A stretch of DNA of 63,844 bases, counting the filler, from Octopus bimaculoides (taxonomy: Eukaryota), in the NCBI RefSeq assembly GCF_001194135.2. It is 5 parts of 5 records of this genome, joined end to end, with 100 filler letters (N's around TTAATTAATTAA, not from the genome) between each part and the next. Parts side by side here need not be neighbours in the genome. Positions count along the whole stretch, not along the records: positions 46,629 to 55,852 come from NC_068981.1; 4 more parts are not named here. The stretch is one strand, 5' to 3'. Under the pieces are notes generated by a model. That model was not told the origin of the DNA and did not search any database. It saw nothing but the letters and a program-made list of their open reading frames with translations. The position numbers and the translations under genes are program-made. Shown one piece after another: positions 1 through 63,844 of the stretch (its first letter is position 1; every line of letters begins with the position of its first letter).

Positions 1-149
1 ATATATATATATATATATATATAAATATATATATATGTTGTTTGTATTCGGGTAAGTATTTCTGTTTATGACGTGGATTATTATGTACGTTTGCATGGGG
101 TTGGGGTTTTTGCGTGTATATCAATAGATGGAGAAAAGAAACCGATTTT

Positions 150-720
150 GTGACGCATGTAGTCGTCTTTTCCCGAAATGAAAAAGATGTTCACGTCTCA
201 ACGGAGATATTTTTGGTGATGGAAATTGTAGGTGGTTGAGTAGGACAACACAAGAGACGACGAGATGCAGAGAAGTGGTGGGTAACCGATGATGAAATGT
301 TATTTAGTCGATCATACGAGAGTGAGAGGCTAAACCTCTCGGTTAGTCTCGGACGAATCAGACCTACATACTCTTTCTGATCACACAGACTATATTTCAT
401 ACAATGCATGAACGAGGTGGGAGGAAAAATTGTGAGGTTCAGTGATGACGTAGTGCTTAAGATCAATGGATAGCGGAGTCGGCGACCGATAAAGGATATG
501 TGTAGGGTTTATAGAGAGCAAATTGAGAGCATTTTTAAAGAATGTGATGTTGATTGGCAGAGCGGTTGGAAGCAGCAGCTTTGAATTGGAAGTTTCGGAA
601 TTACCTTAGAAGGATCTACTGGACAATTAATAAGGAGATGTAGTGCCTGAAAAGAGCAAGATTTTAGCGATAGGACGATTTCGGTAAGGCGGAGAAAGAA
701 TCGAAATGCACTCTGTACTC
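150..720 (-). mobile_element. Penelope-like retroelement remnant (GIY-YIG endonuclease region)
   Basis: ORF 191-466 reads CSLCDQKEYVGLIRPRLTERF...DRLNNISSSVTHHFS, a degenerate match to the PLE GIY-YIG motif C..C...YIGET.R.L..RF.EH......VA.HF. Confidence 0.7.
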
Positions 721-1099
721 AGTTGTGTTCTCTCAGTAATACTTAGTCTCTCTTAATTAATAATTATAGTCCTTAGCTTTTTCCATTAGTTACAGTATTT
801 GATTTGTCCAGTCCTCATTGTACATTGTGTGCTCATTTCATTAATCGTTTACAATCACTGTCATCAATTCTAATAGACTCTATACAATTTAGTCCATAGC
901 TACAATCATTGCGCACTCTAGTTAATGTTAGTCAAGCTGCCACTTTTCAGCTCACTTGCAATACCACCATCCGTAGCCAGTACAATTGATCACCAGTTAG
1001 CAGCCTCGTTATTTGATATCTACAATCCAAAGCTTGTCAGCCTGAAATTCTTGATCGCTATGATGGTTTTCAGTCTAGCCCCTATCTATAATTTAACGT

Positions 1100-1132
<33 letters not shown>

Positions 1133-1442
1133 NNNNNNNNNNNNNNNNNNNNNNNNNNNNNNNNNNNNNNNNNNNNNNNNNNNNNNNNNNNNNNNNNNNN
1201 NNNNNNNNNNNNNNNNNNNNNNNNNNNNNATATATTCTGTGGTTAGACAACATCCTTTTCACCTGGTCTATAGCAGACAACATATAAAATTCTGATTTGA
1301 CCAAATACTTACGAGGGAGTAAGCAGTCTTGTGTAGTCTCTATATAGTCTATAGGTATCGTTTGAAATGTGATATATCATAAGATGATTTGAGAATGTTT
1401 ACGTCAGAGAACTCGATAAAGAGTATGTGTGTGTGCCTGTGC

Positions 1443-1477
<35 letters not shown>

Positions 1478-2189
1478 GAACAAAAAGAGAGAATCAGAGG
1501 AATAAAAAGAGAAAAGAAAGATAAAAAGAGAAAAGAAAGATAAAAAGAGAATGAGAGGTCAGAAACATAGAGTATACTAACCATCATATACAAGTTTTGA
1601 ATGAGGAGGACAACTTGTTCTGCCCCACCGGGTATACAATGATCCGAGACCGGGTTCTGTGAAATTAAAATGAAACAATGTAGATTAAAAGAAAGAATTC
1701 TTGAATCCTATGCAAAGGAAGTTGTTGGCTACGAAGGAATTGAGAGAGAAGAGAGAAATATAGAATTAAATAGAGACAGGAAGAGTGAATGAATAAAAAA
1801 CAGAATCAAAGAAGTAAATGATTCGCTAAGAATAAATTGTAAAGGCAGAAAATAAGTCATTTGTGTATTGAGGTTGTTGTTGACGTTGATGTCAAAGAAT
1901 TGAGAGAATAATCTCAGAATACCAGAATGTGAATTTGTTTCCGCTATGAACAGATATATGTATGTACGTAAACTTGGATGTGAGTATATATATTTCTCAA
2001 TAGAATAATGATAAAACTCTGGTGCCTGGTGTGAATATTCATGTCAATTACAAATATCAGTTTGGTGCTTGGCGCAAATGAGGCCATCATAACTACAATA
2101 TGAAAATAACAATCATGCCGCATCATTTGTCGAGTTGGTTAAAAGGCATCGCATACGGATCTCGAGTAGAGGAATCTGTTCGATAAATG

Positions 2190-2256
2190 CCGGTGCAACC
2201 AGCAAGAAGCCTGCAAACCCACCCAATACCGGTGCAACCACCAAGAAGCCTGCAAC
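2190..2256. repeat. Imperfect 39-bp-period tandem duplication
   Basis: ccggtgcaaccagcaagaagcctgcaa at 2190 recurs as ccggtgcaaccaccaagaagcctgcaa at 2229. Confidence 0.85.
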
Positions 2257-3349
2257 TTGGTCTGTGATGCGTGGGGAGGGAGTACAAAATTTTCGGTCCC
2301 AGGACACCAAAGCAGATCAAGAATCAAGAAGAGAAAATCCTTTAATAATTGAGAATTAAAATGTCAAAATTGTTAGATAAAAATATGCCGGTTAGATATA
2401 ATCGGTGTCTCCTCTACAAAATTTCGCTGCTCCGATAGCGTACACTTGGATATAGGCTTGAAACTCCACTACGCAAGTGTGGTGCCAACAATGTTTGCAC
2501 AGGTGGGATTAGGATAATCCCAATCTCCGGCTTTCGGATTTAATTATGGAGTGAAACCTACTAGGTGTGAGGGTTCACCTCTTGAAGCTAAGGCTGAATG
2601 AAAGACTACTATGGCTGCTGTAAGTATATGCAGCAAACAGTGAGGTCAACTATAAATTCTTCTTTAACAAAGTCACCTCAGCTTTAGATATATTTGGGGT
2701 AAAGTCATTTGTCCTGCAAGGAGGCTTCAGTGCGCAGCTTGGCACTGAAACCCGTGAGAAGGATTGATTGGGTGGAATGTGGTCGCTGAACTTAATGGAG
2801 AGGCCATGCTAGCCTTCTGTGCAGGATACGCACTCTCCTCTCTATGGTATAGATATTATTTTAAGACAGGGATATTTATAAGGGTATTGGGTATAGAAAT
2901 ACTTAAGGACAGAGATTATTGATAGATTTCGGTCATCTTTGACGCTGTGCTGGGCGTTCGGGTAAAAGGAGGAGTGGAATTGTCAACTGATCACCACGTA
3001 GATGTCTGAAACCTGAAAATTCCTACAGTCTGCAGAACACAGGAAACTGGTAAGTCCAGAGCGACCTACAGAATAGAGTTGGAAGCCGCAGTGGATGATG
3101 GGATAAGAAACAAAAATGTTGGTACTTTTGCATCCAGAGTGCGATTGACCAGCCTGAATAAACTTGGACATCGAAATGGAATAGTGATTTTTTTTTTTCT
3201 GCCGGTTCTTCTTCAGTTGAACACTTATTTGATCTAAAGTCACTTAAAAGTTATAAAGCTTCTGGTGAAAAGTACGTCCGGCTTGATATTTTAGAAACCT
3301 TAGATACAGATGGTATTCTCTGAGTGACCCATGTACGACCCATATACTC

Positions 3350-3700
3350 ATATACACACAATAAATATAGTATATTAGAGTAACATTTTGTTAGGGAAAT
3401 TATTGTAAAGTAGACTATATTTTAAAAGAAATTTAGACAAGCGTCTTAGTATATATTACTGAGGAAATATGGACAGTGATGTAGAGCCAATTCAAAGCTG
3501 GTGAAATTATAAATCATTAGTTAAGGAGACACGGGTAAATGACTTTAGCTATAAAATTAGTTCTTACTTGGTGTGTCATCAGGTTTATCGTCGAGAGATT
3601 TCTTGGAGATGAAACGATTCTGTAAAAAAAAATAGAAATAGCATCACATAAATAGAACCTCGGAGTATTTATTATCGTTTAGAACTTAAAACAATGCAAT
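3350..3700 (+). mobile_element. Degenerate second copy of the LTR/gag start of the Gypsy element at 10330
   Basis: Alignable by eye with 10390-10815, e.g. tcgagagatttcttgg...aatagaaatagcatcacata vs tcgagagatttcttgg...aatagaaataatatcacaca. Confidence 0.6.
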
Positions 3701-4828
3701 AAAGGACAACATTTTCGGACAGCTTTTTATGAAGATGTGAGTGAGAACGTCATTGAGCATTCCACCAAATCTATAATATCGTGTTACATCTTGGTGGTTT
3801 GCTTGAATTGCTATCCTTTCACTGCATCTGGTATTTCTTGCTTTTATATAGCAAAAGCATACACGTTACAAAGAGAGCTAACATCCCTGTTGTTTATGAA
3901 GAGCAGATGAATTTTGTTGTCAAAATTTCAGTTAATTCAAAGAGTGCTAGACATGTAGACCTGCGTAATACTTTGCTGATATACATAAAAGTCCGACGCC
4001 AACCTTTCATGTACGGCGTCCTAATCCGTTGTTGGACTTTTCCACTGCGTGCTTAAAAGAAGCTCTGAAGGGAATATGATGCAATATTTAAAAGTTGCTT
4101 GAATTAATGCAAAAGCTCTGTTGCTTTGATTTTGTTTAGCGTAGTTATCCATCATGATCACTGAAGAGTCGGACATTTCTAATATTAATAGTGCTACAGT
4201 CTGATGCCAGAAGATGTGGCCATGCTGGAACACCACCTATAGTGATATTGGTGAATAATATTCAGGATATATGGTCGAATATCTATATATCATTTGGCGT
4301 TCAAACGAATATCACAAAAATTAGTAAGAAAGATATTAGAGTACATACATAGTAGGTTATTAATTGATTGCATACGAAAGAGATGAGGATAAGATTTTCT
4401 GTATACTGATGCTATATAAACTGGTTATATACATCTCAAATATAGAGAAGTGTACATGTGTGAATGTACATATGTGTATATATATATATATNNNNNNNNN
4501 NNNNNNNNNNNNNNNNNNNNNNNNNNNNNNNNNNNNNNNNNNNNNNNNNNNNNNNNNNNNNNNNNNNNNNNNNNNNNNNNNNNNNNNNNNNNNNNNNNNN
4601 NNNNNNNNNNNACAGGTTATGAGCGATAGTGGTGTCAATTAGACCCAGAGGTTTCAGGTAATGCTGAGTAAGTGCTAGGATAGACCACAGTTAAGCTCCA
4701 GGTTCGGTGGTTATGCGAATAAGGGTTCCAACGTAGGTCATATATCAGTGTGTGAATATAGGATATACTTTTCGTAATGAGATAAAAAACCAAGGCTGTG
4801 TATAATATAGAACATTTATAAATTGAAT

Positions 4829-4876
4829 GTCTTACAGCTGTTTCCAGGATATTTATTATATCTCTTCATCGGAGAC
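4829..4876 (-). ncRNA. Type I hammerhead ribozyme-like motif (one core substitution)
   Basis: Minus strand: GTCT-CCGATGA-AGAGATAT aataa ATATCCTG-GAAA-CAGCTG-TA-AGAC. Stem I GUCU/AGAC is perfect and stem III is palindromic; the core is CCGAUGA rather than CUGAUGA. Confidence 0.7.
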
Positions 4877-5459
4877 GGTGTGAGAGGATGATTAAGCAAT
4901 AGTTAGTTTAGTTAAGATAAGAAATATAGAGTGAATGTAGGGATATTGTATTTGTAAATCCATTGTTTAGGCAGAATGGTATACATATAAGATTCCAATA
5001 CCTTGTGAGTAAAGTCCAATCGGTTTTAAGATTGGTCGTTGGCTATGTAAATCCATTATTAATATTCCAATACCCTATGAGTAAAATCCTACAGTCATTG
5101 AAATTGGTCATTCCACATACAGAGTTTATGCGCAGTGTTATTGAATCAAGGATTCTGTTTATTGAATCAAGGGTTCACTTTAAACAGAACCCTGATGGGT
5201 CTTGATGGGTCGTGTTAGACACAGCGCACACTGCTGCAAAGGAGATTATATCCACTGACAGATTTTCGATGCGTTCAAATATCACATAAACCGCACCTCA
5301 AGTTTTTCATGAAAGTTAGGCCTTGAAATACTCCAAACGGACGCATAGCATGTTGCTTAGTCGAATTAGCCCAGCATTTGCTCTACAAATGTTTTCTTGT
5401 CAATGCTGCACTTTCCCATATTACCTGTTTCAACATAACTGTAATATATTATATACCGT

Positions 5460-5765
5460 GGAGGCGCAATGGTCCAGTGGTTAGAGCAGCGGACTCGCGG
5501 TCATAGGATCGCGCTTTCGATTCCCAGACCGGACGTTGTGAGTGTTTATTGAGCGAAAACACCTAAAGCTCCACGAGGCTCCGGCAGGGGATGGTGGCGA
5601 ACCCTACTGTACTCTTCCACCACAACTTTCTCTCACCCTTGCTTCCTGTTTCTGTTGTGCCTGTAATTCAAAGGGTCAGACTTGTCACACTGTGTCACGC
5701 TGAATATCCCCGAGAACTACGTTAAGGGTACACGTGTCTGCGGAGTGCTCAGCCATATGCATGTT
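5460..5765 (+). mobile_element. tRNA-derived SINE, Octopus OK-type
   Basis: tRNA-like head with A box (tggtccagtgg) and B box (tttcgattcc); body nearly identical to 22702-23053; cut by an N gap. Family name from recall. Confidence 0.85.
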
Positions 5766-6249
5766 NNNNNNNNNNNNNNNNNNNNNNNNNNNNNNNNNNN
5801 NNNNNNNNNNNNNNNNNNNNNNNNNNNNNNNNNNNNNNNNNNNNNNNNNNNNNNNNNNNNNNNNNNNNNNNNNNNNNNNNNNNNNNNNNNNNNNNNNNNN
5901 NNNNNNNNNNNNNNNNNNNNNNNNNNNNNNNNNNNNNNNNNNNNNNNNNNNNNNNNNNNNNNNNNNNNNNNNNNNNNNNNNNNNNNNNNNNNNNNNNNNN
6001 NNNNNNNNNNNNNNNNNNNNNNNNNNNNNNNNNNNNNNNNNNNNNNNNNNNNNNNNNNNNNNNNNNNNNNNNNNNNNNNNNNNNNNNNNNNNNNNNNNNN
6101 NNNNNNNNNNNNNNNNNNNNNNNNNNNNNNNNNNNNNNNNNNNNNNNNNNNNNNNNNNNNNNNNNNNNNNNNNNNNNNNNNNNNNNNNNNNNNNNNNNNN
6201 NNNNNNNNNNNNNNNNNNNNNNNNNNNNNNNNNNNNNNNNNNNNNNNNN

Positions 6250-6281
<32 letters not shown>

Positions 6282-6964
6282 AACAAGAGTGAAAAAACTA
6301 CAGAATACACATACACGTATACTTAAGCATACACACCATAACTATCACAAATATATCTACTTATATGCATATACACATACAAACACGCAGATATGTGAGT
6401 GGATATACACTGTATAGTGTGATTGTTCGTGTACGTGTGTGTGTTTGCATGTATTTACATTCGTTCTTACATATTGACATATATAAAAACGAACGTTAAT
6501 TAAAGTCAAACATTACTAAATGCACCGATCTACAGTGGCACTCACACGTTTTATTTTAAGTTTGAGAGAAAAGATACCAAAAACTCACCTTAATTCCATT
6601 CCTGATGGAGAGAAATAGGTAAATGTGTCCAAATATGTATGTATTCTTATGTGTGGGTGTATGCGTGTTTGCATGTTTTTTTTTTGTTTATGTGCATGCG
6701 CGTGTGTGTGTCAGTGTACATCTATATGTAATACTTAAAAGTAATATTAATAGGGCTAAACGTTGCAGCCAGACGGTGTGGTCATGCTAGGACCCACCAT
6801 TAGATTTATTCTTCCATTACGTACATATTTCCCTCTCCAGGATTATGTCTGGTGAAAGAGCAATCGGACAGGGGTACAATTCCGCTCTTCTTTGTTTTTC
6901 CTATGGATGTATGCACAAGACACCACTCTTTGTGTGTGTGTGTGTGTGTGTGNNNNNNNNNNAT

Positions 6965-7420
6965 TACAGTGGCTGTGTGGTAAGAAGATTGCTTCTCAAC
7001 CACAAGGTATTGGGTTCAGTCCCACTGCGTAGCACATTCGACCAGTGTCTTCCACTATAGCCTCGAGCTGACCAAAACTATATCAGTGGATTTGGTAGAC
7101 AGAGACTGAAAGAAGTGTGTTACACACACACACACACACTTATACGTGTGTATGTATGCATGTATGTATGCATGCATGTATGTATGCATGCATGTATGTA
7201 TGTATGTATGTATGTATGTATTTGCGTGATTATGCTTGTGGCTCCACTATGGCTTCTCAACTGATGTCGGTGTGTTTATGACCCCGTAATTTAGCAGTTC
7301 AGCTAGAGATACCGATAGAATGAGCACTAGGCTTACAAAGAATAAGTCCTGAAGTCGATTTGTCCGACTAAAGGCAGTGCTCTAGCATGGCCGTAGTCAA
7401 ATGACTGAAACGAGTAAAAG
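6965..7420 (+). mobile_element. tRNA-derived SINE with CORE-like segment and internal microsatellite (Octopus OR-type)
   Basis: Head gtggctgtgtggtaagaag...gggttcagtcccactgcg, internal (TATG)n, and tail ...ccagcatggccgcagtcaaatgactgaaac-like shared with many copies in the window. Confidence 0.85.
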
Positions 7421-7435
7421 AATAAATCTATATGC

Positions 7436-7503
<68 letters not shown>

Positions 7504-7769
7504 GCATATGTATGTTTGTATATATATATATATATATATATATACGCACTCATATGTTCATGTATATGTATATTTATATATACATATATATGTATATATA
7601 TGTATATACATATATGTATTGTGTGTGCGCCTGTGTGTTTTTGTGTGATTGCGTGTGTGATGGATCTCTATGTATGTGTGTGCCGTATAGGAATAGATGT
7701 ACATGATTCATAGATACATACATACCTACAGACATGCATGCAGTAACACAAAATCCATGACTTACTGTT

Positions 7770-8460
7770 TTCGATTTCTCTTCGATTTTCCCTATTCTTG
7801 AATCTTGGTGAAGAAGCACGATGGTCAGAACGAGAAGAACCCCAAAAGCAATGAGAGAAGAAATGGAATAACGTTGCGAAATATTCCTGGACAGTTGTGC
7901 GAAATCCATTCTGGTGACAGTTGTCGGTCGTACGTGATACTTCGTGTGGCTTCCACAATAGATCGAGAGCGAGATCTAAGTGAAGACCTGTCACTGAATT
8001 CCANNNNNNNNNNNNNNNNNNNNNNNNNNNNNNNNNNNNNNNNNNNNNNNNNNNNNNNNNNNNNNNNNNNNNNNNNNNNNNNNNNNNNNNNNNNNNNNNN
8101 NNNNNNNNNNNNNNNNNNNNNNNNNNNNNNNNNNNNNNNNNNNNNNNNNNNNNNNNNNNNNNNNNNNNNNNNNNNNNNNNNNNNNNNNNNNNNNNNNNNN
8201 NNNNNNNNNNNNNNNNNNTACACCTGTAAAAGTGGGTGTGAACTTATATGACAGGTTTAATTACTGGAAAGCAGTGGTTTGATATTGTCACACAATAATT
8301 AGCAAAATATTTTTGACTGACAGAAACATGTAGGGTAATAGGATTCCTGTTTCTGGATATATTATCATATATTTATTTCCAAATGTTGTTATTTAAATTT
8401 ATTTGTTATTCTTGGGAATCTGTTTTAATATTCAATGAGGGAAGTATTTCGTTAAACCAA
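7770..8460 (-). mobile_element. Repeat copy, probable Gypsy gag C-terminal remnant
   Basis: Clearly homologous to 13085-13600. Minus-strand frames give RSIVEAT and RASSPRFKNRENRREIENSKSWILCY, resembling the ADRIME...RSRS...CWYH end of Gypsy gag. Interrupted by a gap. Confidence 0.5.
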
Positions 8461-8597
8461 CAAATACACTGAGAGTAATCGCAAATCTTAATCTAATGAA
8501 GTCTGCTGTTCGGCTTGGATTCTTCACAACAAGCGTTAATCTAATTAAAAAATGTTACGTGGATATGAAAATCGAAACCTACCAATTACCACCCACA

Positions 8598-8603
8598 CAT
8601 ACA

Positions 8604-8635
<32 letters not shown>

Positions 8636-8865
8636 CACACACATACATACATACATATACACACACATACATACATACATACATATACACACACATACAT
8701 ACATACATACATACATACATGCATACATACATACATACATACATATACACACACATACATACATACATACATACATATACACACACATACATACATACAT
8801 ACGTACATACATACATACATGCATGCATACATACATACATACATACATACATACATACATACGTG
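8598..8865. repeat. Compound (TACA)n/(CA)n microsatellite
   Basis: Directly visible; it generates the spurious HTY/MYVC ORFs. Confidence 0.97.
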
Positions 8866-9879
8866 CACAAATAGATATTAAAAAGTCCTTTTATCTGTTT
8901 CAGTCATTAGACTGCCGCCTCGTCTAGTTTTTAATGGAACTAATCACCTCCAAGGACTTATTTTTGTTTTAAGCCGGGTATTTACTGTATATTTCTTTTT
9001 TTTTTTACGCAGGAACACTAATAATTCTTCCGTTGGTGCGGGAGATACACCGGTGCGCCCCCACCCTTGTACATATATATATATATATATANNNNNNNNN
9101 NNNNNNNNNNNNNNNNNNNNNNNNNNNNNNNNNNNNNNNNNNNNNNNNNNNNNNNNNNNNNNNNNNNNNNNNNNNNNNNNNNNNNNNNNNNNNNNNNNNN
9201 NNNNNNNNNNNNNNNNNNNNNNNNNNNNNNNNNNNNNNNNNNNNNNNNNNNNNNNNNNNNNNNNNNNNNNNNNNNNNNNNNNNNNNNNNNNNNNNNNNNN
9301 NNNNNNNNNNNNNNNNNNNNNNNNNNNNNNNNNNNNNNNNNNNNNNNNNNNNNNNNNNNNNNNNNNNNNNNNNNNNNNNNNNNNNNNNNNNNNNNNNNNN
9401 NNNNNNNNNNNNNNNNNNNNNNNNNNNNNNNNNNNNNNNNNNNNNNNNNNNNNNNNNNNNNNNNNNNNNNNNNNNNNNNNNNNNNNNNNNNNNNNNNNNN
9501 NNNNNNNNNNNNNNNNNNNNNNNNNNNNNNNNNNNNNNNNNNNNNNNNNNNNNNNNNNNNNNNNNNNNNNNNNNNNNNNNATATATATATGCACGTATGC
9601 ACACGACCAGTTTAAATTGCCCGCCTAAAAACTCCTTGTGCGATATGGTCAGTATATCACCGCAGTAAATATAATGACGGTTATTGGGACCTCACTATGT
9701 ATTACGGTGTTCTATTCACGGATGATGGGAGGCAGGAAGCTGAATTGAATGCTCCAATTGTGGATGCTGGACTAGTAAATCACCAACTCAGGCATTCGTT
9801 CCTCAGAAGACGAGAAATTGGTTAAAAAAAAAAGTCGAACACGCTGGTGATGAATGTTGGCTCATGACTAAAATAGTAC

Positions 9880-10200
9880 GAGCGTTGATAAATGCAGCCG
9901 AAGTGAATTTGCGCCAGGGAATCTCTACAGTATATTTCTTCGTAGATTGCATAGCTTAAATATCAGGCAATTTCGCAGGGTCAGACGCTACGGTATTATG
10001 GACACGTGCTTAGGATAGCGCAGGAAAGTATGGCAAGACTGATTTTTCTAGCCGTGCCAACTTACAGGAGATTAAGGGGCAGCCAAAGAACGAGATAGAT
10101 AATATCCATAGTCTCAGTAGGTTATGCATGGGTATCTAACCGGACAGCATTCCATGGAGGAAATGTCTGAGGAATCTACCTACCAACCCACCCATGCAAA
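9880..10200 (+). mobile_element. RTE-like LINE 3' remnant
   Basis: From about 9982 translates QTLRYYGHVLRIAQESMARLIF...RRLRGSQRTR*, matching the RTE C-terminal pattern LRW.GHV.RM...R.RGRP..RW. Confidence 0.7.
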
Positions 10201-10329
10201 GTGGGCGGTGAAGACATATTGAAGCTTATATTGATATTGTTCGTTACCAATTTTCTTGTATTTCTTGTCTACACTGTCACTAAATCAGCTGGATTGAAAA
10301 TATTTTTCAGACTAGTTTTTTCAGATTAT

Positions 10330-11500
10330 TGTCACATATATACCTAAAATTACTGATAGATATTGACATGACCTTGCACACATATACATATAAGCACACT
10401 TTATATCATAGTAGAATAGAATAACTTTTCATTAAGGAATTTATACTAAAGTATAGTAAAGATATTTGAGAATATATTTAGGCAAGTATTTTTGTGTTGA
10501 ATATTTTACTGAGAAATAAGTGATAGTGTTGCAGAACTAATTCAACGTTGAAGTCAGTAGGCAAATACCTAGTTTTCATCTCTACGGTGTTTACTGAAGA
10601 AGTGGAAGCTGAATATTTTATGATATTTAATGTAGTATGTAAACGTATGTTCCAATCTTTTTGTTTTGACAGTGTTGTATGATATAAAATTCGTTCTTAC
10701 TTTTTGTGTCATCATCGAGAGATTTCTTGGCAAGGAAACAGTTCTGTGACAAAATAGAAATAATATCACACAACTAGAACTTCAGAATATTTATTATGGT
10801 CAAGAATCTAAAGCAATATGCTTACTCTAGATTCTTTCAAGTGTTTGATTTTTGCACAAGGATTGACAGATAAAGGAGATGCAGAAATCCAAACGGATAT
10901 TCTATCAAAACTGGAAAAGAAACAGGATTTGACATTGCAGAAACTGTTGGAAGAGTGTGACATGATATTAAAATTAAGGCATGACACAGAAGAAATTCAA
11001 CGGAAAGAGTGCTTCCAAATAAGACCAGTGCAAAAAACGTCGGAAGAACAAATTGTTGCAGAAAAACAGAAAAACTATCGGACATAGACCCATGTATGAC
11101 ATGTAGTGGGATGCACCTGAAAAAAGATTGTCTGGGTATTCACTGCGAGTTTGCAGGGCATATAAAATCGCACTTCAAAACTAGAATGATAGGAAAATGG
11201 AACAAACACGAAAAAAGTAATTGCTTGTCAGCAGGAAAAGTTGTAACTATAAGAAACAGAAAATTTGTGAATGTGAGTATTGAAACCGCTAGTGTCAAAA
11301 TGAAACTAAACAGGGGAAGGGACTTCACAATCATAAATGAGAAAACATGGGAACACATGGGTAAACGTAAATTATGTAGTTCAAGCAAAATAGTGTACGG
11401 TGTTACTGGAAGAAAATTGTATTTCACAGGCGAACGCGATTGTAATATAATATTCAAAGATCGAACCAAACAAGTGAATTTTATGTGTTGAAAAAATCCA
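10330..11500 (+). mobile_element. Gypsy LTR retrotransposon remnant: putative 5' LTR, PBS-like site, gag, Zn knuckle, aspartic protease
   Basis: ORF 10818-11087 (DSFKCLIFAQGL...ILSKLEKKQDLTLQKLLEECDMILKLRHDT) is typical gag. ORF 11009-11491 has C..C.G.H....C..GH and a decayed protease site (LNRGRDFTII for LDTGSDITII). The TGTCAC start at 10330 and PBS-like gttgaagtcagtagg at about 10547 are less certain. Confidence 0.8.
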
Positions 11501-11684
11501 TGAATTTATTTGGCTCAAAAATAAGGAAATAAAGAAAGGCTTGATGCAAACAATCGCCAAGATGTAAGCGTGTACTCTATATGTGATGGTTACCAACGTA
11601 CGTTAAGAACAACAGAACCCAATTCACAGTGAGTTAGTTTTGATGTAAGAAACTTTATACAAATATTTCACATAATTTGGGAAT

Positions 11685-12350
11685 TAATGCCATAAAATAT
11701 TAGGTTGATAAACATAGAGAAGCGGTCCTCAGTAGATTTACTGTAACCTTCATACTAGACGCGATCAGCCTCATCCTCGAAAACAATACATTCCTTTTAA
11801 AACGGAACAAAACTACCTCCAAATTCAAGGCACAGCTATGGGGACGCGATTTTCTCCAGTTTTCACGAACTCGGTATTGGGATACTTGGAACAAAGCCTA
11901 TATAAAAATTTGAGAACTACCGCACGACTTTTAGAAGACATATAGAGGATACATGGAAAATATACCTCAATGGTTGTTTCCTAATTTGGACCAAATCCCT
12001 AGAAAATCTGGAAGAATTCAGATCCATAAGAACAAAAAATGGACAGATTTTCGCAAATGCAGATATGAACTGCAAAAACAGAAATTTGATCCACTGCATC
12101 AAACGCCTGAATTGCGAGGAACTTTATGTTGGCGAGACAGGGAATGCATTATCGAACGCTCACGAGTTCACAGGCAACAAATCCATCCGGAACACTAATG
12201 TTCGTCAAATTCCATTGAGCAAACAGAAACATGTGGTCAGAAAATGTTTCTAACTTTTCATTTCCACAAACTACATGACACAAGTAAGGTTGCAAGAAAG
12301 ATAAAGGAAAAACGCTTCATTAAAATGTTCAAACCTTTTCTGACCGGAAA
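11685..12350 (+). mobile_element. Penelope-like element, RT fused to GIY-YIG by an internal deletion
   Basis: Frames give LILENNTF..YLQIQGTAMGT...LGYLEQSLY...WKIYLNGCFLIW (RT, YLDD decayed) followed at once by MNCKNRNLIHCIKRLNCEELYVGETGN...RVHRQQI (GIY-YIG). Confidence 0.9.
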
Positions 12351-12714
12351 TAACAGAAATAATATAACAACCAGTTAATGATGTGGATTAAAAAATACCT
12401 TTAACATATAAATATAAATAAATTACAGAAGGCTCCCACCAACTGAGATAAAAACGATCGAAACCAACTAAGTTTGCTTACTCATAAAACCATTACATGT
12501 AAATTGCAAGTTAATTGATTAAAATAAAGGTGGAAGCCATACCAGTGATATCGGTATGCCCAGAAAACCTTGACGTTTAAGCTGCATGCGGATTGGTCAA
12601 AATTTTATTCCAAAACTTCAGTTTGTTGGAGCCTTCTAAGAAGCATAAAAATGAAGGAGTCAGTAATTCAACTACAGTTGTCAAAAACTCAACTGTCAGT
12701 TAAATACATTTTGA

Positions 12715-12752
12715 AATCTGATGATTACTACGAATGTATGAAAGCGCTAATT
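12715..12752 (+). ncRNA. Degenerate type I hammerhead-like motif downstream of the PLE
   Basis: AAT-CTGATGA-ttactacgaatgtat-GAAA-GCGC-TA-ATT; stem I is only 3 bp and the 10.1-11.1 pair is a mismatch. Confidence 0.4.
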
Positions 12753-13084
12753 GAACTTTATGAACATTACAGAATATTTCTTTGATGTTTAACACACTTC
12801 AATATTGCAAAAAATTTATTTTTTAAAAATGCCATTATAAAAAAACGTAAAAACCAGACCATATTTTAACTTTATTCAACGGAGATATTATTCTATACAC
12901 ATTTACACAAATTCACACATAATCACATAATACACTCACACGCGCAGACACATACACACACACAAGCACACACATACACACGCATACACATACAACTTTA
13001 GCGTTTCCACTCAAAATATCGAAAAGTCCATACAGTACACGTTTACATTAACACAAACTTTACTTTTCATTTACTAACTTTACT

Positions 13085-24859: not shown

Positions 24860-25536
24860 GCATGCATACACATATATCACGTGATCACGTGATGGACTAA
24901 ACTATCGGAGGGGTTGTCACACATCGCTGGACACAATGCATTGTGCATGGTTTTTAGCATTTGAATGATGCCACACCGCTGGCTAGGTGAGCAGGTTCAT
25001 TTCAAATCAGTTTACATTTCATAACAGTTCATACGCAACATGTATTATTTGTTTTACTGTGATCTACACGGCATTTTTGATCATTTGAAGCAAAATATAA
25101 GGTACACCAAGATGCAAGAAACAGGCCCAATCGTTTCGGTCATAGCATCTAGACCAGATTGATCATTATTGCTTTGTGATGCATGTGAGTAAGGCTCGTT
25201 CTCATTGGCAGTTGGGTCCACGTGATTTTGTCTGTGTTTTACCCGCCACTGAGTTCTACTCAAATGTTGGGAAATTCTTGGACGAGGAACTGACGTATTC
25301 TTCTTTCCATGTGTTAATAAATTTTAGTGGAGTCTTTTTTTAATTATATTAAAATTTTAGTCGAGAAGAACACAGGACAGGCTCCCCGGCTGAATGTGTG
25401 TAAAAATATCAATATAAATACCATATGCACGCACGCGCGCGTGTACGTACGTATACACACGAACATTAAAATCGTTAGCAGATAATAAGCGGTCTTTTCT
25501 TTCGTGCGTATATTTCTCTCACTCTCCCTATATATA

Positions 25537-26150
25537 CGAGAAGGTACCCAAAAGACAATGAAATTTTGTGATATTATTTATTATTTTCTTCACTTAGATT
25601 TACATGTTTATATTTTTGCCGCCTTCAAAATATTCTCCATTTGAAGCAATGCATCGGTCCAGTGATGCCTTTCAACGCCACCGTCGTTTTTTCCTTCACA
25701 TGTTCCACATTTAAAAAACGTTTTCGTTTAAGGACTTTTCTCATTTGAGGGAACAAGAAAAATCTCGCAGGGAGCTAGATCGTGTGTATAGGGAGGGTAG
25801 GTGAGCAAGATCATGCAATTATGGTCAAAAAGTTTCTCACACTCAAGGCGGTCTGCACATCGCATTGTCATGATGAAACCAACACTCTCCACTTTGCTAC
25901 AGGTCGGGACGTTTTCGTTTCACCGCGTCTCGCAAACGCTTCAGAACTTCCAAGTAAAATTCCTGGTTAACAGTTTGACTAAGAGGAAGAAATTCTCTGT
26001 GGGCAATTCCTTTCGTATCGATTAAACAAATCAACATCATCTTGACACTGGACTTCCCTTCACGAACTTTTGGGGGTTTGGTGACACCGAATGCTTCCAT
26101 TGACTTCTGGGTCGTAGCTGTAGCATCAGCTTTCGTTACCAGTGATGACC
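25537..26150 (-). mobile_element. mariner transposon, 3' half with terminal inverted repeat
   Basis: Minus frames give YSYDPE...KMMLICLIDTKGIAHREF...VNQEFYLEVLKRLRDAVKRKRPDL...FHHDNA...YPPY; the end reads TA|cgagaaggtacccaaaa. Confidence 0.9.
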
Positions 26151-26161
26151 TTCGAAAAAAA

Positions 26162-26380
26162 TATGTTTGTGTGTTTGTGTTTGTCCCCCACCCCCAACAT
26201 CGCTTGACAACCGATGGTGGTGTGTTTACGTCCCCGTAACTAGCGGTTCGGCAAAAGAGATCGATAGAATAAGTACTAGGCTTACAAAGAATAAATCCTG
26301 GGGTCCATTCGCTCGACTAAATGCAGTGCTCCAGCATGGCCGCAGTCAAATGACTGAAACAAGTAAAAGAGTAAAAGAGA
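26162..26380 (+). mobile_element. OR-type SINE, 3' part
   Basis: Near-identical to the tails at 7250-7420 and 30200-30410. Confidence 0.9.
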
Positions 26381-26879
26381 TATACAGCCGTCTAAATATT
26401 CTATTCACAAGTAATTGGTGATTTTGAGAGCAACATTTTTTTTACACTCAGCCACTCTGCAACAACTGTATTATTTTCTTGTATATTACCTTTATATGTA
26501 GCTAAATAATGCTGTTGAAACAATATATAATACTATCTCTAGGCAGGATTGCTCTGGGTTAAATGTTCATGAGAAATGAATGTTTACATTACAACACAGG
26601 AAACATCGAAGGAATATTTTCAATTTCTGCTAGGTACAAGTAAATTGAACCTGCTATTACTTTTTAATAGTGAAAATAAAATCATAAATGTGTTGTTTGG
26701 TTGCCCAGTGGCGATTAGCATTTCATTAATGTTAGTGATAAGTAGAACTTTCAATATCAACTACTTGAAAACATAATCCATTAACCAGTAGCTAATGCTC
26801 CAGAATGGCCTAAGTCTACTGACTGATACGAGTAAAAGGGTATAAAACAAAAAAGATATATATATACACGCGCGTGCGC

Positions 26880-26923
<44 letters not shown>

Positions 26924-27048
26924 CAAATAATAAATGAGTATATGCATATATACGTACATGTATGTACATACTTACATCTACCTGTATATATAGATGCATA
27001 TCTGNNNNNNNNNNNNNNNNNNNNNNNNNNNNNNNNNNNNNNNNNNNN

Positions 27049-27060
27049 TTAATTAATTAA
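27049..27060. other. Assembly join spacer TTAATTAATTAA (44 N on each side)
   Basis: The same 12-mer sits in the middle of 100-bp N spacers at four places; it has stops in all six frames. Confidence 0.9.
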
Positions 27061-27263
27061 NNNNNNNNNNNNNNNNNNNNNNNNNNNNNNNNNNNNNNNN
27101 NNNNATTTATACAGAAACCGATAAATTCTGTAACGTCTTGCGTCTTGAAATGTCAAATCTCTCAAAGTTTATTTAAAATGACCGACAACGTATGCCCATC
27201 TGACTGCTGTCATCTCTATCGAACAACCAACTCTGTAATATAACAACTTATATAGCATGTATT

Positions 27264-27297
<34 letters not shown>

Positions 27298-28084
27298 CGT
27301 TCGTGCGTTCGTGTATGTGTGTGCGTGTGTCTGTCTGTCTGTGCGCACGCGTGCTGTTGTTGTTCTTTCTGAATTGTAATGGTGTTTTTTGAAAGCTTCA
27401 AACCATCTATGTCTGCCTAAAATGCACAGATATATACACACACGCGCAATTATAGAAACGTACACGTAAATACACATATACACACGTACACGTATAAGTA
27501 TGCACGAACGCAACTATAGGAACGTATGAAGGCACACTCAAACACGTACCTACGTATAAAGGAATATTACCTATGTATTTTTATACCTGTAAAAATATGC
27601 ATGTATGTGTGTGTGTCTGTCAGTTTGTACCTGTGTCTATGAATGAGCATGTGTACATAAGTATCTTTTATTTCCTTTTGTTAGTTTTCACCATTACTAC
27701 CACCGAAGACATACTGGAAAACCGTATTCAGAGCTGAATATCTTTATATCTACTCTGTCGTTTATGTATATGTCAAGGGATCCAATTAGGGAAACAGTTA
27801 TATAATTTCAGGTACTTAACTGCCAAACTATTGCTATACAGATTTCTGAAACGAGAATTTGTGGAAGCGAGTTTGGGAATCAGATCATTTCCCATTCCTC
27901 TTGTTCTACCGTGTATGCCAAAGTTTGAAGCAACACCTGAGAGAATCCGCTCCATCGTCGATTTGATGGAGAGAGTGAGCTAATGTGCGGTATGAACATT
28001 TGATCACTATAAACGAATTATTTGTGCAGGTAGATCGTTCAGCAAAAGCTGAACGCTCATTCATCGTCGTCGGCGGGAGAGTTC

Positions 28085-28116
<32 letters not shown>

Positions 28117-29713
28117 NNNNNNNNNNNNNNNNNNNNNNNNNNNNNNNNNNNNNNNNNNNNNNNNNNNNNNNNNNNNNNNNNNNNNNNNNNNNNNNNNNNN
28201 NNNNNNNNNNNNNNNNNNNNNNNNNNNNNNNNNNNNNNNNNNNNNNNNNNNNNNNNNNNNNNNNNNNNNNNNNNNNNNNNNNNNNNNNNNNNNNNNNNNN
28301 NNNNNNNNNNNNNNNNNNNNNNNNNNNNNNNNNNNNNNNNNNNNNNNNNNNNNNNNNNNNNNNNNNNNNNNNNNNNNNNNNNNNNNNNNNNNNNNNNNNN
28401 NNNNNNNNNNNNNNNNNNNNNNNNNNNNNNNNNNNNNNNNNNNNNNNNNNNNNNNNNNNNNNNNNNNNNNNNNNNNNNNNNNNNNNNNNNNNNNNNNNNN
28501 NNNNNNNNNNNNNNNNNNNNNNNNNNNNNNNNNNNNNNNNNNNNNNNNNNNNNNNNNNNNNNNNNNNNNNNNNNNNNNNNNNNNNNNNNNNNNNNNNNNN
28601 NNNNNNNNNNNNNNNNNNNNNNNNNNNNNNNNNNNNNNNNNNNNNNNNNNNNNNNNNNNNNNNNNNNNNNNNNAAAAATATATATAAACAATTGAAATTT
28701 ACACGAAGCAAAAGACGAAGACGGGCAAGGGAACACCAAACAGATGTATTAGTTTGACGTGAAGAACGGAAGAGTCTTTGACGTTTCAACCCTCCGTTCT
28801 TCGAAAGGAAGGGATTAGAGGGAGAAAATGGAGAGAGAAAGAAAAACGGAGGGAGAGAAAATATGTAGGGATTAAAGGATTAACATGAATATATATATAT
28901 ATATATATATATGTGGTGGTCTGTGGGTGTGTTTGTGGAGTTGTTGGTTAACTCCTCCTACATCATTTTATCAATTTTGATGAAACTTGACACGTGAGTA
29001 GAACTCATGTCTGGAAACCTCATGGCATAGTTAGATTGTTGAAGAAAAATCGATGATAGGACCCCTGAAAGGGATCCTTATGTTTATCTAATATATTTTA
29101 TTCTAAAAGCCAAGGGAAATAACCCATTCATTTTCCTAAATTATTTGGTATAAATCAGATTGAGTATGCTTATTTGTTAGTACTTGAACTGTTAGAGTTA
29201 TTTTCGCAATTTATCCAGTCTAACCCTTAAACAAGTAAGTAGTATTTTCCAAAACAATAGATCCATATATTTCGGTTAGTGACTTATTCACAAATATACC
29301 AACACTAGTGCCCCTGAGGGTAATATTCTCTGGGAACGAACAAAAGTCCTTTTCAGAGTCATTTACTTTGAATTGTTATCTCATATCTGATTAGCCTGTT
29401 ATTATGTAACATGCTTCACGATTTTAGTATACATACCTCTTTAGTATGAGGTATGCTACTTTATTTGAATTCTTATTATCGGATAACTACTGTCCTGTTA
29501 TTACATAACTGACTTCACAATTTGGGTATTCATAACTTATTGGGAATTCCCAAAAACATCTTGTGTATGACAATTAGGTATTCTCTGTAAATGCACAAAA
29601 GCCGTTTTAAGGGTTACATACTTTGTATTGTTATTGGATTAGCGAAACAATTATGAGAACAGAAGCAAAAGGTAAGCCCCGCTTTCCCGGGAATTTACCG
29701 GGTTCGTCAGCTA

Positions 29714-29767
<54 letters not shown>

Positions 29768-29770
29768 ATA

Positions 29771-29966
29771 CAGGGTGCGGCTGAAATACCTCCCACATTT
29801 TAAACTTTCACTTATTTGTTGCTAATGAACTTATACAAGCGCCAATGATGTTTTCATTTAGCTAATGAACAAAAACTGTAACCCTTTGTTTAAACAACAG
29901 TAAAATTAATTTTTCGTAAATGTTTCTTTTTTCCTTTTGTCAGCCTTTCAAATGTGCCGCACCCTG
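29771..29966. mobile_element. Tc1/mariner-type MITE in a (TA)n tract
   Basis: TA|CAGGGTGCGGC ... GCCGCACCCTG|TA: 11-bp perfect TIR, non-coding interior. Confidence 0.85.
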
Positions 29967-30065
29967 TATATTTCTATATATATTATATATATGTATATAT
30001 ATTTATGTATATATATGTATATATATATTATATATATGTACATATATGCATATATATGAATGTAT

Positions 30066-30137
<72 letters not shown>

Positions 30138-30145
<8 letters not shown>

Positions 30146-30410
30146 GTAGACGGAAACTGAAAGAAGCCCGTCATATATATGTTTATACATATTATATACA
30201 TATGTATGTGTGTTTGTGTGTCGGTGTTTGTCCTCCCACCATCGCTGGACAACCGATGCTCGTGTGTTTACGTCCCTGTAGCTTAGCGGTTCGGCAAAAG
30301 AGACCGATAGAACAAGTACTAGGCTTACAAAGAATAAGTCCTGGGGTCGATTTGCTCGACTAAAGGCGGTGCTCCAGCATGGCCGCAATCAAATGACTGA
30401 AACAAGTAAA
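30138..30410 (+). mobile_element. OR-type SINE, 5'-truncated
   Basis: ggatttggtagacggaaactgaaagaagcccg ... ccagcatggccgcaatcaaatgactgaaac. Confidence 0.9.
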
Positions 30411-30906
30411 GATATATATATGTATATATATACATATATATATATATAGTATATTAGGTAGTTAGGAGAGGTATGATAATCCAGGTATTTAGCTTGGGAA
30501 ACACTGACAAGGACAGCGGGTGTTTGAAAATTGCAAAAGGGGAATGTGGCTAGCAGAAGCTGATGTTGCGAATAAACAGAAAATGTCTAAGTTACACTTC
30601 CATTGTAGACTATAGATATTAGAAATTGAACACAGTTTCTTCGATTTTCGTTTCTTTTTTTTTTTTTACAAAACAATTCACAAAATATTTTGTGTACTAT
30701 TATTATATTTTGTAAACAGTTCCGATGAAACAATTCTGAGTTGCTAGGTAGTATGAATTACGTAGCATGCATGGCTAGATAATTGTTAGCTTAGATATAA
30801 TGTGCGAATAGCCACCATGGAGTTATTGAAACAATTGTCGACTATAAAGTAAAAGTAATAAATCCATAAACTCCAGTCTTCAATAAACACATTATATATA
30901 TATATA

Positions 30907-31140
30907 TCTTTTACTTGTTTAAGTCAGTATATTGCGGCCATACTGGGGCACTTCCATCGGCAATTTAAGTCGAACGAATCCACCCCAGTATTTATTCATT
31001 TTAAGCCTGGTATTTATTCTGTTTGTCTCTTTTGCTGAACCGCTAAGTTACGGTAACTTAAGCACACAGACGTCGGTTTTCAAGTGGTGACACAAAGACA
31101 CACACACAAGCACACATACACACACCCACAAATATATATA

Positions 31141-31186
<46 letters not shown>

Positions 31187-31320
31187 ATATATATATATGC
31201 ATACACGATGGGCTTCTTTCAATTTTCGTCAACCAAATCCACTCACAAGGCTTTGGTCGGCTCGTGGCTTGAGTAGAAGACACTTTCCCAAGGTGCCACA
31301 CAGTGGAACAGAGTTTAAAG
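30907..31320 (-). mobile_element. OR-type SINE, diverged
   Basis: Reverse complement matches the head (CORE-like gcaccttgggaaagtgtctt) and tail of the 6965 copy. Confidence 0.8.
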
Positions 31321-32939
31321 CTTTCCCCTTATCTTTCCATAACTGTCTTCGCCCGATATCCATTGATTGTCACAGCTATCCTATCTATTTTATTTCCCGG
31401 GATCTATTCGGTGAGATTCTTGTTTTAGTTTAACTATTACCATTCACCTACAGGATTTGTGTAGTTCAACTCAATTTCAACGATCCTTCGAAGTATCCAA
31501 AGAATAACGTATTTATTCATTCTGAATATATTGTAGCAGAATCGACCGCGAATATCGGTTGTTTTCCGTCATTGGAGAACATCCCACCTCTTTTAGACGA
31601 CAGGTATTCATAACACATGCGATTCACCGGTGTAAAAGGACTTTGAGACATCGACCTCATTGCGTTTCTCAGTCAGAGTTATCCCGGATCGATGAATTTG
31701 CCTAGACTACATACAGGCTCTTGTTTTCAGAAATCAATAAATCTCAAATGGACTTGTGATAGATAGATCATATCGTACCTAGAACAGTACATGCCTTTGC
31801 TGTCCTGAAATAAGAGGTAGCTCCCAAATGCCAGATCAATAAGAGAGATAAAGGTGCCTCCAAAAACCCATACCAAGACAAAATTGTCGGTTGCGACATA
31901 CTAGTGAACGATGTTACGCACATCATCATCATCTGTCCACAAACGGGGGTCGAGCGTCGCCCGGGGCATCGCCGCTCGCACGCGTTTCGGTAGCGCGTCC
32001 ACCTCCCGGTCGTTTCGGCCCGCACGGTTCCTCCGAGGGTGCTCTTCATTATAAATTGTTTTAGCATCATGCTATTTCTGCAAAAATCATTTATATTAAA
32101 TAATATTTATAGGAAGGATTGTTCTGACAGCCATACAACCAGAATGTACTTATACTTCATACTCTTCTCATGCATTGAAAAATAACGCTATTAACTGAGA
32201 CAAATAAATCTTTACAAGGAAACGTTCATATGCTGCTATTAGAGATCTCAATAATCTATCATTGGCATAGATACATTTTACAAAGAATATTGAAATAAAA
32301 ATCACTAAAGCTGCCTTGGTAGGCTCTTACGAAGAAAGAAAATGAAGACAAGAAATTTTCGGTGTTTAAGTAAATAAGCCTAAATCCAGAGGATCTCTTC
32401 ACTATGCACGTGACTCACTAGTCATAAAATGATATAAATGGTCCTATCCAGTGTCAAAGTGGCTCGAATAAGGACGGACGATCCTTCCTGGATTTGAAAT
32501 CTGCTCGAAGAGCAGTACAAAAATTATTTTTTATCGGGCAAAGAAAGAGTAAAATATTGAACATTTAAATATACTCTACTCGCAAATTACTTCGCTGATC
32601 GATTAATACATATAATCATATCAGAATAGTAGAATTGATGAACATGCTTGATGTAAATTAGGCTTCAGGACCTAACAAAAGTGTGCTTACCTAAATCGAG
32701 ATTTCTGGATGGTTTCAGATACAGACCGTTCATATCGACAAATGCATAGATGATATGGGTGCAGAGATATGGATCGATATTTTCTGGTTCGAATCGGCCG
32801 ATACCAAGCCTGTCATTGGCAGAACTGCTGTAGTAGCAGACAACTTTGCGATTACCTGCAATAAATAAACAAACAGATAAATAAATAAATCATAGTTTAT
32901 TACAAAGGGTGAAGACTTAAAATTCGTGGGTCGATGTTT

Positions 32940-34260
32940 GTTAGTCGATTAAATCTCTCCCACTACTTAACTAGAATTCATTCCGAGGGGACGAAAGACA
33001 GATTTAATTTGACGGAATTTGGAGTCAGAACGTAGAAAGCTGTAATTAAATATACCATAAAGCACTTTGTCTGAATCTTTTACGATCGTACCAATCAACT
33101 GTCCCCAAAGAAAGGTAAATAAAATGAATAAATAAATAGTAAAAACATAATTATTCACAAAACTTCAAAATGTTGCGGTCAGTTCATTATATTACTCAAC
33201 TGGTAATTATTTTATCAACCTGGGAGGTTAAAAAGGTTAAATCGTCTTCTGCCGGATTTGAACTCAAATCATAAGTATTTTCTTCGTCATTCCGCCGGTT
33301 CTACCACTTCATTAATGATTACAATAAGTGACCTAAAGCTACATAAGATTTTGGGTAAGGGAATAGTGCTCAAATTGTTAACACTCGAAATAAAGTTGAC
33401 CACGGTGAGTTTGAACTCAGAACATAAAGGGACCTAACGAAAGTGATTCTCCCCGATACTGTATTGATTCAACAACTCCCCCTCTTGTAATTACATTAAC
33501 AACAGCTAGGAGGAAATACGCCTTTTATGGACGTTTTTGTTTCTATTTCAGTGCCTAAATTTATAAATCTTCATCACTTTGTTTCATTATGTTAACGATT
33601 TTGAAGGCGACATGATGGCAGAATCATTCCAATTGCTTACGTTCTTAGTTCGAATCTTACCAAGGTCAACTTTGCCTTTCATCTTTTTGGGGATCAATAA
33701 AACAAAGGACTATTCAAGTACTTAGATCAATGGTATCGAGTCATTTCTCTTTTCAAAACTGAGGACTTTGTGCCATAATTAGAAAGCACTGTCAAAGATT
33801 TCCATTATGTCATTGATTTAGTTAAGTTTGTTTAGTGCAACACTCGAACATATGCGGTGACAAGCAGAATAATATGTATATTATGATATACCAGAATAAT
33901 CGTTTCTTACATAGGCACAAGGTCAGAAATCTGGGGAAAGAGTAACTCGATACCACTGACAACAGTACTTGACTAGTACTTTATTTCATCGACCACGAAA
34001 GAATGTAAGTCGAAATTGGCTTCGACGAAATTTGAAATTATAATGTAAAGAGTTGGAAGAAACGCTTTGACATTTCTGTCAATCGACCGCACTTGGTCAA
34101 CGACAACAACAGCAACAACGGTGATAGGGATAACAATAATAATAATAATCTTTTTTACTGTAGGCAAAAGGTCAACTTATTTTGTTAACACCAACAAAAT
34201 GATTCCGCCGAGGTTAGTCGAATAAATCGCCTCACGTACATTTCCTTTTTAAAGTTTGGT
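32940..34260. mobile_element. Cluster of about five old Meta-domain-type SINE fragments in both orientations
   Basis: Fragments match 37393-37625, e.g. caaggtcaactttgcctttcatctttttggggatcaataaa at about 33660 and ggaatttg(g/a)a(g/c)tcagaac-like heads at about 33010, 33250 and 33410. Confidence 0.65.
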
Positions 34261-35304
34261 ACTCATTCTATCGATTGTTTTTGGCGGGGACAGTAATAAC
34301 TGAGTAACAAGATATCTAATTCTTCAGTTGTCATAACATCGGCCAATAGTTGCTTGGTAATCCTGACACTCGTAACATTTCCTTCATTTTCTAGTCTTCG
34401 GACAAGACTCGAAAAAATGTTTCTTTTTCTCAATTCAAATAGGGAGTTTCTTCGCAGTCACTCGAGCTATTAGAAAGAGCAGCTAAATCACTTTTAAATC
34501 ACATCACTTCATCTTATATCGAGAAAGGCACATTTCATAATGTAGACTCTAAATATACCAAAATCACGAGATGGGCATGGCCAAAACACCTTTGATAAGT
34601 AGTGTTATCTATCAGAGCTAACATGGGTCCAAACAACAACCACAACAACAACAATTGGTATTTTTACATGATGAAATCTAACTTCATTTAAATAAAAGCT
34701 AATGGGCAGGAATTAGCGAGGACAATCACCAAAAATATCGTAGAAAGTGTATCCAAAGAACTAATCTTCAATTGGCACAAGAAGCAAAAAGTTCAAAACA
34801 AAAACCAACTACGGATTAACGAATGTTTTCTCATTAATCTAATATCAGTACATACCTTCGATGTTCTGGAATAGGAATGCCCACACCAAACACAACTGCA
34901 GACACAAGACACATATTCGAGCAGACGACATTTTCACCATCACAGCAATAACCCGAGATACAGGAGCAACGTTTCTTACCAAGTATCAGAGTATTTTTGA
35001 CTCTGATCCATACGACATCGGGTACAGATATACCCGTTCAGTTCCGGGTATTGGAGGGAGGAACAGAGGGAAGTAATGTAAATAGGGGAAATCGCATAGT
35101 TGCGTTAAATGGCCAATCAACGTGTCGTATATGGGGCAGGGTTGAGTGTATGCACGTGTACGTTTAATAGCTTGCCAATGTGCATGTGTGCGCACGCATT
35201 TACGTATGTATTTGTGTGTATATGTGTGCATGCATGCATATATATATCTACGTAGGTCTATTATGTACGTATGTATGTATCTATGTATGTGTGTATACAC
35301 ATAC

Positions 35305-35340
<36 letters not shown>

Positions 35341-35350
35341 NNNNNNNNNN

Positions 35351-35386
<36 letters not shown>

Positions 35387-35887
35387 TAATATGCATGTGT
35401 ATATACATATACATATACGTACAAACATACACACATTCACACATATATTTACATATAGCTGAATGAGTTTATGTATGTATTTCTGTATATGCATATATGT
35501 ATGAATATATGAAATTATGTGTGTGTGTGTATGTATAATTTCAGTTGTCCAATGAGAATTCCCTGTAATGTTATATATATATTTATATAATTCTGTCTTT
35601 AATTTGATTTTTTTTATACTCTTACCTCTCCCGACCAGTCGAAATCTCCAAGTCAACACCACATCACTGCCAACTCAACCACTACCACTTCCAACAACAA
35701 CACTGCTTCACTGTCACCTCGCCCATCCGTATCACTGTCACACAACCCTTCCAAAAGCAAACTATTAACAAAACAACAGTAGCAATTACAGACAAATCTT
35801 CATAAAACGATGAAGTTGGCTAAAAGGATTTTTTTTAAACGTCTATGACGAGACTGAGAATATTTTATAAAGGAAATTACGAGCTTT

Positions 35888-35930
<43 letters not shown>

Positions 35931-36574
35931 NNNNNNNNNNNNNNNNNNNNNNNNNNNNNNNNNNNNNNNNNNNNNNNNNNNNNNNNNNNNNNNNNNNNNN
36001 NNNNNNNNNNNNNNNNNNNNNNNNNNNNNNNNNNNNNNNNNNNNNNNNNNNNNNNNNNNNNNNNNNNNNNNNNNNNNNNNNNNNNNNNNNNNNNNNNNNN
36101 NNNNNNNNNNNNNNNNNNNNNNNNNATATATATATATATATATAAATGAGCATATGCATATATACGTACAGGTATGTGCATACCGACATCCACCTGTATG
36201 TATAGGTGCATATCTGGGTACAGGACATTGCAAACAAAACAGAGACGAGAAAACGCACAAGCCACATAGAGAACATTCTACTTCATCAGCTACCTCCGTT
36301 TTAACACCGGCGTTTCGTGTGTGTGTATATGTATGTATGCATGTATGTATATATATACATATTTAAAAACTTTTGAACGTTTATATTGATTTCGGTCATT
36401 CGATTTGAGGCCATGCTGCGATACTACCTTTGATAATTTCGTCAGTCATATCGACCTCAGTTTTTAATTCAGACGGGTACTAATTTTAATGATCGTCATT
36501 TACCGAATGGCTTAGAAACTTTGAGCATAAAGGAGCACACCTCCGGTTTACACACACACTCACAGGTGCGCGCG

Positions 36575-36620
<46 letters not shown>

Positions 36621-37039
36621 TAATACAAAGTGTATGGAGCAAAACTGTAGAAATACACTAAACAATTTCTTGGACTTTAGGGTTTCATATCATAATACCA
36701 TTCAACAGCGAAACAAAAGTACAACAAATAATAAATAAAATAGACTGACAATAATAAAAGTTTTGAAATTTACTGGAGCGGCGTTTTGCTTGGATCATTT
36801 CACTTAATGGATATTTTTGTCAAGTCAATTATTTTACGAAAAATCTCTAAGAATTCATAACTTTTGTTAAACCTTAGATTTTTTACGCACCGAATATGTA
36901 TATGCAACAAGGATCATGTATACGAAAAACTGATTAACTGGACATAGGAGATAGAGCTAGTATTCTTATGGAATGTTTGAATTATTTCGTAAAATAATTG
37001 AATGAGCGAAGTATTTAAATTCCAGTTATATCTTTTACC

Positions 37040-37337
37040 TTTTGCTTGTTTTAGTCATTAGACTGCGACATGCCTTAGGGCACAGCTTTGAAGAATTCTA
37101 GTTGAACGAATTGGCTCTAATACTTACTTTTTTAAAGCCCGGTACTGGTCTTTTTGCTGAGCCGCTAAATTTGTTGTCAATCGTGGTAGGGGACAATCAC
37201 AGACACAAAGACACGCACAGAGATGCAGACACACATGCACTGTAGTAGAAGACACTTGCCCAAGGTACCACGCAGTGGGACTGAAACTGGAACATTGTGG
37301 TTGAGAAGTAAACTTCATACCATACATCCGCGCCTGA
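37040..37337 (-). mobile_element. OR-type (CORE-like) SINE with internal deletions
   Basis: agtagaagacacttgcccaaggtaccacgcagtgggactgaa is the reverse complement of the head/CORE segment. Confidence 0.85.
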
Positions 37338-37392
37338 GCTAACCTGAATAAATATTAAAAACTTAATTGATAATATAAGGAAGCACCAATCC

Positions 37393-37625
37393 AGCGGCGA
37401 GCTGGCAGAAACGTTAGCACGCCGGGCGAAATGCTTAGCGGTATTTCGTCTGCCGCTACGTTCTGAGTTCAAATTCCGCCGAGGTCGACTTTGCCTTTCA
37501 TCCTTTCGGGGTCGATTAAATAAGTACCAGTTACGAACTGGGTCGATATAATCGACTTAATCCGTTTGTCTGTCCTTGTTTGTCCCCTCTGTGTGTATCC
37601 CCTTGTGAGTAGTAAAGAAATAACA
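37393..37625 (+). mobile_element. Young tRNA-derived SINE with Meta-like central domain (Octopus OR-type)
   Basis: ggcgagctggcagaaacgttagc...gagttcaaattccgccgaggtcgactttgcctttcatcctttcggggtcgattaaataagtacc; near-identical inverted copy at 51335-51565. Confidence 0.9.
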
Positions 37626-39089
37626 AATCCAGCTTATCCTTCGATTAGGAATGCTTTAACTGCATTAAAAGACAAAGACTTGAAAGACAGAATATATTAC
37701 ATACCAAATAACACTAATACTCAAAGCATAAGAATTATGCTTATAGTTTAAATATTCGTTTCATTAGAGCTAGGATTTTCTTAAACTTTATAAATAAGCA
37801 TTTCTCCGTAGACTATAGATAGCGTAATATCTTTAATGGAAATACCACTAAAGGAAATTGCTGAAATTTCGCTCCCTTCAAAGAGAAGTAAACTTTCCAG
37901 CAAGATCATGTAAAACCTTTCTCTTCTGTGTTATTGTATCTAATGTCTTATTTTCCAATCATATACGTCTCTCTAAAGCATTAGTCTACTGGGCTAAGTC
38001 CCTTTTGTAAATAGAATTTTAACAAGAGCTGTGTAGTACAAACTAAAATTCCTTTTTAAAAATTCTCAAAATATCTCTATACATTCATATCTTCAAAAAG
38101 ACCCCTAACAAGCTCACTGTCAAAACATCTTAAGTTTAAAGAATGACAATATTAACAATAATAAAATCATTTGGTCCATATAATATGTTATCCTCTAATA
38201 ATATCTCTAGAATGTGTAGTCTTTGCTTCTCGGAGAAGTATAATATCCTTTTGCAATTTTTAACAAAAAATTGGAATTGATGAATATTTGCAGTCATTTC
38301 TATCATTATTCATAGAAAGAATTTTCAATTCCCAGCTAGCTAAAATTGTCTCCTACATAATGAACTTACTGTACTTAGGGAAAAGCAGACAATTATTTAT
38401 CAACACTAAAATTCAAAAAGCAATAGCTGCTATTCTTGTTTTGTGAATTATATTTATATCATATTGAAAACATGAAAATATCGCATTGTTTTGTATGTGA
38501 ATAGATGAATACATGTTACATATTCTACTTATAATAAACAAACAAATGAAAGTAAGCCGAATTTTCTGTTTCTCAGTACAAAAATATCGACGTGTTATGA
38601 ATATTTTTAATTCTTAAATATATGTTGACTCTCTACTTTTGAATAATAACACCGTGAAAATCGGTGCTGCGATTCCAAAAAACTGCTGGTTGCGACTTCA
38701 AATGAAATATAAACCCTACATGTTATGCATTGAATACATTTTCTTCGTTTGTTAGCACAAAAATTTCTCCAATCCATATATGTGTATGTGTGTGCATCAG
38801 TATATGTGTGTGTGTATATGTGCATATGCGCGTTGCATGTATGTGCGCCACATCTCACACGTTAAAATGCAAACACATAGACCATGAAGTGACCGATATT
38901 AATCTATACCTGATATGACACGAATACATCGATTTGTATTAACCAATGACCCATGTTAAAGGTATGTTACTAACAAGAGAAGTTTATGATTATATTTATC
39001 TATTTTTCTCTGTCTCTTTCCTCCATCCCTCATGTTATATATAAATATATATATATATATAATAAAGAGACAAAAAGAGAATGAGAGGA

Positions 39090-39143
<54 letters not shown>

Positions 39144-39180
39144 GAAGAAAGAAAGACAGAAGAAAGAAAGAAAAAAATGA

Positions 39181-39211
<31 letters not shown>

Positions 39212-39213
39212 CA

Positions 39214-39415
39214 CGGGTTGCCGTTTTGACACTGTCGTCGAGATCAAGAGCGAATCGCAGAAGGTCCTCGATTCGCTTACGGAAAACGACTTCCAGACCG
39301 GATTCCAAAAGTGGCAGGAACACTGCGACCGGAGTATTGTTGCACAAGATGACTATTTCGGAAGTATTTATTTTATTAAACATAACTAGTCCGCGAACCT
39401 TTTGATACTACCTCG
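39214..39415 (+). mobile_element. mariner 3' end with TIR
   Basis: GCRFDTVVEIKSESQKVLDSLTENDFQTGFQKWQEHCDRSIVAQDDYF; ends ttttgatactacctcg|TA. Confidence 0.88.
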
Positions 39416-40228
39416 TATGAAGGCATGAAATAACAAATATATCCTCTGCATTTCTCATTATGTAATGAGGCTTGGACTCTGCATTTTAGCCTGACCCCAC
39501 TCCCGATGTAAAGATAAGATCTATATGGTAGTATGGTATAGGAGTTTAATATCGGCCCAATTACTGAGTCCAGAATTCACGGGTGTTGTGTACGATACCT
39601 CTCTATCAGGTATGACCACTTTTGCACTCCTCTACTCTTACCTTTTAAAATATTCTTCTTTAAGCGCCTGCAACCGAGATATAGTACCCCCATGTAACAG
39701 TGGCGGTCTCAAAATAATGAAAACACACAATATAGCAAAAGTCCATATCCTAGGACCTCGACAGCTTTCAACGGTCTATGCAATCGTTCGGTCGACCGGA
39801 AAATCTCGAGTACTCCTATTTAAACTACACTTATTTGCTTTCATAAGCGCAGGAATTACAGAAGTGGTGTTTCATTGTTGGAAACGCTCATGGTACCCCA
39901 ACAACCACAAGGTTCATTGTTAGTTTTTGGTTCCTGAATAAAACAAAAATGCAAAGAAAAAAAAACGTACTCCAGCATGGCCGCAGTCAAATTACTGAAA
40001 CAAGTAAAAGAGTTAAAGAGTAACAAAAAAATCCCGTCACATCAAATTTTCTAGCGACAGTCGCTTGTGTAACTAGAGTATCAATTGAAGTCTTGGAAGT
40101 CGTTAAACATTAGCGATAGATATGACTGTAGGCTTAAAAGTTTATTTCTCAGCTGCACATGTTCGAATTCGGTCCTATTGCATAGAGATATATATGCTTT
40201 TATAGTCTTGGGTTGATTAATACCGTGT

Positions 40229-40352
40229 AAATGAATGTTATATTGTCATTAAAGAATCCCAAGTTAACTCGTCGGAGATGTAAATTAAATTTTGATTTTA
40301 CATCTCCGTTGAATTAACATGGGATCCCTTAACGACAATGTAACCTTCATTT
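40229..40352. repeat. Imperfect hairpin, about 55-bp arms with a 12-nt loop
   Basis: aaatgaatgttatattgtcattaaagaatcccaagttaactcgtcggagatgtaaa pairs with tttacatctccgttgaattaacatgggatcccttaacgacaatgtaaccttcattt. Confidence 0.9.
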
Positions 40353-40367
40353 AACTAGGATATCTTC

Positions 40368-40449
40368 GGCCTGATGAGAGCTAGTGGAGTACCCCTCATT
40401 ATGTAACTATTACTTCTGAGGTTCTGCTAGTTAGGAAATATATGTAGCC
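40368..40449 (+). ncRNA. Type I hammerhead ribozyme motif, intact core, with tandemly duplicated 3' half (to 40508)
   Basis: GGC-CTGATGA-GAGCTAGTGGAG...TTCTGCTAGTTAG-GAAA-TATATG-TA-GCC; second 3' half TTCTGCTAGCTTG-GAAA-CATATG-TA-GCT 59 bp downstream. Confidence 0.78.
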
Positions 40450-40754
40450 TGGATTTTACCTGCTCCATTCCTTTCCAAAGTTCTGCTAGCTTGGAAACAT
40501 ATGTAGCTTAGATTTTACCTGCTTCATTCCCTCAACTTGGATTTTTATTTGCATTAATAGCAACCCTAATAGCTAACCGTGAACTATAGAAAAACATTTT
40601 TCAGTTTATTGAATTTCGATATGGGAAAAACTTACAACTTTCTACGCCAATAAACTATTATTGTTCCTGAAAATTATTTTTTATACTTACTACGGACTGC
40701 TCGAAGCTTTCTAATTTCCTACACCTATATCTCTGGATCTTACAATTACGTATC

Positions 40755-40789
<35 letters not shown>

Positions 40790-41383
40790 NNNNNNNNNNN
40801 NNNNNNNNNNNNNNNNNNNNNNNNNNNNNNNNNNNNNNNNNNNNNNNNNNNNNNNNNNNNNNNNNNNNNNNNNNNNNNNNNNNNNNNNNNNNNNNNNNNN
40901 NNNNNNNNNNNNNNNNNNNNNNNNNNNNNNNNNNNNNNNNNNNNNNNNNNNNNNNNNNNNNNNNNNNNNNNNNNNNNNNNNNNNNNNNNNNNNNNNNNNN
41001 NNNNNNNNNNNNNNNNNNNNNNNNNNNNNNNNNNNNNNNNNNNNNNNNNNNNNNNNNNNNNNNNNNNNNNNNNNNNNNNNNNNNNNNNNNNNNNNNNNNN
41101 NNNNNNNNNNNNNNNNNNNNNNNNNNNCTTTCTTTCTTTCTTTCTTTCTTTCTTTCTCTGACCGTCTACTAATACTTTACATGTACCACGTCCTCGCGTT
41201 GTTGTTTTTTGTGTTTGTTGTTTTTTTTTTGGATTTACATGTATATCTGCGTGTGTGTAAGTGTGCGCGCGTGCGCGTGTGTGAGTTTGTGTGTTGGTGT
41301 TAACATGCTTATAAGGTTATACAAAACACGTGGTTCGATTCCCTTAGGTGACGTTATAAATTTTTCTGTCACACAAAAAAGAC

Positions 41384-41417
<34 letters not shown>

Positions 41418-42299
41418 GCACCCACACACACGCACGCACGCACGCACAATATGGTTAGGTGACCATGAATGTGTATGGGTGGGTGTGCATGAGTGTTGAG
41501 TTTGTATGCAAGAAAGGTATAGGCAAGTGTTTAAGTATACACATATTCACATTTAGGACTTGCACAACTTTGTCTATAACCAGGATCATTTCGTCTTTCT
41601 ACCGGATTAAAAGATAAATACATAGATAAGTAGAGTTCATTGCTGTCTGTTATCTCTAGATTTACTATTACTTTAATCTGATTTTCTGTGTATCTTATGG
41701 ATTCAAGCTGTCTACGAACTCTTAAACATTTATTTTTCTTGTCGTTGACTTTTATCGCTAATTTGAACCAGATTTTAACAGTTGAACCACATTTTAAAAT
41801 TCGGTTCAAATCTTGCAATACAATTTGGCTTATGACCTAGGATTTACTGATTGGTTGTATTTCGTCAGAAAATCTTAATCAATTGTGACATAGTAAGATT
41901 AACTAATAATGTACTTTGTTAATGATTTTCAAGACGGAGATGCACGTGAAAAATATTACAATTATATGGCGGATGAATATCAAATGAAAGTTATTAGGAA
42001 GAAATTTTTAATTTATAGGTTTCTCTTTCGTCTGATGTAAAAGGCTGTTATCGCTGCTAGTGCTGTTATTGTTGTTTTTTAGTCCTATGTAAGACCTGAT
42101 CCAGCAGACCTATGATTAAAGGCGTTCCAGTCGTAACCATCCCGTGATTTTGTATATCAAGAGTTAAATTTCTAAATATTACTTTTAAAATAGTAGAATG
42201 GCTAACCACACAACCATTTTAAGGCCGGTTAACCGCGTCGTGCGTGTTTGTGTGTGTGTGTGTGTGGGGGATGCTGTGATGTATATGCGTATGTAAGTA

Positions 42300-43435
42300 C
42301 CTGGTTTTTCCCTAAAATGGATACCTGCATTGAATATTTACATAATCAGTACTTATTAAGATACATTTCATTTTCAAAATTTAATAGAATTTACAATCAA
42401 AATTTAATTTTTTTATGAACACCTGTTTTCAAACCGGTGACCAATCTGGTCTAGGCACTTGTTGAAGCAATGGAGTCGCAATCATCAAGAAACAGTTTGT
42501 TCGGTATTTGTGCATATTTTCGTTCAATCACTGCCCTCAATTCGTTGACTGTTGCAAATTTTGTATTGTAAACTTTATCTTTTAAGCTTCCTCTTAAAAA
42601 AAAAGCATTGTGGAATTTTGCTGGAAATAAAACTCTATGTACATCTTCAAAGCTCTCTTGAATGTTTATCATAACTCTGTCGCAGCAATTTCAAGTAAAT
42701 GGAACCAGTCACAGTACGTTAACAGAGAATGGTCCAACTAATCCTTTTGATGATAAGCTGCACCATACTGTAATTCCTAGTAAATTAACTCGATGTTCCT
42801 CCATAATACACGGATTCCTGGGTCCCCAGTAGATGCAGCTGTAGCGGTTAATCGAGTCATTTAATATAAATGTACCCCGATCACCCAAAGCAATCTTTCT
42901 CGGAAAGCGTGCATCTTCTACACATCATTGCCAAGAACCACTTGCAAAACTCCACTTTTTGGTGCAGATAATCTCCATTGAGAGCATGGACTATTCCTGG
43001 AATGTAACTTTTCGAAAGACAGCGCTTGAAAATGCAACGGCCACTTAATTTTGAAAATGTCACTCACAACTTGCTTGGAACACAGATTTTCTTGATCTCT
43101 GGTAATACGTTTCCAGTACATTTCCGTGTTTTGTGCGATTCGTCGATGTCTGCGATTTTCCTGAACATTTCTTTTCGATATCAACAATTTTACCTGCTTC
43201 AAACTTATCTCTAATTCGAGCTGTGGTGCGTCACGTGGGTGGATACTGTTTGAAACTCCTTAAAATTTCTTCGTACTTTGCATTTTCAAACATCCAATAG
43301 CACTTTAGGAAAAAATTCCTTTGTTCAAAGCTTAACCTGGGACTCATCATTACTTCTAATGGGTTAAATCTAAGCAGAAATGAAAATTGAGTTATCAGCT
43401 GTTAAAGTGTGTATACATTTTTCGGGGACACTCTG
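42300..43435 (-). mobile_element. Decayed near-full-length Tc1/mariner-superfamily transposon (Tc3/maT-like transposase)
   Basis: Frames give SKSYIPGIVHALNGD...[27 protein letters not shown]...[28 protein letters not shown]; TA-flanked ends CAGAGTGTCCCCGAAAAATGTATAC and CCTGGTTTTTCCCTAAAATGGATAC (16/25 identical). Confidence 0.88.
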
Positions 43436-45807
43436 TAAAAGAGTTCGTATTCCATGTTTTCGTATTTCGTAGTTCATGTTGTTTACGTTTTATGACGTCC
43501 TGTACCCATATATGTATATGTATATACATATATATGCAAGTATGTATATATATATATACATATATATATANNNNNNNNNNNNNNNNNNNNNNNNNNNNNN
43601 NNNNNNNNNNNNNNNNNNNNNNNNNNNNNNNNNNNNNNNNNNNNNNNNNNNNNNNNNNNNNNNNNNNNNNNNNNNNNNNNNNNNNNNNNNNNNNNNNNNN
43701 NNNNNNNNNNNNNNNNNNNNNNNNNNNNNNNNNNNNNNNNNNNNNNNNNNNNNNNNNNNNNNNNNNNNNNNNNNNNNNNNNNNNNNNNNNNNNNNNNNNN
43801 NNNNNNNNNNNNNNNNNNNNNNNNNNNNNNNNNNNNNNNNNNNNNNNNNNNNNNNNNNNNNNNNNNNNNNNNNNNNNNNNNNNNNNNNNNNNNNNNNNNN
43901 NNNNNNNNNNNNNNNNNNNNNNNNNNNNNNNNNNNNNNNNNNNNNNNNNNNNNNNNNNNNNNNNNNNNNNNNNNNNNNNNNNNNNNNNNNNNNNNNNNNN
44001 NNNNNNNNNNNNNNNNNNNNNNNNNNNNNNNNNNNNNNNNNNNNNNNNNNNNNNNNNNNNNNNNNNNNNNNNNNNNNNNNNNNNNNNNNNNNNNNNNNNN
44101 NNNNNNNNNNNNNNNNNNNNNNNNNNNNNNNNNNNNNNNNNNNNNNNNNNNNNNNNNNNNNNNNNNNNNNNNNNNNNNNNNNNNNNNNNNNNNNNNNNNN
44201 NNNNNNNNNNNNNNNNNNNNNNNNNNNNNNNNNNNNNNNNNNNNNNNNNNNNNNNNNNNNNNNNNNNNNNNNNNNNNNNNNNNNNNNNNNNNNNNNNNNN
44301 NNNNNNNNNNNNNNNNNNNNNNNNNNNNNNNNNNNNNNNNNNNNNNNNNNNNNNNNNNNNNNNNNNNNNNNNNNNNNNNNNNNNNNNNNNNNNNNNNNNN
44401 NNNNNNNNNNNNNNNNNNNNNNNNNNNNNNNNNNNNNNNNNNNNNNNNNNNNNNNNNNNNNNNNNNNNNNNNNNNNNNNNNNNNNNNNNNNNNNNNNNNN
44501 NNNNNNNNNNNNNNNNNNNNNNNNNNNNNNNNNNNNNNNNNNNNNNNNNNNNNNNNNNNNNTATATATATATATATATATATATATATGATTTTAGAACA
44601 TGACTTGCTGAATGAAGACAAAAGTATTTAACTGCTTTTCGATTACATAAACGATAATAGTTCATAATGTCCATAATTTTTACTAAGAAGCAAGTCGACA
44701 CTTCTTATGAATATTTATAGCATCCTGCCTTAGCAATAGATCAGCATTAGTTTGGCAGAAACGTTAGAGTATCTAGCCAAATTGTTCACAGTATTTAGTT
44801 TCATCCCTCTACAGATTGAATCCAAATTTTACCTTTCATGAATTTAATGTTAATGTCAATAAAAGTAATAGCAGTAATATATTTCTCTCCAATGAAAATT
44901 AGCCTTGATCCGAATAAAATACATTTTTTTTTAATGAACGATACAGCTTCCTTATGACATAACTACAAGTAAGAAAATGTGGTCTGGTAAGGTAATGGAA
45001 GACAGACGTGTGAGATAATAAGAAATGAAATGATAGAAAGCAGTAAAGCAAACTGTCTGGAAAATGGAAGAGATAAAATTTATGTCGTGATGGGATTAGT
45101 AAACAATAGGTTTGATTCATAACATCTCAAAGAATCAAAAGCTATCAAACAAGCGCTAAGCCACTCAGTTTTCTTATGATATATTAGAGTTTGCAATTTC
45201 ACGAAGAGAAAAATAATATTGTTTGAAGCCTAAAAAAAAAGCGGGTCATTGATCTGAGAAAAGATACTTTATAAAATGGGTGGAATATGAAGATGTGTGC
45301 TGCGATCACTTTCAATCACTAAATATGTTTTATTTAACTTAACAAATATGCTGCTGATTTTTGTTTTACTTCTATCACGTTTTTACCTGTTTTCGTTTTG
45401 GCGTAAAATAAACTGAAAAAAGTCAATTTTGGAAGAAAAAAAAACTGTAAATCAAGAAGCGAGGAAGTGTTGGGTATAAATAAAAGGCGTCTTCTATAAC
45501 AGAATACTATGAAATATCGTTGATTTGTGACAGGAAAAAAGGTGAATCTTTGAATTAGGGGCGTAGTTTCAAATAAGTTCTTTCCGGAAATGAATGAAAA
45601 GCCCCACAAAATGAGGACTGCCAAAGAGTTGACGCTCATAAGCATGTTCCAGGCACGGAATAAAAGAAAAGCGAACAGTCGAAATCAACCGGTGACACCT
45701 TTGATTTATATAAAAGATTACTGTTTGGATTAAGGTGAAAAGCAAACAAGGAAACTACCTAATATTGACTCACGAATCATTGAAGATATATCAACATGCG
45801 AACGCAC

Positions 45808-45891
<84 letters not shown>

Positions 45892-46227
45892 ATATATATG
45901 TGTGTGCGTCCACATAAGAAAACTCATGCACATCTGATGTATAGAATTATTTTTTTAAGTTCACAAAATTTGTACATATGTACACACTCACGTATGTTCA
46001 TATAATGATTGCACATAAGGATTTATTTTGACTAGACACTGACAGATTTTTATAAAGAAGAGACGTTAGTTCATTGCGTTGACCCAAATATTCTTTAAGT
46101 AGTATAAACCAACCTTACTCTAGGGTACGAAAAAGCTCTATACATTCTTTTTTTAACAATAAAGTAAGTTAATGTTAAACTTCTAAATTGTAAGTTCACT
46201 ACAGCTTTACCTACCATTATATTACAG

Positions 46228-46420
46228 TTTTACATGTTTCAGTAATTTTGACCGTGGCCATGCTGGAGCACCGCCTTTTAATCGATGAGGTCGACCCCAG
46301 GAATTATTCTTTGTAAGCCTGGTACTTATTCTATCAGTTTATCTTGACGAACCGCTAAGTTACGGGGACGTAAACACACCAAGATCGGTTGTCAAGTGAT
46401 GATGGAGGAACAAACACACA
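46228..46420 (-). mobile_element. OR-type SINE, 3' part
   Basis: Reverse complement of the standard tail (ggccatgctggagcaccgcc...aaccgctaagttacggggacgtaaacac). Confidence 0.88.
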
Positions 46421-46473
46421 AATACACACACACACACGCACACACACACACGCACACACTCACACACACACAT

Positions 46474-46504
<31 letters not shown>

Positions 46505-46572
46505 AGAATAAAATAATATTTATACACANNNNNNNNNNNNNNNNNNNNNNNNNNNNNNNNNNNNNNNNNNNN

Positions 46573-46584
46573 TTAATTAATTAA
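46573..46584. other. Assembly join spacer TTAATTAATTAA
   Basis: Centre of a 44N-12-44N spacer. Confidence 0.9.
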
Positions 46585-47154
46585 NNNNNNNNNNNNNNNN
46601 NNNNNNNNNNNNNNNNNNNNNNNNNNNNCAAATGTATCAAATTTAACGATTATTTTATGTTGCTATTTTTAACACACAAGCACACAGACACAGATACAGA
46701 AACAGACACACACACAGACACACACACAAACACACACACACACGCACACGCACACACACACACACACACAGAGACGTATCCTGTTTCATTTATTCAAAGT
46801 TTACATCAGCAGGAAATCTTATTGCTAGTTCTGCATATGCATTGTTTTCCTCGCTTACTGACACCAAATTCAACACATAGATCAAAGATTTTACAGTAAT
46901 TAAATTTGTATTAGCATAATACATATCAATATATTGCATCATTATTATTGATATACAACATCTGTAGTAATTAATTAAATTAGCTAATTTATTTTAGTCC
47001 ATAAAGTAATAGTTTAACTTGTGCATTTCAATAAGATACTCACATTTGTCGTTCCACTCTTAAAGTAATCTTTACTAATTCTTGTTTAAATTAACTTTCA
47101 TATGCATTCCATTATTCTAACAGTCATAAATAACAATTACAATGTTTAAAATAA

Positions 47155-47160
47155 TTTATT
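47155..47160 (-). promoter_or_regulatory. Candidate polyadenylation signal of the TLR
   Basis: AATAAA on the minus strand about 72 nt after the TGA; the region is very AT-rich, so a chance match is possible. Confidence 0.35.
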
Positions 47161-47231
47161 GTCTACCTTATTAAAATTATAAGCATTTTTCTTGATGACT
47201 GTAAATTGTAATTATAACAAATTTAAGGACA

Positions 47232-47472
47232 TCAGTCTTTTAGCTGTAAAGAATGTTTTAGATTTTTCCAGAACATTTCTTGAGCAATTTCATTTTCTTT
47301 TGGAAATTCAATGTAACTCTGATTCTTTATCTGTTCAAGTATTGGTAATGGCAGCTGTCTGTGTGGTACCTGCTCCAGTACCACAATAATTACTATATTT
47401 CTTTCGGTATGAATATATTCCATTTTAGCTAAGTTATATTCAAACATACACCATTTACTTTCCACAAAATAT
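47232..47472 (-). CDS. Toll-like receptor, terminal exon encoding the C-terminal half of the TIR domain
   Basis: YFVESKWCMFEYNLAKME...NIVIIVVLEQVP...ILEQIKNQSYIEFP...FWKNLKHSL* has the TIR S.WC.FE, hydrophobic beta-strand, YIE.P and FW motifs; preceded by the acceptor ttattttgttctcttgcag (phase 2). Confidence 0.92.
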
Positions 47473-47779
47473 CTGCAAGAGAACAAAATAAAATATCAAT
47501 GAACAATTCCGTATGTCAATAGTTTCTTAAAGCTTCAAATAAACTTCTAATAAAAGAACTGATATTGCTATTTGTAGTTTCATACTGTTCATTTTCCCAA
47601 TATTATTTTATATTATCAGATGTACTCGTTATACTGATTATGTAGAAACATTTTTGTTAAACTTGTGCGACTCAACTTACTGCACTTTATTGTGCAGTAG
47701 ATTTGTAATTCCGTTCGCATAAATTTTCATTTTAACAAAGACAAATGCCTAAATTCGAACTGTTCCATGTTTTCTATGA

Positions 47780-48460
47780 TGTGCGAAATTTTAGAAACTC
47801 TTAACTATTATTTGAATAGAAATATTTTTAAGATGTAATATTTCGATATATTTTTGTATTTTGGAACTTCCACCCCCATTGAAAACTGGTAGGTGACCAT
47901 TATTCCCTACTGAAGGAAGAGTTTTGTAAATGTAAACTATGTTGTGGAAACAGTCTATTAATTGCAATTTTCACGTTAGTAGAAAGATGATGACTGGTAG
48001 AAATTGCCGGAAATCGCGAGACAACAAAATTCTGAATCCACCCACGATATTGGTGGTATTTCGGAACCTGTTAAAGGGCAACTGAGGGTTTCAAAGACAA
48101 GTTTTATCTCATAACTACAGCTTAAGAATATTCAGCTGTCCAGATATTTTGGCAATATTAGATACAGGATTGTGTGCAATGTTGTATTGTAGTTTAATAC
48201 GAGAATGAATATCCTATGGAATTTCAAATGACACCAATGCAATAGTAATGTACTTGAGTGAATTTTGCCAAAATTATGTTGATCAAATAGATTATCCCTT
48301 TAACCTAGAAACGTCATAGAAAACTATTCTAACCAAGTTAGACGCCACCAACAGTTTAATACTTGTATAAGTTTTATTATTTTTATCTGAAACCAGGAAT
48401 AGTTAAATTAGTGGGCATATGTTCCAGTTGTTGGATATCGTAGTTTATTGTCTAAAGAAT
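47780..48460 (-). pseudogene. Decayed LRR-coding sequence (TLR ectodomain-like) with stops and frameshifts
   Basis: Manual translation gives LEHMPTNLTIPGFR*K, RLTWLE*FSM, LILPKYLDS*IFLSCSYEIKLVF...PLTGSE...EFCCLAISGNF and KYIEILHLKNISIQII, in the same order as motifs in molluscan TLR ectodomains. Confidence 0.55.
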
Positions 48461-48763
48461 CTCTTGGCATTAACATACATACATACATACATACATACAT
48501 ACAGTCAAAAATACCCTGTTGTCCATGTTGGAATTCCAATAAAGTTAACCTTGTATCTATGTTACAAGCCGTTTCTTTCTCTATTGGAAAGAAATCTTGG
48601 AATAAACTAAATAATGACATACATACATACATGCATACATGCATACATACATACATACATACANNNNNNNNNNNNNNNNNNNNNNNNNNNNNNNNNNNNN
48701 NNNNNNNNNNNNNNNNNNNNNNNNNNNNNNNNNNNNNNNNNNNNNNNNNNNNNNNNNNNNNNN

Positions 48764-49656
48764 GATGTATAATTTAGATAAAATGCTTCTCTCGCATATA
48801 AGGGCATTCCAAGATTATTCCTAGCAATGATATTACTGAGGGCAAGATATTCAAGATGATGAGTTGACTGGAAACTTTTGAAGAAATTATTGTCTCCATC
48901 ACGAACATTATTATATGAAATATCTAGAACTGTTAGATTATTTAAATATTGAAATGATTTTTTATTAATTACATGTATTTCAGAGTAACTGAGATTCAAG
49001 TAGACGACATATGGTATATTCTGAAAGGAGCCACCCGTGAGAGTGTACAACATTGATTTATTCCGCTTTGTAGCAAAGCTAACATACTTTAAGTTTGACA
49101 GTTTTGTATACTCCACTCCAAAGTAACTATATTTATTACCTGTCATAGATAATTGTTCCAGTGAAGTTAAATGAGAAATAGTTTTACCGATATAAGTCGT
49201 AGATATGTTTGATAAGTTACCTCGTAATTTCAGAATTTTCACCTTAGTTAAATTTTGAAAGAGCTTTATAGGAAAAGAAACATAATTGATAGATAGTCGG
49301 TTGTACTCCAACGAGAGTTCTTTCAAGGACCACAAACCTTGAAAGGTGGTCGGTTGAAAACATTCAAGAAGATTATCATCAAGTTTCAGCACCTCTAATA
49401 AATTTAAATGTCTCAAGCTATCCGCTGGAATACTTTTAATACGATTTCGACTTAAATCTATTGACGTAGCATTCTTTGGAAAAGTATCAGGTATTTGAGT
49501 TAGATTTTGGTCTGTACAGATTACAGTACAGCGGTTGAAAATAATCTCAGTACAGTTGCAAACATCAGGGCAGTCTGTTCGACAATTTGCAGTCACTTTA
49601 ATAAATGTTTTCATGAAGTAAGCAAAAGCTAAAATGAATATTCCCTTCATTGCCAT
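48764..49656 (-). CDS. Toll-like receptor ectodomain, 5' part (signal peptide, LRRNT, about 9 LRRs); 3' end lost in a gap
   Basis: About 297 uninterrupted codons: hydrophobic leader, CPDVCNC...VIC.DQNLTQIP cap, repeated LxxLxLxxNxL units (ATSIDLSRNRI, LEVLKLDDNLL, LKELSLEYNRL, LTVLDISYNNV), many N-glycosylation sequons; same strand as the TIR exon. Confidence 0.92.
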
Positions 49657-50074
49657 GTAGATATCTTCATGCCTATAATAAAAGAAATATAAATAGTTTT
49701 AGCTTGGCAATATTTAGTGGAAATCTATGATAGCTCAAAGTCTGATTAAATATGCACATAATAGACAGAAAGAAATATATCTTACATACAAGTGATAAGG
49801 GAAAATTAAAAAACAGGAATATATTTGTTGCTAATCTTAAGCGAGATGTAATTGAAAATATATAATTTTTAATGTCATATAAAATATGATAAAATAACGA
49901 ACGCAAGTGTTTTAAGGAGTTAATGTATGGATATATACATACAGTTGTTTCAGTGTAGTTTATTCACTTCATAATATTTTACCAATTAGTAGTATTCATT
50001 TATACACATTTCCTAGTAATACCACTAGATAGAGAAGTTAAACGTTGGGAAACTAAAATCATAGCGGCCAGACG

Positions 50075-50595
50075 AACGAGTGTGGATGTTGGGTCGAAGG
50101 TCGCGGAAATGTTTGAGTGCACGCAGCCCCTCGTGGTGAGGGATTACCGTGTAAGAGCTCTGGATTTCAAGAGTGAAAAGAAGTTTAGAGGGGCCAGGAG
50201 GGAAGGAGAAAGAGGTAAACAAATGAAGCGCATGGTTGGTGTCATGGATGTGAGAGGGGAGGGAAGCCACAAGGGGGCGGCAAGGACACGGTCAAGATAT
50301 CTGGAGATGAGTTCGGTGGGGCAGTTTCAGGCGGAGACGATGGGGCGGCCAGTGTTGTTAGGTTTGTGGATTTGGGAGAGGAAGTAAATAGTGGGAGTGC
50401 GAGGGGTGCGGATAATGAGGTTGGAGGTACTGGGGGAGACGGGAGGAGGAGATGAGGTCATGGATAGTGGAGGACACAGTCTGTTGGTAGCTGGGCATGG
50501 AGTCAGAGGGCAGAGGGCAGTAGAAGAAGGTGACTTGAAGTTGGCGGAGAGCTTCCGCCTTGTAGAGGTCCGCACGCCACACCACCACGATGAAC
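50075..50595 (-). mobile_element. Penelope-like (Neptune-type) reverse transcriptase fragment
   Basis: VVWRADLYKAEALRQL, TPRTPTIYFLSQIHKPNNTGRPIVSA, SLPSHIHDTNHAL, LLFTLEIQSSYTVIPHHEGL. Confidence 0.9.
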
Positions 50596-51207
50596 TACTT
50601 GAGATACTTAGTCAGCGCCATGAAACGTGAGAAAATATGATGCGTTTTTCACATTTTCTAATATTGTATACATGTACACGTAGCTTTAAATGTAAAAAGT
50701 GTCATCTTCAATAGAATTTCTTAATTTGTCGTACATGTATATTTTAGCTGACATTTTAATTGCCAGCATCAGTATCCATTACGCATTTAAGATAAGGTAC
50801 GGTAGGATAGGGTATTGAGATATTTTGAATGAGGAGGGTGGTCGATGCGGTAGGTGAAGTAGCTAAAGGATGTCGATGCAGAAGGAAAAGTGGATAAAGT
50901 GGATGTCGATGTAGAAGGAAAAATGGCTGAAGTGGGTCGATATGGAAAGAGAAGTGGTTAAAGGGGGTCGATGGTCGGAAAAGTTTGGTGAGCCCCTACT
51001 TTATATGTTCTCAAGAAATATTAGTCGTCTTAGAAAAGCAGAGTAAAGAACCAATAGGGTGCTCTACAGTGGAGACTACAATATGTTGGGGGTATTTAAT
51101 ATAGTTTAGAAGCCATAGTTACGAGATATATATACGTACACACACACACACACGGATGCACGCACACACGCACACACACATATTCACACACACACTCATG
51201 ATTATTT

Positions 51208-51332
51208 TATGAACTTCATTAGCTTACAGCTGTTTCTACTATAAAATACAGTGGGCTGATAATTGAGTGCCTGAATAACATCTCATTGCTTTACCGGAAT
51301 CTCGAAACAGCTGTAAGCCGATGAAGTTCATA
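51208..51332. repeat. Small inverted-repeat element whose 29-bp arms each carry GAAACAGCTGTA
   Basis: tatgaacttcattagcttacagctgtttc (51208-51236) vs gaaacagctgtaagccgatgaagttcata (51304-51332), 2 mismatches; internal CTGATAA at 51256. Confidence 0.85.
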
Positions 51333-51334
51333 TG

Positions 51335-51565
51335 TATTTCTTTATTGCCCACAGAGTGCTAAACATAGAAGGGACAAGCAAGGAAAATGAGATTAAGTCA
51401 ATTACATCGACCCCAGTGCGTAACTGGTACTTATTTAATCGACCCTGAAAAGGATGAAAAGCAAAGTCAACCTCGGCGGAATTCGAACTCAGAACGTAGC
51501 GGCAGAAGAAATACCGCTAAGTATTTCGCCCGGTGTGCTAACGATTCCGCCAGATCGCTGCCTTG
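51335..51565 (-). mobile_element. Meta-domain-type SINE
   Basis: Reverse complement of 37393-37625 with few differences. Confidence 0.9.
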
Positions 51566-51738
51566 TCATGAAGTTCATATGATAATCGTCTTGTCCTCTG
51601 TCATCTCTTTTCCTTATACGTATGTATATATACACATGTATGTAATCCGTCTAAGAATCCATAAGTCAGAAAAATTATGTACTTGTATATTTGTGAATGA
51701 AGTGATTATATGAATCGAAGTTAACAGTATTATATATC

Positions 51739-51907
51739 CATTACGGCCGATCTTACTAACTGCGTTCGCACCAGGGGTTCAACGGGATGTTCGATAGTAG
51801 TTTGATTACATAAGACTCTAAGGAGACCAGTGTTAAATAATCGGGTCGTTACCTAGCATCCTTTTCAACTCCTAGTGCGGAAACTCTAGGTAAGATCGAC
51901 CGTAATG
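51739..51907. repeat. MITE-like element with 18-bp terminal inverted repeats
   Basis: cattacggccgatcttac / gtaagatcgaccgtaatg, one mismatch. Confidence 0.6.
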
Positions 51908-52040
51908 AATATGTAATACTGTTCACTTCGATTAATACATATATATTACGGAGATGTACTTGCATAGTGAGTGACATGATCTGAGATCGTGTGCCGAAAC
52001 AAAAACAATTGCAGTGTGGAAGATGTTTGTAAGTTATTTA

Positions 52041-52211
52041 AGAACACACAAAAAACCATTAGATTCACTTCAACATTTAAATTTAATTTGTGCCAAAATA
52101 TTTTCGTCGCTTTGAATCTGCGACCTGTTCACTGACAAATCTTCATGCTGCATATTGAATTAAAATGTTACATTTAAATGTTGAAGTGAATTTAATGGTT
52201 TTGTGCGTTCT
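52041..52211. repeat. Inverted repeat with about 41-bp arms
   Basis: agaacacacaaaaaaccattagattcacttcaacatttaaat vs atttaaatgttgaagtgaatttaatggttttgtgcgttct. Confidence 0.8.
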
Positions 52212-53714
52212 NNNNNNNNNNNNNNNNNNNNNNNNNNNNNNNNNNNNNNNNNNNNNNNNNNNNNNNNNNNNNNNNNNNNNNNNNNNNNNNNNNNNNNNNN
52301 NNNNNNNNNNNNNNNNNNNNNNNNNNNNNNNNNNNNNNNNNNNNNNNNNNNNNNNNNNNNNNNNNNNNNNNNNNNNNNNNNNNNNNNNNNNNNNNNNNTA
52401 TATATATATAGATAGATAGATTCAGATGAATATAATACTTAAGTTGAGGCACCAGAATTTAATACGGTAGTATCCATACAATTTCATAATAAGGTGATTA
52501 AAAGCAAAATAAGCAACAAGGATTTCCAGAGGTAATGCAGTACGATCGCTTCACGCAACTCCATTTAATTGAACAATGCAATCGTTACATCAATTTAAAT
52601 GCAGAGCAATCCTCAGCTGCATAAAGACACAAAATTGAATTAAATTAAAACAGATAGACACATTAGTATAATTTTACCTAAAATCTCCAAGAAGGTAAGG
52701 AGATAGACAAAGAACATGCTGCCTTCACTTCAGCTTAGAAGCTACTAAGGTATCAGGAAGAAAGACTTGTTACAGATTTTGTTATCACTGTTTTATGGGG
52801 TCAGTTTTAATTTATAGACTAGTTTTATCAATTTTTTTTATATCTAAGATCGAGAGAACAAGGAGCAGTGTCTGTTAGGAATGAGGCTGAGGGAGTCGGC
52901 AGAAATCATAGTGGGTATAGTCATAAAAAACTATCAAGATTTATTAGAAGCAATATCATGAGATTTGTAAAGGAAAACTTAAATCAAGATATTAGCTGAC
53001 AATTAAGGGGGTCGGCCACTAGCAGACTATTGATAATGAAACAGGGGAAATCTTATCATGTAGTACTATAATTCAATATTTTAAACAATATTGCCATATT
53101 GTATAAAGTTAAAGTTTAGGGTTATTCAGAAGATTATTGAGAAGAATATTATATAAAAAAGGATAAAAAGCTTTTTTCTTTCTTGAATACTTTTGAGTAT
53201 ATACCAAACTTTTACCACAATAGAGGGAGGAAAATAAATTATCTAGAAATAGTTTAATATTTATACATATTATATACTTAAATACTAACTTATCAGATGG
53301 TATCTGTGAATATTGATCAATTGGTATATTCTAGTATTTAATAAAGGAGTACTGAGCTAAAAGAACATGCTAACTTTATATTAATTAAAATTATAATCTA
53401 AGCACTTTAGCTTACGTATTGAATATACCAGTATAAGTATGAATTTATAGAGGTACAAACATTAGATTAATTTTATAAACAAATAAAGGCTATTATAAAA
53501 TAATAATAAAAATAATCAGGTAGGAGAGAACAGCACCATTCCTAACAGACATTGCTCCTTGTTCTCTCGGCCTTAGATATACAAAGATTTGATAAAACTA
53601 GTCTCTAAATTAAAACTGACCCATAAAACAATGACAAGCAAAATCTGTAACAAGTCTTTCTTCTTGATACCTTAGTAACTTCCAGATACCCAGCGTTGCT
53701 CGGGATTAAAATGG

Positions 53715-54320
53715 CAATTTTTTTGTTGTTGCTGTACTTGTTTCGGTCATGTGAGTGCTGCCATGCTGGTGTACCGCCTTTAGTCGAAAACATCGACCGC
53801 AGGATTTATTCTTTGTAAGTCTTGTACTTCACTGCATGCTTTTTCTAACCTAGTATCATCAGCTTACTTTGTCAGATTCATCCTCTTCTTTATTGGTATC
53901 AGATTTGCTGGCACTTCTTCGTTTGATTGCACAAGTTTGCTATATTGCTCTGTAACAGTATTCCTGATATTTTTAATATAAATGAATGGAAATCATTGTT
54001 TTAACATCCACTTTTCCATGCTCACATGGGTCTGAAAGTTTATTCAGTCAGATTTCCTGCAGCTGCATGTCCTTCCTGTTGCCAAATATTACCTTTTTCC
54101 AAGCAAGGTAATATTTCCCCATGGCCAGACATTTATCTTTTCTTTCGCATAATTGTTTCACATTTTGACACAAGGCCAGCAAATTTTAAGGATGGGGCCA
54201 AGTCAGTTACGTTCACCCTCCAAAATTCTATTGGTTTATTTTTCCAAACGGCTCAGTTACAGGGACGTAAACATAGCAACATCGGTTGTCAAGCGATAGT
54301 GGGTGTACAAACACAGATAT
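53715..54320 (-). mobile_element. Two OR-type SINE fragments (53715-53829 and about 54165-54320) separated by unrelated sequence
   Basis: Both match parts of the standard SINE tail on the minus strand. Confidence 0.7.
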
Positions 54321-54399
54321 ATACAGAAATATATACATATATATAAATATTTATATACATATGTATACATATATATACATATGTATATATATACATATA

Positions 54400-54502
<103 letters not shown>

Positions 54503-54569
54503 TTATATACACGTAGATGTATATACATACATATATATATGTATATATACATATATATATATATACAAC

Positions 54570-54710
54570 TGTCTCTCACTCTTTCTACCTGTTTCTCTTG
54601 TACCTGTATTTCAATCTGCCTCAGTGTCCATGGAGTGCTCAGCCACTTGCACGTTAATTTTCCGAGCAGGCTGTTACGTTGACTGGATCAACTGGGACCC
54701 TCGTCGTATA
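54570..54710 (+). mobile_element. OK-type SINE 3' fragment
   Basis: ggagtgctcagccacttgcacgttaattt...ggatcaactgg matches 22955-23020. Confidence 0.8.
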
Positions 54711-55073
54711 TATATATATATATATCTGAGCGAGATATAACTAGTAACAATACGGAATCGTAGCATATAATTGCCAAGTGTTGTGTCCTATACAGGACAG
54801 TGATACTGACGTTTATAGTCCTAGGAAGACATCTCTTCCAGCTGGCTAACGACATACATTGTGTGTGCGATTAGTATCCACGAGGAGAGGTCATCGCTCT
54901 CATCCCTAGCCTTATGTGATACACACGGAATCGAGTTTCTGGGTGGTTACCTGTCCTCAGCGTGTGTTAATCCCCAGCCAGTGATGAAAACTCACACCAC
55001 TCGAATATACTATATGCTTTTTCCAGCAACAAACCGTCGCTGATCTAAGGAAAAATAAGCTATTTTAAATCTT

Positions 55074-55632
55074 TGACTTTATTACGCATGCTAGCCACCG
55101 GTATGAAAAATTTTCTAAATTTCCTACTCTTATTATTTTCACAGTAAAATTTTCGTAGTTTCAAAGCCTTTCTGGGGCGCAGTTTTAATTTTTTTATTAT
55201 TATTTGCTGCCGGATGTAACTGCACTTGCGCGGTGGATTTGAAAATTATAATGTGTAAGTATGTAGCATGTGTATTTTCGGTGCTATTTGCTGCATAAAT
55301 ATACATTCATTTTAGCGCATTCACTGAAGAAGTACGGATGGCAAATTAATTTATTTTGCACATTGATACAGAAACTCGAGTCTGAGGGTAACTACAAAAA
55401 TATTTTTTAAATTTTCATTCCTTTTGAAATTGCTCTTATTCGTGGTTTGGGCTTTAACTGCCCTTTCTAGTTGTAAGATGTCCTGTTAAAGGTCACCTCT
55501 ATCGTGTATAAATACGTAAATTGTTTATAAACTATTATATAGGAAAATATGTTGTCTACTGACTTTATTACGCATGCTAGCCATCAGTATGAAAATTTTC
55601 CTGAATTTCCTACCCTTATTATTTTCACAGTA
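55074..55632. repeat. About 73-bp direct repeat (55074-55146 and 55560-55632)
   Basis: gactttattacgcatgctagcca...tattattttcacagta occurs twice. Confidence 0.85.
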
Positions 55633-55645
55633 TATATGTATACAC

Positions 55646-55697
<52 letters not shown>

Positions 55698-55896
55698 ACA
55701 CACACAAGTATATATATACATACATATGTATACATATATATATATGCATACATACATATGTATACATATATATACATACATACATATGTATACATATATA
55801 TATACATATGTATATGTACATATATAAGTATGTAAATATACAAATATATACANNNNNNNNNNNNNNNNNNNNNNNNNNNNNNNNNNNNNNNNNNNN

Positions 55897-55908
55897 TTAA
55901 TTAATTAA
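55897..55908. other. Assembly join spacer TTAATTAATTAA
   Basis: Centre of a 44N-12-44N spacer. Confidence 0.9.
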
Positions 55909-55989
55909 NNNNNNNNNNNNNNNNNNNNNNNNNNNNNNNNNNNNNNNNNNNNTATATATATATATATTTATATATATATATATATATTT

Positions 55990-56445
55990 GCAAGACACAA
56001 CCACCTGAGGAATTTTCTCCAGGCTCGAACTTTCACAGCACTGGCTATAATATCAAACTTCACTCAAAAGTGATGCACTGCGCCAAGCCCCAAGGCAAGC
56101 ACCGCATCGTTACTACCGCATCGCAACAACCAACTATGACAGATACGTTCCTCAAGAAAGTGGAAAACGCCCTTCTTGCAGACCCACCAGAATACAATGT
56201 TCAGAACAGATGGAGGTTTTTCAGGAATATTATCCAGAGCACTGCACTGTGACCTTTGGAAGCAGGAGGAAAACGACACATAACTGGTTTGAGACAAATG
56301 TGAGCGAACTTGACACCCCCAACAGTCACAAGAGCACGAGGACGACCTCATCTCCGCTTCATAGGTGTCTGTAAGAGAGATATGAAGCGCTTGATGTGGG
56401 CGTCCTTAATTGGGAAGAGGTCGCATATGATAGTCCACACTGACG
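55990..56445 (+). mobile_element. RTE-type LINE remnant with a large internal deletion
   Basis: HCAKPQGKHRI...RWRFFRNIIQSTA...NWFETN (post-endonuclease region) joined to RARGRPHLRF..VCKRDMK (extreme C-terminus). Confidence 0.75.
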
Positions 56446-57767
56446 GTAAATATACATCCATATATGTTAACGGTTATTTTTAATACCTTTCTCACTCGAT
56501 TGTGTGTTCGTTTCTCTTTTTGTCATCTGTGATTTTATTTTTGGTCTTTTATGTAGATGAAGATATTTCCCCTGTCTGTCTGCGTTTCTTTCTACAAAAC
56601 AAAGTTACATTGCGGAACAATCATTTTAAAGAGTTGTATATATTTATCTCCCGACCAGATACATCTGCACCACCGGATGCTCCTGAACCAGCTGTTGAGT
56701 GTTCCACTCAAGAGGAATCGTTGCTCGATGTGTAGAAAACTTGTCGTGATTTATTATAAATTCTCGTATATTCCATCTTCTGTCTTTCATGTGCTATGTA
56801 TATGTATATATATATATAATACAAAGAATATATATACATGTATACACACATATATGTACATACTTACATCTACATGTGTATATACATGCATATCAGGGTA
56901 CAGGACGTTAGAACAATAAACTACAGACAACGGAACGAACACATAGGAAAACGGAAAGCCCCTTGGAATATCCCTTCATCAGCTGTCTCTATTCTATCTA
57001 GACGTTTCGAAGACCAGATAAATAAATGATAATGAAACGATTCGATTACACCTGTATATATAAGCATATGATAAACAAGAATGATTATAAATCTATACAG
57101 TTACACGCGCAGAGAAACATTCACGTACAGTGACGTTTGTTCATACGCAGATGAATGTATACTTGTACATATATTCCTAGATACACACGTAAAAATATAC
57201 GATCACAAACAATAAACAGAGAAACACAAGCACTGAAATAGACCGAGCGAAAACGAACATATGGAACATCAACATACATTTTAACACATTCTCAAAAACA
57301 ACAGTCGTAGCATACACAGATTTATCAGAGACACACATAAGCACACGGTTAACTAGAACGATAGCTATAGCGATAATGTAATATGTCTCCAATTACACGT
57401 TTAAATCAATTTTCTCGCCAGGCCTGGGAAAATGATACTGGAACAAAATATCACATCGTTAGCATCCGATTGTTTTCAGAGAATGTTAATTTGTAAAGTC
57501 AATTACAGAATGGTGTATCTAATGCTGGAATTGAAAGCCGTTATGTACCAATATTTTTAATGATTCAATAAGCCGAAAATTAACTAGTGCTGACACAAAT
57601 TACACTTTAATTAACCTTTGCGAAATTTCATATCAAAATTGTTTTCCACGTATATGTGTCTGTGTATGTATGTGTGTATGTGTGTATGTGTGTGTGTGCG
57701 TGTGTAATTGTGTGTGTGTATGTGTGTGTGTTTGTGCGTCGACCATGCTTATGTATGTATGCCTGCA

Positions 57768-57799
<32 letters not shown>

Positions 57800-58879
57800 N
57801 NNNNNNNNNNNNNNNNNNNNNNNNNNNNNNNNNNNNNNNNNNNNNNNNNNNNNNNNNNNNNNNNNNNNNNNNNNNNNNNNNNNNNNNNNNNNNNNNNNNN
57901 NNNNNNNNNNNNNNNNNNNNNNNNNNNNNNNNNNNNNNNNNNNNNNNNNNNNNNNNNNNNNNNNNNNNNNNNNNNNNNNNNNNNNNNNNNNNNNNNNNNN
58001 NNNNNNNNNNNNNNNNNNNNNNNNNNNNNNNNNNNNNNNNNNNNNNNNNNNNNNNNNNNNNNNNNNNNNNNNNNNNNNNNNNNNNNNNNNNNNNNNNNNN
58101 NNNNNNNNNNNNNNNNNNNNNNNNNNNNNNNNNNNNNNNNNNNNNNNNNNNNNNNNNNNNNNNNNNNNNNNNNNNNNNNNNNNNNNNNNNNNNNNNNNNN
58201 NNNNNNNNNNNNNNNNNNNNNNNNNNNNNNNNNNNNNNNNNNNNNNNNNNNNNNNNNNNNNNNNNNNNNNNNNNNNNNNNNNNNNNNNNNNNNNTATATG
58301 TATATATGAGAGTGTTTGTGTGCTTGCAAATCTATCTGTGGATCAGTGGGTAGGTATGTAGTATGTTCAGGTATATATATTATAGCTGCATATTCTATAT
58401 CATTGTATACATTATTTCAGCTAAATTAATTACAATATATTCGTTATTTGTTGTTTCTTAATTATTCTATTCACATATTAGATAGCAGCCATGTTCGGTT
58501 AATTAGAAAAGCTAAATTCTCAATATTTAATTAGTATTTAACCCTTTCCAGTCTGTATTTGTTCAACTTATTGATTTTATACTCATTTCATATTTGTTTA
58601 TTTTGAGAAATATTGTTCCCGTTGTTTTTGGCTGCATCTCCAACATCGGAAATGTGTCGATATCGTGATTGTTGCACTTGCTGGCGTTAGGTTTGTGTTG
58701 ATGCTTCCTGGTGAATAAGTTGTCTTATGTTGTTTATCACGAATGCTGTTATGACTGAAGCGGAATTTGGAGAATTTTTCGAATGATAATATTATATAGA
58801 TATTACAGAGTCATTATTTACACATTAAAGTAATCCCGAAAATAGATTTCTACGTTGTGCTACAAGCAGATATTTATGC

Positions 58880-59070
58880 GAAGGAGCTTAGTCCATTATA
58901 TTGGTCCATTGCCTAACTGGTACTTATTTACCGAGACCGAAAGAGAGGAAAGCAAATCAACATCGGTTGAATCTGAAGTCAAAATGTAAAGCCGGACGGA
59001 ATGCCACTAAGCATTTCGTTATCCGTTTTAACGATTCTACCAGCTCACCGCACTAGCAATCGAACACTTG
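58880..59070 (-). mobile_element. Old Meta-domain-type SINE
   Basis: aactggtacttattt...gaaagcaaatcaacatcgg...ttaacgattctaccagctcaccgc matches the reverse complement of 37393-37560. Confidence 0.7.
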
Positions 59071-60829
59071 TGACTATCTAACGTTTCTGCATCCCCCATA
59101 GTAAAATATCAGTTTAGAACATAAACCCGGACGACATGCAAAAGATTCTCTCTGCACACCACGTTAAATTACCCATAAATCTGAAAGAGACGAATTCAGC
59201 ACGGATGCAAAAACACTAAAGAATGCACAACCTGACAAAATCTTCATGTTAACAAGTGTGGAAGCTTCTTGCGAATGCATTATATATTTATGTATAATAA
59301 AAGGCATAACGAATAAAACGATATAAAACAATCCTGATGGATTGAAACTAAATAGGACATTTATATGGTCCTTCAAATTTATTTAAAATGGACACTTTCA
59401 GAAAGCGAATGAAAATAAAGGGTGGTGGGTGAGTCTTTAGTAAAGGCTGTGAGTAAGGCAAGTAAAACTAATAATGAAGTTAGACAGCTTTAACTATATT
59501 CAGAAGAAATGTGAACTAGAACGCCATAACCCAAAATATCATGGAATTGAGATTTGATTTTCACTTAGCAGTTCGACATCTATGGTTTCTTTATTTTAAA
59601 AATTGCGATCATTAATACCAAGTCATATGCAATTTGATGCGTATATTGCTCTTACGGATGTATATATGTCACAATTGCATCAGAACTGAATTAAGGTGCT
59701 TCTGCTGTAGAACGATTCTATTTTAAGTTGCAGGTAAATGGAGTTTCGTATTCGAAAATTGTTAGGAAACCCGTCGTACAAATGTATGTGTATCAGATTC
59801 GTACCTGTGTGTGATCAGCCACCACTGATCGTTTAATCAACCGTAGTTCTTTTATTTATGTCTACGTAACCTAGCGCATCAACAAAAGGAATTAATAGAA
59901 TCAAGAGAAAACGCAAAGAAATAAATAGTCGATCAATATGTTCAACTAAATCCACCGCTCTGACCAATGTCCTAAGATGTCCAAAGTGTACTGATAGAAA
60001 GAAATGTAGGAAGAGACGAACATATAAAATATGAGCAAATCATTTAATGAACAAGATGACGGCTCTAATTACTGAAAAAAGTAAAAATCAGCAATAAAAA
60101 ATATCTGTAAAACCTACAGACAATTATAAGCCATGTTCTGCCCTGTCGGCAGTTATTGTAAATAAAAGAAATGACTTGGAGATAAGACATAGGTCATGGT
60201 GTGGTTAGAATTTACAATTTTAAGACAAAGAAAAACAAATGCGATGTAGAGAATATGCGTTTTATTATTCTTACTCATTACAAATGTCCTAACTATTGTT
60301 TGGTATAGGTAGCCGTATATTTTCGCCATTTAGCGCTAATTTGAAATTTTTAGTATAACATAACCCTTGGCAGATATGTTCTATTAAAGTAATCATTTTA
60401 CCTGACTGTTGAGAAAGCAATTTTTTTCTTGGCACTTGCTCATAGATCGTTGATAGTTCAGTAAGTGAGAAAGAGAGAAAAATTAACTCATTCAAAGAGA
60501 ATTTCTACTTTGATTAAATGTCCATAAATTTAATTTCTATAACCAACTTGACTACAATACAAACGATTTAGAGAAACTATTTTTGGTGTCATCATTCCGG
60601 GTGTAGATAATATATTTCAGCCATTAAATATTAATCCAGAGTTATTTGTACTTCGTTGGTGTTAGCATATGTGATCGGTATTGTACACCATCTGTTCCAA
60701 GATGAAATTCCGTCACAATCAAATTTTAAATCCAGGGATCTGTTACCTAGTTTAGATTGTATGTTGTTGTTGAATGATACAAAACTAAGACAGAAATAAT
60801 GGGTTACATGCAAGTATTCATTTATCAGA

Positions 60830-60919
60830 GGCTTACAGCTGTTTCAGATCTTCATTTGCGTGGATTCGTGGTTCAGTCATACAAAACATATGGAACCGGC
60901 ACACGGCTTTATCAGAACC
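60830..60919 (-). ncRNA. Hammerhead-like motif with CUGAUAA core variant and long stem II
   Basis: Minus strand: GGTT-CTGATAA-[...GGTTCCATAT gtttt GTATGactGAACC...]-GAAA-CAGCTG-TA-AGCC. Confidence 0.55.
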
Positions 60920-60978
60920 GCATTAAACCAACTCATATATATATACATAAATATGAGTGTCCGCGTCCGTGTCTGTGT

Positions 60979-61047
<69 letters not shown>

Positions 61048-62043
61048 TGTGTGTGAATGTGTGTGTGTATGTGTGTGTGTGCGTATGTTTGAATACGTAT
61101 CTATAGAAGTACGTATTTGTACGAGAGATATATATAGCGCCACGTCTCCATACATATACTGTGTTCTGATGAATTTCTCTGAATGTCTTTACGTATGTAA
61201 TTATTGTATCTTAGGTCGACTACCATTCTTGAAATACCACACTTCTTAGATCAAGAGATAAGATGTCCTTCTGTGTATATACATGTGTGTGTATGTGTGT
61301 GTGTGTGTGTTAGTTAAACACAAGTTTTTAGAATGCTTCTTAAGCGCGTTTCATCATCAGATCGTATATGTGTACGTATGTTTGTATGTATGTATATATT
61401 TCCTTAGTTTTGAATCGCGAAGAAATGATAAAAATGGCTTCATTGTGAAGAGTTTGAACTTTGCAGGTTTTTTAGTAATGGTTTAGCGAAAATAAATCAT
61501 ATATACTCAAGTATTGATTAGTATTATGGGAAACGCTCACACACATGATCTTTTATAATTCATAAATATTGTAAAATAAATACTCACTGTTATGTTTATA
61601 CATCAATATACGTTCAATGTAAATAACTCATCTTTTGTTTGCATACAAAACTGAACGTGTCACTTTCTATTTATTCTGCTTGTTTGAGTTTGTGTCCGTT
61701 TCTGTCCGTTTCTGTCCGTTTGGCAGTGTGTAACGTGAAATATCTCTCTGCGTCTGTTAGTGATACTAAAAACATATAAGTTAAAATCAGTCTCGAAAAT
61801 ACAAGACAGAAAACGATGTCCAATCGTATGGAATCGGGACATGTACAAGCTATGTCAGTAAACGGGGAACTTTGCATTTCTTATGACAACAAAAAAATAT
61901 CTCGTCTCATTGAAGTGATTCACTTGAATTACGTATATATTTACATGTATATGTGTGCATGTGTATGTATATATGCGTGTATTTATGTATGTATGTATGT
62001 ATTTTTGTACGTATATATACGTGCATGCATGTACATATATATG

Positions 62044-62074
<31 letters not shown>

Positions 62075-62081
62075 TCATATA

Positions 62082-62138
<57 letters not shown>

Positions 62139-62598
62139 ATGTATGTATGTATGTATGTATATATATATATATATATATATATGAATATATATATATATTT
62201 ATATATATATATACATATATATATATATAAGATATATATGTGTGTGTGTGTGTGAGTATGTATATATTATATCGGAAATGTTTACTGTCATTCAGTATTC
62301 GAGGAGTGAAGCAGAAGCCGTACTAAGAGCGCGGGTTGAAACACAAACAAACGTATATACATCCATGAATACACTCAGATTTGTTTGCATGTGTGATCAT
62401 GTTCATGCATCTAAATAGGCGTAGAAACAGATCACATAAGCATACACTTACTCAATCAACCTAGTACACATAATAACACAAATACACAAACACGCGCATA
62501 TACATATATATAGAGAAACATACTAAACAAGATGGATGGATAGATAGATAGATAGATAGACAGACAGACTGACAGACAGATTGGTAGACATATATATA

Positions 62599-62635
<37 letters not shown>

Positions 62636-62679
62636 NNNNNNNNNNNNNNNNNNNNNNNNNNNNNNNNNNNNNNNNNNNN

Positions 62680-62691
62680 TTAATTAATTAA
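62680..62691. other. Assembly join spacer TTAATTAATTAA
   Basis: Centre of a 44N-12-44N spacer. Confidence 0.9.
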
Positions 62692-62883
62692 NNNNNNNNN
62701 NNNNNNNNNNNNNNNNNNNNNNNNNNNNNNNNNNNGTGTTTCGTTAAGAAAACAAGTGTTGCCCGTCAAACCAAAAAGATCCGGAGTGTTTACAGTTGAC
62801 AAGATAACACGTGCTCGCGGAAAATAACGAAGGTAATGGCAGTTCTTTGGCAATTCTGAGACGGAATACGAGTGAATACCCGT

Positions 62884-63050
62884 GGTAATTGTTCAGTATG
62901 GTTGTATTAAAAAAAAGTTAATAAGAATTAAGGGGGAGATAAGTAGTAAAAATAAACAACTTTTTCATAACACTGGCATCCCGCCAGAGAGAGAACAAAT
63001 GTGTTCTTTTCATCCGTAGAATTACGCCATAACCATACTGAAAAATTACT
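62884..63050. repeat. MITE-like element with 21-bp GG-starting inverted repeats
   Basis: ggtaattgttcagtatggttg vs taaccatactgaaaaattact (3 mismatches); no TSD found. Confidence 0.55.
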
Positions 63051-63052
63051 CT

Positions 63053-63635
63053 AGTCTTTCGTTACGGTTCATTTTTTTTTGAGAGAAGTCATATTTCTTT
63101 GCTCAAAATCATTTTAATTGTTGGGCACGAGATATGTCTCATGATATTTATGCACGTGTCTTCCGTCAGGAATCAAACTACAGTCGTGGATTAGTGTAAC
63201 TTCTGTTGGGAAGTATGTGATGTTTGGCTCCAACAGAATCTCATAGAAATCGACGGTTTGGATGCTAATGGACAGCCATTTGTTGTAGAAATTAACGAGG
63301 TAAATTTTCAGATTAACATCCGCACGATCTTCACTAGGGTGTTAGGGTTAGGGTTTTAGGGTCAGGGTTAGGGTTAGTTTTAGGGTTAGGGTTTAGGATT
63401 ACGGCTAGGGTTAGGTACGGAATTCCCTAACCCTAAAACCCTAACCCTGACCCTAACACCCTAGTGAAAATCGTACAGGTGTTAATCTGGAAATTTACCA
63501 TTAACGAAAGGTTCTTTCATCGTAAGTATTACCGAAGTGAGTGACACCCTGGCCATTGAGTTTTCGGCAGCATAGAGAGAGTCTCTAAAAAGTGTTTTTT
63601 GGCGAAGAACCTGTAGTGAAACTACCTCTCTCACG
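63053..63635 (+). pseudogene. Merlin (ISXO2/IS1595-like) DDE transposase remnant
   Basis: Frames give YGSFFERSHISLLKII..CWARDM, TTVVD*CNFCWEVCDVWLQQNLIEIDGLDANGQPFVVEINE|RFFHRKYY...GH*VFGSIERVSKKCF, the Merlin VEIDES.F.KRKY.RG...WVFG.IER signature. Confidence 0.88.
63299..63499. mobile_element. Palindromic MITE built from telomeric (TTAGGG)n arrays, 8-bp TSD (Merlin-like)
   Basis: About 40-bp unique TIR GGTAAATT(T/C)CAGATTAACA... plus TTAGGG-like units on the left and CCCTAA-like units on the right; ATTAACGA duplicated at 63291-63298 and 63500-63507. Confidence 0.92.
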
Positions 63636-63844
63636 GTTATATATTTACAAATGCGAGCGTAGCAGAAAATAACTCTTTCCCGCTTTGCTGTGTCTGACTT
63701 TTATTTTCGCGGCAATTGTCTCCAGTCCGTTCGCCCCAGGACGCAAACCGACCAACCGTAGCCACTAATAAGGTCACGCCAGTTCGTCGCGACCACAGAT
63801 CCTCACAGATCTGGTCGTTGACCACACGCGTAACACAGCCAGCC

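What the first reader, a model, noticed from the sequence alone, without database searches (positions are those of the whole stretch)
47232..49656. Toll-like receptor with intact ends but no visible transmembrane segment or TIR box 1
Seen: 297 open codons of ectodomain and an open 79-codon TIR exon with a canonical acceptor, only about 1.3 kb apart including a 100-N gap. No LRRCT, TM helix or N-terminal TIR half is readable in between. Established: a membrane TLR needs several hundred more residues here. Inference, three models: (a) the gap is much longer than 100 bp and hides the rest of exon 1, possibly through collapse of tandem paralogues; (b) the halves belong to different paralogues; (c) the gene makes a TM-less, secreted LRR decoy. 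Model (a) is the most parsimonious; (c) would be the novel outcome.
Basis: partly seen in the sequence, partly recalled or inferred. Interest (0 to 1): 0.7.

Follow-up and report, generated by a model that had tools for sequence, protein, structure and literature searches.

The report
Octopus Toll-like receptor broken by assembly gap
The "Toll-like receptor without a membrane segment" is an assembly artefact: two contigs from a tandem cluster of octopus Toll-like receptor genes are joined by a placeholder gap, and the two halves most likely belong to different gene copies.

Summary
On the minus strand, a 298-codon signal peptide/LRRNT/LRR reading frame runs open into the 100-N gap. An intact 79-codon exon encoding the C-terminal half of the TIR domain lies 1.2 kb beyond the gap. 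Nothing coding lies between them.

The piece is 100% identical to Octopus bimaculoides chromosome CM046601.1. That assembly is the 2015 short-read assembly re-scaffolded with Hi-C, without gap closing, and its pipeline has a "default gap of 100 bp". The gap size therefore carries no information.

All three complete relatives examined (two in gap-free O. vulgaris, one 20 kb away in O. bimaculoides) have the same two-exon structure. Exon 1 holds LRRs, LRRCT, the TM helix and the N-terminal half of the TIR domain. Exon 2 holds the C-terminal half. About 450 codons plus 0.67 kb of intron would have to lie where the gap is.

The two halves differ in ancestry. The LRR head is "beta-type": 77% identical to the neighbouring full-length TLR, 59–61% to alpha-type genes. 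The TIR exon and its intron are "alpha-type": 98.7% identical to O. vulgaris, 53% to beta. An alpha-type exon 1 with the TM helix and TIR boxes 1 and 2 sits 17 kb upstream on the scaffold, and its half of the intron fits this one to within 16 nt.

A TM-less receptor is not supported. RefSeq XP_052821640.1 contains this junction only because the model jumps the gap.

The parts
48764..49672 (-). Exon A. It begins at the first base after the acceptor (AG at 49674-49673); the ATG is at 49656. It encodes signal peptide, LRRNT and about 9.5 LRRs, 298 codons in all, and is cut by the contig end. It is the head of a beta-type TLR paralogue ('gamma').
   Evidence: Pfam LRR_8 E 7e-29. It is 77% aa / 85.6% nt identical to the head of XP_014770880.1, colinear to the last residue. 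It is only 59-61% identical to alpha-type heads. There is no stop or indel over 894 nt, with dS 0.21 and dN/dS 0.72.
49658..50062 (-). 5' flank of exon A (intron with acceptor). It is homologous to the same region upstream of the neighbouring beta gene, and the homology stops here.
   Evidence: 85% nt identity over 412 bp to L002 47346-47744. No further upstream homology was found.
48664..48763 (.). Assembly gap of exactly 100 N. It is the default placeholder of a Hi-C (HiRise/juicebox) join, so its true size is unknown.
   Evidence: It is the only 100-N run among the 15 N runs of the 62.9-kb locus L002; the others range from 10 to 2692 N. The supplement of PMC9068888 says the assembly is Hi-C on the old shotgun assembly with no gap closing, and mentions a 'default gap of 100 bp'.
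48609..48663 (-). (TGTA)n microsatellite at the start of contig c3. It lies in the middle of an alpha-type TLR intron.
   Evidence: It aligns to O. vulgaris L001 25087 onward and to L003 10914 onward.
47475..48608 (-). The 3' part of the alpha-type intron. It is non-coding.
   Evidence: 87-89% nt identical and colinear with the O. vulgaris alpha introns. All frames are closed and Pfam finds nothing.
47232..47472 (-). Exon B. It is the terminal exon: 1 nt completing a split codon, 79 codons and TGA. It encodes the C-terminal half of the TIR domain, including box 3 (FW), and is alpha-type.
   Evidence: PDB TLR1 TIR residues 77-155, E 4.7e-9. It is 98.7% aa identical to exon 2 of both O. vulgaris alpha genes, with 1 nonsynonymous and 3 synonymous differences (dN/dS 0.07), and 53% identical to the beta tail.
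47155..47160 (-). AATAAA polyadenylation signal about 75 nt after the stop codon.
   Evidence: Read directly from the sequence.

Best explanation
The locus is a tandem cluster of two-exon Toll-like receptor genes in Octopus bimaculoides, and the short-read assembly could not resolve it.

**Normal gene structure.** In each complete gene, exon 1 encodes signal peptide, LRRNT, LRRs, LRRCT, the TM helix and the N-terminal half of the TIR domain (boxes 1 and 2). A phase-2 intron of about 2.3 kb follows. Exon 2 encodes the C-terminal half of the TIR domain.

**What the finding joins.** It joins two contigs across a default 100-N Hi-C join.
- Contig c2 ends inside exon 1 of a beta-type paralogue ('gamma'), after codon 298. 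From about that point the paralogues become too similar for the assembler to separate.
- Contig c3 starts at a microsatellite in the middle of an alpha-type intron. It carries the only intact alpha-type terminal exon at the locus.

**Which gene exon B belongs to.** It most likely belongs to the alpha-type gene whose exon 1 lies 17-20 kb upstream on the same scaffold, outside the piece. That exon 1 includes the TM helix and TIR boxes 1 and 2.

**Consequence.** The TM-less, box-1-less receptor is therefore a scaffolding chimera of two paralogues, not a gene product.

**Shown versus inferred.**
- Shown: the identity of the assembly, the gene structure of complete relatives, the different affinities of the two halves, the fit between the two intron halves, and the stop codon in the other alpha-type tail.
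- Inferred: that exon B is spliced to the upstream alpha exon 1. The true physical order of the contigs is also not established. Exon A's contig may be misplaced, or it may really sit inside the alpha intron.
For: 1. **Source.** The piece equals GCA_001194135.2 CM046601.1 (L002 21606-30829) at 100% identity. The locus has 15 N runs in 62.9 kb.
2. **Assembly method.** It is the short-read assembly plus Hi-C, scaffolded with HiRise and juicebox, with no gap closing and a default 100-bp gap.
3. **Complete relatives.**
   - O. vulgaris L001 has a 748-codon exon 1 (22178-24421), donor AGCAG|GTAAGT, a 2317-bp intron and exon 2 (26739-26978). Together they give 827 aa with Pfam LRR_8 and TIR at 56.7 bits.
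   - L003 has the same structure.
   - O. bimaculoides beta (XP_014770880.1, 859 aa) also has it.
4. **Affinities.**
   - Exon A is 77% aa identical to beta and 59-61% to alpha heads.
   - Exon B is 98.7% identical to the O. vulgaris alpha tails and 53% to the beta tail.
5. **Colinearity.**
   - O. vulgaris alpha exon 1 and the 5' half of its intron match L002 7680-11105.
   - The 3' half of the intron, exon 2 and the 3' flank match c3.
   - Only 16 nt of the O. vulgaris intron lie between the two matches.
6. **Only intact tail.**
   - The other alpha-type tail at the locus (L002 18416-18652) is inverted, has an in-frame stop, and shows dN/dS 0.88.
   - Exon B shows dN/dS 0.07.
   - The alpha head P1 is an open 574-codon ORF with dN/dS 0.42-0.53, so it needs an intact tail.
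7. **Contig end.** c2 ends in a 50-nt run identical to beta, 56 nt before the block that alpha and beta share at 86% nt.
8. **Possible missing tail.** An orphan beta-type tail exists elsewhere in O. bimaculoides (A0A0L8FLX6, 84% identical to the beta tail). It could be the missing gamma tail.
Against: - **Scaffold layout fits one gene.** Exon A and exon B are adjacent, on the same strand and in the right order. If both shotgun scaffolds are large, the Hi-C join is probably right at this scale. One gene would then need only about 2 kb hidden, whereas two genes need roughly a repeat unit hidden or a misplaced contig.
- **Crossover predicts this layout.** Unequal crossing-over in an alpha-beta array predicts the order alpha, beta-head/alpha-tail hybrid, beta, which is the order seen.
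- **A second alpha copy is possible.**
   - The alpha exon-1 contigs P1 and P2 overlap at only 94.7% identity, and P2 carries a frameshift.
   - P2 may therefore not belong to P1's gene and could even be the missing middle of exon A's gene.
   - A second intact alpha-type tail could also be collapsed onto exon B.
- **Missing data.** No reads or transcripts could be examined.
Confidence: 0.6

Rival explanations
1. One gene with a hidden middle. Exon A and exon B would be the two ends of a single TLR gene, 'gamma'. The gap would hide about 1.35 kb of exon 1 (LRRs, LRRCT, TM, TIR boxes 1-2) plus about 0.67 kb of intron. This stretch would be unassembled or collapsed onto paralogues. The gene would be an old recombinant with a beta-type head and an alpha-type tail.
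For: - The two exons are on the same strand, in the right order and adjacent. The break points fall where an assembler would fail: at the entry into the block shared by the paralogues, and at a microsatellite.
- The order alpha, hybrid, beta is what unequal crossing-over predicts.
- Exon A has been kept open with no indels at dS 0.21, so its gene has or had a full-length body.
- Contig P2 does not match P1 in their overlap (94.7%), so it could be part of the missing middle.
- Gap sizes in this assembly are unreliable. A 313-N gap corresponds to about 0 bp in O. vulgaris, and a 10-N gap has flanks that overlap by 266 bp.
Against: - It would leave the alpha head P1, an open reading frame under constraint, with only a stop-containing inverted tail.
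- In both gap-free O. vulgaris genes an alpha-type tail goes with an alpha-type head.
- Homology between exon A's flank and beta's stops 405 bp upstream of the ATG. It does not extend over an intergenic unit, as a simple unequal crossover would predict.
- The alpha-type intron is already fully accounted for by P2 plus c3.
Confidence: 0.3
2. The scaffold is correct at face value. Exon A would then be a partial copy of a beta-type head lying inside a 19.5-kb alpha intron, together with transposon sequence and an inverted dead copy of the alpha tail. This is a sub-case of 'different paralogues'. In it exon A is a fragment, not part of a complete gene.
For: - The two halves of the alpha intron flank a 17.7-kb block. 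That block begins with a reverse-transcriptase-like element at the (TA)n repeat (L002 about 11160) and ends with exon A.
- Duplicated sequence around exon A is short, starting only 405 bp upstream of the ATG.
Against: - Exon A has no stop or indel in 894 nt at dS 0.21, while its 405-bp flank has several indels. That is not expected of an old dead fragment.
- The junction between exon A and the intron is a Hi-C placeholder, not sequence.
Confidence: 0.08
3. TM-less product. The gene would really splice the LRR head straight to the half-TIR exon, or make a secreted LRR decoy.
For: RefSeq XP_052821640.1 contains ...AFYLNYTS|YFVESKWC..., and TC + A happens to be in frame.
Against: - There is no stop and no GT donor at the end of exon A; the 'intron' of that model starts in the N run.
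- The model is a 1558-aa read-through that fuses at least three TLR fragments and a reverse-transcriptase-like ORF.
- The LRR pattern is cut in mid-repeat.
- Half a TIR domain lacking boxes 1 and 2 would not fold as a TIR (established knowledge of the TIR fold).
- All complete relatives carry LRRCT-TM-TIR.
Confidence: 0.02

Closest known systems
XP_014770880.1 'toll-like receptor 4' of Octopus bimaculoides (859 aa; 'beta'), encoded 20 kb downstream on the same strand
   Same: It is 77% aa identical to exon A over all 297 residues, without gaps. The 5' acceptor and 405 bp of flank are homologous. It has the same two-exon structure with the intron at the same codon of the TIR domain.
   Different: It is complete (LRRCT, TM, whole TIR). 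Its TIR C-terminal half is only 53% identical to exon B, and its intron is unrelated to the one next to exon B.
Octopus vulgaris tandem 'toll-like receptor 4' genes (CAI9715652-54; 'alpha-type'), OX597814.1 at 102.05-102.11 Mb
   Same: Exon 2 is 98.7% aa identical to exon B. The intron and 3' flank are 87-92% nt identical and colinear with contig c3, and the acceptor and phase are the same.
   Different: Their exon 1 is only 59-61% identical to exon A. They are annotated as TIR-only proteins of 160-173 aa, although uninterrupted full-length ORFs of 827-828 codons (stop excluded or included) are present.
RefSeq XP_052821640.1, 'uncharacterized protein LOC106882491' (1558 aa)
   Different: It is a read-through fusion. 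In order it contains an alpha LRRCT-TM-TIR-N fragment, exon A, part of exon B, a reverse-transcriptase-like ORF and the whole beta gene. The exon A/exon B junction jumps the N run.
Vertebrate TLR1/2/6/10 TIR domains and TLR3/7/8/13 ectodomains (solved structures)
   Same: Exon B aligns to the alphaC-to-C-terminus part of the TLR1 TIR domain (E 4.7e-9). Exon A aligns to TLR ectodomain LRRs, for example TLR13 at E 4e-29.
   Different: These are distant relatives, at about 30-35% identity by eye in the alignments. The ectodomain matches other LRR proteins such as IGFALS and LGR4/5 equally well. The name 'TLR4' is automatic naming, not orthology.

Membership tests
Toll-like receptor (LRR ectodomain, TM helix, TIR domain) | N-terminal signal peptide, LRRNT cap and LRR solenoid | tested here: met
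   Pfam LRR_8 E 7e-29. LRRNT scores 24.3 bits, just under its 25.8 cut-off. The N-terminus is hydrophobic, the cysteine cluster lies at residues 25-47, and about 9.5 LRRs are readable.
Toll-like receptor (LRR ectodomain, TM helix, TIR domain) | LRRCT cap and a single transmembrane helix | tested here: not met
   Both are absent from the piece, with no ORF and no Pfam hit in 47475-48663. Both are present in every complete relative, for example ...LNHTCSALIGIIIAISFGVVILIIFLVASLIY... in O. vulgaris and in O. bimaculoides contig P2. The absence follows from the assembly gap.
Toll-like receptor (LRR ectodomain, TM helix, TIR domain) | Complete TIR domain with box 1 (YDAF), box 2 (RDFxPG) and box 3 (FW) | tested here: not met
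   The piece holds only the C-terminal half, with box 3. Pfam TIR scores 15 bits, under its 21.3 cut-off. Boxes 1 and 2 (YDAFVIYA, RDFPVGK) lie on the upstream alpha contig and in the O. vulgaris orthologues. The full O. vulgaris protein scores 56.7 bits for TIR.
Toll-like receptor (LRR ectodomain, TM helix, TIR domain) | All parts belong to one transcription unit | not testable with these tools
   No reads or transcripts were available. The indirect evidence (different paralogue affinities of the head and tail, the fit between the intron halves) speaks against it.
Single-cysteine-cluster (V-type) TLR | One LRRCT next to the TM helix and no internal LRRCT-LRRNT pair | tested here: inconclusive
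   In the complete relatives the only cysteine cluster I could read lies before the TM helix (KCGCAQ...SKCTHPNG...HTC). No dedicated LRR classifier was run, and it cannot be judged for exon A's own gene.

The most novel reading that the evidence does not exclude
The most novel reading not strictly excluded is that the gene really makes a TM-less protein. In it the 298-residue LRR head would be spliced directly to the half-TIR exon, as in the RefSeq model, or would be released as a secreted LRR decoy. A milder novelty, at about 0.3 probability, is a genuine recombinant TLR with a beta-type ligand-binding head on an alpha-type signalling tail, produced by unequal crossing-over in the tandem array.
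Probability: 0.02. Interest if true: 0.5.

Novelty: not a real feature. Interest (0 to 1): 0.12.

Why it matters
**For biology: little.** Octopus TLR clusters are known and already annotated, and the missing TM helix and TIR box 1 come from the assembly.

**For annotation users.**
- The O. bimaculoides reference breaks this TLR cluster into contigs that mix paralogues.
- RefSeq carries a 1558-aa fusion model across it.
- The O. vulgaris annotation reduces full-length TLR genes (827 aa) to TIR-only proteins of 160-173 aa.
- Counts and classifications of cephalopod TLRs drawn from these annotations will be affected: 9 in O. bimaculoides (PMC8609888) and 14 in O. sinensis (cited in PMC12521104).

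**Possible follow-up.** If the head and tail do prove to be one gene, it would be an example of domain shuffling between tandem innate-immune receptors.

Tried and rejected
- **Word-indexed protein search.** The search for homologous proteins with exon A gave only three weak LRR hits (27-32% identity). With exon B it gave none. The index evidently lacks the cephalopod proteins, so the third search was not spent.
- **Six-frame translations by DNA reference.** Frames with X in place of stops were used for the stretch between the exons.
- **Look-ups not on record.** P0004 is a shorter isoform and P0006 comes from the 2015 annotation; neither could be located. The orphan beta-type tail therefore could not be placed.
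- **Mis-oriented block.**
   - I tested whether the inverted alpha-type tail is simply a flipped block that would restore a normal alpha intron.
   - The sequence upstream of it is a dispersed short repeat. It does not continue the RT-like element at the end of contig P2.
   - The tail also carries a stop codon. The idea is not supported.
- **Contig end as repeat collapse.**
   - I asked whether the contig end alone proves collapse onto the beta paralogue.
   - The last 50 nt are identical to beta, but a 158-nt identical run earlier in exon A did not break the contig.
   - The result is suggestive only.
- **Counting heads and tails.** Three heads and three tails at the locus at first suggested that exon A must own an alpha-type tail. 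The P1/P2 mismatch, the stop in the inverted tail and the O. vulgaris tandem array undo that argument.
- **Retroelement check.** Pfam finds nothing on the retroelement-like ORF at 50025-50630.
Full report
**1. Observation**

The gene lies on the minus strand.

*Exon A*
- The ATG is at 49656, preceded by an acceptor-like site (AG at 49674-49673).
- The frame stays open to the last base before the gap at 48764: 297 codons plus TC.
- It encodes a hydrophobic signal peptide, an LRRNT cysteine cluster and about 9.5 LRRs. Pfam gives LRR_8 E 7e-29 and LRRNT 24.3 bits.
- It has no LRRCT and no TM helix, and it is cut in mid-repeat.

*Exon B*
- An acceptor at 47474-47473 opens an exon of 1 nt plus 79 codons. 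The exon ends at TGA 47234-47232, with AATAAA shortly after.
- It aligns to residues 77-155 of the human TLR1 TIR structure (E 4.7e-9), and to TLR6, TLR10 and TLR2.
- It is therefore the C-terminal half of a TLR-type TIR domain with box 3. Boxes 1 and 2 are missing.

*Between them*
- The 1.19 kb from 47475 to 48663 has no open frame and no Pfam match at E<=10.

**2. The gap**

The piece is 100% identical to O. bimaculoides GCA_001194135.2, chromosome CM046601.1 (L002 21606-30829, reversed). I obtained this locus by looking up the RefSeq protein that contains both halves.
- The 62.9-kb locus has 15 N runs of 10 to 2692 N, and only this one is exactly 100 N.
- The assembly paper says the chromosome-scale version is the 2015 shotgun assembly plus Hi-C. 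[quoted passage not shown] The same pipeline description (the D. pealeii section of that note) speaks of 'the default gap of 100 bp' (PMC9068888 supplement).
- I infer from this that the 100 N marks a Hi-C join of unknown size. The paper does not say so for this particular gap.

The flanks are not continuous.
- One flank is coding to its last base.
- The other starts in a (TGTA)n repeat that aligns to the middle of an intron in O. vulgaris.

Other gap sizes at this locus are also wrong.
- A 313-N gap corresponds to about 0 bp in O. vulgaris.
- A 10-N gap has flanks that overlap by 266 bp.

**3. What a complete gene looks like**

A full HMMER scan with exon B found two useful relatives.
- O. 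vulgaris 'toll-like receptor 4' proteins of 160-173 aa, 99% identical to exon B. They carry the missing N-terminal TIR half (YDAFVIYA..., RDFPVGK...).
- XP_014770880.1 of O. bimaculoides, 859 aa.

The O. vulgaris loci contain no N (the assembly is ONT-based, PMC10700109) and show whole genes.
- In L001, an uninterrupted 748-codon exon 1 (22178-24421) encodes signal peptide, LRRNT, LRRs, LRRCT, the TM helix and the N-terminal TIR half.
- The donor is AGCAG|GTAAGT (phase 2), the intron is 2317 bp, and exon 2 is at 26739-26978.
- The protein is 827 aa, with Pfam LRR_8 and TIR at 56.7 bits.
- L003 holds a second copy with the same structure.
- The copies sit in tandem units of 24-27 kb that are 93-97% identical. 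A third unit lies between them.

The O. bimaculoides neighbour ('beta', L002 47746-49989 plus 52641-52877) has the same structure.

By these templates, about 450 codons (1.35 kb) of exon 1 would have to lie between the two flanks of the gap if they belong to one gene. With an alpha-type intron, a further 665 nt would be needed.

**4. The two halves have different ancestry**

*Exon A is beta-type.*
- It is 77% aa and 85.6% nt identical to the beta head, without a gap. The identity is mosaic: a 158-nt exact run, a middle at 60-80%, and the last 50 nt exact.
- It is only 59-61% identical to the alpha-type heads of either species.

*Exon B is alpha-type.*
- It is 98.7% identical to both O. vulgaris alpha tails and 53% to the beta tail. 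Its intron and 3' flank are colinear with the O. vulgaris alpha genes at 87-92%.

*An alpha-type exon 1 exists in O. bimaculoides, 17-20 kb upstream on the same strand and outside the piece.*
- Contig P1 (L002 7680-9724) holds an open 574-codon head. It is 85-87% aa identical to O. vulgaris alpha, with dS 0.15 and dN/dS 0.42-0.53.
- Contig P2 (9735-11407) holds LRRCT, the TM helix, TIR boxes 1 and 2, the donor and the 5' part of the intron.

*The intron halves fit together.*
- P2's homology to the O. vulgaris intron ends at L001 25070. Contig c3, which carries exon B, begins at L001 25087, so only 16 nt lie between them at a microsatellite.
- P2 plus c3 therefore make up a whole alpha-type intron. 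In the scaffold the two parts are 17.7 kb apart, with exon A's contig in between.

**5. Which gene owns exon B?**

The locus holds a second alpha-type tail (L002 18416-18652).
- It is inverted, has an in-frame stop (VPHR*LPLP), and shows dN/dS 0.88 against O. vulgaris. It is a dead copy.
- Exon B differs from O. vulgaris by one nonsynonymous and three synonymous changes, dN/dS 0.07.
- The constrained alpha head therefore has only exon B as an intact tail.

In both gap-free O. vulgaris genes, an alpha tail goes with an alpha head. An orphan beta-type tail exists elsewhere in O. bimaculoides (A0A0L8FLX6, 84% identical to the beta tail). It could be the true tail of exon A's gene.

I therefore favour, at about 0.6, that the two halves belong to different paralogues.

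**6. Why this is not certain**

- The halves are adjacent, co-oriented and in the right order.
- The contig ends fall where an assembler would fail. c2 ends 56 nt before the block that alpha and beta share at 86% nt. c3 starts in a microsatellite.
- Unequal crossing-over in an alpha-beta array predicts the order alpha, beta-head/alpha-tail hybrid, beta.
- P1 and P2 overlap at only 94.7% identity, and P2 has a 1-nt frameshift in the LRRCT. At least two alpha-type copies are therefore mixed here, and P2 could be part of exon A's missing middle.
- Exon A has no stop or indel at dS 0.21, while its 405-bp flank has several indels. It has been kept as part of a working gene, whose remainder must exist somewhere.
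- Against a simple crossover, homology between exon A's and beta's upstream regions stops after 405 bp.

I give the single-gene reading about 0.3, a real nested fragment about 0.08, and a TM-less product about 0.02.

**7. The RefSeq model**

XP_052821640.1 (1558 aa) strings together the following parts:
- the P2 fragment (LRRCT, TM helix, TIR-N);
- exon A, entered through the acceptor at 49672;
- part of exon B, joined as TC + A = Ser across the N run;
- a reverse-transcriptase-like ORF;
- the whole beta gene.

It is a read-through artefact.

**8. Verdict**

- The sequence features are real. The 'TLR without TM segment or TIR box 1' is not a biological feature.
- It is an unresolved tandem TLR cluster in a short-read assembly, joined by a placeholder gap, and probably joins two paralogues.
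- Novelty is nil for biology. It has some value as a caution for cephalopod TLR inventories.

Noticed in passing
L002 17129-18793 (O. bimaculoides, outside the piece): An inverted partial duplicate of the alpha-type terminal exon plus its 3' flank. It is 93% nt identical to exon B's region. It has an in-frame stop (VPHR*LPLP) and a dispersed short repeat inserted 134 bp upstream of the exon.
   Followed up: yes
L002 9459-10000 (O. bimaculoides): A 10-N gap whose flanks overlap by 266 bp at only 94.7% identity. The downstream contig has a 1-nt frameshift in the LRRCT. Two alpha-type copies appear to be stitched together.
   Followed up: partly
L001 22178-26978 and L003 8000-12726 (O. vulgaris): Full-length two-exon TLR ORFs (827 aa in L001) are annotated only as TIR-only proteins of 160-173 aa (CAI9715652-54). 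One isoform (173 aa, MQSDTWKLRY...) splices into the juxtamembrane region. This is either under-annotation or real TIR-only transcripts.
   Followed up: partly
L003 and L001 (O. vulgaris OX597814.1, 102.04-102.12 Mb): A tandem array of at least three units of 24-27 kb carrying alpha-type TLR genes. The units are 93-97% identical and the tails 99% identical, which suggests recent duplication or concerted evolution. The middle unit's gene was not seen.
   Followed up: partly
window 50025-50630, minus strand: A G+C-richer stretch with overlapping ORFs. One carries a motif (..SQIHKPNNTGRPIVSA..) that I recall from retroelement reverse transcriptases. It abuts the point where homology with the beta gene's upstream region ends. 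Pfam finds nothing.
   Followed up: partly
L002 11229-11405 and 32599-33072; L001 15687-16038: Copies of a reverse-transcriptase-like ORF (KWFSSIKDKSNTKFIQFDISSFY...). One starts exactly at the (TA)n repeat where the alpha intron is interrupted. Another is incorporated into the RefSeq fusion protein.
   Followed up: partly
window 49668-49670: An upstream out-of-frame ATG 12 nt before the main ATG opens a 7-codon uORF (ATGAAGATATCTACATGGCAATGA) that overlaps the start codon.
   Followed up: no
window 46680-46775, 48470-48500, 54290-54580, 55560-55850: Long microsatellites of (CA)n, (TGTA)n and (TA/TATG)n type. They generate most of the long 'ORFs' in the mechanical ORF list.
   Followed up: no
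L001 31122-36978, minus strand (O. vulgaris): Another annotated LRR+TIR gene (624 aa) lies tail-to-tail with the alpha array. It shows no tblastn match to the beta protein at E<1e-4, so it is a different TLR lineage.
   Followed up: no
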